Of a stretch of DNA of 8,949 nucleotides, positions 1 through 8,949 are shown one piece after another. How positions within the stretch are numbered: position 1 is the stretch's first letter; each line of letters begins with the position of its first letter. The DNA comes from a virus (lineage: Duplodnaviria; Heunggongvirae; Uroviricota; Caudoviricetes), in the IMG/VR virus record IMGVR_UViG_2713896828_000008, one strand, 5' to 3'. The notes under the pieces are model-generated. The model had not been told where the DNA came from, did no database searches, and saw only the letters and a list, made by a program, of their open reading frames with translations. The translations under genes were made by a program, and so were the position numbers.

Positions 1-192
1 TCAGGAGCATTTCTGATTAACGCCACCGTTAAGAATCCACCCTTCAACAGCTTCACGAAGGTATGATTTGGGGTGGGTTCTGACTGGCTTCGGAAATCCG
101 TGTCGTTTGGTATAGTTCCAGATTGTCTGACGTGATGAAACACCGAGCTTGTTCATCACTTCTTTCTCAGGAATCAGGCTGGTATCGGTCAT
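1..192 (-). CDS. AlpA-family (P4/CP4-57 type) helix-turn-helix regulator / excisionase-like protein, 63 aa
   Basis: Complete minus-strand ORF: ATG at 192-190, stop at 3-1, GGAG about 8 nt upstream of the ATG. Translation MTDTSLIPEKEVMNKLGVSSRQTIWNYTKRHGFPKP...EAVEGWIL has the HTH followed by the FPKP...W..E.W pattern I associate with AlpA-type regulators. Family assignment is from memory, not a search. Confidence 0.55.
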   Translation of the reverse strand: MTDTSLIPEKEVMNKLGVSSRQTIWNYTKRHGFPKPVRTHPKSYLREAVEGWILNGGVNQKCS

Positions 193-204
193 CTTAATTC
201 TCCA

Positions 205-233
205 GGCAAAAAGAAACCGCCATCAGGCGGCTT
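205..233 (-). terminator. candidate intrinsic terminator on the minus strand between the zinc-ribbon gene and the AlpA-like gene
   Basis: On the minus strand, GC-rich hairpin (plus coordinates 217-221 CCGCC pairing with 226-230 GGCGG, loop ATCA) followed by the run UUCUUUUUG (plus 207-215). It lies only about 13 nt before the AlpA-like start codon, so it may act as an attenuator rather than a full stop. Confidence 0.35.
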
Positions 234-296
234 GGTGTTCTTTCAGTTCTTCAATTCGAATATTGGTTACATTGTTTTCATATATGAATAAATAAA

Positions 297-476
297 TTAG
301 CTTTTTTCGTTGCCTTCGCGTTCTTTATTAATTTTAACAAACTCGTTTTTACCACGCTCTCCAAATGCGTCTTTAGAGTCGTTGTATCCGCAATCGCAGC
401 ACACATAATCACCAGACCATCCACGCATTGTTTTTTCTTTTGCAATATTTCCAGAACCGCATTCTGGGCAAGACAT
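297..476 (-). CDS. small zinc-ribbon protein (CxxC-x19-CxxC), 59 aa, function unknown
   Basis: Hand translation of the minus strand: ATG at 476-474, TAA at 299-297, giving [59 protein letters not shown]. Missing from the ORF track only because it is under 60 aa. CPEC...CCDC spacing fits a zinc ribbon, with a Lys/Glu-rich tail. Confidence 0.55.
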
Positions 477-488
477 ATCACGAACCTG

Positions 489-1070
489 ATGAAAAAACTG
501 GAGACGATAGGATTCGACACCAAAAAAGACCTGCTTATCTCGGTTGGCGATTTGGTCGATCGCGGTACAGAGAACGTCGAATGCCTGGAATTAATCACAT
601 TCCCCTGGTTCAGAGCTGTACGTGGAAACCATGAGCAAATGATGATTGATGGCTTATCAGAGCGCGGAAACGTCAATCACTGGATGCTTAATGGCGGTGG
701 CTGGTTCTTTAATATCGATTACGACAAAGAAATTCTGGCTAAAGATCTTGCCCATAAAGCAGATGAACTTCCGTTAATCATCGAACTGGTGAGCAAAGAT
801 AAAAAATATGTCATCTGCCACGCCGATTATCCTTGTGACGAATACGAATTTGGAAAGCCAGTTGATCATCAGCAGGTAATCTGGAACCGCGAACGAATCA
901 GCAACTCACAAGACGGGATCGTGAAAGAAATTAAAGGCGCGGACACGTTCATCTTTGGTCATACGCCAGCAGTGAAACCACTCAAGTTTGCCAACCAGAT
1001 GTATATAGATACCGGCGCAGTGTTCTGCGGAAACCTCACATTGATTCAGGTACAGGGAGAAGGCGCATGA
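489..1070 (+). CDS. Ser/Thr protein phosphatase, lambda NinI (ORF221) type, 5'-truncated and possibly inactive
   Basis: 193-aa ORF with metallophosphatase motifs GDLVDRG and RGNHE and near-identity to lambda phosphatase as I recall it. The ORF starts at a position equivalent to about residue 29 of the lambda protein, so the N-terminal GDxHG metal-binding motif is absent. In-frame stop at 405-407 and non-phosphatase sequence upstream; no Shine-Dalgarno before the ATG at 489. Stop overlaps the Q start (ATGA at 1067-1070). Confidence 0.8.
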
Positions 1071-1690
1071 GACTCGAAAGCGTAGCTAAATTTCATTCGC
1101 CAAAAAGCCCGATGATGAGCGACTCACCACGGGCCACGGCTTCTGACTCTCTTTCCGGTACTGATGTGATGGCTGCTATGGGGATGGCGCAATCACAAGC
1201 CGGATTCGGAATGGCTGCATTCTGCGGTAAGCATGAACTCAGCCAGAACGACAAACAAAAGGCTATCAACTATCTGATGCAATTTGCACACAAGGTATCG
1301 GGGAAATACCGTGGTGTGGCAAAGCTCGAAGGAAATACTAAGGCAAAGGTACTGCAAGTGCTCGCAACATTCGCTTATGCGGATTATTGCCGTAGTGCCG
1401 CGACGCCGGGCGCAAGATGCAGAGATTGCCACGGTACAGGCCGTGCGGTTGATATAGCAAAAACAGAGCAGTGGGGGAGAGTTGTTGAGAAAGAGTGCGG
1501 AAGATGCAAAGGTGTCGGCTATTCAAGAATGCCAGCAAGCGCAGCATATCGCGCTGTAACGATTCTAATCCCAAACCTTACTCAACCCACATGGTCACGC
1601 ACTGTTAAGCCGCTGTATGACGCTCTGGTGGTGCAATGCCACAAAGAAGAGTCAATCGCAGACAACATTTTGAATTCGGTCACACGTTAG
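1067..1690 (+). CDS. Q: late-gene antiterminator Q (lambda type), 207 aa
   Basis: Full-length [31 protein letters not shown]... with zinc-binding CRDCHGTG...CGRCKG, essentially the lambda Q protein as recalled. Sits immediately upstream of a PR'-like promoter and the lysis cassette. Confidence 0.93.
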
Positions 1691-1732
1691 CAGCATGATT
1701 GCCACGGATGGCAACATATTAACGGCATGATA

Positions 1733-1761
1733 TTGACTTTTTGAATAAAGTTGGGTAAATT
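1733..1761 (+). promoter_or_regulatory. PR'-like late promoter with overlapping Q-utilisation (qut) region
   Basis: -35 TTGACT at 1733-1738 and -10 TAAATT at 1756-1761 with a 17-nt spacer, followed by TTGACCCAACGATGG, which resembles the lambda PR' initial transcribed region. Position (about 45 nt after the Q stop) matches lambda organisation. Confidence 0.6.
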
Positions 1762-1796
1762 TGACCCAACGATGGATAAATGCACTCGTTAAATAA

Positions 1797-1830
1797 AGCC
1801 CTGAGTTAATAGCTCGGGGCTTTTTGCGTT
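1797..1830 (+). terminator. intrinsic terminator in the late leader (tR'-equivalent)
   Basis: Hairpin 1797-1805 AGCCCTGAG pairing with 1813-1821 CTCGGGGCT (9 bp, one G-U wobble, 7-nt loop) followed by TTTTTGCGTTTT at 1821-1830. Confidence 0.6.
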
Positions 1831-1968
1831 TTAAGCACGGCCTTTCTGAAAGCACATCAAACCAAATACCAGACAGACAAAAATAATCACCTTATCCGCT
1901 GTGGCTACGTTGTGGTGTGCTTTGCATAAAAGAAAACCAGCTCAATGGCTGGCTTCGTGAAAGCGGGT

Positions 1969-2004
1969 GGCAGGAGGTCGCGCTAACAACCTCCTGCCGT
2001 TTTG
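1969..2004 (+). other. stable stem-loop followed by a short U-run upstream of S, terminator-like
   Basis: GGCAGGAGG at 1969-1977 pairs perfectly with CCTCCTGCC at 1990-1998 (9 bp, 12-nt loop), then GTTTTG. Lies in the stretch that resumes lambda-like sequence ahead of S. Confidence 0.35.
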
Positions 2005-2102
2005 CCCGTGCATATCGGTCACGAACAAATCTGATTGCTAAACACAGTAGCCTGGATTTGTTCTATCAGTAATCGACCTTATTCCTAATTAAATAGAGCA
2101 AA

Positions 2103-2132
2103 TCCCCTTATTGGGGGTAAGACATGAAGATG
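2103..2132 (+). promoter_or_regulatory. S translational control region: sdi-type hairpin sequestering the SD plus dual start codons (Met1/Met3)
   Basis: CCCC at 2104-2107, TTATT, GGGGG at 2113-2117 forms a hairpin over the G-rich Shine-Dalgarno. S begins ATG-AAG-ATG (2124 and 2130), the lambda S107/S105 dual-start arrangement. Confidence 0.5.
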
Positions 2133-2447
2133 CCAGAAAAACATGACCTGTTAGCCGCCATTCTCGCGGCAAAGGAACAAGGCATCGGGGCAATCCTTGC
2201 GTTTGCAATGGCGTACCTTCGCGGCAGATATAATGGCGGTGCGTTTACAAAAACAGTAATCGACGCAACGATGTGCGCCATTATCGCCTGGTTCATTCGT
2301 GACCTTCTCGACTTCGCCGGACTAAGTAGCAACCTCGCTTATATAACGAGCGTGTTCATCGGCTACATCGGTACTGACTCGATTGGTTCGCTTATCAAAC
2401 GCTTCGCTGCTAAAAAAGCCGGAGTAGAAGATGGTGGAAATCAATAA
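2124..2447 (+). CDS. S: class I holin S (lambda type), 107 aa with dual start
   Basis: [39 protein letters not shown]... with three hydrophobic segments and a charged C-terminus; near-identical to lambda S as recalled. Confidence 0.95.
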
Positions 2448-2907
2448 TCAACGTAAGGCGTTCCTCGATATGCTGGCGTGGTCAGAGGGAACTGATAACG
2501 GACGACAGAAAACCAGAAATCATGGTTATGACGTCATTGTTGGCGGAGAGCTATTCACTGATTACTCCGATCACCCTCGCAAACTTGTCACGCTAAACCC
2601 AAAACTCAAATCAACAGCAGCCGGACGTTACCAGCTTCTTTCCCGTTGGTGGGATGCCTACCGCAAGCAGCTTGGACTGAAAGACTTCTCTCCGAAAAGC
2701 CAGGACGCTGTGGCATTGCAGCAGATTAAGGAGCGTGGCGCTTTGCCGATGATTGATCGTGGTGATATTCGTCAGGCAATCGACCGTTGCAGCAATATCT
2801 GGGCTTCACTGCCTGGGGCTGGTTATGGTCAGTTCGAGCATAAGGCTGACAGCCTGATTGCAAAATTCAAAGAAGCAGGGGGAACGGTCAGAGAGATTGA
2901 GGTATGA
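2431..2907 (+). CDS. R: endolysin R (lambda-type lytic transglycosylase), 158 aa
   Basis: [51 protein letters not shown]... matches lambda R as recalled. Start overlaps the S end by 17 nt, as in lambda. Confidence 0.95.
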
Positions 2908-3341
2908 GCAGAGTCACCGCGATTATCTCCGCTCTGGTTATCTGCATCATCGTCTGTCTGTCATGGGCTGTTAATCATTACCGTGATAACGCCATCGCCT
3001 ATAAAGAACAGCGCGATAAAGCCACGTACATCATCGCTGACATGCAGAAGCGTCAACGTGATGTAGCAGAACTCGACGCCAGATACACAAAGGAGCTTGC
3101 TGATGCTAACGCGACTATCGAAAGTCTCCGTGCTGATGTTTCTGCTGGGCGTAAGCGCCTGCAAGTCGCCGCCACCTGTGCAAGGTCAACGACCAGAGCC
3201 AGCGGCATGGGCGATGGAGAAAGCCCAGGACTTACAGCAGATGCTGAACTCAATTATTACCGTCTCCGAAGTGGAATCGACAAGATAACCGCGCAGGTTA
3301 ACTACCTGCAGGAATACATCAGGATGCAATGCCTGAAATGA
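2904..3341 (+). CDS. Rz: i-spanin Rz, 145 aa
   Basis: N-terminal transmembrane segment ([18 protein letters not shown]) then a charged coiled-coil-like periplasmic domain. Start overlaps the R stop (ATGA at 2904-2907). More diverged from lambda Rz than S and R are from their lambda counterparts. Confidence 0.9.
3103..3288 (+). CDS. Rz1: o-spanin Rz1, lipoprotein embedded in the +1 frame of Rz
   Basis: ATG at 3103 preceded by AAGGAG at 3090-3095. Signal peptide [20 protein letters not shown] with a lipobox (VSAC), then a proline-rich mature region [14 protein letters not shown]. The track ORF 3097..3288 starts at an upstream TTG; the ATG at 3103 is preferred. Confidence 0.8.
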
Positions 3342-3377
3342 TCGGGCGATGAAAACCAAAAAAAACAGGAGCAATAC

Positions 3378-3653
3378 ATGACTAAGCTTTATCACCGCAT
3401 CTCAACTTTTCTCTCTGGTTGCTGGGCGTTTATCACGTCTATTTCGTTCGCCATCTTTAGTTTCGGTAGCACAGCGTGCTCGCTTAGTCGGGGTCTGTGG
3501 CGTGCTATTTCAGCACTAGCGCCGAAATTTTTACCTGAAAAGGCTGTTTGGCGAATTGTAGAGCGAATGTGTAGTGAGAGCGTTCGCGAGAAGATTAACG
3601 TATTTGGACGTCATCCTCGAAATACAGGCGCATTGTGCAGTCCGTTACTGTAG
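3378..3653 (+). CDS. hypothetical small protein, 91 aa, hydrophobic Cys-containing N-terminus (possible membrane or lipoprotein), function unknown
   Basis: Strong SD (CAGGAGCAATAC-ATG). N-terminus MTKLYHRISTFLSGCWAFITSISFAIFSFGSTAC is a basic n-region plus a long hydrophobic stretch ending in STAC. No recognisable similarity to lambda Bor, which occupies this position in lambda. Confidence 0.5.
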   Translation: MTKLYHRISTFLSGCWAFITSISFAIFSFGSTACSLSRGLWRAISALAPKFLPEKAVWRIVERMCSESVREKINVFGRHPRNTGALCSPLL

Positions 3654-3745
3654 TCATTCCAAATCCCATCTACGGGTGGGCTTGATAATGAAACCGTGAT
3701 TTACATCCCCACAATCCGGGTATGTAAAAGATAGTTCAGGCGAGA

Positions 3746-3765
3746 ACAGATTTAACTAAATCTGT
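3746..3765. repeat. perfect 20-bp palindrome ACAGATTTA-AC-TAAATCTGT, candidate operator for a dimeric DNA-binding protein
   Basis: Arms 3746-3754 and 3757-3765 are exact reverse complements (9 bp each, 2-bp spacer). It sits in a 283-bp intergenic gap, and no U-tract follows on either strand, so it is not a simple terminator. Confidence 0.5.
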
Positions 3766-3936
3766 GCACCACCAGTTGCGGCAGTACAGCGAAACAACCC
3801 AAGCCAGAAAGTGGGGAAATAACACTGGCAGCCACTGAAAGATGAACCTCCAGCCTTATGGCAAAAAAGATTCTTTGTGGTGGCGGACTGATGGAAAGAC
3901 ATCCTAATCAAGCAACCACTCTACAGGGTCATAATT

Positions 3937-4305
3937 ATGAACGACAAGCAAATTGAAAAAGAAATCGCAGCCAAGGGTAAGGCGGCTCGCGTTACTCCTG
4001 AACACATTGCCAGCATAATCGCCAGCGAACATTACTTTACGGCCGCTGATGGTGCTCGCTTTGCTCATGTGCAGAGAAGCGAAACATACAGCGTAAAAAT
4101 CCCAGACCAGCCTGACGAGCTGGAGCTGCTGACATTCTGCGTTCTGGTGCTGAAGAATGGCTTTACGGTCACCGGGGAAAGCGCCTGCGCCAGCCCAGAG
4201 AACTTCGATGAAGAAATCGGGCGCAAGATTGCTCGCCAGAATGCTGTAAACAAAATCTGGATGCTCGAAGGTTACTTGCTGAAGCAGAAGCTAAGCGAAC
4301 AGTAG
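3937..4305 (+). CDS. hypothetical phage protein, 122 aa (possibly Gp49-like family, unverified)
   Basis: Clean ORF MNDKQIEKEIAAKGKAARVTPEHIASIIASEHYF...LTFCVLVLKNGFTVTGESACASPENFDEEIGRKIARQNAVNKIW. Resembles small conserved proteins found near lysis and packaging genes of enterobacterial prophages. Family name is from memory only. Confidence 0.6.
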   Translation: MNDKQIEKEIAAKGKAARVTPEHIASIIASEHYFTAADGARFAHVQRSETYSVKIPDQPDELELLTFCVLVLKNGFTVTGESACASPENFDEEIGRKIARQNAVNKIWMLEGYLLKQKLSEQ

Positions 4306-4408
4306 TTATTACAAAAGCCATTCCCTACAGAGTGGCTTTGATAATGGCTTATACCCTACACGGGATAACTTAACTGATATCCCTTTTAACGGATAAACGG
4401 AGCCAACA

Positions 4409-4651
4409 ATGGCAGAGATTATTCCCATGACTGAAGAACAGAAATTCCAGCTAGAGATTTACAAACTGGTCATGAACCAGAACGCAGCCGCAGAGGAAGC
4501 ATTTCAATTTATTGGCACTGACGAACTGAAGCTTGAGCTATTCAAAATTCACTTCCAGTCAGGCGGCGCTAATTCAGATATCACGACCCGCACAATCGAA
4601 GCGGTGCGTAAATCGAAGGAAGCGTTAGACCTGTTCACTACCGGAGCATAA
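4409..4651 (+). CDS. hypothetical protein, 80 aa, acidic and probably helical, first gene of the packaging operon
   Basis: SD ACGGAG 7 nt upstream of the ATG. Stop at 4649-4651 lies 2 nt before the terS ATG, suggesting translational coupling. Confidence 0.55.
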   Translation: MAEIIPMTEEQKFQLEIYKLVMNQNAAAEEAFQFIGTDELKLELFKIHFQSGGANSDITTRTIEAVRKSKEALDLFTTGA

Positions 4652-4653
4652 AC

Positions 4654-5094
4654 ATGGCGCGCCCAACAAAGTATCAAGAGGCGTATGCCGAACAGGCACG
4701 CAAACTGTGCTTGCTGGGCTACACCGATGCAGAGCTTGCTGATTTCTTCGAAGTCAGTGAGTCAACTATTAACAAGTGGAAGCTCGATTATCCTAAGTTT
4801 TCGGAGTCCATAAAAAAGGGTAAGGCCGTCGCTGATGCAGAAGTTAGTGACCGTCTTTATCAACGCGCTATGGGCTTCGTGGCTCCAGACATCGATATTC
4901 GTGTTATTGAAAACAGAATTGTCGAAACTCCGCTTGAGAAGTATTACCCGCCTGATACAACAGCTGCCATCTTCTGGCTTAAGAACCGACAGAAGGATAA
5001 ATGGCGCGACAAGGTTGATCACGAGCTAACAGGCAAAGACGGCGGCGCAATTCAGATTGAAACATCACCGATGAGCACTCTATTCGGAAAATGA
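4654..5094 (+). CDS. terminase small subunit (TerS), putative, 146 aa
   Basis: Position immediately upstream of terL with ATGA overlap (5091-5094), SD GGAG upstream, HTH-like N-terminus (GYTDAELADFFEVSESTINKW), size typical of P22/Sf6-type small terminases. Confidence 0.6.
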   Translation: MARPTKYQEAYAEQARKLCLLGYTDAELADFFEVSESTINKWKLDYPKFSESIKKGKAVADAEVSDRLYQRAMGFVAPDIDIRVIENRIVETPLEKYYPPDTTAAIFWLKNRQKDKWRDKVDHELTGKDGGAIQIETSPMSTLFGK

Positions 5095-6314
5095 CCTCGA
5101 TTAATCCTATCTTTGAACCGTTCATTGAGGCGCATCGCTACAAAGTCGCCAAAGGCGGTCGAGGTAGCGGTAAGTCATGGGCAATTGCTAGGCTGCTTGT
5201 TGAAGCGGCGCGTCGTCAGCCAGTGCGTATTCTCTGCGCTCGTGAACTGCAAAACAGTATCAGCGATTCGGTAATCCGGTTGCTTGAAGATACCATCGAG
5301 CGGGAAGGGTATTCGGCTGAGTTTGAAATTCAGCGTTCAATGATTCGTCATCTCGGTACGAATGCTGAATTCATGTTCTACGGCATCAAAAACAACCCGA
5401 CGAAGATTAAATCGCTCGAAGGCATTGATATCTGCTGGGTGGAAGAAGCGGAAGCGGTAACGAAGGAATCATGGGATATCCTGATACCAACCATCCGCAA
5501 GCCGTTTTCCGAAATATGGGTGAGCTTTAACCCGAAAAACATCCTCGACGATACCTATCAGCGATTCGTCGTAAATCCTCCCGATGATATTTGTCTGCTG
5601 ACAGTGAACTACACCGACAACCCGCACTTTCCTGAAGTTCTCCGTCTGGAGATGGAAGAGTGTAAACGCAGAAATCCGACACTGTATCGTCACATCTGGC
5701 TTGGTGAGCCAGTAAGCGCAAGTGATATGGCAATCATCAAACGTGAATGGCATGAAGCCGCAACCGATGCGCACAAGAAACTCGGATGGAAAGCGAAAGG
5801 CGCTGTTGTCTCTGCGCATGACCCATCAGATACAGGGCCAGATGCTAAAGGTTATGCATCGCGTCACGGTTCGGTAGTTAAGCGCATTGCTGAAGGTCTG
5901 CTGATGGACATCAACGAGGGTGCTGACTGGGCTACTTCGCTGGCGATTGAAGACGGTGCTGACCACTACCTGTGGGATGGCGATGGCGTTGGTGCCGGGC
6001 TACGCAGACAGACAACGGAAGCGTTCTCCGGCAAGAAAATCACCGCCACGATGTTCAAGGGCAGCGAATCGCCATTCGATGAAGATGCTCCGTATCAGGC
6101 CGGAGCATGGGCTGATGAAGTAGTACAGGGCGACAACGTTCGCACTATTGGCGATGTGTTCCGCAATAAGCGAGCGCAATTCTATTACGCGCTGGCTGAC
6201 AGGCTGTATCTAACCTGCAGAAGCTTGGTAAGGTTGCTGATAACGAGACTATTTCAAAACTTCAGTCCTATCGTGATGAGCTTGTTCGCAATGCTGGTCC
6301 AGATGGTCCGGTAA
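5091..6314 (+). CDS. terminase large subunit (TerL), C-terminally disrupted; ATPase domain intact
   Basis: Walker A VAKGGRGSGKS and Walker B-like DICWVEEAE. N-terminus resembles P22/Sf6-type large terminases as recalled. The last ~30 codons (about 6215-6314, ...LTCRSLVRLLITRLFQNFSPIVMSLFAMLVQMVR) look like out-of-frame low-complexity sequence and the ORF is about 60-90 aa short of typical TerL length. Likely a pseudogene or truncated allele. Confidence 0.85.
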   Translation: MTSINPIFEPFIEAHRYKVAKGGRGSGKSWAIARLLVEAARRQPVRILCARELQNSISDSVIRLLEDTIEREGYSAEFEIQRSMIRHLGTNAEFMFYGIKNNPTKIKSLEGIDICWVEEAEAVTKESWDILIPTIRKPFSEIWVSFNPKNILDDTYQRFVVNPPDDICLLTVNYTDNPHFPEVLRLEMEECKRRNPTLYRHIWLGEPVSASDMAIIKREWHEAATDAHKKLGWKAKGAVVSAHDPSDTGPDAKGYASRHGSVVKRIAEGLLMDINEGADWATSLAIEDGADHYLWDGDGVGAGLRRQTTEAFSGKKITATMFKGSESPFDEDAPYQAGAWADEVVQGDNVRTIGDVFRNKRAQFYYALADRLYLTCRSLVRLLITRLFQNFSPIVMSLFAMLVQMVR

Positions 6315-6997
6315 ATCTGGATTTGAAGCAATTAAGCGATCTGCGCAGCCAGTTCAGAATGGACGTGAAGGGTGAGCGACCAGTGTTACCAAACCGTTCC
6401 GATGCTGCCATTCAGCGCGTTTACAAGGCAATGACTGACGATATCAATGGTGCCATTGGTCAGAATCTTGGCAACGATACTCTCCGTAAATATCAGCAGG
6501 CCAATGCCGTCTACGCTGACGAAGCGGCGAAGCTAAAGAATACCAGGCTGAAGAATGTTCTCATGAAAGGCGACCTGACGCCGGAAGTTGTCAACAACAT
6601 GCTATTCAGCAAGAACAAATCGGAAATTAAGACGCTGTATAACTCAGTTGGTCGTGTTGGCAGGGCGCAAATGCGCAATGGCATCATTGGAAAGGCGATG
6701 GAGAAATCTGGCGGATCCCCTGACCAGTTCCTTCGGCAGCTTAACATCCTGCAAAACCAGACTGGCATCACATTTAAGGGGCAGGACGCTGCTTATCTGA
6801 AAGGATTGAAAAAATACCTTCAGTCCACTCAGCAGGCAGCAAAAGCGGCAGTAACAACACCAACAGGGCAGCAAACCATCCCGTTCATTATCGGGTATGG
6901 GACGGCAACGAACCCGGCGACAACTGGCGCAGCAGTAAGCTACGGACTTCTTACTCGCGCCTATGAGAGCGAACCATTCAGAAATGCAATGCTCTGA
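6200..6997 (+). pseudogene. 5'-deleted fragment of an unrelated phage protein (virion, ejection or tail-associated; speculative) joined to truncated terL
   Basis: Frame-2 reading frame is open from 6200 with no plausible start or SD (first ATG at 6359; the track start at 6323 is a TTG). Translation ...LQKLGKVADNETISKLQSYRDELVRNAGPDGPVNLDLKQLSDLRSQF...GQQTIPFIIGYGTATNPATTGAAVSYGLL... is coiled-coil, Q/A/T-rich and not terminase-like. Confidence 0.4.
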
Positions 6998-7196
6998 ATG
7001 GCAAATACCCCACGCGGATCAACAGCGTTTGAGAAAGCCTTGCAGCAGGCACAAAAGGCAATTAACGCGCTGACCCAAGGCGCTAAGTCTGATGCGTTGT
7101 CTGAATAGTTTCGAAAACACCAGGAACGTGCAAAAACCAAATATGTAGAACGCAATATTCAACAGATCTCTTTGCATAGACTCATCTCATAATTAA

Positions 7197-8949
<1,753 letters not shown>

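Follow-up and report, generated by a model that had tools for sequence, protein, structure and literature searches.

The first 476 nucleotides of the window (the whole stretch of 8,949 nucleotides analyzed here) very probably represent the left-arm end of a defective P22-like prophage (Lederbergvirus, similar to Sf101 and HK620), which is inserted in sbcB and has been reshaped by an internal deletion. The whole locus is known lambdoid and P22-like biology: an Xis/Int pair of the phi24B type, the eaG gene of P22 and the t'I terminator of lambda. Two minus-strand genes, xis and eaG, abut the ninI-Q late region because an internal deletion has removed about 14 kb of early genes. The sequence-only reading had considered these two genes as a small regulatory module imported from a different mobile element. 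Their odd position beside a lambda-type late region is due to this deletion, which has fused the 5' untranslated region of eaG into ninI.

The features of the locus are shown in Table 1. Our ORF and terminator scans agree with the earlier description: Both minus-strand ORFs are intact, with a predicted terminator between them. Gene identities, architecture, the deletion junction and the linkage counts are direct results of the comparisons described below.

Table 1. Features of the left end of the window and of the matching prophage. Positions are those of the window unless a segment of strain KBN10P04869 is given.
Feature	Position	Strand	Description
int, 3' end (..RSISD*)	1..20	+	Last 20 nt of a tyrosine integrase gene which converges on xis and overlaps its 3' end; the remainder of int lies left of the window
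xis	1..192	-	63 aa, complete from ATG to TGA; predicted excisionase (recombination directionality factor) with a winged helix, of the phi24B/2851/Sf101 type and distantly similar to AlpA
Shine-Dalgarno sequence of xis	200..203	-	GGAG, 7 nt upstream of the ATG; read from the minus strand: CCTGGAGAATTAAGATG
Conserved lambdoid block containing t'I	203..270	-	68 bp, equivalent to lambda 29098-29165, 95.6% identity
t'I-type intrinsic terminator, predicted	204..233	-	8-bp stem with 5 G-C pairs, loop TGAT, T-rich tail; from scan and folding
eaG (HK620 hkaD)	297..476	-	59 aa, early-left "ea" accessory gene; zinc ribbon and Lys/Glu-rich tail
Deletion junction	477..481		Last 5 nt of the eaG 5' untranslated region joined to internal ninI; CAC at 479-481 present in both parents
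ninI remnant, 5'-truncated, then Q	479..1070	+	Ser/Thr phosphatase; 96-99% identity to ninI of HK544 and lambda
att cores of KBN10P04869	segment L001 10615-10627 and segment L010 10771-10783		Both intact; remnant span about 20.8 kb

A decayed prophage in sbcB

A search of 5,426 complete Escherichia coli genomes shows that window positions 1-1100 are 100% identical to 50 chromosomes, for example that of strain KBN10P04869 (NZ_CP026473). The order of genes in this chromosome is sbcB, attL core, int (+), xis (-), eaG (-), truncated ninI (+), Q, S, R, Rz and terminase. The late part contains Q, holin, endolysin, Rz and P22-like terminase genes, with an IS100 inside the tailspike gene. RefSeq labels int as a pseudogene, eaG as "Eag protein" and ninI as a metallophosphoesterase "missing N-terminus". 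The late region of the window matches P22-like phages of the HK620, CUS-3 and Kapi1 type at 94-97%. An Rfam scan of the entire window gives no match.

Phages 2851 and Sf101 have a 13-bp attP core, CGTAATCGTGAAA, and their integration site is sbcB (PMC4159516). KBN10P04869 contains one copy of this core inside the 5' end of sbcB and another just before dacD, about 20.8 kb apart. Since the core is found at both ends of the remnant, the window covers the left portion of a prophage which has decayed in the sbcB site. Further satellite-type genes, which might have been expected from the earlier proposal, are not found: The neighbors are lambdoid and the only att cores are the pair at sbcB and dacD, which delimits the whole prophage.

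The sequence-only reading had proposed to look for an integrase immediately left of the window, and there is one in NZ_CP026473. The gene (segment L001 10842-12020, plus strand) overlaps xis (12001-12192, minus strand) by 20 bp. This integrase is not a co-transcribed downstream partner of the AlpA-like gene, since the two genes are convergent. The translation from KBN10P04869, the one matching genome used here, ends in ...HIRSISD* and is interrupted by a stop at codon 68, which in Sf101 codes for Q. The cognate Int, of the Sf101 type, is 57% identical to that of phi24B.

The junction between eaG and ninI

Phage matches to ninI and Q start at window position 479, and those on the eaG side stop at 481. 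We have aligned the junction with Sf101, HK620 and P22 upstream of eaG, and with ninI of HK544. The parental sequence on the eaG side is ...GACATATCAC followed by TACCTCC..., and on the ninI side it is ...GATGCTACAC followed by GAACCTG...; they are joined at CAC. The native GGAGG Shine-Dalgarno sequence of eaG has been lost at the junction, with ninI antisense sequence in its place, and only a weak AGG is left 8 nt upstream of the eaG ATG. The ninI remnant has lost its first 25 codons approximately, and the NCBIfam profile, of 218 positions, matches it from position 33 onwards. The remnant still yields a 193 amino acid ORF from an internal ATG (489-1070), which PGAP annotates as a partial pseudogene.

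In the Sf101 record, eaG ends at 20346 and the match to ninI starts at 34323. The lost interval would thus correspond to about 20.35-34.32 kb, a size of about 14 kb which presupposes an Sf101-like ancestor. This interval contains in Sf101 the ea and recombination genes, pL and N, the immunity region, the replication genes and most nin genes. An illegitimate deletion, with the CAC microhomology, has very probably run from the ribosome-binding site of eaG through pL, N, cI, cro, the replication and the nin genes up to codon 25, approximately, of ninI. The boundary between eaG and ninI is an internal deletion, not foreign DNA inserted into the late region.

The terminator between xis and eaG

A scan of positions 1-1200 finds five terminator-like sites, when 1.1 are expected from shuffled sequences. 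The hairpin which lies between the two genes reads, in the minus strand, AAGCCGCC-TGAT-GGCGGTTT (233-214), followed by CTTTTTGCCT. The P22 record L06296 names the same hairpin t'I on the grounds of its identity with lambda, and in HK140 it is labeled as a rho-independent terminator, so we identify it as a predicted t'I terminator of the lambda type.

The t'I block is found directly upstream of the xis start both in lambda and in the window. On the other hand, lambda has the cII-activated pI site (TTGCN6TTGC) after the hairpin. We have searched for this site in positions 1-700 and have found none, which fits an int gene transcribed independently from the other side.

The 68-bp block which contains t'I is by far the commonest piece of the region: By itself, it has matches in about 2,500 of the 5,426 complete E. 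coli genomes, and lambda and phage 86 carry it as well. Matches to the phages which share the eaG side (Sf101, HK620 and P22) begin at 203-207. The match to HK140, which shares the xis side and has a different upstream gene, stops at 270. The block coincides with the points where similarity between phages breaks, which suggests that it is a recombination joint between modules, used repeatedly in the mosaic to connect ea-region modules to xis modules.

The excisionase gene

The 63 amino acid ORF is a real gene and not a chance ORF, as judged by its homologues in phages of E. coli, Klebsiella, Cronobacter, Salmonella, Proteus and Hafnia, with identities of 42-100%. A tblastn search of phage genomes finds it in 167 records. 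Identical proteins (100%) are coded by Sf101, HK544, mEp234, APC_JM3.2 and several Stx phages, including 1717. Homologues with 42-67% identity are found in phages of Cronobacter, Klebsiella, Salmonella, Proteus and Hafnia. Phage 86 and many Stx2a phages show 46.6% identity (tblastn E = 3e-10), and some of these records call the protein Xis or excisionase. Among the annotated records listed, most have an integrase under the match, as expected from an ORF which overlaps the 3' end of int.

The closest characterized homologue is the Xis of phi24B (HM208303), with 47% identity over 58 amino acids in a pairwise comparison (E = 4e-19). The integrase gene of phi24B has the opposite orientation to that of lambda, and its expression does not depend on CI (Fogg et al. 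2011, NAR, PMC3064807). An ORF of about 8 kDa, located beside the 3' end of int in the orientation of lambda xis, was found to be a distant relative of AlpA (HHpred 5e-6), and to be a functional excisionase: Excision took place when it was produced together with Int from one plasmid construct; its sole close relative then known was an ORF of phage 86 (PMC3064807). Considering the 47% identity to this validated excisionase and the convergent int gene adjoining it, the 63 amino acid protein is predicted to be the prophage's own Xis and not an import.

The description of the protein as AlpA-like holds at the level of the superfamily, that of AlpA and the excisionases with a winged helix. PHROG_66, "excisionase and transcriptional regulator", matches the protein with E = 1.9e-8. 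The claim does not stand at the level of the family: The Pfam profile Phage_AlpA (PF05930) gives 17.8 bits (E = 0.0032), under its gathering threshold of 21 bits, and HTH_17 is also under threshold. A homologue with 73% identity, P0011, has a precomputed PF05930 hit. Taken together, the low Phage_AlpA score and the hit of P0011 indicate that the relation to AlpA is distant.

Structure prediction agrees with this placement. The AlphaFold2 model, based on an alignment of 12 sequences, has a pLDDT of 84.5 and shows a strand (residues 6-8), two helices (9-16 and 21-31), a beta wing (43-45) and a C-terminal helix (46-54), the topology of a winged helix. The best fold matches are the DNA-binding domains of RacA, BldC, CarH and MerR, with probabilities up to 0.97; excisionases are also matched, namely RdfS (TM 0.60), the Xis of Pukovnik and a putative excisionase from Klebsiella. 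The E-values of this fold search are weak (0.03-0.7), as would be expected for a protein of 63 residues. When the PDB is searched by sequence, either with Xis alone or with a profile of 12 sequences, all matches are insignificant, so the fold search was required for placing the protein. PADLOC gives only a weak generic HTH hit (mad1, E = 3.7e-4).

The RefSeq label of this gene, "helix-turn-helix transcriptional regulator", can be replaced, by homology, with the name of excisionase of the integration module specific for sbcB (2851/Sf101 type). The protein would be a putative excisionase which directs its cognate tyrosine integrase, an activity demonstrated only for the 47% identical Xis of phi24B.

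Related phages

The same int-xis pair is found at the left end of complete phages of the lambdoid and P22-like groups: Sf101, HK140, HK544, mEp234 and Stx phages. The closest relatives are Sf101 (gp18/gp19/gp20), HK140 (gp29/gp30) and modules of the 2851 type, whose Xis is 100% identical to that of the window, with DNA identities of 97-99.6%. In Sf101 and HK140 the layout of int and xis is as in the window, and every gene of the pL side lies in the same strand as xis. The attP core and the sbcB site are shared between the Sf101/2851-type modules and the prophage of the window. One difference is that Sf101 and HK140 are complete phages with an early region, which the prophage lacks. HK140 also differs in having a gene similar to lambda orf-55 where the window has eaG.

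In Sf101, in turn, eaG and xis are separated by an insert of 294 bp, with a t'I-like hairpin on each side. This insert (segment L002 3724-4017, minus strand) contains an unannotated ORF of about 71 amino acids with a hydrophobic N-terminus, MAAIHIVSIICNAIQIVACIIFVFSIL... The Sf101 paper (PMC4159516) considers the insert as non-coding; it looks like a small moron. An excisionase is not discussed in that paper (PMC4159516).

The phi24B record shows int at 236-1405 (+) and xis at 1389-1571 (-). As in the window, an Xis of about 60 amino acids is coded in the orientation of the pL operon, with an inverted convergent int; the overlap is 17 bp, as compared with 20 bp in the window. On the other hand, the attB site of phi24B differs from that of the window module, which is sbcB, as in phages 2851 and Sf101. 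Also, the remnant in the window has an int pseudogene and its pL operon is deleted, unlike phi24B.

Control of the excisionase and present state of the locus

The activity of Xis, its control through pL and t'I and the present silence of the locus are what we infer. In the intact phage, judging from phi24B and lambda, Int would be made from its own promoter near attP, rightward and irrespective of the repressor. The inverted int converges on xis, with overlapping 3' ends, and xis would stay in the last position of the leftward pL operon, after t'I. In this position, Xis would be made only from pL transcripts antiterminated by N, after induction. By homology with the Xis of phi24B, and by analogy with lambda Xis and TorI, the protein would bind and bend the DNA of the att arm beside the core, turning Int towards excision (attL x attR) and blocking re-integration.

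The 63 amino acid protein might instead be mainly a transcription factor, either like the AlpA of CP4-57, which promotes excision by activating int, or like TorI, which also inhibits a host response regulator (as summarized in PMC3064807). The distant similarity to the AlpA family would agree with such a role, and so would the fact that xis is intact although the int gene of the prophage is dead. We consider it improbable. The Xis of phi24B drove excision together with Int (PMC3064807). The int gene is convergent and its promoter would lie about 1.2 kb away, on the attP side, so that xis is not positioned to act on an adjacent int promoter. As for its conservation, an intact xis in 50 identical genomes reflects clonality, not selection. 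Proteins of the AlpA family resemble Xis in their winged-helix HTH fold and in taking part in excision, but the score of Xis is under the cut-off for Phage_AlpA. An architectural excisionase thus remains the preferred explanation.

The module is probably inert today, given the nonsense codon in int and the survival of both att cores in the matching genome. A crude scan of positions 1-1200 in both strands has found no sigma-70-like promoter. The truncated large terminase gene and the IS100 in the tailspike gene, farther right, point in the same direction. Considering the loss of pL and N and of the eaG Shine-Dalgarno sequence, together with the int nonsense codon, xis, t'I and eaG are most likely no longer transcribed, as a fossil left by a prophage which is locked in its site. 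Some antisense transcription by read-through may still take place. The locus illustrates clearly how a lambdoid prophage can be fixed by an internal deletion and a nonsense mutation in int, while keeping both att cores. Beyond annotation, it has little significance.

The eaG gene

The protein coded by eaG reads MSCPECGS...CCDCGY..., with its cysteines in the arrangement CPEC...CCDC, followed by a tail rich in Lys and Glu. Window positions 207-481 are 96.4% identical in nucleotide sequence to P22 eaG and 98.2% to HK620 hkaD, and this similarity includes the downstream t'I block. The native ribosome-binding site and the upstream sequence of these two genes are missing in the window. Equivalents are found in many P22-like and lambdoid phages. 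The profile phrog_2945 matches the protein with E = 8.2e-31, and the homologues, with 35-97% identity, have an invariant core CPxCGS...GDYxCxxC, so the 59 amino acid ORF is a real gene and not a chance ORF. An exhaustive HMMER pass through 1.84 billion representative proteins finds just 16 relatives, which have in common the motif CPxCGS-x4-K-x7-GDYxCxxC. Homologues retrieved by a word index are mostly frameshifted or mis-called variants, and we have not counted them as true diversity.

No family reaches its cut-off in Pfam or NCBIfam. Lar_restr_allev (PF14354) gives 21.8 bits, with a cut-off of 28.6, and TIGR03655 gives 14.4, with a cut-off of 39.6; the HVO_2753 and TFIIB ribbon families are also under threshold. 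When the 16 relatives are scanned against Pfam, several generic ribbon families match equally, Lar included, all of them below cut-off. PADLOC finds nothing and a sequence search of the PDB gives insignificant matches only. The AlphaFold2 model, of mediocre quality (pLDDT 69), has the form of a generic zinc ribbon with four cysteines, and its fold matches include ribbons associated with RNA polymerase. A literature search on the function of eaG found nothing specific.

The sequence-only reading had mentioned the Ogr/Delta class of small cysteine proteins, used as transcription factors by satellite phages, while noting that the zinc-ribbon protein does not resemble them in sequence. Such a role finds no backing: These Pfam and NCBIfam searches give no hit to Ogr/Delta (of P2 and P4) at E <= 1, the folds matched are those of generic ribbons, and the context is a lambdoid ea region. 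The four-cysteine arrangement is the only feature which EaG has in common with Ogr/Delta. Neither xis nor eaG, compared here with AlpA and Ogr/Delta, is found in a satellite context.

Two other roles may be considered. One is that EaG is an early counter-defence or RNA polymerase-binding factor, the other that the intact Xis has been co-opted as a host regulator, like TorI; even taken jointly, they are quite unlikely. All the support for them consists of a generic fold resemblance and of the intactness of the genes in a clonal lineage. It is also very doubtful that eaG codes for a functional factor, either an anti-restriction or anti-defence protein similar to Lar or a zinc ribbon related to transcription, which cooperates with Xis. 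Lambdoid early-left accessory regions often carry counter-defence genes, and the sub-threshold hits to Lar_restr_allev and to TFIIB-type ribbons, as well as the fold matches to RNA polymerase-associated ribbons, would be in line with this possibility. Nevertheless, with all families below cut-off and no PADLOC hit, these matches are those of any four-cysteine ribbon, and the eaG of the window has lost its Shine-Dalgarno sequence and its promoter. In addition, the gene which follows eaG and t'I varies: It is eaC in P22, a TorI-like xis in HK620 and the present xis in the window. With three unrelated downstream neighbors, there is no signal of cooperation with Xis. EaG has a very narrow distribution, always just before t'I. 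An experimental test of EaG in P22 or HK620 would cost little.

Linkage of xis and eaG

If xis and eaG were a module, they should be found together. The DNA of xis is present in 536 of the 5,426 complete E. coli genomes (among the matches listed, nearly all have an integrase under the match), and that of eaG in 329. They are adjacent, which we define as one place covering at least 80% of window positions 1-480, in only 95 genomes, and 50 of these 95 carry the junction to ninI. In the phage collection, Sf101 is the only one with both eaG and xis, and there the 294-bp insert separates them. The linkage implied by the sequence-only reading is not conserved, an outcome which that reading had itself named as a refutation: xis and eaG are not a conserved pair, and it is by chance that eaG occupies the last place among the ea genes, just before t'I.

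An imported module, inserted into the late region from a satellite (P4-like or PICI) or another integrative element, is extremely unlikely. In its favor, satellites typically have genes of the AlpA family and integrases of the P4 type, the phage 86 and phi24B records both describe their integrase as P4-like, and PICIs embedded in prophage late genes are known (PMC10111431). Against it, int-xis is found at the end of the prophage, beside the attL core in sbcB and not within a late gene, and complete phages have it as their resident module for integration; the sequences of eaG and t'I are those of lambdoid phages and P22, with 96-98% identity; ninI is joined through a simple deletion, with a 3-bp microhomology and no att-like repeat; and the two genes are seldom adjacent in the genomes which carry them. 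A satellite embedded in its helper (PMC10111431) was also considered, and the genomic context rules it out.

Other features of the window

A second internal loss is found in the late region (5091-7380), where the portal and head genes are absent. The large terminase gene, of the PBSX family, lacks its C-terminus (it extends to about 6230) and runs into an N-terminally truncated gene with a lytic transglycosylase domain and an internal stop (about 6206-7108), after which there is a 108-nt tailspike fragment (7273-7380). The end of the window, from about 7400 to 8949, is occupied by the IS100 (IS21 family; istA at 7415-8437 and the start of istB) in the tailspike gene. In the matching genome, copies of IS421, IS66 and IS3 and an acyltransferase/GDSL esterase pair are found between IS100 and attR.

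A 63 amino acid ORF at 3097-3288 (+) lies out of frame within Rz (2904-3341), with a lipobox-like LLGVSAC. It looks like the Rz1 outer-membrane spanin, and is present without annotation in the RefSeq match. Finally, the region between Rz and a Gp49-family gene (3342-3936) has about 600 bp without any annotated gene in the matching genome, and contains only a 91 amino acid ORF (3378-3653). In related phages, Rha or KilA-N genes are found near the corresponding position.

Follow-up and report, generated by a model that had tools for sequence, protein, structure and literature searches.

A 5'-truncated ninI gene abutting eag very probably marks a microhomology deletion in a P22-like prophage at sbcB of Escherichia coli

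The prophages DLP12, Rac and Qin of Escherichia coli K-12 are remnants that have lost internal blocks by deletion and through insertion sequences (IS), and have kept a Q-type antiterminator and a lysis cassette. The element analyzed here is like them in kind and differs in being P22-like, in its location at sbcB and in having its own breakpoints. It has two intact relatives. Sf101 (NC_027398), a complete Lederbergvirus, has the same integrase and AlpA-xis module and the same eag gene (97.4% DNA identity), shares a lambda-type ninI-Q region (97.3%), and has the same overall gene order and the same sbcB attachment core. An undeleted prophage of E. coli AVS0171 (NZ_CP124355) occupies the same sbcB site and encodes AlpA, holin, endolysin, DUF2560 and small-terminase proteins that are identical to those described below. 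In contrast to complete Sf101, the present locus lacks the equivalent of Sf101 positions ∼20352-34322 (13,974 bp), a segment of ∼311 bp between xis and eag, and most of the virion genes. The AVS0171 prophage differs from it in having an intact int, a 13.5-kb early region, a full-length ninI, another type of Q, and one more ORF, located between xis and eag.

The window (the whole stretch of DNA analyzed, 8,949 bases) is 100% identical to positions 1844333-1853281 of the chromosome of E. coli KBN10P04869 (NZ_CP026473), a strain separated by 36 SNPs from an ST410 isolate in a study of ST410 genomic epidemiology (PMC10472685). The region directly adjoins sbcB. Window position 1 corresponds to position 12001 of a 25.7-kb chromosomal locus of this strain (L001). 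The 13-bp attP core of Sf101 and phage 2851, CGTAATCGTGAAA (PMC4159516), is found at L001 10615-10627, inside the 5' end of sbcB and immediately to the left of int, and represents attL. A second copy, as expected for attR, was not found in the 25.7-kb locus, which covers ∼15 kb to the right. Thus, the right end of the prophage has probably been lost or displaced by IS elements. In RefSeq, the genes follow the order integrase pseudogene, HTH regulator, Eag, metallophosphoesterase pseudogene, antitermination protein, holin, endolysin, spanin, Gp49-family protein, DUF2560 protein, small terminase, terminase large subunit (partial), lytic-transglycosylase/DNA-transfer protein (partial), N-terminus of the tailspike, IS100, and the remainder of the tailspike. 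To judge from this order, the locus is what remains, still colinear, of a P22-like (Lederbergvirus) prophage from which large pieces are gone. Structured RNA was ruled out, as a search of the entire window at Rfam gathering thresholds returned no match. The features of the part under study are as follows:

1-20, plus strand: last 20 nt of the tyrosine integrase gene (int, L001 10842-12020 in RefSeq), the remainder of which lies left of the window
1-192, minus strand: AlpA-family small HTH gene (63 aa), convergent with int and overlapping its 3' end
203-270, no strand: conserved lambdoid linker carrying the t'I terminator, a mosaic boundary between the xis and eag modules
214-233, minus strand: intrinsic terminator t'I (8-bp stem that includes 5 GC pairs, then a CTTTTTGCCT tail), from a terminator scan and the annotation of P22 record L06296
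297-476, minus strand: eag (P22 eaG, HK620 hkaD), encoding a 59-aa four-Cys zinc-ribbon protein; coding sequence intact
479-481, no strand: deletion junction, a CAC triplet common to both parents (3-bp microhomology), from base-level alignments
480-1070, plus strand: 'ninI, a 5'-truncated Ser/Thr phosphatase pseudogene (codons 26-221; the first ATG, at 489, is Met29)
1067-1690, plus strand: intact lambda-type antiterminator gene Q (207 aa; Pfam Antiterm, E = 6e-57), its ATG overlapping the stop codon of 'ninI (ATGA)
1733-1823, plus strand: pR'-like promoter (TTGACT-17-TAAATT, 1733-1761) and intrinsic terminator (1795-1823) from a consensus scan, ahead of an intact lysis cassette

The left part of this region is the integrase-proximal corner of the prophage. 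Window positions 1-481 are 97.4% identical to the int/AlpA/eag corner of Sf101, and parts of it also match other phages: positions 1-270 (3' end of int, AlpA gene and t'I) match HK140 and APC_JM3.2 at 99% identity, and positions from 203/207 to 481 (t'I and eag) are 96-98% identical to P22 eaG, HK620 hkaD, HK633, HK629 and Stx phages. In RefSeq, int of KBN10P04869 is a pseudogene interrupted by an internal stop. For the AlpA-like protein, there is a match to PHROG 66 ("excisionase and transcriptional regulator", E = 1.9e-8) and a score of 17.8 bits against Pfam Phage_AlpA, which is sub-threshold relative to the 21-bit cut-off; NCBIfam gave no match, and relatives in the PDB were insignificant. 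Its gene is 97-99% identical in DNA to those of Sf101, HK140 and APC_JM3.2 and is convergent with int, sharing 20 bp with its 3' end, in all three of KBN10P04869, Sf101 and AVS0171. The same protein accession (WP_000132739.1) is found beside int in the genome containing the window and in the undeleted AVS0171 prophage. This gene is most likely the excisionase (recombination directionality factor) of the prophage. The word "excisionase" occurs 0 times in the paper describing Sf101 (PMC4159516).

Eag is identical to Sf101 Eag at 56 of 59 residues (95%), its gene is 96.4% identical in DNA to P22 eaG, and the protein belongs to PHROG 2945 (E = 8e-31). The translation contains CPEC and CCDC, which fit the CxxC...CxC zinc-ribbon signature and place it in the Eag family. 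The score against Pfam PF14354 (Lar_restr_allev) is 21.8 bits, below the 28.6 cut-off, and matches to small zinc-finger proteins of the HVO_2753 type are likewise sub-threshold. In the PDB, only insignificant matches were found, so that structure gives no basis for assigning Eag a function. Eag is very widespread in lambdoid and P22-like phages, where restriction alleviation of the Lar type might be a candidate lead. In the P22 record L06296, eaG is annotated as an ordinary gene of the pL operon, with a ribosome-binding site 7-12 nt upstream of its ATG.

The xis and eag modules meet at the t'I linker. Matches of the P22/HK620 type begin at 203-207 and those of the HK140 type stop at 270, and the linker segment is annotated in L06296 as identical to lambda 29106..29165. 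Alternative combinations on either side of this conserved linker are found in viable phages, as expected for an exchange of modules: eag is present without the AlpA gene in P22, HK620, HK633, HK629 and Stx phages, and the AlpA gene is present without eag in HK140, APC_JM3.2 and O157 prophages. The region between xis and eag varies further. Compared to window positions 193-233, Sf101 (L002 1752-2110) and the AVS0171 prophage (L006 19193-19640) have an extra segment of 311-420 bp, which is bracketed by two similar terminator hairpins sharing AAACCGCCAT and, in AVS0171, contains a hypothetical ORF of 114 aa. A single hairpin is present at the t'I linker in both the window and HK140, suggesting either a deletion between short homologous sequences or a mosaic alternative.

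To the right of the junction, the sequence is that of a lambda-type ninI-Q region: window positions 479-1700 are 96.8-98.3% identical to HK544, HK106, mEp234, Sf101 and lambda. The 193-aa ORF at 489-1070 (plus strand) corresponds over its whole length to residues 29-221 of the lambda phosphatase structure (NinI, PDB 1G5B; E = 7e-127). Identity is ∼95% and extends to two motifs, GDxxDRG (GDLVDRG, at residue 20 of the ORF) and GNHE (at residue 46). The first-pass annotation, which had the phosphatase start at about residue 29 of the lambda protein, was therefore right about the ORF, and ninI-derived DNA begins a little further upstream, at 479/480. Its distance of 13 nt between ATG489 and the zinc-ribbon start codon at 476 also holds. 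Compared to lambda NinI, the fragment lacks the first 25 codons, including GDLHG with Asp20 and His22, which leaves the PPP signature incomplete. The GDxHG motif is one of three signature motifs that carry the metal ligands in PPP phosphatases (PMC535813). A search of the 193-aa ORF for GD.HG found none; in Sf101, lambda and the AVS0171 prophage, the GDLHG codons (Gly19-Gly23) lie just ahead of the breakpoint. Specific roles of Asp20 and His22 in the lambda phosphatase have reportedly been described by Zhuo et al. in 1994 and Voegtli et al. in 2000; our search of the open-access literature for mutagenesis of these two residues found nothing relevant.

Expression signals are missing from the fragment as well. 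No Shine-Dalgarno sequence precedes ATG489 (catatcacgaacctgATG), in agreement with what had been read from the DNA initially for both this site and the GDxHG motif. The reading frame upstream of 489 is open, antisense to eag, and contains no ATG, GTG or TTG codon. NCBIfam PRK11439 scores 223 bits over profile positions 33-218, compared to an equivalog cut-off of 326, as befits a gene that is not full length, and RefSeq labels it "metallophosphoesterase, incomplete; missing N-terminus" (a partial pseudogene). Since 'ninI lacks Asp20 and His22 of the GDxHG motif, its native start codon, its Shine-Dalgarno sequence and the pR promoter, it is regarded as a pseudogene. The remnant is almost certainly inactive, given the missing ligands, which agrees with the earlier expectation that it would probably be so.

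We aligned the eag side of the joint with Sf101, P22 and HK620, and the ninI side with Sf101 and lambda. Identity on the eag side is near-perfect up to window position 481 and random beyond it, while identity on the ninI side is random before 479 and near-perfect thereafter. The two sides share the triplet CAC, which is formed on the ninI side by the last base of Tyr25 and the first two bases of Thr26, and on the eag side lies 3-5 nt upstream of the eag ATG. With both flanks at 97-98% identity (E = 0 or ∼1e-130) and a break that is sharp within 3 bp, the pattern is not due to chance. Beyond CAC, the only shared sequence is a coincidental in-register AATATTT ∼30 bp to the left. This is too little for homologous recombination, and a route through extended homology is thus rejected. 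Several mechanisms could account for a microhomology of 3 bp, and a match of this length is little more than might arise by chance. The break falls inside codon 25/26 of ninI, the ribosome-binding site of eag is lost and all essential early genes are gone, unlike the arrangement at the t'I linker. The deletion took the native GGAGG Shine-Dalgarno sequence of eag (…CACTACCTCC… on the plus strand) together with the pL promoter, and the minus strand upstream of eag now reads ...CATCAGGTTCGTGAT-ATG.

The intact relatives reveal what should lie between the two halves. In Sf101, the corresponding CAC triplets are at L002 2350-2352 and 16324-16326, 13,974 bp apart. This interval contains the pL operon (with ead/Ea22-like genes, abc2, genes for erf-type recombination, kil and cIII), ral and N; the rest comprises genes for a LexA-type repressor, cro, cII, a replication protein, a primase/helicase, ninA-ninH, and the first 25 codons of ninI. 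In a BLAST comparison with the AVS0171 prophage, the better comparator, window positions 207-481 correspond to L006 19627-19901 and positions 479-1069 to L006 33399-33989, with exactly these same breakpoints 13,500 bp apart; the AVS0171 ninI after the breakpoint is identical to that of the window (MKKLETIG...). How large the lost segment was (13.5-14 kb), and exactly what it contained, is estimated from these relatives in place of the true progenitor.

The joint is restricted in its distribution. Of 5,426 complete E. coli genomes, 50 contain the full length of a 100-mer spanning the junction. The match is 100% identical in each of them and usually lies at ∼1.85 Mb, and the other E. coli matches listed cover only the ninI half, from 479 on. 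The one carrier that was checked against the literature, KBN10P04869, belongs to the ST410 lineage. The 50 genomes are 100% identical over 1.7 kb, so that their identity reflects clonal descent and not selection. An assembly artefact was ruled out, since the joint is common to 50 independent complete assemblies. The AlpA gene and eag co-occur, but without the joint, in some 45 further E. coli genomes. A search of 50,697 phage records found the joint in none of them; all 243 of the phage records matching ninI-Q stop at 479, none continuing into the left part. The exact junction 28-mer, GGCAAGACATATCACGAACCTGATGAAA, has no match in the GTDB species-representative genomes. It is present in two IMG/VR contigs, UViG_2713896831_000006 (L007 6908-6935, minus strand) and UViG_2713896834_000012 (L008 467-494, plus strand). 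In the second of these the junction has the coordinates that it has in the window, of which this contig may be the source. A non-viable prophage remnant has thus been catalogued as a viral genome fragment.

Colinearity, exact breakpoints, missing content and clonal distribution are established by these comparisons, and the joint is very probably the scar of one deletion at the CAC microhomology within a P22-like (Sf101-like, Lederbergvirus) prophage at sbcB of E. coli. A single illegitimate recombination at CAC in the integrated Sf101-like prophage would have removed ∼13.5-14 kb, from the ribosome-binding site of eag through codon 25 of ninI, and would have brought the prophage's own int-xis-t'I-eag corner up against the 5'-truncated ninI. 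The eag corner would abut ninI only because the early genes between them are gone; nothing foreign would have been gained, and the scar would since have been inherited clonally. The very short homology leads us to infer a RecA-independent route, by slippage or end-joining.

This reading departs from the initial one, in which a foreign regulatory module (an AlpA-like and a zinc-ribbon gene, such as might come from a P4-like satellite or integrative element) had replaced ninH and the 5' region of ninI. The joint and the loss of the 5' end of ninI were correctly recognized, and a foreign origin might seem to fit two small genes on the strand opposite to the nin genes, the weak AlpA-family similarity of one of them, and the mosaic nature of lambdoid phages. 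However, the AlpA gene, t'I, eag and the integrase gene are arranged here just as in the standard corner next to int of Sf101-type prophages at sbcB, with order and orientation unchanged. Thus, the upstream genes are indeed standard in this lineage, which the first-pass annotation had named as grounds for abandoning its proposal, but they belong to the int/xis corner rather than to the nin region. No DNA was gained and ∼13.5 kb was lost; the break cuts a codon and removes the Shine-Dalgarno sequence of eag, unlike exchanges at gene boundaries, and no phage record has the joint. A foreign replacement is accordingly contradicted and extremely unlikely, and a satellite origin of the pair was rejected, these being the phage's own int-proximal genes and independent modules. 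As to whether the two genes travel as a pair, the association is not obligate, each occurring without the other in many phages. They had been called regulators and described as divergent: both are present and divergent from the phosphatase gene, but they lie together on the minus strand, co-oriented with each other, and with one of them most likely an excisionase and Eag having no known function, the label of regulator is unsupported. It is hardly more credible, and still very improbable, that the 193-aa ORF is a functional, naturally short phosphatase or a non-catalytic derivative translated from Met29. An intact ORF at 489-1070 with GDLVDRG and GNHE retained, an ATGA overlap that would couple it translationally to Q, and identity in 50 genomes are what such a product would have. 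Against it, the codons for Asp20 and His22 are on the deleted side, the ORF has no Shine-Dalgarno sequence, upstream start codon or promoter-like site, the identity among the 50 genomes is a matter of clonal descent, and the NCBIfam score falls short of the equivalog cut-off (223 compared to 326 bits). Homologues from phages and other E. coli among the matches listed extend upstream to a full-length gene, and a naturally short phosphatase family was rejected on this point, as the homologous DNA matches listed all continue into full-length ninI and the breakpoint in the DNA is decisive.

The scar might instead have arisen by recombination between two resident prophages, the one at sbcB and another lambdoid prophage, rather than within one. 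E. coli genomes usually hold several lambdoid prophages with ninI-Q (a median of 2 matching places per genome), and the Q gene found here (lambda-like, 207 aa) is unlike that of the AVS0171 prophage. However, int, xis, eag, ninI, Q, the lysis genes, the terminases, the DNA-transfer protein and the tailspike are colinear with a single P22-like genome, and Sf101 itself joins the same int/xis/eag corner with a lambda-type ninI-Q at 97% identity. Synteny with the undeleted relative extends into the host genes on the left, while an event between prophages normally rearranges the chromosome as well. An origin from two prophages is thus highly unlikely, if a shade less so than the preceding proposals. 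The possibility that the remnant has been rewired is again very improbable. Rightward read-through from the int side, past a t'I that is weak on the plus strand and antisense to eag, would then express, at a low level, the NinI fragment from Met29 together with the coupled Q. If this were true, ST410 would have a domesticated Q/lysis cassette (serving, e.g., in lysis under stress or in the release of vesicles), whose leader ORF would be a non-catalytic piece of NinI.

A deletion within one prophage has predictable consequences for the genes around the scar. The eag gene and the AlpA-type xis gene would both be without pL, and eag without a Shine-Dalgarno sequence in addition. We infer from the lost signals and genes that 'ninI, eag and xis are silent, and that the prophage is non-inducible and unable to replicate. 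The Q gene is intact, and its DNA is 97-98% identical to Q of HK544, Sf101 and lambda. In a scan of both strands of window positions 1-2200, the pR'-like promoter was the only sigma-70-like site found. Since this promoter (1733-1761) lies downstream of Q and is followed by a terminator, the intact Q gene is left without an obvious route of expression.

Positions 1067-3341 of the window, encompassing Q, the pR'-like promoter and terminator, and genes for the holin, the endolysin and an Rz-type spanin, are all intact. The holin and the endolysin share their accessions with the apparently complete AVS0171 prophage, yet all upstream routes to expression of Q are deleted.

Other scars are present further to the right. 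A second internal joint is found at 6207-6214, where homology to the terminase large subunit ends at 6211-6214 and that to a DNA-transfer protein starts at 6207, an overlap of ∼5-8 bp. The latter is similar to Sf6 gene 13 and has a lytic transglycosylase domain; RefSeq annotates each of the flanking genes as partial. Lost at this point (∼10-11 kb in Sf6) are the genes for portal, scaffold, coat and head completion, and most of those for ejection proteins. The overlap and the missing block indicate a second microhomology deletion, one that would have taken the region from the portal gene to the ejection-protein genes. Finally, IS100 (IS21 family; istA at 7415-8437) is inserted in the tailspike gene after a short fragment encoding the N-terminal head-binding part (7273-7380), all within window positions 7273-8949. 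The remainder of the tailspike gene is past IS100, outside the window, and is followed by IS421 and IS66 elements (L001 21286-25700).

The components of this locus all come from known families, and their arrangement is a normal product of prophage decay by deletion and IS insertion. A deletion in a cryptic prophage, inherited within the ST410 lineage, left the scar that had looked like a mosaic joint, and this scar defines neither a new regulatory arrangement nor a class of short phosphatases. Its importance beyond bookkeeping is small. The 28-100 nt of sequence across the junction form a specific marker, found in 50 of 5,426 complete E. coli genomes, of minor practical value. Prophage predictions and collections of "viral" contigs can include non-viable remnants such as this one. 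For the biology of these prophages, the locus provides a clean example of a deletion at a 3-bp microhomology, in which the immunity, replication and kil genes were removed and Q and the lysis genes were spared.

Follow-up and report, generated by a model that had tools for sequence, protein, structure and literature searches.

The interval between the late antiterminator gene Q and the holin gene S studied here is a lambdoid late leader of the P22/HK97/HK022 type, which is already known and annotated. It lies in a stretch of 8,949 nucleotides from a tailed-phage IMG/VR record (IMGVR_UViG_2713896828_000008), referred to as the window in the following, and the element that hosts it is very probably a P22-like E. 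coli phage or prophage. In this interval, the late promoter PR' is predicted to deliver a constitutive RNA of about 60 nt that ends at a compact terminator tR', and we have little doubt that this is a standard terminator antiterminated by Q. A first-pass annotation had described the region as a remodelled late leader. The description is correct in comparison to lambda, as the 6S body is gone and 162 bp are found instead. It does not hold in the sense of an unusual arrangement, as the interval is of the P22/HK97/HK022 type.

Late promoter, terminator and the predicted short leader RNA

A lambda-family Q gene lies directly upstream of the leader (lambda type, 'type 1'; 1067-1690 on the plus strand, stop codon TAG at 1688-1690). 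Its 207-aa product shares 204 of 207 residues (98.6%) with lambda Q and 200 of 207 with P22 gp23, and HK544, HK140 and Emek carry the equivalent gene under the annotation Q. Downstream on the same strand, PR' spans 1733-1761 with the -35 element TTGACT (1733-1738), the -10 element TAAATT (1756-1761) and a 17-nt spacer (1739-1755), which is predicted to hold the lambda-type Q-binding part of qut. The arrangement is that of a sigma70 promoter with a putative Q-binding element between -35 and -10. It is the sole promoter-like site found by a consensus scan within 1500-2300, a number that is not above chance (1 match compared to 1.1 expected). We identify PR' because of its identity to the PR' of lambda and P22, not because of its consensus score. 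Two of the 17 spacer bases (1740 and 1750) and position 1766 differ from lambda, in line with the earlier description of PR' and qut as lambda-like. Compared to P22, the spacer is identical and 1766 is the single mismatch. HK544, HK140 and P22 carry PR'/qut annotation at the equivalent site, and the qut annotated in HK544 and HK140 has 1-2 mismatches to its equivalent here.

Transcription is predicted to start at A1768, which corresponds to lambda 44587 and to the nucleotide annotated as RNA 5' nt in P22. The plus-strand positions 1768-1773 (+1 to +6) represent the -10-like pause-inducing element AACGAT, identical to lambda. It is followed by a discriminator-like G-rich element, GGA at 1774-1776, where lambda has GGG and P22 also has GGA. 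Roles and definitions of the pause and of the discriminator-like element are taken from PMC5001585, which places the sigma70-dependent pause of lambda at +16/+17 and describes that a G/C-rich discriminator-like element affects its strength and position. From position-by-position homology to lambda 44587-44603, we expect the sigma70-dependent pause at +16/+17 (C1783/A1784) of the plus strand; the C at +16 is kept relative to lambda. The work of Wells et al. 2016 (PMC4914094) deals with the position of the pause and not with that of the terminator, and we dropped it as evidence on leader length.

The first-pass annotation had also suggested that the shortened leader alters Q-dependent pausing or antitermination. 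We find no positive support for this proposal. Q is nearly identical to lambda Q, and the Q proteins of lambda and P22 are described as very similar and mutually substitutable (PMC8022706). The sole sequence hint of altered pausing is the G-to-A change at +9, which turns the discriminator-like GGG into GGA, together with three further changes up to +17. Because of the analogy with phage 82 mutants (PMC5001585), these changes could modestly affect the strength or position of the pause.

One strong plus-strand intrinsic terminator is detected by the terminator scan in the 433-bp gap between Q and S, downstream of the predicted pause and ahead of the first late gene. This is tR' (1795-1832), a 13-bp stem (1795-1807 with 1811-1823) with the loop 1808-1810, the GC core GCCCTGAG/CTCGGGGC (1798-1805/1813-1820) and the U-tract TTTTTGCGTTTT at 1821-1832. 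With the start at A1768, it confirms the compact terminator about 60 nt into the transcript that had been noted before. The hairpin segment alone folds with -19.1 kcal/mol. The late leader RNA (1768-1832, plus strand), predicted to be constitutive and to end at tR' without Q, would have a length of about 58-65 nt. As a 65-nt RNA it reaches a minimum free energy of -23.3 kcal/mol, compared to -12.2 +/- 2.4 kcal/mol for shuffled sequences (z = -4.6), none of which in 200 is as stable.

The equivalent of tR' is annotated as terminator in P22 and Emek. In the multiple alignment, the P22 leader shows no difference over +1 to +40, and its terminator departs from tR' of the window in the loop only. 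The P22 record BK000583, a third-party inferential annotation, places 'P late or PR'', a qut-like site and 'P late RNA 5' nt' at the equivalent positions. From this annotated 5' nucleotide to the end of the terminator, the P22 leader measures 59 nt. For the terminator, the record states 't late or tR'; antiterminated by gene 23 protein action to allow full late transcription', and it thereby asserts readthrough of P22 tR' by the gene 23 protein.

The terminator hairpins of the window, P22, ES18 and the loci L028, L031 and L032 have folding energies of -17 to -22 kcal/mol. Compensatory changes keep the tR' pairing in ES18, which has a different Q type, and in two enterobacterial prophages, L031 (its Q is 58% identical) and L032. 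Three stem positions are changed on both sides, with the pairs G-C/A-U/G-C in the window, G-C/C-G/A-U in ES18 and A-U/G-C/C-G in L031. In all compared hairpins, the U-G wobble and the G-C stem base are unchanged. Within the roughly 40 window-type loci alone there is no covariation signal, as the leader is nearly invariant and changes affect chiefly the loop. Covariation was rejected as proof of a small RNA (sRNA) function, as the invariance is explained by the module boundary.

The computation here covered the sequence elements and their homology, hairpin folding and conservation, and how the leader types are distributed; for the start site, the pause, termination and Q-dependent readthrough we rely on knowledge of lambda and P22. 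On this basis, RNA polymerase would initiate constitutively at PR' (A1768) and pause at about +16/+17 through rebinding of sigma70 to the -10-like AACGAT (+1 to +6). Without Q, the polymerase would stop at tR' (hairpin 1795-1823 and U-tract) and release the RNA of about 60 nt. Q is expected to bind the qut DNA between -35 and -10 and to load onto the paused polymerase, which would become terminator-resistant and pass tR' into S, R, Rz and the head genes. PMC7547250, citing Roberts et al. 1976, describes short late-promoter RNAs regulated by antitermination for phages 21, phi80, 82 and P22. The short RNA that had been anticipated from this leader fits these published P22-type late RNAs.

Beyond being a by-product of termination, the RNA of about 60 nt from PR' to tR' might act in lysogens as a trans-acting, Hfq-binding regulatory sRNA, in analogy to StxS and lambda 6S RNA. 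StxS is a PR' transcript terminated at tR' that regulates rpoS and stx1 (PMC7547250). Lambda 6S RNA and LPR2, an RNA of about 63 nt, are Hfq-bound (10.1101/2024.10.31.621285). The leader offers a terminator hairpin with U-tail behind an A/U-rich single-stranded stretch, and its near invariance over about 40 loci points in the same direction. This invariance is, however, explained by the position of the leader inside the highly conserved Q-PR'-qut module, and similarity to P22 falls to about 75% right past the terminator loop. In addition, the leader contains little single-stranded sequence for a seed and matches no Rfam family. We regard the sRNA function as unlikely. About 5% of complete E. 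coli genomes carry prophages that would produce the RNA constitutively, as would P22-like Salmonella prophages. If it were a regulatory sRNA like StxS, it would be a very widespread prophage-encoded regulator; what speaks for it at present is its position.

Junctions with lambda and distribution of the leader types

Pairwise alignment with lambda (NC_001416) matches window 1600-1790 to lambda 44419-44609 with 96% identity and window 1953-2200 to lambda 45015-45262 with 99% identity. The segment in between (1791-1952, plus strand, 162 bp) is of the P22/HK97 type and stands in place of lambda 44610-45014 (405 bp). The exact breakpoints are located between 1790 and 1791 (+23 and +24) and between 1952 and 1953. 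These values refine the earlier reading by eye. Divergence from lambda is real, but it had been placed at about 1775, while the homologous stretch reaches 1790 (+23) and includes four scattered mismatches (+9, +11, +15 and +17). The non-lambda segment, estimated at about 110 bp up to about 1940, ends at 1952 and extends 122 bp beyond tR'. Resumption of lambda-like sequence is likewise confirmed, from 1953 and thus 171 bp instead of about 180 bp before S. The lambda leader measures 192-194 nt from the start at 44587 to the end of the U-tract at about 44778-44781, which agrees with the length of about 194 nt given in the first-pass annotation and with a published 6S band of about 194 nt (10.1101/2024.10.31.621285). 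Lambda itself does not have the short-leader architecture. In the multiple alignment, Q stop and holin ATG are 439 bp apart here, compared to 682 bp in lambda. The interval is collinear with that of P22, where this distance is 440 bp.

The 405 bp of lambda that are absent here hold the 6S body, orf-64 and the LPR2 region. We presume from our own reading of the lambda sequence that the LPR2 Northern probe lies just after lambda tR', at about 44810-44845. In a global alignment of 1791-1952 with lambda 44610-45014, homology to the 6S body (44610-44780) or to the LPR2 region was not found beyond scattered matches of 2-13 nt. With this segment missing, this phage does not share whatever function 6S RNA or LPR2 has in lambda.

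The lambda segment shows similarities of its own to other phages. Lambda 44787-44870 (988-1071 of locus L001) is 90-96% identical in the unrelated Klebsiella, Shigella and E. coli phages phi_270, DS8, Kp4882-1 and C1. This stretch lies just past tR' and, by our placement of the probe, presumably includes the LPR2 region. Over 87 bp, lambda 44866-44952 (1067-1153 of L001), a part of the Q-S spacer, shows about 83% identity to DNA that carries a tRNA annotation (Lys or 'OTHER') in rV5-like phages. Other lambdoid phages have tRNA genes at this site, and the lambda stretch may be a remnant of one; ARAGORN calls no tRNA within lambda 43800-45600.

No conserved open reading frame is found in the Q-S interval when its ORFs are compared with P22, in agreement with the first-pass annotation, which saw no ORF there. 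In P22, the frame is shifted by a 1-nt indel in the loop, and neither frame nor length of the ORFs agrees with those here. We consider a 67-aa ORF on the minus strand (1652-1855), a 51-aa ORF on the plus strand (1917-2072; equivalent to a 'hypothetical protein' of HK140) and a 9-codon ORF from an ATG at +12 to be gene over-calls that are not maintained in P22. A scan of the complete window against Rfam 15 (E<=1) gave no match within 1691-2123. The only match elsewhere in the window is a perfect-looking minus-strand hairpin at 7214-7257, which resembles the plant miRNA family MIR399 weakly (23 bits, E 0.15) and falls far short of the gathering score. This is a chance match to a stem-loop, which is possibly a terminator in the head-gene region.

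The complete 601-bp interval 1600-2200 is found by megablast with 95-98.5% identity in HK544, HK140, HK022 and HK97 and likewise in mEp043, mEp213, mEp234, mEpX1, mEpX2, Sf101 and ECP1. Most of it is present in Salmonella phage Emek, where a qut site and a rho-independent terminator are annotated. In two IMG/VR contigs (L048 and L049), Q and both flanks, about 3.2 kb, are identical to the window. The 162-bp segment occurs in 99 phage records, 87 of them with at least 80% coverage, and it is about 75% identical in P22 and relatives. At the same threshold of at least 80%, the 405-bp segment of lambda occurs in 24 phage records, many of which are lambda itself or identical to lambda. Among 5,426 complete E. 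coli genomes, 265 carry the window type (at least 80% of PR', short leader and 162 bp) and 218 the lambda-type counterpart, a count that includes laboratory lysogens. The best 80 IMG/VR loci encoding this Q comprise 35 that are fully window-type, 14 that are fully lambda-type and 31 mosaics. The compact leader of about 60 nt is at least as common as the 194-nt 6S leader of lambda among phages with lambda-type Q, and textbook lambda is not the typical case. Beyond correct annotation, the finding has little import.

In a scan of genome contigs, most matches were lambda Q/PR'/6S DNA with 100% identity, retrieved from assemblies labelled Shewanella, Pseudomonas, Bradyrhizobium, Oceanobacillus, Kitasatospora and others (L008, L010-L022, L027, L030 and L033), in some cases on contigs of about 48.5 kb. 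In these unrelated taxa, it is most likely contamination with lambda control DNA and not prophage sequence.

The mosaic loci divide the 162-bp segment into two separable pieces, 1791-1831 and about 1836-1952. Four IMG/VR loci (L055, L078, L114 and L116) fuse the short leader and terminator (41 bp, equivalent to 1791-1831) to the post-tR' sequence of lambda, with the junction at ...GCGTTT followed by GCACAACAGGT. In L066 and L126, the 5' part of the lambda 6S leader is combined with the window-type piece of about 1836-1952. ES18 has the right arm of the terminator and everything downstream in common with the window, with its own left arm and a GNRA loop. The leader types behave as exchangeable cassettes with junctions past the region required for qut (+23/+24) and just after the terminator. 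The left junction, from recombination or deletion, is located just beyond the elements known to be necessary for loading of Q, which extend through about +17 and are all present here.

A Pseudocitrobacter faecalis contig with a prophage (L032, 371-1240) combines a long lambda-like 6S body with a window-type terminator, which some 270 bp of additional sequence separate from a 3' piece of the P22/window type. From its sequence, this looks like an intermediate architecture, and it is useful for reconstructing the relation of short and long leaders. Beside lambda and L032, the compact leader looks like a long leader minus its internal body, a direction that we infer. Such resemblance could also be read as a recent private deletion, i.e. 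the defect of a decaying prophage without functional late control. The same architecture is, however, present in the plaque-forming phages P22, HK97, HK022, HK544, the mEp phages, Sf101 and Emek as well as in the 265 E. coli genomes counted above. The window has intact qut elements and an intact terminator. Its occurrence in viable phages effectively refutes a private deletion, to which we assign next to no probability. We conclude that the short leader is a regular form of the late control region of these phages.

The Q-S interval had been pointed out as an insertion hotspot, which is borne out by HNH endonuclease genes and other inserts in the interval of related loci. In L069, L075, L087, L105 and L119 (about 2210-2905 in each), an HNH/AP2-like endonuclease insert of about 700 bp is located at +3 of the PR' transcript. 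It splits AACGAT and recreates a -10-like AAGAAT, and lambda 6S sequence resumes behind it. In phage N7, an HNH gene is located in a window-type interval between Q and S.

The region between tR' and S

Downstream of tR', a C-rich and G-poor tract on the plus strand (1840-1899; 18 C, 6 G) could speculatively represent a rut-like backup termination signal. Its excess of C over G is in the top 0.7% of the 60-nt windows of the whole stretch, and the counterpart of P22 is likewise rich in C, although its sequence has diverged. On the minus strand, the terminator scan detects a terminator-like hairpin at 1928-1956, GAAGCCAGC-CATTGA-GCTGGTTTT then CTTTT, with the stem running from 1956 to 1933 and followed by TTTTCTTTT. 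Read on the plus strand, it appears as an A-tract (1928-1936) with CCAGC/GCTGG. It folds with -11.9 kcal/mol (z -2.6; 4 of 200 shuffles are as stable). P22, ES18 and L032 retain its stem and A-tract, with loops that differ; lambda has neither. The hairpin sits exactly at the right-hand lambda-like junction and is without annotation in P22.

The segment 1831-1952 may tentatively be viewed as a second layer of insulation. The rut-like tract would provide a Rho-dependent stop for polymerases leaking past tR', and the minus-strand terminator (1956-1928) would halt antisense transcription from the lysis genes before it reaches PR' and Q. The C-G excess here and in the diverged P22 counterpart, the conservation of minus-strand hairpin and T-run in P22, ES18 and L032, and the transfer of the piece of about 1836-1952 as a unit in the mosaics L066 and L126 are consistent with such a role. 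The compositional signal is nevertheless modest and the minus-strand hairpin is short, with the 4 equally stable shuffles given above. A leftward promoter is neither known nor predicted downstream by the promoter scan. Moreover, lambda and many mosaics do without the 1831-1952 piece, and the curated P22 record annotates nothing there. Both halves of this insulation proposal, the backup stop behind tR' and the barrier to antisense transcription, are possible but doubtful. The combined reading, in which the RNA of about 60 nt is a functional Hfq-dependent trans-acting sRNA and the post-tR' piece with its C-rich tract and minus-strand terminator is a deliberate second insulator, appears quite improbable to us. 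The reading that we favor is the standard late leader with a Q-antiterminated tR'.

The plus-strand region upstream of S (1953-2123) is lambda-like, with 99% identity to lambda 45015-45185. It contains the hairpin GGCAGGAGG/CCTCCTGCC at 1969-1998, then TTTT at 2000-2003, and a CCCC/GGGG hairpin at 2104-2117 just upstream of the S starts, both on the plus strand. P22 and L032 keep both hairpins with compensatory changes and have no T-run after the first. The hairpin with TTTT (1969-2003) is 100% common to lambda (about 45031-45065), and its stem is changed from G-C to A-T in P22 and L032. It may be one of the tandem late terminators reported for lambda (Luk & Szybalski 1983), or else a structure of the mRNA. 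The S holin/antiholin gene follows at 2124-2447 on the plus strand with a dual start (ATG 2124 and ATG 2130); it is taken from the ORF list and from the holin annotation in HK544 and HK140. R and Rz lie behind S.

Comparison with lambda, P22, HK97-type phages and StxS

The window shares with lambda the Q gene, PR', the qut spacer, AACGAT, the sequence up to +23 and the S-proximal 171 bp. The 3' half of the lambda terminator is weakly alignable with tR' of the window. In contrast to the 192-194 nt of the lambda leader, the leader here has about 60 nt and is without the internal 6S body of about 135 nt. P22 is the closer relative in layout, in spacing (439 compared to 440 bp), in the terminator stem and in the leader length of 59-60 nt. 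Past the terminator loop, the window is, however, about 75% identical to P22, and the last 171 bp before the holin as well as the S gene itself are lambda-like (99%) here and not P22-like.

Compared to HK97, HK022, HK544, HK140 and the mEp phages, the interval has point differences only, and PR' and qut are annotated there. These phages are siphoviruses, whereas the window runs into terminase genes that are P22-like/HK620-like. With StxS, the predicted leader RNA would share the genomic position and the origin as a constitutive late-promoter transcript that is ended at tR' in lysogens (PMC7547250). StxS originates from phages with another Q/PR' type and matures by processing of a longer precursor, and its likeness to the leader of the window is one of position only.

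Follow-up and report, generated by a model that had tools for sequence, protein, structure and literature searches.

Introduction

Lambda bor and the classical morons are non-essential cargo genes located between the lysis genes and the packaging region. Both bor and the P22 pid gene are transcribed from their own promoters, are expressed in the prophage and lie on the opposite strand. The pid gene also has its own terminator and derepresses the host dgo operon, and its site is known to hold no insert, or another insert, in related phages (Cenens et al., 2013; Wolput et al., 2022).

The Acb4 family, defined as PF13876 and characterised since 2024, comprises cyclic-dinucleotide sponges that block CBASS (Chang et al.). 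The Acb4 fold resembles dsRNA-binding domains; 3′3′-cGAMP was bound by 8 of the 8 homologues tested, and 3′3′-cAA only by homologues of Gram-negative phages (Chang et al.). The N4 member, gp49, binds c-di-AMP at 111 nM, and SPO1 Acb4 is active early in infection.

Here we analyse positions 3342-4653 of a viral DNA stretch of 8,949 nucleotides (the window), which a sequence-only reading had singled out as an accessory cluster of three small unknown genes. Two of the gene families are represented by Sf6 genes 66 and 67 and HK620 hkbM, which precede the small terminase gene in the same order and share the intergenic linkers. In Sf6, a 50-aa gene (65) replaces the first gene of the window, ORF91, and an extra small gene (68) lies ahead of terS; HK620, unlike the window, lacks the Acb4 gene. 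The P22 pid locus (orf25 to orf80) occupies the same interval and has the same conserved element, second hairpin and DUF2560 gene (orf80) as bounds, but the window lacks pid and has a sense-strand Acb4 gene in the neighbouring slot. In coliphage Huey, a Tad2-like (Thoeris) sponge takes the post-Rz slot that is filled here by ORF91, beside an Acb4 homologue, whereas ORF91 has no similarity to Tad2 or other sponges and is predicted to be membrane-anchored. In contrast to bor and pid, the genes of the window are co-oriented with the late operon.

Results

Prophage context and expression

The interval probably belongs to the late operon of a P22/Sf6-like (Lederbergvirus-type) prophage that is now defective, and forms its lysis-to-packaging cargo region, with three independent and exchangeable genes. 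The window has 100% identity to an E. coli prophage remnant that adjoins sbcB, lacks the early region, encodes a truncated TerL and contains an IS100 insertion. As had been read from the letters, the interval is flanked by Rz/Rz1 upstream and the small terminase gene downstream, and it contains three intact + strand ORFs of 91, 122 and 80 aa (Table 1). These are genuine genes rather than chance ORFs, as judged by the homologues and pN/pS of ORF91 and by strong Pfam matches for ORF122 and ORF80.

Table 1. Coordinates of the features of the window, in order of position.
Feature	Position	Strand	Support
Q, antitermination protein	1067-1690		annotation
Late promoter-like site TTGACT-17-TAAATT, downstream of Q gene	1733-1761	+	promoter scan
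Strong terminator-like hairpin, downstream of Q gene	1795-1823	+	scan
Rz spanin, end of lysis cassette	2904..3341	+	PF03245, E 1e-33
Rz1, embedded in Rz	3097-3288	+	PF06085, E 4e-20
ORF91, cargo slot A	3378..3653	+	phrog_34701, E 7e-57
Hairpin linker 1, CATT(c)C-AA-stem-loop-stem-GA-TAATG, directly after ORF91 stop	3654..3693	+	CM R1, 54.8 bits, E 3e-10
Palindrome ACAGATTTA-AC-TAAATCTGT, 9-bp perfect arms, 2-nt spacer	3746-3765		
Conserved noncoding element, ~125 nt	3779..3903	+	93-98% identical in P22-like and HK97-like phages
ORF122, Acb4-family (Gp49 / Sf6 gene 66) predicted cyclic-dinucleotide sponge, cargo slot B	3937..4305	+	PF13876
Hairpin linker 2, TATTAC-AA-AAGCCATTC-loop-GAGTGGCTT-TGA-TAATG, directly after ORF122 stop	4306..4349	+	CM R1, 51.5 bits
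ORF80, DUF2560 (P22 orf80 / Sf6 gene 67 / HK620 hkbM)	4409..4651	+	PF10834, E 1e-43
Small terminase subunit (terS)	4654..5094	+	phrog_309, E 1e-67

The promoter-like site and terminator-like hairpin downstream of Q form a PR′/tR′ arrangement, presumably the transcription source for the whole interval, with annotated counterparts in Sf6 and P22. All three ORFs are in the sense of the late transcript. The promoter scan found no promoter-like site upstream of ORF91, ORF122 or ORF80, and on the + strand returned only PR′ at 1733 and one site inside ORF122, although weak promoters can escape a consensus scan of this kind; that of P22 pid is a poor consensus match. Because the genes are late-sense and have no promoter-like site of their own, we propose that their expression would come from PR′ by Q-antiterminated transcription. 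Since the prophage is a remnant, they may not be expressed here at all. The own sigma-70 promoter of a classical moron was found for none of the three ORFs in the consensus scan.

ORF122 belongs to the Acb4 family of predicted anti-CBASS sponges

ORF122 (pI 5.6) matches PF13876 through residues 19-119 with 126.2 bits (cut-off 27; E 7.4e-37), covering profile positions 1-82 of 82. The single sequence matched PDB entry 9e4w (SPO1 Acb4, ‘anti-CBASS 4’; phmmer E 0.0035), and a profile of 10 family members built without SPO1 matched chain residues 15-86 of the same entry with an E of 2.6e-9. Identity is 71% to Sf6 gp66, 52% to N4 gp49 and 27% to SPO1 Acb4. The family table includes Sf6 gp66 and the E. 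coli protein A0A6L6I6C2, which is 99% identical to ORF122 (Chang et al. Table S3). Like SPO1 gp1.3 and N4 gp49, ORF122 is phage-encoded, of about 100-125 aa, and has the β-core and C-terminal helices; unlike them, it is extended at the N terminus and has a variable insert at about residues 38-62.

The ten ligand-pocket positions of the SPO1 co-crystal (K36, F48, E49, V56, Y57, F62, N63, I66, T70 and K81) were compared. The aromatic or hydrophobic residues F48, F62 and I66 are kept in ORF122 as F76, F90 and I94; N63, a backbone contact, is D; and 6 of the 10 positions are changed (K36L, E49T, V56C, Y57A, T70I and K81M). The guanine-specific E49 is replaced by Thr in both ORF122 and N4 gp49, and this change and V56 to Cys are the only pocket replacements of ORF122 that are common to the c-di-AMP-binding N4 protein. 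With six contact positions differing, the ligand specificity of ORF122 is uncertain. By homology, ORF122 would assemble as a homotetramer and sequester cyclic-dinucleotide immune signals by binding them, the candidate ligands being 3′3′-cGAMP and, as in the Gram-negative clade, probably 3′3′-c-di-AMP; CBASS effectors would then stay inactive during lytic growth.

The changed contacts, the dsRBD-like fold of Acb4 and the state of the prophage (no early region, a truncated TerL and IS insertions) also fit a decaying or re-purposed relic, either silent here or an RNA-binding protein of the dsRBD type rather than a nucleotide sponge. This is decidedly unlikely, as the ORF is intact and 100% conserved, and cGAMP was bound by all eight of the diverse family members tested. 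Furthermore, ORF122 has one difference from Sf6 gp66 within the last 58 residues, and its C-terminal sponge core is nearly identical to those of Sf6 and epsilon15, which are functional phages.

The guess of an anti-defence function fits ORF122 as an Acb4-family (PF13876) member. The description of three unknown genes did not hold, since ORF122 and ORF80 each belong to a named Pfam family, that of ORF122 being a characterised one. PADLOC and NCBIfam searches gave no match for any of the three proteins.

Two minor observations concern expression of ORF122. Its ribosome-binding site is weak (AGGG). SPO1 Acb4 activity appears early, whereas ORF122 is a late-operon gene of a temperate phage, a position that might be late for a block of CBASS.

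ORF91 is a small, basic protein of a narrow family

ORF91 is preceded by AGGAG 6-7 nt ahead of its ATG. As described earlier, the product is hydrophobic and Cys-containing, with a hydrophobic stretch at residues 8-30 and 4 Cys; its pI is 10.2. The layout, an N-terminal hydrophobic anchor followed by a basic conserved C-terminal domain (W58..ER..STGALCSP), is that of a small, predicted membrane-anchored protein of a narrow family. The protein matches PHROG 34701, a family without assigned function, over its full length (1-91 of 91). The 53 homologues are 55-73% identical and all about 91 aa long, and the C-terminal half has a pN of 0.06-0.11 against a pS of about 0.77. ORF91 is therefore a real gene under purifying selection.

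A profile search of 1.84 billion proteins returned only 15 representative clusters of about 90 aa, with no fusion to an informative domain among them. No Pfam or PDB match was obtained, the PDB searches with the single sequence and the profile yielding noise only, and the AF2 model (pLDDT 58) was too poor for a fold search. LSGC at 12-15 might suggest a lipoprotein, but this assignment was rejected for three reasons: an h-region of insufficient length, a hydrophobic stretch after the Cys, and a lack of Cys15 conservation in the wider family.

ORF91 fills the slot immediately 3′ of the spanin genes, and it always lies directly downstream of a lysis cassette or spanin genes, in four different contexts. 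This position, together with a holin-like layout (about 90 aa, a basic tail and, at the N terminus, one or two hydrophobic segments), raises the question of a lysis-associated membrane protein that is functionally part of the upstream cassette, for example a timer of the holin/antiholin type or another envelope factor. However, an identical ORF91 protein follows three unrelated cassettes (holin_2/lysozyme/Rz, holin_3/GH19/LysC and holin_8/GH108), and so ORF91 does not co-vary with any lysis type. ORF91 is absent from most related phages (e.g. Sf6, P22 and HK620), which lyse normally, and no holin-family HMM was matched. A lysis function is quite unlikely.

ORF80 is a DUF2560 protein fixed beside terS

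The 80-aa protein is acidic, as noted earlier (pI 4.7), matches PF10834 with 147.7 bits (cut-off 25) and is 99% identical to P22 orf80. Its stop codon lies 2 nt ahead of the terS ATG, and the position just upstream of terS is the same in P22, Sf6, HK620 and BTP1. Viable P22 phage were obtained with deletions spanning orf25-orf80, so that DUF2560 is dispensable in P22, and the BTP1 homologue has been detected by proteomics. ORF80 would accordingly be an accessory gene, retained by P22-like phages just ahead of the small terminase gene and dispensable for growth.

The AF2 model of ORF80 is a four-helix bundle (pLDDT 87). Foldseek of this model against the PDB gave nothing significant (best E 2.0, TM ≤ 0.41; T4 Acb2 (Vs.4) at rank 21 with a non-significant E of 6), its matches in BFVD were uncharacterised phage proteins only, and PDB sequence searches with the single sequence and the profile returned noise. 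DUF2560 as a Sequestin-like sponge was rejected (hhalign probability 0.2% against 7 Sequestins), and PF21825 (Sequestin) gave no ORF80 match at E ≤ 1. Of the searches recommended earlier, those with HMMs yielded Pfam families for ORF122 and ORF80, and the structure search gave no informative match for ORF80.

In agreement with the sequence-only reading, none of the three products appears to be a lysis, packaging or structural protein. The counter-case, that these are conserved late genes of routine function, applies in part: DUF2560 is kept at this site in most P22-like phages, but its function is not a characterised routine one.

The gaps contain covarying hairpin linkers and a conserved element

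The long gaps measure exactly 283 bp (ORF91-ORF122, 3654-3936) and 103 bp (ORF122-ORF80, 4306-4408), and the perfect palindrome and repeated motifs seen in them at first reading are present. The fully perfect 12-mer TCATAATTATGA at 3929-3940 overlaps the ORF122 start codon, and the palindrome with 9-bp arms (Table 1) sits in a ~60-nt segment that is found in the window, Sf6 and HK620 and absent from N7, HK140, mEpX1 and Huey. The repeated motif occurs as GTGGGCTTGATAATG at 3676 and GTGGCTTTGATAATG at 4332; 0.04 matches are expected by chance, and two were reached in 0 of 200 shuffles.

Hairpin linker 1 folds with -12.9 kcal/mol, and the whole 103-bp gap that holds linker 2 has a folding z of -4.84 relative to shuffles. 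In the linker alignment, 95.7% of cells are paired, compared with 33-49% when the partners are slid. Compensatory changes occur in 7 of 15 stem pairs, as counted on the same sequences from which the hairpin structure was derived, and G-U pairs are frequent on the + strand. The linkers are present in at most two copies per phage, all inside the Rz-terS interval. The covariance model found no further copies elsewhere in the Sf6 or P22 genomes, hence the linkers are not a genome-wide repeat family.

Two other assignments for the linkers were rejected. They do not fit intrinsic terminators: the terminator scan did not call them, and the stems are followed by GAUAAUG, with no U-run. Their GATAAT is not a -10 box, as inspection revealed no suitably spaced -35 and the promoter scan reported none.

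The ~125-nt element is kept in P22, Sf6, HK620 and HK97. An Rfam covariance-model scan of the whole window gave no match at E ≤ 1 in 3342-4653, and in the D23580/BTP1 transcriptome tables no sRNA is annotated between rha and pid. Coding was rejected for a + strand ORF of 21 codons, the ATG of which is lost in HK140, and for a - strand ORF of 45-51 codons with an inconsistent RBS; P22 ‘orf25’ and phage L ‘orf118’ seem to be artefacts of annotation.

The linkers and the element behave like the lambdoid boundary sequences, which are said to have been described by Clark and colleagues in 2001 as short, conserved at module junctions and proposed recombination foci that reassort modules. The seven boundary sequences of that work reportedly lie outside the linker positions, with bsq7 inside Rz; bsq features are annotated in the Sf6 record. 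The linkers differ from boundary sequences in being hairpins with covarying stems, which points to selection on structure too, beyond sequence identity. The linkers may act in recombination or RNA processing, and as far as we found neither they nor the element have been described. The locus is mostly of a known kind; what remains new, to a modest degree, are ORF91, the linkers and the conserved element.

As a separate observation, the linker at 4664-4706 of the Enterobacter relative L013 does carry UUUUUU.

The three genes are distributed independently

Occurrence was counted among 5,426 E. coli genomes. ORF91 was found in 113, the full ORF122 (acb4) allele in 50 and a partial one in 505, and DUF2560 in 899, whereas all three genes are contiguous in about 55. 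Phages show every combination: ORF91 occurs without acb4 in N7 and HK140 and acb4 without ORF91 in Sf6 and Huey, and DUF2560 is the only one of the three in P22 and HK620.

The earlier proposal that the interval is a cargo site of lambdoid phages was borne out, since identical junctions flank different cargo in the phage alignment. Three slots can be proposed: A, from Rz to hairpin 1; B, from the conserved element to hairpin 2; and C, from hairpin 2 to DUF2560. Other phages have Rha, KilA-N, Sf6 gene 65 or a Tad2-like sponge in slot A; Huey combines a Tad2-like protein in slot A (PF11195, E 2e-24) with Acb4 in slot B, and the P22 pid moron is positioned after hairpin 2. The three genes, being independently distributed and placed in separate linker-bounded slots, are not a co-varying unit, and the term cluster was not upheld.

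It is extremely improbable, then, that the three genes are one accessory module, a multi-component defence or anti-defence system inherited and acting jointly. They are adjacent and co-oriented, the block is conserved at 100% identity in about 50 E. coli genomes, and sponge genes frequently occur in clusters or fusions with other sponges. Most of the identical blocks listed, however, share a similar chromosomal position, consistent with one lineage; the gene distributions differ up to 18-fold (113, 50 and 899 genomes), three pairs of phages carry some of the genes without the others, and PADLOC gave no match. The single-module reading is largely refuted by these distributions.

Counter-defence readings and implications of the interval

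ORF91 and/or DUF2560 might also be new anti-defence proteins, such as sponges or inhibitors, with the interval as an island of independent members. Guilt by association argues for this, given the Tad2-like sponge and Acb4 in the two slots of Huey, and anti-CBASS genes tend to sit among small uncharacterised genes. Both proteins are small, phage-restricted and non-essential, and DUF2560 is short, acidic and helical, the Sequestin sponges being helical and of 60-80 aa. An island is nevertheless unlikely: DUF2560 has no detectable relation to Sequestin or any solved sponge, it is nearly invariant and fixed in position beside terS, unlike variable anti-defence cargo, and ORF91, predicted to be membrane-anchored and basic, is unlike the known soluble oligomeric sponges. 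Neither protein appears in the supplements of the Sorek-lab sponge-prediction paper.

A more elaborate form is improbable as a whole, namely that the Rz-to-terS interval is an organised counter-defence cassette array in which each cargo gene ends in a structured hairpin (conserved CATTA...TAATG flanks) with the conserved ~125-nt element adjoining, and ORF91 and/or DUF2560 are new anti-defence effectors. Were it true, the hairpins, as RNA or ssDNA, would be sites of late-transcript processing or stabilisation or of recombination, and these signals would let Acb4, Tad2-like, pid and ORF91 cassettes be swapped.

Under the preferred reading of independent, exchangeable cargo, P22-like and HK97-like phages maintain defined cargo slots between the lysis and packaging genes, and by homology the genes found in these slots include immune-signal sponges of no fewer than two families (Acb4 and Tad2-like), as well as pid. 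Slots with such content make ORF91, DUF2560, Sf6 gene 65, hkbL and hkbN reasonable candidates for anti-defence screens. Acb4 sponges of the Gram-negative clade also trigger the PanDA guard system, and so acb4 carriage could alter which hosts such phages infect. As to annotation, PGAP never calls ORF91, so that a real gene is systematically overlooked in 113 or more complete E. coli genomes. The ‘Gp49 family protein’ that PGAP assigns in E. coli prophages, hundreds of them, can be interpreted as a putative anti-CBASS sponge.

The Rz–terS interval is a cargo region at a recognised moron site

The window belongs to a P22/Sf6-like (Lederbergvirus-type) lambdoid prophage, as judged by its gene order and by its nearest phage relatives (Sf6, IME10, HK620, N7 and Huey). 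Many E. coli chromosomes carry, integrated beside sbcB, a remnant 100% identical to the window; there PGAP calls an integrase pseudogene, part of a NinI-like phosphatase gene, Q, a lambda-type holin, endolysin, Rz, a 'Gp49 family protein', a 'DUF2560 family protein', the small terminase, a truncated large terminase, structural-gene fragments and an IS100 copy. This defective prophage lacks its early and immunity regions upstream; its large terminase is cut off after about 380–407 codons, pieces of a lytic transglycosylase gene and a tailspike gene lie 3′ of it, and IS100 is inserted in the window.

The sequence-only reading had placed an accessory cluster of three unknown genes, with long gaps carrying a palindrome and repeated motifs, between the spanins and the terminase. 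All of these features were found as described: three ORFs, the two gap lengths, a palindrome and a repeated motif (a 15-mer seen twice against 0.04 expected). The ORFs are genuine genes, as judged by family matches (ORF122 and ORF80) and purifying selection (ORF91). A real cargo region was described correctly, yet most of it is already explained. ORF122 has been catalogued within the Acb4 sponge family, and ORF80 belongs to the well-known P22 orf80 family; what stands of 'unknown' is that ORF80 and ORF91 are uncharacterised. The Rz–terS interval is a moron site already recognised, the pid site having been described as a moron locus with other inserts in relatives (Cenens et al., 2013).

The word 'cluster' did not hold, given that the distributions of the genes differ among E. 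coli genomes and that phages show every combination. Of 5,426 complete E. coli genomes, 113 carry ORF91, 50 have the full-length acb4 allele, 899 carry DUF2560 and ∼55 have the entire 1.3-kb block. The block is 100% identical in its carriers and has a similar chromosomal position in most matches listed, so these carriers are consistent with one lineage. Among phages, N7 and HK140 have ORF91 without acb4, Sf6, Huey and mEpX1 have acb4 without ORF91, and P22, HK620 and BTP1 have DUF2560 alone. ORF91, acb4 and DUF2560 are not a unit.

Features of the window and of comparison phage loci (positions are window coordinates unless prefixed by a locus handle)
Feature	Position	Description
PR'-like promoter	1733-1761	3′ of Q; counterpart annotated in Sf6 and P22
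Strong terminator-like hairpin	1795-1823	3′ of Q; counterpart annotated in Sf6 and P22
Rz-internal site	2976-2991	At the Sf6 bsq7 position
ORF91	3378-3653
Hairpin linker 1	3654-3693	3′ of cargo gene's stop codon
∼125-nt conserved element	3779-3903
Same element, P22	L011:1382-1506 region
Perfect 12-nt palindrome	3929-3940
ORF122 (acb4)	3937-4305	Hypervariable 5′ half, 3937-4120
Hairpin linker 2	4306-4349	3′ of cargo gene's stop codon
ORF80 (DUF2560)	4409-4651
Truncated large terminase and following fragments	5091-8949
istA of IS100	7415-8437
Hairpin linker, comparison locus L012	L012:2087-2126	3′ of cargo gene's stop codon
Hairpin linkers, Enterobacter relative	L013:4277-4317, L013:4664-4706	3′ of each cargo gene's stop codon
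Tad2-like gene, Huey	L003:1924-2424	Slot A
DUF2560 stub, HK140	L006:2107-2244
DUF2560 stub, mEpX1	L007:2134-2271
orf118, phage L/ST64T	L008:1590-1946
orf25, P22	L011:1530-1607
Slot A	Rz to hairpin 1	ORF91, Sf6 gene 65, KilA-N + hkbL, Rha, or Tad2-like protein (Huey)
Slot B	Element to hairpin 2	acb4, else empty
Slot C	Hairpin 2 to DUF2560	Minus-strand pid moron of P22/BTP1, else empty

ORF122 belongs to the Acb4 family of cyclic-dinucleotide sponges

ORF122 covers the full Pfam model PF13876, 'N4 Gp49 / Sf6 gene 66' (E 7e-37). Its sequence gave one meaningful PDB match, 9e4w, 'anti-CBASS 4 (Acb4)' (E 0.0035), which was matched at E 2.6e-9 by a profile of ten family members with the SPO1 protein left out. 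The Acb4 family has been equated with PF13876; SPO1 Acb4 is a tetrameric sponge with four 3′3′-cGAMP bound and alone suffices to defeat a CBASS system, cGAMP was bound by 8 of 8 purified homologues, and 3′3′-c-di-AMP only by homologues of Gram-negative phages (Chang et al., bioRxiv 10.1101/2024.12.30.630793). Table S3 of that study includes Sf6 gp66 and E. coli A0A6L6I6C2; one inserted residue and one substitution separate the latter from ORF122. ORF122 shares 71% identity with Sf6 gp66 (with a single difference in the last 58 residues), 52% with N4 gp49 and 27% with SPO1 Acb4. N4 gp49 binds c-di-AMP with a Kd of 111 nM and sets off the PanDA guard system (bioRxiv 10.64898/2026.08.10.743972).

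The ligand-contact residues of SPO1 Acb4 were mapped onto ORF122. Because the stacking/hydrophobic contacts are retained (F76, F90 and I94), whereas the guanine-specific K36 and E49 are replaced by Leu and Thr, the Thr being common to N4, we infer that a cGAMP/c-di-AMP specificity of ORF122 is plausible. From one E. coli prophage to the next, the gene's 5′ half is hypervariable: the 3′ half was matched in 505 E. coli genomes at 80–90%, the whole gene in only 50. Since the variable insert of the N-terminal half abuts the position of the guanine-contacting SPO1 K36, it might tune specificity.

SPO1 Acb4 is active early in infection, whereas the ORF122 gene lies in the late operon; acb2 of a Pseudomonas phage likewise adjoins a capsid gene. 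The perfect palindrome TCATAATTATGA overlaps the start codon of ORF122, which has a weak Shine-Dalgarno sequence (AGGG), and both may bear on translational control.

ORF91 and ORF80 are uncharacterised small proteins

PGAP never called ORF91, and the gene is annotated in none of the 113 complete E. coli carriers; the HK140 record annotates it as gp68, and it matches phrog_34701. Its homologues (n = 53) are 55–73% identical with unchanged length. Because pN is 0.06–0.11 and pS is saturated (∼0.77) when the C-terminal half is compared with Enterobacter-type and metagenomic copies, ORF91 is a protein-coding gene that evolves under purifying selection. Its family is very small (15 clusters at 50% identity among 1.84 billion proteins searched), with cluster lengths of 87–93 aa except for one 53-aa fragment, and no fusion to other domains was seen in these clusters. 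Members combine a basic N-terminus with one or two hydrophobic segments, followed by a conserved basic domain with the motif W..ER..(L/I)N.(F/Y)G...STG(A/S)L.(S/A)P; the structure prediction for ORF91 was poor (pLDDT 58). A lysis cassette always precedes the gene, and the identical protein is found behind three unrelated cassette types; ORF91 is therefore part of the cargo region, not of one particular lysis system. The most plausible roles, each with low confidence, are a membrane-acting lysis modifier and an anti-defence or exclusion factor.

ORF80 matches DUF2560 (PF10834, E 1e-43), a family confined to Enterobacteriaceae, and is 99% identical to P22 orf80; Sf6 gene 67 and HK620 hkbM are homologues. 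Its stop codon lies 2 nt upstream of the terS start, whereas Sf6, HK620 and P22 have an extra small ORF there. One peptide of the BTP1 homologue is present in D23580 proteomics. The AlphaFold2 model of ORF80 is confident (four helices, pLDDT 87); it had no significant match among PDB structures and matched only uncharacterised viral proteins. A Sequestin sponge was considered and rejected, as comparison revealed no relation to Sequestins.

HK97-like phages such as HK140 and mEpX1 have kept only ∼45 codons from the 5′ end of DUF2560, with an HNH endonuclease gene coming next. This stub marks a breakpoint within DUF2560 at which P22-like and HK97-like packaging modules have recombined. Two annotations look like artefacts: orf118 of phage L/ST64T is a DUF2560 homologue extended too far upstream, into the conserved noncoding element, and P22 orf25 has its start codon within hairpin linker 2.

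Hairpin linkers and a conserved element define three cargo slots

When the first gap, after ORF91, was aligned with six phages, three parts were seen: (i) a hairpin directly 3′ of the upstream gene's stop codon, whichever gene that is; (ii) a variable stretch of ∼30–90 nt, which in the window holds a palindrome with 9-bp arms; and (iii) an almost invariant block of ∼125 nt. The block is present in 163 phage records at 93–98% identity, among them podoviruses (P22, ST64T/L, BTP1, Sf6 and HK620) and siphoviruses (HK97, HK022 and mEp phages), and in 1,123 of 5,426 E. coli genomes, always between lysis and packaging genes regardless of the flanking cargo. It had no Rfam match and no convincing ORF, and no sRNA is annotated there in BTP1. 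Its three variable sites are all unpaired in a predicted + strand hairpin, a placement compatible with a structure without proving one.

The repeated motif is the 3′ side of the second hairpin copy, just after ORF122. Comparison of 14 distinct linkers from E. coli, Salmonella, Shigella and Enterobacter-type phages revealed conserved flanks (CATTA-CA ... GA-TAATG) and stems that differ in sequence with pairing retained: 95.7% of alignment cells are paired, against 33–49% with the partners slid, and in 7 of 15 pairs both partners vary, as counted on the same sequences from which the structure was derived. A + strand RNA structure is favoured by the many G-U pairs, since the complementary strand would have A-C mismatches at these positions. 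With a covariance model, no phage had more than two copies; all lay within the Rz–terS interval, and the rest of the Sf6 and P22 genomes had none. Terminators were considered and rejected, as no U-tracts follow the stems in the window and a terminator scan did not call them. We found no earlier description of these linkers.

The layout of linkers and element defines the cargo slots A, B and C. In Huey (PQ850609), a gene with a Tad2-like Thoeris sponge domain (PF11195, E 1.7e-24) holds the slot of ORF91 after Rz and neighbours the Acb4 homologue; GenBank labels both genes 'anti-CRISPR protein', a label that originates from Phold. The covarying linkers and the invariant 125-nt element may take part in processing of RNA or in exchange of cassettes.

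Clark et al. in 2001 reportedly proposed that recombination in lambdoid phages centres on conserved 'boundary sequences'. Of the bsq features of this kind annotated in the Sf6 record, none lies within the Rz–terS interval. The Rz-internal site, CATTACCGTGATAA(c)G, resembles two linker flanks joined without the inner stem, and reads CATTACCGTGATAATG in Sf6 and N7; this likeness may be a coincidence.

Follow-up and report, generated by a model that had tools for sequence, protein, structure and literature searches.

The usual account of phage lysis in Gram-negative hosts has three steps, carried out by holin, endolysin and spanin. That membrane-tethered lysis components had been missed was shown by the releasin of phage Mu, gp25 (DUF2730/PF10805), a non-holin lysis accessory protein of 99 aa that serves SAR endolysins and has a single N-terminal transmembrane domain (TMD), an N-out/C-in topology and an anionic cytoplasmic C-terminal domain (PMC9239132). 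On the Mu gene map it is encoded between the spanin genes and the small terminase gene.

HK97 gp15, T4 Imm and P22 SieA are small inner-membrane exclusion proteins, present as single-gene cargo in late or early regions of temperate and virulent phages. Lambda Bor is a true lipoprotein, encoded on the opposite strand and expressed in lysogens from its own promoter. PhiX174 E is 91 aa long and acts on MraY, a conserved membrane enzyme of the host; its TMD is N-terminal (N-out, C-in) and the cytoplasmic C-terminal part is basic. A moron, reportedly as Juhala and colleagues defined it in 2000, is an extra gene between genes that adjoin one another, or have something else between them, in related phages, with its own sigma-70 promoter and a factor-independent terminator.

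The stretch of DNA analysed here (8,949 nts of IMG/VR virus record IMGVR_UViG_2713896828_000008; hereafter the window) has, in the setting of a degraded P22-like prophage, a 91-codon open reading frame (ORF) behind its lysis genes (Table 1). The gene is strongly conserved, encodes a small protein with a predicted membrane anchor and recurs beside lysis cassettes in many enterobacterial phages. As to its role, our best guess, a tentative one well short of conviction, is that the protein is an accessory factor of lysis or another late step, tethered to the membrane on the cytoplasmic side, and that its target is a conserved one of the host.

Table 1. Positions in the window of the lysis genes, the 91-codon gene and the elements within and around it
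Feature	Position	Strand	Basis and remarks
Holin (lambda-type)	2124-2447	+	Part of lysis cassette 2124..3341; Pfam PF05106
Endolysin	2431-2907	+	RefSeq name: glycoside hydrolase family 24 protein
Rz	2904-3341	+	Pfam PF03245; stop codon 3339-3341
Rz1, embedded in Rz	~3103-3288	+	Pfam PF06085; passes the lipoprotein rule at Cys20
Shine-Dalgarno AGGAG	3367..3371	+	Read from sequence; 6 nt before ATG of the 91-aa ORF
91-aa protein-coding gene	3378..3653	+	PHROG 34701 match; identical to HK140 gp68; open frame in homologues
N-terminal hydrophobic helix, ~residues 8-30, predicted membrane anchor	3399..3467	+	Hydropathy; includes lipobox-like LSGC, residues 12-15
Near-invariant basic C-terminal module, residues 56-91: AVWRIVERMCSESVREKINVFGRHPRNTGALCSPLL	3543..3650	+	Alignment, dN/dS
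Extended hairpin (CATTAC..stem-loop..GATAATG), marks mosaic boundary of cargo slot	3654..3691	+	RNAalifold; starts 1 nt after stop codon

A true gene with many relatives

The 91-codon ORF after the lysis genes is a true gene under strong purifying selection. It runs from an ATG at 3378 to a TAG at 3651-3653, and its product, MTKLYHRISTFLSGCWAFITSISFAIFSFGSTACSLSRG...CSPLL (91 aa), is that of HK140 gene 68, where it is named "hypothetical". PHROG 34701 is matched over residues 1-91 of a 91-position profile (E=7e-57) and phrog_24233 over residues 55-91 only (E=3.6e-5); the function of both is given as unknown. Related proteins fall in 53 clusters (90-91 aa, 55-99% identity), and throughout 16 clusters at 50% identity the family members keep to a length of 87-93 aa. 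A comparison of 30 distinct homologous DNAs, the most diverged at 58% nucleotide identity, shows frame +1 open in 29 of them and the other five frames open in none. The dN/dS ratio is 0.25 in the N-terminal part, 0.37 in the middle and 0.056 in the C-terminal part (overall 0.20), all with dS saturated; in this last part, of 36 codons, third positions are variable in 30 and second positions in 8. Upstream of the gene ACAGGAG-N5-7-ATG is kept in all ~70 homologous loci while the flanks diverge.

Annotation pipelines have mostly passed the gene by. RefSeq as a rule leaves it unannotated, of the 112 E. coli genomes with the gene nearly all lack it in the NCBI pipeline's annotation, and the authors of phage N7 did not call it, all of which would be expected of a chance reading frame whose conservation is due to a non-coding element. 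However, a frame open in 29 of 30 homologues where no other ever is, dN/dS of 0.06-0.37 with synonymous sites saturated, a constant length and the retained Shine-Dalgarno sequence effectively refute a spurious ORF, and the probability we would still grant to it is negligible. Rz1 is likewise unannotated in complete genomes.

The exact protein is present on at least 1000 contigs, always named 'hypothetical', and the family occurs in phages of Escherichia, Klebsiella, Enterobacter, Citrobacter and Erwinia; tblastn found a detectable relative in only 4 of 50,697 phage records. Searches of the family against Pfam, NCBIfam, PADLOC and PDB sequence profiles gave nothing above noise. Pfam scans returned no family for the ORF at E<=0.1 and none for ten relatives at E<=1, an Rfam search of the window gave no RNA family apart from one chance miRNA match, and a literature search on the gene (HK140, PHROG 34701) found nothing. 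The single match of a peptide-pattern scan of genome contigs (L009), in a Sphaerobacteraceae MAG, was discarded as a translated low-complexity frame.

Predicted membrane segment and conserved C-terminus

Members of the family share a layout of N-terminal hydrophobic helix, variable middle and near-invariant basic C-terminus (W..IER...N.FGR.PRNTGALCSPLL). The best 19-residue stretch of the window's protein (residues 11-29) scores -11.0 kcal/mol on the Wimley-White octanol scale, beyond the window's own Rz transmembrane helix (-8.9) and holin (-5.4). Intact soluble proteins of the window score at least -1.6, IstA excepted (-4.0), and the truncated TerL reading frame reaches -9.0 in a non-native C-terminal tail. 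A weakly hydrophobic domain of the SAR type was considered and set aside: the helix is rich in Ser, Thr and Gly but also in Phe and Trp, and its score is strongly hydrophobic.

The C-terminus is predicted from hydropathy and charge counts to be cytoplasmic. Ten K/R lie in the 61-residue C-terminal part versus two in the N-terminal tail, and the net charge of the whole protein is +8. More distant relatives have two hydrophobic segments, the second of which was lost in the window's clade, and a basic MRK N-terminus, an arrangement that would put their conserved C-terminus inside as well. AlphaFold2 models (25-row and 40-row alignments) consist of two helices and a coil tail at low confidence (pLDDT 60-65, pTM 0.24); in them the N-terminal segment is part of a long helix, residues 3-51, and the tail of coil takes up the final ~17 residues. 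Searched with Foldseek against viral structures, this low-confidence model matched nothing (best E=3.4).

A helix so placed could also be the leader of an exported lipoprotein, Bor-like or of another outer-membrane kind, cleaved by signal peptidase II before Cys34 (FGSTA|C) or Cys15 (LSG|C). By the lipoprotein rule applied (PROSITE PS51257-type: Cys at 15-35, at least 10 uncharged residues before it and K/R in the first 7) the window's protein does qualify at Cys34 (FAIFSFGSTAC), though not at Cys15, and a lipobox-like L[ST]GC or ISAC is found at residues 12-15 in 46 of the 77 family members. However, 72 of the 77 fail the rule, while the control, Rz1, passes it. The FGSTAC motif is specific to the E. 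coli clade; Cys34 is confined to the protein's own cluster and is Phe in L033. Before Cys15 most members have only 4-7 uncharged residues, the strongest hydrophobic stretch follows the Cys instead of preceding it, and the distant members are without this Cys altogether. A mature domain with about ten K/R is atypical of an exported protein, and the ORF has no Pfam match to the Bor family PF06291. Judged on these residues, lipoprotein status, Bor-like or other, is not supported, and we regard it as very improbable.

What had been said of the N-terminus in the preliminary description thus fares unevenly. Its hydrophobic character stands, as does the membrane segment of the proposed signal-anchor; the alternative of a lipoprotein signal fails at the family level. 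The 'unusually long' hydrophobic core is a property of the E. coli clade and not of most relatives, where a core of 15-17 residues is followed by charged residues.

Conservation is concentrated at the other end. Residues 56-91 include 20 invariant columns, and relatives at no more than 26-32% identity still all have W58, E62, R63, T83, G84, L86 and P89. The terminal peptide FGRxPR[NS]TGALCSPLL is almost invariant and probably adopts an extended conformation.

Lysis cassettes, cargo slot and downstream hairpin

The preliminary description had placed the ORF, with a strong Shine-Dalgarno sequence, immediately after the spanin genes Rz and Rz1 and proposed its co-expression with the lysis genes. 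The placement is borne out by the PF03245 and PF06085 genes upstream on the same strand, with 36 nt from the Rz stop codon to the ORF, and the Shine-Dalgarno sequence is indeed strong. Since nothing stands between, co-transcription with the lysis genes is the plain inference. A simple scan found no promoter-like or terminator-like site on the + strand of the gap, though a consensus scan of this type could miss weak promoters.

Of 83 loci, 78 have the gene directly behind a spanin gene. In most the spacing after Rz is 34-37 nt; it is ~290-335 nt where the gene follows a DUF2570/LysC pair or a 92-aa/120-aa ORF with no Pfam family on record. Among relatives at 24-33% identity, some lie 47 nt after Rz in a different podophage type and others 195 nt upstream of a Phage_holin_2_1-family holin. 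The gene is beside the lysis cassette in 5 of 7 phage architectures, whatever the type of holin, endolysin or spanin, and its downstream neighbours belong to more than 10 families. One identical protein (P0007) is even found behind three unrelated cassettes (holin_3_1/GH19/DUF2570+LysC, holin_2_1/lysozyme/Rz and holin_8+3_7/GH108), which argues against a cassette-specific partner.

This independence bears on the idea of a holin- or antiholin-type protein, one that times lysis within the membrane as a second pore-former or as an inhibitor of the holin. Small size, one or two hydrophobic helices (two in the distant relatives), a basic C-terminus and a location in or beside lysis cassettes are all in keeping with such a protein. 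However, every cassette already has a recognisable holin, and an antiholin should co-vary with its holin, whereas the identical protein accompanies three holin families. None of the 11 members scanned against Pfam reaches a holin-family threshold, the best trace being PF10746 (E=0.095; 12.9 bits versus a cutoff of 25.4) in the hydrophobic stretch of one distant member, and the second hydrophobic segment is the one lost in the window's clade. To our knowledge holin C-termini are not conserved to such a degree, nor do holins show a near-invariant C-terminal module of 36 residues as this family does. A holin or antiholin role is therefore unlikely.

The accessory lysis or late factor has a more serious competitor in a cargo gene ('moron'), the product of which, a small inner-membrane protein, would act outside lysis, for example in superinfection exclusion (blocked DNA entry of other phages), counter-defence or altered host envelope physiology. 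Its position after the lysis cassette would then be due only to a junction that tolerates insertions. The slot after Rz is occupied by gene 65 in Sf6 and by hkbK and hkbL in HK620, genes unrelated to the one described here and joined to the same downstream boundary sequence with its hairpin, and most P22-like phages match the window only from ~3650 onward. The gene is thus, in the sense of a moron, an extra one where related phages are filled differently, and since the slot is known to hold unrelated cargo, adjacency to the lysis genes may reflect a permissive insertion site.

Other contexts fit a cargo gene as well. At least 7 phage architectures have it, and it moves among them as a single gene. 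BPP-1-like phages encode it as a unit of its own between portal and terminase, on the opposite strand and with a terminator-like hairpin behind it, and in another podophage type it is last or second-last before the integrase at the prophage end, a classic place of conversion genes. Among known exclusion proteins, T4 Imm and HK97 gp15 are likewise small membrane proteins, of about the same size, and with T4 there is a virulent phage that has a gene of this kind. Terminators or hairpins follow the gene in every clade, and in the distant clades and one E. coli sub-clade these are true terminators with a GC-rich stem and T-run. Against this, a simple consensus scan found no sigma-70-like promoter upstream of the gene in the window or in two other loci (L005 and L077), and expression in the lysogen is not evident from the window or L005. 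The 34-47 nt spacing after Rz recurs in two clades sharing only 24-33% identity, and adjacency to the lysis cassette is seen in 5 of 7 context classes, above the expectation for a random slot (rough p~0.003 if three placements are independent). No PADLOC model was matched, and neither of the two PHROG families comes with a function. We consider a cargo role apart from lysis possible, if doubtful.

The boundary hairpin is itself well conserved. RNAalifold on 15 sequences gave 16 pairs, 10 of them with compensatory double changes; two pairs are broken in the window's copy, and in the window's clade there is no T-run on the + strand. Homology between loci stops right after GATAATG. The ATG of this sequence was rejected as a gene start, as it opens only ORFs of 2-44 aa that are mostly unconserved; a 40-44-aa ORF from it in the L064-L073 clade looks conserved.

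Such a hairpin directly after a stop codon calls to mind a nascent peptide that regulates in cis, a 'monitoring substrate' of membrane insertion of the SecM, MifM and VemP type. The N-terminal helix would report on membrane insertion capacity and the C-terminal ~34 residues, about one exit-tunnel length, would arrest the ribosome at the stop codon; the hairpin beginning 1 nt after that codon, in which a GGTGGG-N7-ATG start region is buried, would melt as a result. The downstream packaging genes would in this way have their translation or transcription coupled to the membrane state late in infection, and a protein effector would not be the main product of the gene. The N-terminal membrane segment is present, amino-acid conservation with free synonymous change is limited to about one exit-tunnel length at the C-terminus, and the covarying hairpin has its SD-like run and invariant ATG. 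However, the same hairpin is present behind the unrelated genes of HK620 and Sf6, its ATG leads to no substantial ORF, and distant clades keep the C-terminal motif where the next structure is a plain terminator 18-33 nt away. The downstream genes are unrelated to membrane biogenesis, and the protein lacks motifs of the RAGP/RAPP type known from arrest peptides. There is accordingly scant likelihood of a monitoring substrate.

A proposed accessory late or lysis function and the known systems

Of the possibilities raised in the preliminary description, a lysis modulator and an envelope moron both remain live readings, in narrowed form. On the accessory-factor reading that we prefer, the ORF product would be a small bitopic inner-membrane protein, anchored by its N-terminal helix and with its basic C-terminal two-thirds facing the cytoplasm. 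In this prophage type the gene would be transcribed last in the lysis cassette, from the Q-dependent late promoter, and the protein would tune lysis (its timing or envelope breakdown) or an allied late step. Its C-terminal module would bind a conserved host component and not a particular phage holin, endolysin or spanin. To the selection, the hydrophobic N-terminus, the conserved C-terminus and the recurrence next to unrelated cassette types this reading adds a C-in topology, late co-expression, a host target and an effect on lysis, which we infer. In its favour, strictly virulent N4-like Erwinia phages carry a member, so that the function is one used in lytic growth, and upstream of the gene in the window no promoter-like site was found.

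Several observations count against such a lysis factor. Adjacency to the lysis cassette is not universal, the exceptions being the BPP-1-like phages and the N4-like phages, which have the gene among their middle genes. Hairpins or terminators stand behind it, as they do behind morons, and most P22-like and lambdoid phages lyse without it. By sequence comparison the family appears to have no homologue among characterised lysis proteins, and the AlphaFold2 models are of low confidence.

The family is common, strongly selected and recurrent by lysis cassettes, yet neither Pfam nor NCBIfam includes it and RefSeq annotation skips it. Should its invariant C-terminal peptide serve to modulate lysis or block superinfection, a conserved host target open to many phages would be indicated, and HK140, which can be cultivated and carries an identical copy, would offer ready access for genetics. 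Were there no phenotype, the family would be just another small cargo gene. In both cases the annotation gap in complete genomes, which concerns both this ORF and Rz1, is worth closing.

In size (~90-100 aa), predicted N-terminal TMD and place after the spanin genes the protein is like Mu gp25, which is a precedent for an accessory lysis protein of this kind. However, its C-terminal part is strongly cationic where the cytoplasmic domain of gp25 is anionic; the window's endolysin is, from its N-terminal sequence and GH24 annotation, of the soluble lambda-R type, and the family accompanies several endolysin classes. Homology to gp25 was rejected, as hhalign of family alignment A4 gave a probability of 0.14% (E=0.43) and PF10805 was not matched.

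The position that the preliminary description likened to that of lambda bor is comparable insofar as the variable cargo slot right after the lambdoid lysis genes is a positional analogue of the bor region, and Bor (~97 aa) is also small and envelope-directed. The likeness is positional only: a Bor match is lacking, the ORF follows Rz at 36 nt and is read in the direction of the late operon, and the scan of the + strand upstream gave no promoter-like site. With HK97 gp15, T4 Imm and P22 SieA the family shares a cargo-like distribution, though no sequence similarity to them was detected, PADLOC gave no match and no own promoter was found in the window. Holins and antiholins (class II S21, T4 RI) are similarly small proteins of the lysis cassette, with one or two hydrophobic helices and a charged C-terminus, but the family matches no holin family and is independent of holin type. 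PhiX174 E is from an unrelated phage type without a lysis cassette, any similarity to it being judged from library searches only, and its specificity is in the TMD, whereas the C-terminus is the conserved part in the 91-aa family. What E does offer is an architecture of the same kind, which illustrates how such a protein can hit a host target.

A selected small gene behind the spanins

The 8.9-kb window comes from a degraded E. coli prophage of P22/Sf6-like (Lederbergvirus) type and represents its late region. It is established that its 91-codon ORF lies on the late strand directly after the spanin genes and that it is a real, strongly selected small protein gene, encoding a membrane helix and a C-terminus that is both basic and conserved. 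The strong Shine Dalgarno sequence of the preliminary description and the location it gave, directly after Rz/Rz1, both hold: AGGAG is 6 nt before the ATG and the Rz stop 36 nt upstream of the ORF. On the + strand of the Rz-ORF gap, a scan for simple consensus matches found no promoter-like or terminator-like site. A word-indexed search of 5.8 billion proteins returned 53 protein clusters at 55–99% identity, nearly all exactly 90–91 aa. Of 30 distinct DNA homologues, with nucleotide identity as low as 58%, 29 keep the frame open, and none of the 30 has any of the remaining five frames open. In the C-terminal third, the variable sites per codon position are 16/8/30 of 36. Nei-Gojobori dN/dS is 0.25 for residues 1–24, 0.37 for 25–55 and 0.056 for 56–91, with dS near saturation (about 1.05–1.26), and the Shine Dalgarno-ATG arrangement is kept in all loci despite differing flanks. 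That the ORF is a spurious reading frame has a negligible chance of being right. Two otherwise near-identical copies on IMG/VR contigs are broken, one (locus L041) by a stop at codon 81 and the other (L072) by a frameshifting 1-nt deletion, and therefore the gene is dispensable at least in some prophages.

Features of the prophage late region, in window order
Feature	Coordinates	Strand	Remarks
NinI-like phosphatase, then Q			first genes in window order
pR'-like promoter and tR'-like terminator	1733-1823		TTGACT, 17 nt, TAAATT; 13-bp-stem terminator with T-run; downstream of Q
Lambda-family holin	2124-2447
Endolysin	2431-2907
Rz	2904-3341		Rz1 embedded (3097-3288), clear lipobox at Cys20
ORF in question	3378-3653	+	ATG to TAG, 91 aa, read from window sequence; between Rz/Rz1 and Gp49-family gene
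Extended hairpin	3654-3691		starts 1 nt after ORF stop; CATTAC, 9-10-bp stem, GATAATG
Spacer	3692-3936		about 245 nt, hairpin to Gp49-family gene
Gp49/Sf6-gp66-family gene	3937-4305
DUF2560 gene, small terminase, truncated large terminase, fragments, IS21-family transposase			in this order after the Gp49-family gene
IS100/IS21-family istA	7415-8437		the same transposase; after the tailspike fragment

The product is identical to gp68 of coliphage HK140 (a 'hypothetical protein'), phage N7 carries the ORF unannotated, and the exact protein is on at least 1000 contigs, named 'hypothetical' every time. PHROG 34701 (unknown function) matches it end to end and PHROG 24233 its C-terminal third, while the family has zero matches among the sequence profiles of Pfam, NCBIfam, PADLOC and PDB. 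Judged by sequence, the protein belongs to PHROG 34701 and to no other family tested; the membership tests put it in none of Bor, DUF2730 and the holin families, and a Pfam scan found no similarity to Bor. Searched exhaustively with a profile, 1.84 billion cluster representatives yielded 16 clusters only, all 87–93 aa except one 53-aa fragment, and so the family is small and compact. Its distant members are assigned to it by profile E-values of 1e-4 to 1e-7, from a profile built without them, and by their shared length and C-terminal motif; phages and prophages of Escherichia, Klebsiella, Enterobacter, Citrobacter and Erwinia carry it.

Complete E. coli genomes, such as that of strain KBN10P04869, contain a stretch identical to the window; in these genomes integrase, phosphatase, terminase and later genes of the prophage are pseudogenes in RefSeq, and RefSeq has zero annotation between Rz and the Gp49 gene. 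[In complete E. coli genomes RefSeq/PGAP skips the 91-aa gene and Rz1 alike; 112 genomes carry the ORF (at least 80% of the query), with 'none' under the match for most among the matches listed, and in the locus tags one number is missing between Rz and the Gp49 gene.] The prophage remnant (the window; locus L098) has an integrase with an internal stop and a deleted early region, where Eag adjoins a 5′-truncated phosphatase gene. The large terminase of the window is cut off near 6230 and continues into part of a gene for a lytic transglycosylase (injection protein), with the tailspike fragment next.

A membrane helix and a near-invariant C-terminus

Alignments divide the protein into an N-terminal helix, a variable middle and a conserved C-terminus. 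The hydrophobic N-terminus of the preliminary description is borne out: a short basic stretch leads into a helix whose best 19-mer, residues 11–29, scores −11.0 kcal/mol on the Wimley-White octanol scale, stronger than the Rz TMD (−8.9), the Rz1 signal (−6.3) and the holin (−5.4) of the same window. Intact soluble proteins of the window score −1.6 or higher, save IstA (−4.0); the truncated TerL frame's non-native tail reaches −9.0. [That hydrophobic tail is an artefact of fusion with the transglycosylase fragment.]

A lipoprotein signal at FGSTAC, also suggested earlier, fared less well. Under a PROSITE-PS51257-type rule Rz1, taken as positive control, qualifies at Cys20, and the one cysteine at which the window protein does so is Cys34, that of FGSTAC; this residue is limited to the window's own cluster, with Phe instead in one close relative, and 72 of the 77 family members fail. 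The well conserved LSGC at 12–15 is lipobox-like; in most members only 4–7 uncharged residues precede it, the most hydrophobic stretch comes after it, and distant members are without that Cys. Being a lipoprotein is therefore not a family trait, and for the window protein itself lipoprotein status appears unlikely, with very little probability left to it.

The variable middle is amphipathic and Arg-rich in the window's clade and a second hydrophobic segment in relatives at 24–34% identity. Beyond it lies the near-invariant module W58-R-I-V-E-R-M-C-S-E-S-V-R-E-K-I-N-V-F-G-R-H-P-R-N-T-G-A-L-C-S-P-L-L, of which W58, E62, R63, T83, G84, L86 and P89 are invariant even among distant members. Net charge is about +8, and with ten K/R after the helix and two before it the positive-inside rule would put the C-terminal part in the cytoplasm; the MRK N-terminus of the two-segment relatives argues for the same placement. 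An inner-membrane location with a cytoplasmic C-terminus is thereby predicted. AlphaFold2 models (25 or 40 sequences), which are of low confidence (pLDDT 60–65), have a long helix at 3–51, a second at 54–73 and a tail in coil, and a fold search with the model gave zero matches. Since so strongly conserved a tail is modelled as unstructured, it may be a peptide docking onto a partner. A SecM/MifM-like arrest peptide is a most improbable reading of the protein.

Neighbours, cargo slot and boundary hairpin

In nearly all of the 83 loci a spanin gene lies next upstream. In most an Rz-type i-spanin ends 34–37 nt before the ATG; others have a DUF2570/LysC pair ~319 nt away, or a 92-aa/120-aa ORF without recorded Pfam family ~290–335 nt away. 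Downstream neighbours come from more than 10 families. One family protein, P0007, is found in identical form behind three unrelated cassettes (holin_3_1/GH19/DUF2570+LysC, holin_2_1/lysozyme/Rz and holin_8+holin_3_7/GH108). Among distant members, podophages with a ~3,500-aa LPD39 protein have the gene 47 nt behind Rz, where it is the last or last but one before the integrase; elsewhere it is 195 nt upstream of a Phage_holin_2_1-family holin; and in BPP-1-like phages it forms a unit of its own between portal and terminase genes, on the opposite strand, once after tRNA-Arg and a terminator. [The BPP-1-like prophages are of Enterobacter and E. coli (L077 4695-5335; L089 3027-4276); in L077 tRNA-Arg(TCT) and a strong terminator are ~35 nt before the ATG, and another terminator-like hairpin follows the gene.] Four N4-like Erwinia phages that are strictly virulent (Frozen, Rexella, Ea9-2 and Tellus) carry it as gp29, placed with the middle genes that follow those for RNA polymerase, and therefore the protein works during lytic growth. 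[In vB_EamP_Frozen (L096 5001-5267; Schitoviridae) gp29 has 88 aa and the same C-terminal motif, and its gene is remote from any lysis cassette.] Of the seven context classes, five adjoin such a cassette, which exceeds random placement (three independent placements would give, as a rough estimate, p of order 0.003, the classes being not fully independent). The link to the cassette is not obligatory.

In most P22-like relatives the match to the window does not start until about 3650. Sf6 has gene 65 in the interval from Rz to there and HK620 has hkbK and hkbL, and the ORF, Sf6 gene 65 and HK620 hkbL all join the same boundary sequence. The hairpin there is regarded as a property of this slot boundary rather than of the ORF. 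Ten of its 16 predicted pairs have compensatory double changes across the ORF's clades, with fixed flanks; the window copy has two broken pairs, and locus-to-locus homology stops right after GATAATG. It has no T-run on the + strand and no Rfam match; ordinary terminators follow the gene in distant clades and one E. coli sub-clade. Within its 3′ arm are GGTGGG, which is SD-like, and an invariant ATG that opens only 2–44-aa ORFs (MKP* in the window). The hairpin may act in RNA processing or stability or in translational coupling, or may be a recombination joint. [In the Klebsiella-type clade (L064-L073), ~35 nt after the ORF stop, this ATG opens a 40–44-aa ORF (MSQRGKPYAHHWNPNGGNY...), possibly a real micro-gene since it keeps frame and length through many substitutions.] The stretch that follows is a conserved non-coding spacer inside the late operon. 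[It is 93–98% identical in many P22-like phages (Sf6, HK620, IME10, JEP4, others), unannotated in most, and has no plausible + strand ORF; only three frames of at least 40 aa overlap it, a 41-aa + frame (3574-3699) by its 3′ end and minus frames of 51 aa (3756-3911) and 54 aa (3904-4068).]

A cargo membrane protein unrelated to lysis, serving for example superinfection exclusion, is a possible reading, rated only slightly below the one put first. Weight is lent to it by the cargo slot, by the hairpins or terminators that flank the gene, by its forming an independent unit in BPP-1-like phages and by its place next to the podophage integrase; against it stand the tight spacing after Rz repeated in two distant clades and the failure of the simple consensus scan to detect a promoter.

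A tentative role and its precedents

The explanation we put first, tentatively, is that the protein is an accessory factor, for lysis or another late step, and acts through a host target. The ORF would be co-transcribed from pR' under Q, and its product, anchored in the membrane with its C-terminal part in the cytoplasm, would bind a conserved host partner, this binding serving a role in lysis. A conserved host partner is proposed because the same protein serves cassettes and phage types without any other shared component. [The late promoter arrangement of the window matches the lambda-type late promoter, qut and tR' annotated in HK140.] As the window prophage is a remnant without an early region, Q-dependent expression is doubtful here, whatever the gene's role in intact phages. 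A holin or antiholin proper is improbable, and the remaining probability goes to functions outside the readings listed. Common and strongly selected, the gene lacks RefSeq annotation and can be tested directly in HK140; nothing in the analysis points to a surprising mechanism.

A precedent for the architecture and position of the ORF is the Mu gp25 releasin, of 99 aa and N-out/C-in (PMC9239132), which the Mu gene map places between spanin and terminase genes. However, no homology of gp25 to the family was found, and the domain charge is opposite. Functionally the protein is grouped with the small membrane proteins of lysis cassettes or cargo, but differs from them in its conserved C-terminal module and in being independent of cassette type.

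Follow-up and report, generated by a model that had tools for sequence, protein, structure and literature searches.

Organization of the locus

The window, by which we mean the whole stretch of 8,949 nucleotides that was analysed, represents a P22-like E. coli prophage in a degraded state. The site under study lies on the sense strand of the late operon, where a variable interval separates the lysis genes from the terminase genes; in P22 this interval is known to harbour a moron (pid; PMC8835761). The following features were recognized there:

3378-3653, + strand: ORF91, the upstream accessory gene (ORF list; phrog_34701 match, E 7e-57)
3654-3691, + strand: hairpin A, of the A-type (covariance model R1, fold)
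3692-3910, no strand assigned: S segment, conserved non-coding DNA from hairpin A to the cassette (alignment of 60 unique copies)
3911-4305, + strand: Gp49/Sf6-gene-66-family cassette (Pfam PF13876, E 7e-37)
4306-4347, + strand: hairpin B, of the B-type (repeat search, fold, model R1)
4348-4408, + strand: DUF2560 leader with two small hairpins (sequence, repeat search)
4409-4651, + strand: DUF2560 gene, homologue of P22 orf80 and HK620 hkbM (Pfam PF10834, E 1e-43)
4654-5094, directly after the DUF2560 gene: small terminase gene (phrog_309 terminase small subunit, E 1e-67)

ORF91 carries no annotation in an identical RefSeq locus, and its end is joined to the hairpin in five IMG/VR loci, which form one upstream flank class (U10). 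The pair A...B brackets a unit composed of the S segment and the Gp49-family gene, the latter with a leader (3911-3936) and a CDS (3937-4305) that ends in TAG at 4303-4305. Sf6 has the Gp49-family cassette; it is missing from HK620, HK97 and P22, where S leads straight to a hairpin of a variant type, B'. The S segment itself, which has no Rfam match, is also present in HK620, Sf6 and HK97 and partly in P22. Within the DUF2560 leader the two small hairpins are TTATACCC-TACAC-GGGATAA (4349-4368) and ATATCCC-TTTTAAC-GGATAAA (4377-4397), a tandem motif that other Enterobacteriaceae prophages likewise have 3' of the big hairpin. Only phage late genes and an IS100 are present in the window and in the identical annotated locus.

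Two copies of a palindromic unit

An initial annotation of this DNA had described an imperfect motif at three to four intergenic sites. Copies A and B are a genuine, non-random repeat as judged by mismatch scan, shuffles and repeat search: the 15-mer GTGGGCTTGATAATG (3676-3690) is found again at 4332-4346 with two mismatches and at no other site in the window, and its similarity, which was to be compared with background, is above chance (0.04 matches within two mismatches expected; two matches reached in 0 of 200 shuffles). A repeat search of the window independently returned the same pair, and it identified B as an inverted repeat with arms at 4308-4323 and 4330-4345. Neither the covariance model nor folding nor alignment scores upheld the two further copies (3919-3939 and 4354-4364), which leaves a count of two. 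With filters off and E<=10 the model gave no match at either position, the region around the third copy has no fold (-1.8 kcal/mol, z +0.5), and the best local alignments of the third and fourth copies to A/B fell at the 92nd and 89th percentiles, respectively, of random 40-nt windows from the same sequence. What was read as the third copy is the Gp49-family cassette's leader with its ribosome-binding region, and the fourth belongs to a separate motif, of small hairpins, in the DUF2560 leader.

The earlier alignment of A with B at their 5' ends was mis-registered: the CATTCC of B (4319-4324) belongs to the upper stem and has no homology with that of A (3655-3660). In the covariance model 3654-3691 (A, 56.5 bits, E 2.7e-10) is aligned instead with 4306-4347 (B, 29.6 bits), so that both units start at the base right after a TAG stop (3651-3653 for A, 4303-4305 for B) and not 2 to 14 nt past it, as had been stated.

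Because the initial CAT of each unit pairs with its terminal ATG, the units are imperfect palindromes and fold into hairpins, with predicted energies of -12.9 kcal/mol for A (z -2.25) and -20.6 kcal/mol for B (z -5.4); the plus strand folds better than the minus strand. Hairpin A comprises a 5' arm (3654-3670), a UACG loop (3671-3674) and a 3' arm (3675-3691), which form a lower stem CAUU/AAUG and an upper stem CCCAUC/GGUGGG. It has 13 pairs in the predicted minimum-energy fold and 16 in the consensus structure of the model, with one pair broken in the window by a G-to-U change at 3664. Hairpin B, with a 5' arm at 4306-4323, the loop CCUACA at 4324-4329 and a 3' arm at 4330-4347, is predicted to have 18 pairs and one 2x2 internal loop. 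Members of the family are 38-42 nt long and share a lower stem CCAUUA/UAAUGG, a small internal loop or bulge and a GC-rich upper stem, often capped by a C(UNCG)G tetraloop.

Conservation of the stem-loop through compensatory changes

The structure of the hairpin, its conservation through compensatory changes, its position and its orientation are all direct observations. Among 101 distinct sequences, 95.3% of cells pair compared with 85.6% in shuffles (0/500), and slid controls for covariation were 30-52% paired. Double changes occur in 8 of the 16 pairs, amounting to 135 compensatory cells in this set, which are not independent events because many of the sequences are close relatives. The lower stem is conserved and at the same time covaries (UA/UG/CG at columns 1/51; A:U to G:C at 10/41 and 12/39), and a frame-anchored scan returned members with entirely different yet complementary inner stems, such as GGGCGG/CUGCCC, GGCCACC/GGUGGCC and GCGUCUU/AAGGCGC. 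On the plus strand U:G pairs are many and mismatches few, and minus-strand matches to the model scored 22-28 bits versus 57-64 bits. UNCG tetraloops closed by C-G are present in 15 of 33 independent copies, where 0.5 would be expected. Compensatory changes, G:U pairs and UNCG tetraloops therefore indicate a sense-strand RNA stem-loop. The suggestion of a conserved regulatory signal is plausible in this form, as an RNA structure, and not in the sense in which it was originally meant.

Since MAFFT shifted the inner stems of the A and B types by one column against each other, the covariance model was built from 38-nt sequences of A geometry only, and the other types were aligned to it afterwards. 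Most loci were retrieved by patterns in which the 3' arm or the outer frame is prescribed, and the invariance of those columns is thus partly a matter of ascertainment.

Distribution and genomic context of the hairpin

Near-identical copies of the hairpin, which the initial annotation had proposed to seek in related phages, follow different genes in HK620, Sf6, HK97 and Stx phage 2851. Phage L also carries the hairpin, and P22 has the B' variant, in which A:U pairs are replaced by G:C. The A-type sequence matched 147 of 50,697 phage records, with no annotated feature under nearly all of the matches, and the hairpin was found in 34 loci from about 25 Enterobacteriaceae species. Run unfiltered on the complete genomes of P22, Sf6 and HK620, the model gave one or two copies each, all in the lysis-terminase interval, which rules out a genome-wide repeat; no copy was found in the DLP12 prophage of E. 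coli K-12.

Together these hairpins constitute an essentially unannotated family in the lysis-to-packaging stretch of P22-like and other lambdoid phages. Rfam gave no match in 3300-4700 at E<=1 and nothing relevant in the whole window at the same threshold. In the HK620 record nothing is annotated at 18881-18918 or 19134-19172, and the careful terminator annotations of HK620 and Sf6 pass over the hairpin. A full-text literature search for sequence strings of the element returned only unrelated eukaryotic primers, papers on epsilon34 and on Sf6 evolution make no mention of the lysis-terminase interval, and a BTP1 paper notes the pid locus in the interval and leaves the hairpin unmentioned.

Position and orientation were examined over 269 instances. 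An Rz homologue lay upstream on the same strand in 168 and TerL downstream on the same strand in 86, and the reverse order or opposite strand was almost never seen. An ORF on the same strand ended 0-19 nt upstream of the hairpin in 175 instances; in 87 its end fell exactly at the element. Of 25 abutting stops 13 are TAG, compared with a background of 8.8% (p 4e-8), and TGA is depleted; a weak G/T/A/G (GTAG-like) preference at -4 to -1 falls on the stop codon. An early flank scan included about seven false positives inside an Rz1-like coding region (CAATGCGAAAG...), which leave the conclusions unaffected. Where two copies are present, the order was A then B in 31 of 41 loci, and the inserts between them are of at least eight different lengths.

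The hairpin as a joint between unrelated modules

Unrelated upstream and downstream modules meet at the two edges of the hairpin. We distinguished 68 upstream and 64 downstream flank classes, recombined in many pairings, with the hairpin as the sole sequence common to them; the idea that the motif marks cassette boundaries in other genomes agrees with this comparison. As the only sequence shared by dozens of unrelated neighbouring genes, the hairpin resembles a joint for cassette swapping. For 33 copies whose flanks are unrelated to one another, the pairwise identity stays at the random level (0.23-0.29) up to position -5, climbs over -4 to -1, where the abutting stop codon lies, ranges from 0.5 to 1.0 (mostly >0.8) across the 38 nt, and falls to about 0.3 by +2 to +4 and then to baseline.

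Copies of the B-type are preceded by at least eight different sequences and in every case followed by the DUF2560 leader. When loci were anchored on this leader alone, all 149 of 149 had a hairpin of A, B or B' type immediately upstream, and no fewer than 13 different sequences are joined to these hairpins on the upstream side, all at one and the same nucleotide. A second joint, equally exact, is formed by the S segment at its 3' end (...GGAAAGACATC), with six different continuations past 3910 and no hairpin; exact joints can thus arise without one. The flank classes and sharp edges fit the initial suggestion of linkers between modules; that the hairpin would also promote the shuffling of cassettes is our inference from the sequences compared.

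Interpretation and alternative explanations

On balance, A and B are probably two diverged copies of a putative intercistronic RNA stem-loop that may double as a short conserved boundary for cassette exchange. The hairpins would be part of the late-operon transcript of the phage and take up their fold in the sense-strand RNA, each copy placed directly 3' of the stop codon of an accessory gene, where the stem-loop may serve as an intercistronic 3' hairpin that protects or defines the message end of the upstream cassette. In the prophage it would provide leaky termination or insulation at most, with the antiterminated late transcript reading through. At the DNA level, some 38 bp that are near-identical across many co-circulating phages would serve as a homology patch, or boundary sequence, for cassette exchange, because this length exceeds the minimal pairing segment of 23-34 bp of the Red-beta/RecA type (Red-beta 23-27 bp, RecA 31-34 bp; PMC3945230); the generality of the boundary-sequence hypothesis is disputed (PMC3029335).

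A GC-rich stem-loop in sense orientation right after stop codons, in an interval that is the moron locus of P22 (PMC8835761), could also be the ordinary Rho-independent terminator of inserted morons, the likeness of A and B then reflecting the general A-tract/U-tract look of terminators. We regard this as unlikely. One family member with a UUUUUU tail scores +35, a good terminator, and a related copy follows a Big_2 major-tail-like gene, a place where partial terminators or stem-loops are often annotated (compare "t coat"). However, the usual tails (CUUGAUAAUG, CUUGAUAAU or UUUGAUAAU) have just 4-5 U, and because of this poor U tract the hairpins are not canonical terminators. On a d'Aubenton-Carafa-type score, in our own implementation, the family ranges from -13 to -41 (A -41, B -24), whereas most annotated terminators of the same phages score +18 to +36. 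A scan of 3300-4700 for sigma-70 promoters and terminators made no call at A or B, and inspection of the element by eye found no properly spaced promoter. Identity over all 38 nt, including non-U positions, across genera is more than a terminator needs, and the terminator annotations of HK620 and Sf6 omit the hairpin. It is moreover kept directly 3' of a canonical terminator (GC stem plus TTTTTATTG) in four upstream classes, so that in these classes its role in the RNA is not one of simple termination and not evidently required. The two-tier helix with its internal loop or bulge, in which the bases that complete the lower stem lie past the weak U tract, would instead suit an RNase III-type processing or retroregulation site like lambda sib/tI: transcripts ending in the CUUGAUAA tail would keep only the upper stem and be stable, while those reading through would add UAAUGG, form the full 16-18-bp helix and be cut. 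The long, polycistronic, antiterminated operon and the conserved, covarying lower stem (including B versus B') agree with such a site, which we nevertheless consider rather improbable. Substrates of E. coli RNase III typically span about two helical turns (~20-22 bp), but the helix here is only ~16-18 bp and interrupted; no Rfam family was matched.

A site acting at the DNA level, either palindromic and protein-binding or a single-strand hairpin of the attC or REP kind at which a dedicated enzyme inserts or swaps cassettes, would account for the precision of the joints on either side in dozens of contexts, for a stop codon within the conserved context (TAG in 13 of 25) with the weak GTAG-like preference at -4 to -1, and for a conserved outer frame around a variable inner stem with bulged bases. 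We find it very improbable, since a duplex-binding protein would keep the half-site sequence and not permit compensatory changes, and the G:U asymmetry and UNCG loops favour RNA. Neither the annotated genes and ORFs of the window nor the sampled flanking-gene families suggest a recombinase or HUH/RAYT gene, there are just one or two copies per genome, and attC core sites (RYYYAAC/GTTRRRY) are missing from the sequence. The option, raised by the initial annotation, that the motif signals the initiation of translation or is the vestigial start of a gene (SD-like GGUGGG plus AUG) that cassette exchange left behind is hardly credible. GGTGGG-N7-ATG does look like a Shine-Dalgarno sequence and start, and in a few contexts the downstream gene shares the reading frame of the ATG. 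Yet the ATG is the pairing partner of the 5' CAT, and members with inner stems such as GCUGCCC lack an SD-like run. The terminal ATGs of A and B open just 3- and 9-codon ORFs in the window, as originally noted, and ORFs of 1-36 codons (median about 7-8) in 38 of 44 independent downstream contexts speak against the terminal ATG as a gene start.

Beyond the putative RNA stem-loop with a boundary role, the hairpin and its built-in TAG/TAA stop might form a dedicated cassette-docking site, either a phage counterpart of attC or a sib-like retroregulator doubling as one, by which a specific mechanism, and not chance recombination followed by selection, would plug genes into the late operon. The cargo would be accessory or anti-defence genes (Gp49-family, Rha, KilA-N, Tad2-like and others). 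We think this quite unlikely.

Comparison with known systems and implications

Lambdoid boundary sequences (bsq) were reportedly described by Clark et al. (2001, J Mol Biol 311:657) and by Susskind and Botstein (1978). A bsq is a short sequence at a gene or module border, with unrelated neighbouring DNA, that has been proposed as a focus of homologous recombination by which modules are reassorted (PMC3029335). The hairpin is similarly conserved among phages with unrelated flanks at gene and module borders (lysis-packaging). It differs in not being among bsq2-bsq7, which are annotated elsewhere in the Sf6 record, in being a structured, covarying RNA with a stop codon in its context, and in the number of its contexts (68 x 64 flank classes), which far exceeds those known to us for any bsq.

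Moron terminators are said to have been recognized by Juhala et al. (2000) and Hendrix et al. (2000). Like them (e.g., P22 pid; PMC8835761), the hairpin is a stem-loop 3' of late-operon accessory genes in the same interval. Unlike them it has no proper U tract, occurs as the same sequence after unrelated genes where a moron terminator is private, and persists beside canonical terminators. C(UUCG)G hairpins of T4 intercistronic regions were reportedly described by Tuerk et al. (1988). These and REP/BIME elements resemble the hairpin, an extragenic imperfect palindrome in the ~35-40 nt class of the REP/BIME definition, in lying after stops, in their UNCG loops and in a presumed protection from 3'-5' decay; in contrast to the hundreds of REP/BIME copies, there are one or two per phage genome, in one late-operon interval, and no RAYT transposase gene is suggested by the window or the sampled flanking-gene families. 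Lambda sib/tI and the T7 RNase III sites share the intercistronic location, the internal loop and a lower stem completed only on read-through, but the helix here is shorter and there is no sequence similarity. With integron attC sites the hairpin has in common a palindrome at the cassette stop codon, a conserved outer and variable inner part, bulges, and a place flanking interchangeable promoter-less cassettes. However, it measures 38-42 nt compared with 57-141 nt, and the evidence favours selection at the RNA level. The R''/L''...L'/R' core sites are absent, the two ends of the element being CCATTAC ... GATAATGG, as is an IntI, attI and Pc platform from the window and the identical annotated locus.

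Whether the mosaic joints of temperate phage genomes arise by homologous exchange at short conserved linkers or by random illegitimate joining followed by selection has long been disputed, and few concrete linkers are available to test (PMC3029335). The hairpin is a defined, sharp-bordered linker of 38 nt in model phages, Stx phages and Enterobacteriaceae prophages, at which dozens of accessory genes, some with anti-defence domains, join the packaging module. Because it is defined, sharp-bordered and widespread, the question becomes directly testable in crosses and by mutation of one small site. The hairpin is also a candidate structured RNA element, unannotated, in the late operon of well-studied phages.

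Prophage Setting and Gene Order

In 55 complete E. coli genomes a prophage remnant matches the window exactly, and 2,670 of 5,426 genomes contain parts of the window. Gene order, taken from annotation of the identical locus and from family searches, places two hairpins, A and B, in the variable lysis-to-packaging stretch of a P22-like (Lederbergvirus-type) late operon, the stretch that the pid moron occupies in P22 (PMC8835761). The features are as follows:

1067-1690, late antiterminator
2124-2447, holin
2431-2907, endolysin
2904-3341, Rz
3378-3653, 91-codon ORF, phrog_34701 (E 7e-57), unannotated in the identical RefSeq locus
3654-3691 (+), hairpin A
3692-3910, S segment, non-coding
3937-4305, Gp49/Sf6-gene-66-family gene (PF13876)
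4306-4347 (+), hairpin B
4348-4408, leader of the DUF2560 gene
4409-4651, DUF2560 gene
4654-5094, small terminase
after the small terminase, large terminase, truncated

The phrog_34701 ORF adjoins the hairpin in five IMG/VR loci as well. In 5091-8949 a large-terminase pseudogene is fused to a lytic-transglycosylase (ejection) protein fragment; next come the N-terminal part of a tailspike gene and then IS100 (istA 7415-8437). The remnant lacks the entire head gene cluster.

Two Related Hairpins in the Window

The initial annotation described an imperfect motif at several intergenic sites, and for two of these the similarity is above background: the 15-mer GTGGGCTTGATAATG (3676-3690) occurs again at 4332-4346 with two mismatches and nowhere else, where 0.04 matches are expected and none of 200 shuffles gave two. 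A repeat search recovers the same pair, B itself being an inverted repeat. The true units are palindromes, 3654-3691 and 4306-4347, in which the 5' CAT base-pairs with the 3' ATG of the same unit. Both begin on the base right after a TAG stop, not 2 to 14 nt past it, and the CATTCC of B, previously equated with that of A, lies in the upper stem, so that the earlier alignment is out of register there. Folding energies as RNA are -12.9 kcal/mol for A (z -2.25) and -20.6 kcal/mol for B (z -5.4), the sense strand giving a better fold than the antisense. The two further copies that had been proposed (3919-3939 and 4354-4364) are not supported as members of the family: neither gives a covariance-model match at E<=10 with filters off, a run whose matches in the window were A and B alone, their alignment scores reach only the 92nd and 89th percentiles of random windows, respectively, and the region around the former has no fold.

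Evidence of Selection on Structure and Strand

A covariance model of 16 base pairs was built from 32 sequences of A geometry, and 112 hits were aligned. Among 101 distinct rows, standard pairs fill 95.3% of cells vs. 85.6% after shuffling (0 of 500), and both-sided changes occur in 8 of the 16 pairs with 135 compensatory cells, the outer columns carrying little weight because the alignment is model-fitted and the searches that supplied most loci had fixed the 3' arm or the frame. Sliding the partners lowers pairing to 30-52%. Covariation of the inner stem was taken from two sources free of that constraint: a scan with the outer frame only (CATTMCAAA...TTGATAATG) returned members with wholly different yet complementary inner stems, and B differs from B', its variant in HK620, HK97, and P22, by paired A:U-to-G:C substitutions. 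This compensatory evolution shows that the hairpin itself is under first-order selection and is not a mere recombination scar. On the + strand U:G pairs are common and mismatches rare, model scores are 57-64 bits vs. 22-28 bits on the reverse strand, and C(UNCG)G tetraloops close 15 of 33 independent copies (0.5 expected). Taken together, the U:G pairs, strand scores and loops point to selection on the sense-strand RNA.

Distribution of the Family

The motif, proposed as one to look for in related phages, is present there as near-identical A hairpins in HK620 and Sf6, directly preceded by different genes (hkbL and gene 65, respectively). In Sf6 the same Gp49-type gene and then the same B hairpin follow; HK620, HK97, and P22 lack the Gp49 cassette, and the S segment joins the B' hairpin directly. 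Exact-word scans of IMG/VR with both arms showed dozens of different flanks among the matches listed. Of 50,697 phage records, 147 match the A consensus, those of HK97, L, HK544, mEp043, SPN3UB, and Stx phages among them, with an annotated feature underneath in almost none. A 24-base pattern located the element at 34 loci, which represent about 25 Enterobacteriaceae species. In HK620 and Sf6, whose detailed annotations list many terminators and, for Sf6, "boundary sequences," nothing is marked at the hairpin sites.

Hairpin A of HK97 (1600-1637) has a decayed 5' arm (GCCAAAC for GCCCATC), with a disrupted-looking hkbL-type gene before it and a truncated-looking DUF2560 gene downstream. A siphovirus-like contig (L252) carries three members on one strand: CCAATACAAAGGCCACC-TACG-GGTGGCTTTTTTAATGG has a proper U tract, and a second member, 10.7 kb farther downstream, is preceded by a major-tail-like gene. 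The enterobacterial phage hairpin, with typical flanks, also occurs on short contigs (L317, L318, L331, L334, L336) assigned to Nanosynbacter, Bacillota, or Collinsella MAGs; these are probably mis-binned phage contigs.

In the complete P22, Sf6, and HK620 genomes the model, with filters off, finds copies only in the lysis-to-terminase interval. Across 269 instances, an Rz homologue (168) or endolysin (150) lies upstream on the same strand and TerL (86) or DUF2560 (86) downstream, the opposite order or strand being found almost never; in 175 instances a same-strand ORF stops 0-19 nt short of the element, and in 87 it runs exactly up to the element. A minority of same-frame related hairpins sit after a Big_2 major-tail-like gene.

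A Joint Between Cassettes

Clustering of the 30 nt on either side of the element gave 68 upstream and 64 downstream flank classes among the loci listed, in many combinations. Among the upstream partners are Rha/ORF11CD3, KilA-N, and a Tad2-like anti-Thoeris domain; those downstream include small terminases of three kinds. Among 33 copies with mutually unrelated flanks, pairwise identity stays at chance (0.23-0.29) as far as -5, reaches 0.39-0.52 at -3 to -1 and 0.5-1.0, mostly above 0.8, across the 38 nt, and falls to about 0.3-0.4 by +1 to +4, with baseline further out. Positions -3 to -1 are a stop codon: in 25 of the 33 copies one ends no more than 2 nt from the element. Of these 25 codons 13 are TAG, a stop that ends 8.8% of the long ORFs at those loci (p 4e-8), and TGA is strongly depleted. 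This abutting stop codon (3651-3653 and 4303-4305 in the window) thus seems to belong to the conserved context, here and in related loci. In a set anchored solely on the DUF2560 leader, and unbiased as to the hairpin, all 149 loci carry A, B, or B', met at the same nucleotide by at least 13 different upstream sequences. Where two copies occur, A precedes B in 31 of 41 loci, and the insert that separates them comes in at least eight different lengths.

Neighboring Non-coding Elements

The S segment (~219 nt) recurs almost base-for-base in HK620, Sf6, HK97, and part of P22, as well as in over 90 IMG/VR loci; besides the long form there is one that is 59 nt shorter. It folds better antisense (z -2.9) than sense (z -1.2) and has no Rfam match. 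Its 3' end (...GGAAAGACATC, 3910) is an exact joint with six different continuations and no hairpin. The DUF2560 leader holds small tandem hairpins at 4349-4368 (TTATACCC-TACAC-GGGATAA) and 4377-4397 (ATATCCC-TTTTAAC-GGATAAA), and in prophages of Silvania, Pseudocitrobacter, Enterobacter, and Leclercia the big hairpin is likewise followed by the same TATCCCC-N4-6-GGGGATAA pair. On the minus strand of P22, pid (PMC3573128; PMC8835761), unannotated in NC_002371.2, and a bidirectional-looking terminator lie at 40420-40720, just downstream of the B' hairpin (40310-40348).

Proposed Function as RNA Element and Linker

A canonical terminator was considered and rejected, the tail being CUUGAUAAU or UUUGAUAAU and the terminator scan making no call. 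On a d'Aubenton-Carafa-type score (our own implementation) the hairpins reach -13 to -41 and most annotated P22, Sf6, and HK620 terminators +18 to +36; a single family member whose tail is UUUUUU reaches +35. In four upstream classes a canonical terminator directly precedes the hairpin. The poor tail, low scores, and adjacent canonical terminators favor an intercistronic stem-loop that would protect or define the 3' end of the upstream message. In the prophage there would be at most leaky termination at the hairpin, and the late antiterminated transcript would read through it. An attractive variant, by analogy with sib, is that the lower stem might form only in read-through RNA, making an RNase III substrate. 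From sharp edges, combinatorial flanks, and 38 bp of near-identity, longer than the shortest segment with which Red-beta (23-27 bp) or RecA (31-34 bp) achieves pairing (PMC3945230), we infer that the hairpin may also act as a linker for cassette exchange; the exact joint of the S segment counts against a role unique to the hairpin.

In the searchable literature, which covers neither Clark et al. (2001) nor Juhala et al. (2000), we found no description of the element and no occurrence of its sequence strings. The idea that module borders carry boundary sequences, short and conserved, goes back to Susskind and Botstein and to Clark et al. (2001) and is considered applicable to few joints (PMC3029335). 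The element fits this concept, but it is absent from the annotated lambdoid boundary sequences, is a structured RNA, and links unusually many modules.

Follow-up and report, generated by a model that had tools for sequence, protein, structure and literature searches.

Sequence comparisons point to an 11-kb deletion scar joining a truncated terL to the end of gene 13 in a cryptic Sf6/HK620-like prophage of Escherichia coli

The stretch of DNA that we analyzed (the window, 8,949 bp) is 100% identical over its whole length to part of the chromosome of E. coli KBN10P04869 (NZ_CP026473.1), where record position 1,844,333 corresponds to window position 1; this strain has been treated among ST410 genomes (PMC10472685). 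The PGAP annotation of this chromosome places the phage-derived island that holds the window between sbcB and dacD. The island begins with an integrase pseudogene that contains a stop codon, followed by an HTH regulator, Eag, ninI (a metallophosphoesterase gene lacking its N-terminal part) and Q, continues with a holin, an endolysin, Rz, a Gp49-family protein, a DUF2560 protein, a 146-aa protein, and fragments of terL and gene 13, and ends with a 108-bp tailspike fragment, an IS100 element, the remainder of the tailspike gene, more IS elements, and genes for an acyltransferase and a GDSL esterase. The two fragments at the center of this study are labeled by PGAP as [quoted passage not shown] and [quoted passage not shown]. 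A search of the literature for sbcB and dacD together with a prophage locus found no account of this remnant.

The late regulatory and lysis module occupies positions 1067–3341 on the + strand, and every gene in it is annotated as intact by PGAP. This module consists of a lambda-type Q (1067–1690; 207 aa, Pfam Antiterm), a pR′-like promoter (1733–1761; TTGACT-17-TAAATT), a tR′-like terminator (1795–1823; a 13-bp hairpin followed by a T run), the holin gene S (2124–2447), the endolysin gene R (2431–2907), and Rz (2904–3341), with Rz1 embedded in Rz at about 3103–3288 and carrying the lipobox LLGVSAC. The DNA from ninI to Q is 97% identical to lambda, and the products of the lysis genes match those of L006, an intact prophage at argW in E. 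coli strain 64 (107 of 107 residues identical for the holin, 157 of 158 for the endolysin, and 138 of 145 for Rz), in agreement with a preliminary description of this DNA that had called the lysis cassette apparently intact. Upstream of Q, the early promoters are missing together with N and the nin region, and a consensus scan for sigma-70-like promoters on the + strand 5′ of Q found none. Since the early region that drives Q has been deleted, spontaneous expression of the lysis cassette is doubtful, and its expression probably needs a lambda-type Q supplied in trans. The window contains no tRNA genes, which implies that the lambda-type Q module found here never included the tRNA-Asn and tRNA-Thr genes seen in Sf6-type late regions. 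Further downstream lies an intact small terminase gene, terS (4654–5094, + strand), which matches PHROG 309 “terminase small subunit” (E = 1e-67) and whose product, the 146-aa protein of the PGAP list, is identical to that of L006 at 146 of 146 residues.

The large terminase gene that follows is intact only in its 5′ part. The terL open reading frame runs from 5091 to 6314 on the + strand (407 aa), with the TAA stop codon at 6312–6314 where the preliminary description had placed it, but only its first 375 residues (5091–6211, up to ...RAQFYYALADRLYLT) are native terminase sequence; these match Sf6 gp2 (PDB 4IDH/4IFE) with a single substitution, L221H, and similarity is lost afterwards. The 375 residues, out of 470 in the full-length protein, cover the ATPase domain in full and the nuclease domain in part. 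Residues 15–206 match Pfam Terminase_3 (E = 2.5e-41) and do not differ from Sf6 gp2, a Walker A motif (GGRGSGKS) is present, and TIGR01547 matches the fragment over profile positions 1–355 of 396. At the nucleotide level, terL is 96–98% identical to Sf6, N7, 611R6 and prophage L006, with the match ending at 6211–6214, and in a megablast search against phage genomes the same segment (5091–6211/6214) matches, again at 96–98%, the terL genes of Sf6, HK620, CUS-3, N7, Sf101 and others. We assign this terminase to the Sf6 type (PBSX family), not to the P22 type. The nuclease site of Sf6 gp2 is formed by D244, D296, N441 and D444, with metal binding controlled by K428 (PMC4678813). D244 and D296 are kept in the fragment, whereas K428, N441 and D444 are in the deleted part, and without these residues the fragment would be unable to work as a terminase nuclease. 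We class the terL remnant as a gene fragment and not as a functional member of its family. Beyond residue 375, the frame continues through gene-13 DNA (6212–6314, + strand) as an unrelated tail of 32 residues (CRSLVRLL...MVR); this tail, previously described as low-complexity sequence, is in fact gene-13 DNA read in the wrong frame.

Immediately downstream of the terL fragment is the 3′ part of a DNA transfer (ejection) gene of the Sf6 gene-13/P22 gp16 type (6207–7108, + strand; codons ~366–665). The frame in which it is read is open from 6200, directly after a TGA at 6197–6199, to a stop at 6995–6997, which gives exactly 265 codons. The earliest in-frame start-type codons are a TTG at 6323 and an ATG at 6359, and there is no obvious Shine-Dalgarno sequence before either. 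The position of this second frame, its length of 265 aa, and its want of a start codon and ribosome binding site were all as previously described, although the Q/A/T-rich composition attributed to its product was not borne out (Q 7.5%, A 9.8% and T 6.8% overall). PHROGs alone names the fragment, identifying it as PHROG 770 “DNA transfer protein” over profile positions 342–629 of 668 (E = 7.8e-101), i.e., the C-terminal ~45%, while Pfam and NCBIfam contain no family for either the 265-aa fragment or full-length Sf6 gp13. The fragment is collinear with Sf6 12653–13774 (96.0%), with L006 20001–20972 (96.7%), and with IME10 (95.9%), and megablast against phage genomes matches window positions 6207–7178 to IME10, VSe13 and others at 93–96%. 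The matching gene in these phages is annotated as encoding a DNA transfer, injection or lytic-transglycosylase protein and occupies the position of P22 gene 16. We rejected the PGAP label of “lytic transglycosylase” for the fragment, since this label reflects an N-terminal SLT domain that is present in longer homologues, among them the 797-aa protein of IME10, and that falls in the deleted part; Sf6 gp13 has no SLT domain.

The apparent end of the 265-codon frame is itself a lesion. The TGA at 6995–6997 (+ strand) is a secondary nonsense mutation, CGA to TGA, with AGA present at this codon in Sf6, and CGA both in IME10 and in strain 19-5, a swine isolate with the same junction. Full-length members of PHROG 770 have about 665–797 aa, their own start codon, and a gp20 homologue before them, whereas the sequence here has no start codon, no gp20 upstream and a premature TGA at 6995. 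We class the gene-13 remainder as a start-less pseudogene.

The point at which these two fragments meet was mapped to the base by alignment with Sf6, IME10, N7, 611R6 and the intact prophage L006. Homology to terL stops at 6211 and homology to gene 13 begins at 6207, so that the two overlap in a single retained copy of the pentamer TATCT (6207–6211, + strand), which is present at both breakpoints in the intact relatives. In Sf6 (NC_005344), the terL sequence at the breakpoint reads ...GGCTGTATCTGACATATC, with TATCT at 1536–1540, and the gene-13 sequence reads ...AGAAATATCTAACCTGCAG, with TATCT at 12653–12657; the window at the junction reads ...GGCTGTATCTAACCTGCAG. Split around the pentamer, Sf6 terL is ...CTGACAGGCTG-TATCT-GACATATCGG, Sf6 gene 13 is ...ATACAGAAA-TATCT-AACCTGCAGAAGCTT, and the window is ...CTGACAGGCTG-TATCT-AACCTGCAGAAGCTT, with no added bases and no mobile-element DNA. 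The two TATCT copies are 11,117 bp apart in Sf6 and 11,346 bp apart in L006, and in each of these genomes both parental sequences are present and collinear, with identities to the terL and gene-13 parts of 96.2% and 96.0% (Sf6) and 97.1% and 96.7% (L006). The deleted length in Sf6 coordinates is not divisible by three, which accounts for the change of frame, the 32 junk codons and the stop at 6312–6314.

Comparison with the intact relatives demonstrated that the missing interval contains the last 95 codons of terL, the portal, scaffold and coat genes, a small ORF, homologues of gp4, gp10, gp26, gp14, gp7 and gp20, and the first ~365 codons (the 5′ 55%) of gene 13. The preliminary description had proposed a deletion junction somewhere in 6190–6330, a truncated terL fused to a distal gene fragment, and the absence of the genes that normally lie between terL and the late virion genes; all of this held, and the alignment to intact relatives that it had suggested gave the exact breakpoints and the size of the deletion.

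The pentamer is present at both parental sites, in Sf6 as well as in L006, with every flanking base accounted for. By the standard junction-homology formula, microhomology of at least 5 bp would arise in a random join with a probability of 0.0046, which makes a short-homology mechanism likely; 5 bp of microhomology is suggestive of the mechanism and no proof of it. We propose that illegitimate recombination joined the TATCT at terL nucleotides 1117–1121 to the TATCT ~1.1 kb into gene 13, with one copy kept, and that about 11.1–11.3 kb of the late operon was lost in what would have been one event. The likely route would be short-homology recombination or replication slippage, and with the deleted DNA would have gone the 3′ quarter of terL, the portal, scaffold and coat genes, the head-completion and needle genes (gp4, gp10, gp26 and gp14), and the ejection genes gp7 and gp20. 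In E. coli, deletion between short direct repeats and short-homology illegitimate recombination are known from classical studies of lacI deletions and of the formation of lambda bio transducing phages. The junction described here resembles these in having a direct repeat of a few bp at both ends, one copy retained, and no filler; it differs in that the sequence shows only the product, and not the pathway (slippage or break-and-join) or the proteins that took part.

A deletion in a single event is not the only history that would produce this arrangement. Several successive nested deletions, the last of which made this junction, or an illegitimate join between two co-resident P22-like prophages, could also have brought the two fragments together, and the best matches do differ between the two halves: terL is closest to 611R6 (97.7%) and N7 (97.3%), where gene 13 is unmatched, and gene 13 is closest to L006 (96.7%) and IME10 (95.9%), the latter with a terL of the P22 type, while no undeleted ancestor at >99% was found. 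However, mosaicism is normal in the P22-like phage group, Sf6 and L006 each have the two halves together, correctly ordered and oriented and at similar identity, and the sequence on either side of the junction follows the layout of one Sf6-type late operon, running from Q to terS and terL on the left and from gene 13 into the tailspike gene, without immI, on the right. We regard these composite histories as improbable. An assembly or sequencing artefact at the junction is a general possibility with any lone assembly, and nothing specific speaks for it here; 47 complete genomes, each sequenced independently, share the junction with 100% identity, and it is also present in the slightly diverged swine isolate, so that an artefact is extremely unlikely. 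Even harder to credit is a natural arrangement of terL and a following ORF linked by programmed frameshifting. The two frames overlap by 115 nt (6200–6314), which looks superficially like recoding, but the terL frame contains no X XXY YYZ slippery heptamer within 6200–6314, each of the intact relatives has the two sequences in separate full-length genes some 11 kb from each other, and a nonsense mutation has meanwhile arisen in the downstream frame, as expected of a pseudogene. An intact phage with the arrangement seen here had been named beforehand as the finding that would speak against a deletion, and a search of 50,697 phage records for one spanning the junction returned none. Least probable of all, and in effect dismissed, is an engineered deletion or cloning scar, which the PstI (CTGCAG) and HindIII (AAGCTT) sites at 6216–6227 (CTGCAGAAGCTT, 5 bp from the breakpoint and polylinker-like) might bring to mind, but the 29-nt stretch that bears both sites, CTGCAGAAGCTTGGTAAGGTTGCTGATAA, is native to gene 13, being present in wild-type Sf6 (0 mismatches) and IME10 (1 mismatch) and encoding ...NLQKLGKVADN... 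in frame, and the strains that carry the junction are of clinical, animal and environmental origin.

The deletion between terL and gene 13 is accompanied by further lesions. A second deletion junction, at 479–481, joins the Eag region to the ninI phosphatase gene, annotated by PGAP as “metallophosphoesterase, missing N-terminus”. Our reference for this loss of ~12.7 kb was a near-complete prophage (L008, of strain FACU 2024) at the same chromosomal site: window positions 1–481 correspond to L008 21312–21792 and positions 479–1069 to L008 34482–35072, so that the two matches share 3 bp and 12,692 bp are lacking, and every phage match to ninI starts at window position 479. This deletion takes the early-left, immunity, replication and nin regions, i.e., everything from Eag to the middle of ninI. 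At the other end of the window, the first 18 codons of the tailspike gene (7273–7328, + strand) are cut off by an IS100 insertion with a 5-bp target duplication, ACTAT, at 7324–7328. The left part of this IS21-family element fills the remainder of the window (7329–8949, + strand), with istA at 7415–8437 and the start of istB (PGAP “IS21-like element IS100 family transposase” and “IS100kyp family helper ATPase IstB”), and in the longer sequence L001 the tailspike gene resumes after 1,959 bp, corresponding to IS100 (1,954 bp) plus the 5-bp duplication. Just outside the window, the integrase gene of the ST410-type genomes carries a stop at Q68.

The relative order of these events can be read from swine strain 19-5 (NZ_CP047010.1), which has both deletions and differs from window positions 1–7328 by three SNPs and no gaps. 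In this strain the integrase is intact, the codon at 6995 is CGA, and the tailspike gene is uninterrupted (...CTTCACTATGGCGCG...), with no IS100. The two deletions thus came first, and the ST410-type lineage later acquired the IS100 insertion and the stops in the integrase gene and at 6995.

Of 5,426 complete E. coli genomes, 47 (~1%; ST410-type) carry this exact junction; they come from humans, dogs, cats and the environment in several countries. Searching with the gene-13 fragment returned 48 records at an identity of at least 99%, with the terL fusion present in all nine of the rows sampled, and a next-best match of 96.7%. Our search found no genome with an undeleted, near-identical (>99%) version of the prophage, and the direct ancestor of the remnant is one that we infer. 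The near-complete prophage of strain FACU 2024, which is P22-like, does occupy the sbcB-dacD site, with an int-HTH-Eag module 98.8% identical over window positions 1–481 and full early, immunity, replication, nin, lysis, and head and tail gene sets, including full-length terL, portal, scaffold and coat genes. We rejected this prophage as the ancestor, since its Q is of another type and the DNA of its gene-13 allele is unrelated, and used it as a model of the locus.

Taken together, we consider that the window is very probably part of a cryptic Sf6/HK620-like (Lederbergvirus) E. coli prophage in which a deletion scar of ~11 kb joins a truncated terL to the end of gene 13. The phage genes are flanked by host genes, adjoin an integrase and lie at the site used by the near-complete prophage of FACU 2024, and essentials of the lytic cycle are absent, namely portal, scaffold, coat, gp4, gp10, gp26, gp14, gp7 and gp20, together with the repressor, replication and nin genes. 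From this gene content, the remnant is predicted to be unable to build heads, to package DNA or to eject it, and the two gene fragments are presumably without function. The order of the genes that remain is that of the late operon of Sf6, i.e., lysis genes, a gp49-family gene (gene 66), a DUF2560 gene (gene 67), terS, terL, and then gene 13 and the tailspike gene, with no immI region, and the DNA to either side of the junction is 96% identical to that of Sf6. Sf6 differs in that it keeps the 11,117 bp between the TATCT copies, in that its Q is of the phage-21 type and accompanied by tRNA genes, where the remnant has a lambda-type Q and none, and in the site of integration, which is argW for Sf6-type IntS prophages, whereas the remnant adjoins sbcB.

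DLP12, Rac and Qin of E. coli K-12 are cryptic (defective) lambdoid prophages, and the remnant described here is similar to them in being a lambdoid prophage that internal deletions, IS insertions and point mutations have fixed in the chromosome, and in retaining a Q-type antiterminator, a holin/endolysin/Rz cassette and terminase fragments. It differs from them in its location at sbcB-dacD, in its parent, which was a podovirus of the Sf6/HK620 type and not a siphovirus, in being confined to ~1% of the complete E. coli genomes, and in the availability of an intermediate stage of decay, strain 19-5. The remnant is a case of ordinary prophage decay, with no departure from what is known of this process, and both fragments are already pseudogenes in RefSeq.

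An alternative view of the retained genes is that Q, pR′, the lysis cassette, TerS, and a TerL fragment proficient as an ATPase and dead as a nuclease may have been kept as a block against other phages. By one route, Q from a superinfecting lambdoid phage would trigger premature lysis through the resident cassette; by another, TerS and the truncated TerL would poison the packaging motor of Sf6-like phages. The sole hint of such a role is the placement of SNPs relative to strain 19-5, with three of three falling in the two pseudogene fragments and none in the ~5 kb of ninI, Q, lysis genes and terS (post hoc p ~0.02, n = 3), and we consider selection for an anti-phage function to have only a slight chance of being correct.

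As an ordinarily decayed prophage, the remnant matters little beyond annotation: for annotators and prophage predictors, the ST410-type locus would be best recorded as a dead Sf6-like remnant and not as an inducible phage. The junction sequence is a simple lineage marker for the ~1% of complete E. coli genomes that carry it, and strain 19-5 offers a relative order for the steps of decay, with two microhomology deletions ahead of the IS100 insertion and the nonsense mutations. In addition, a lambdoid phage that is co-resident or enters the cell might in principle switch on the lambda-type, Q-dependent lysis cassette in trans, an effect that would not be new in kind.

Our comparison of the remnant with a near-complete P22-like prophage in E. 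coli strain FACU 2024 (L008/L009; NZ_CP147009.1, about 3,518,000-3,557,600), which occupies the same sbcB-dacD intergenic site, identified a second deletion junction at window positions 479-481 (context 297-1070), with an overlap of 3 bp. At this junction the Eag gene region abuts a ninI phosphatase gene that lacks about 30 N-terminal codons, and 12,692 bp present in the FACU 2024 prophage are absent, i.e., the early-left operon, the repressor/cro region, the replication genes and the nin region. The presence of a near-complete prophage between sbcB and dacD shows that integrases of this type do use this locus as an attachment site. In the FACU 2024 prophage itself, annotation marks the gp16-type gene as a pseudogene, and an IS2 element adjoins the tailspike gene.

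The remnant retains a lambda-type late regulatory module (window 1067-2447), comprising a Q gene (product of 207 aa), a pR'-like promoter (TTGACT/TAAATT) and a tR'-like hairpin, and this module adjoins a packaging module of the Sf6 type. Phage Sf6 encodes another type of Q together with tRNA-Asn/Thr genes, as do the FACU 2024 prophage and the intact argW prophage of E. coli strain 64 (L006), whereas the Q-holin interval of the remnant contains no tRNA genes. In combining a lambda-type Q module with an Sf6-type packaging module, the remnant shows the mosaicism typical of lambdoid phages. We also identified a 91-aa ORF (window 3378-3653), located between Rz and the gene for the Gp49-family protein, that PGAP did not annotate in NZ_CP026473.1, the ST410-type chromosome carrying the window. 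This ORF aligns from end to end with phrog_34701, a family of unknown function (E=7e-57).

Swine strain 19-5 and the window differ at only three positions over 7,328 bp (5752, 6995 and 7102), and polarisation against Sf6 and IME10 indicates that all three changes are derived in the window's lineage. The change in the terL fragment is missense (L221H), and the other two, one nonsense and one synonymous, are in the gene-13 fragment. None of the three falls within the ninI-Q-lysis-terS stretch (post hoc p ~0.02), a number of changes too small to infer selection. The tailspike gene is interrupted after codon 18 by IS100, a 1,954-bp element of the IS21 family (window 7324-8949; 22239-24197 in L001, the ST410-type locus) flanked by a 5-bp target duplication, ACTAT; strain 19-5 does not contain IS100, and its 726-aa tailspike ORF is uninterrupted. 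The ST410-type integrase gene, which lies immediately to the left of the window (L001 13752-14930), carries a stop at Q68 (CAA to TAA), whereas that of strain 19-5 is intact, so in the window's lineage the remnant is also locked in place.

Past IS100, to the right of the window, the rest of the island (L001 24196-32095) contains the remainder of the tailspike gene, an acyltransferase gene and a GDSL/SGNH esterase gene, with IS421, IS66 and IS3 scattered among them. The acyltransferase and esterase genes are candidate O-antigen-modifying conversion genes, and they may be the reason that the island has persisted.
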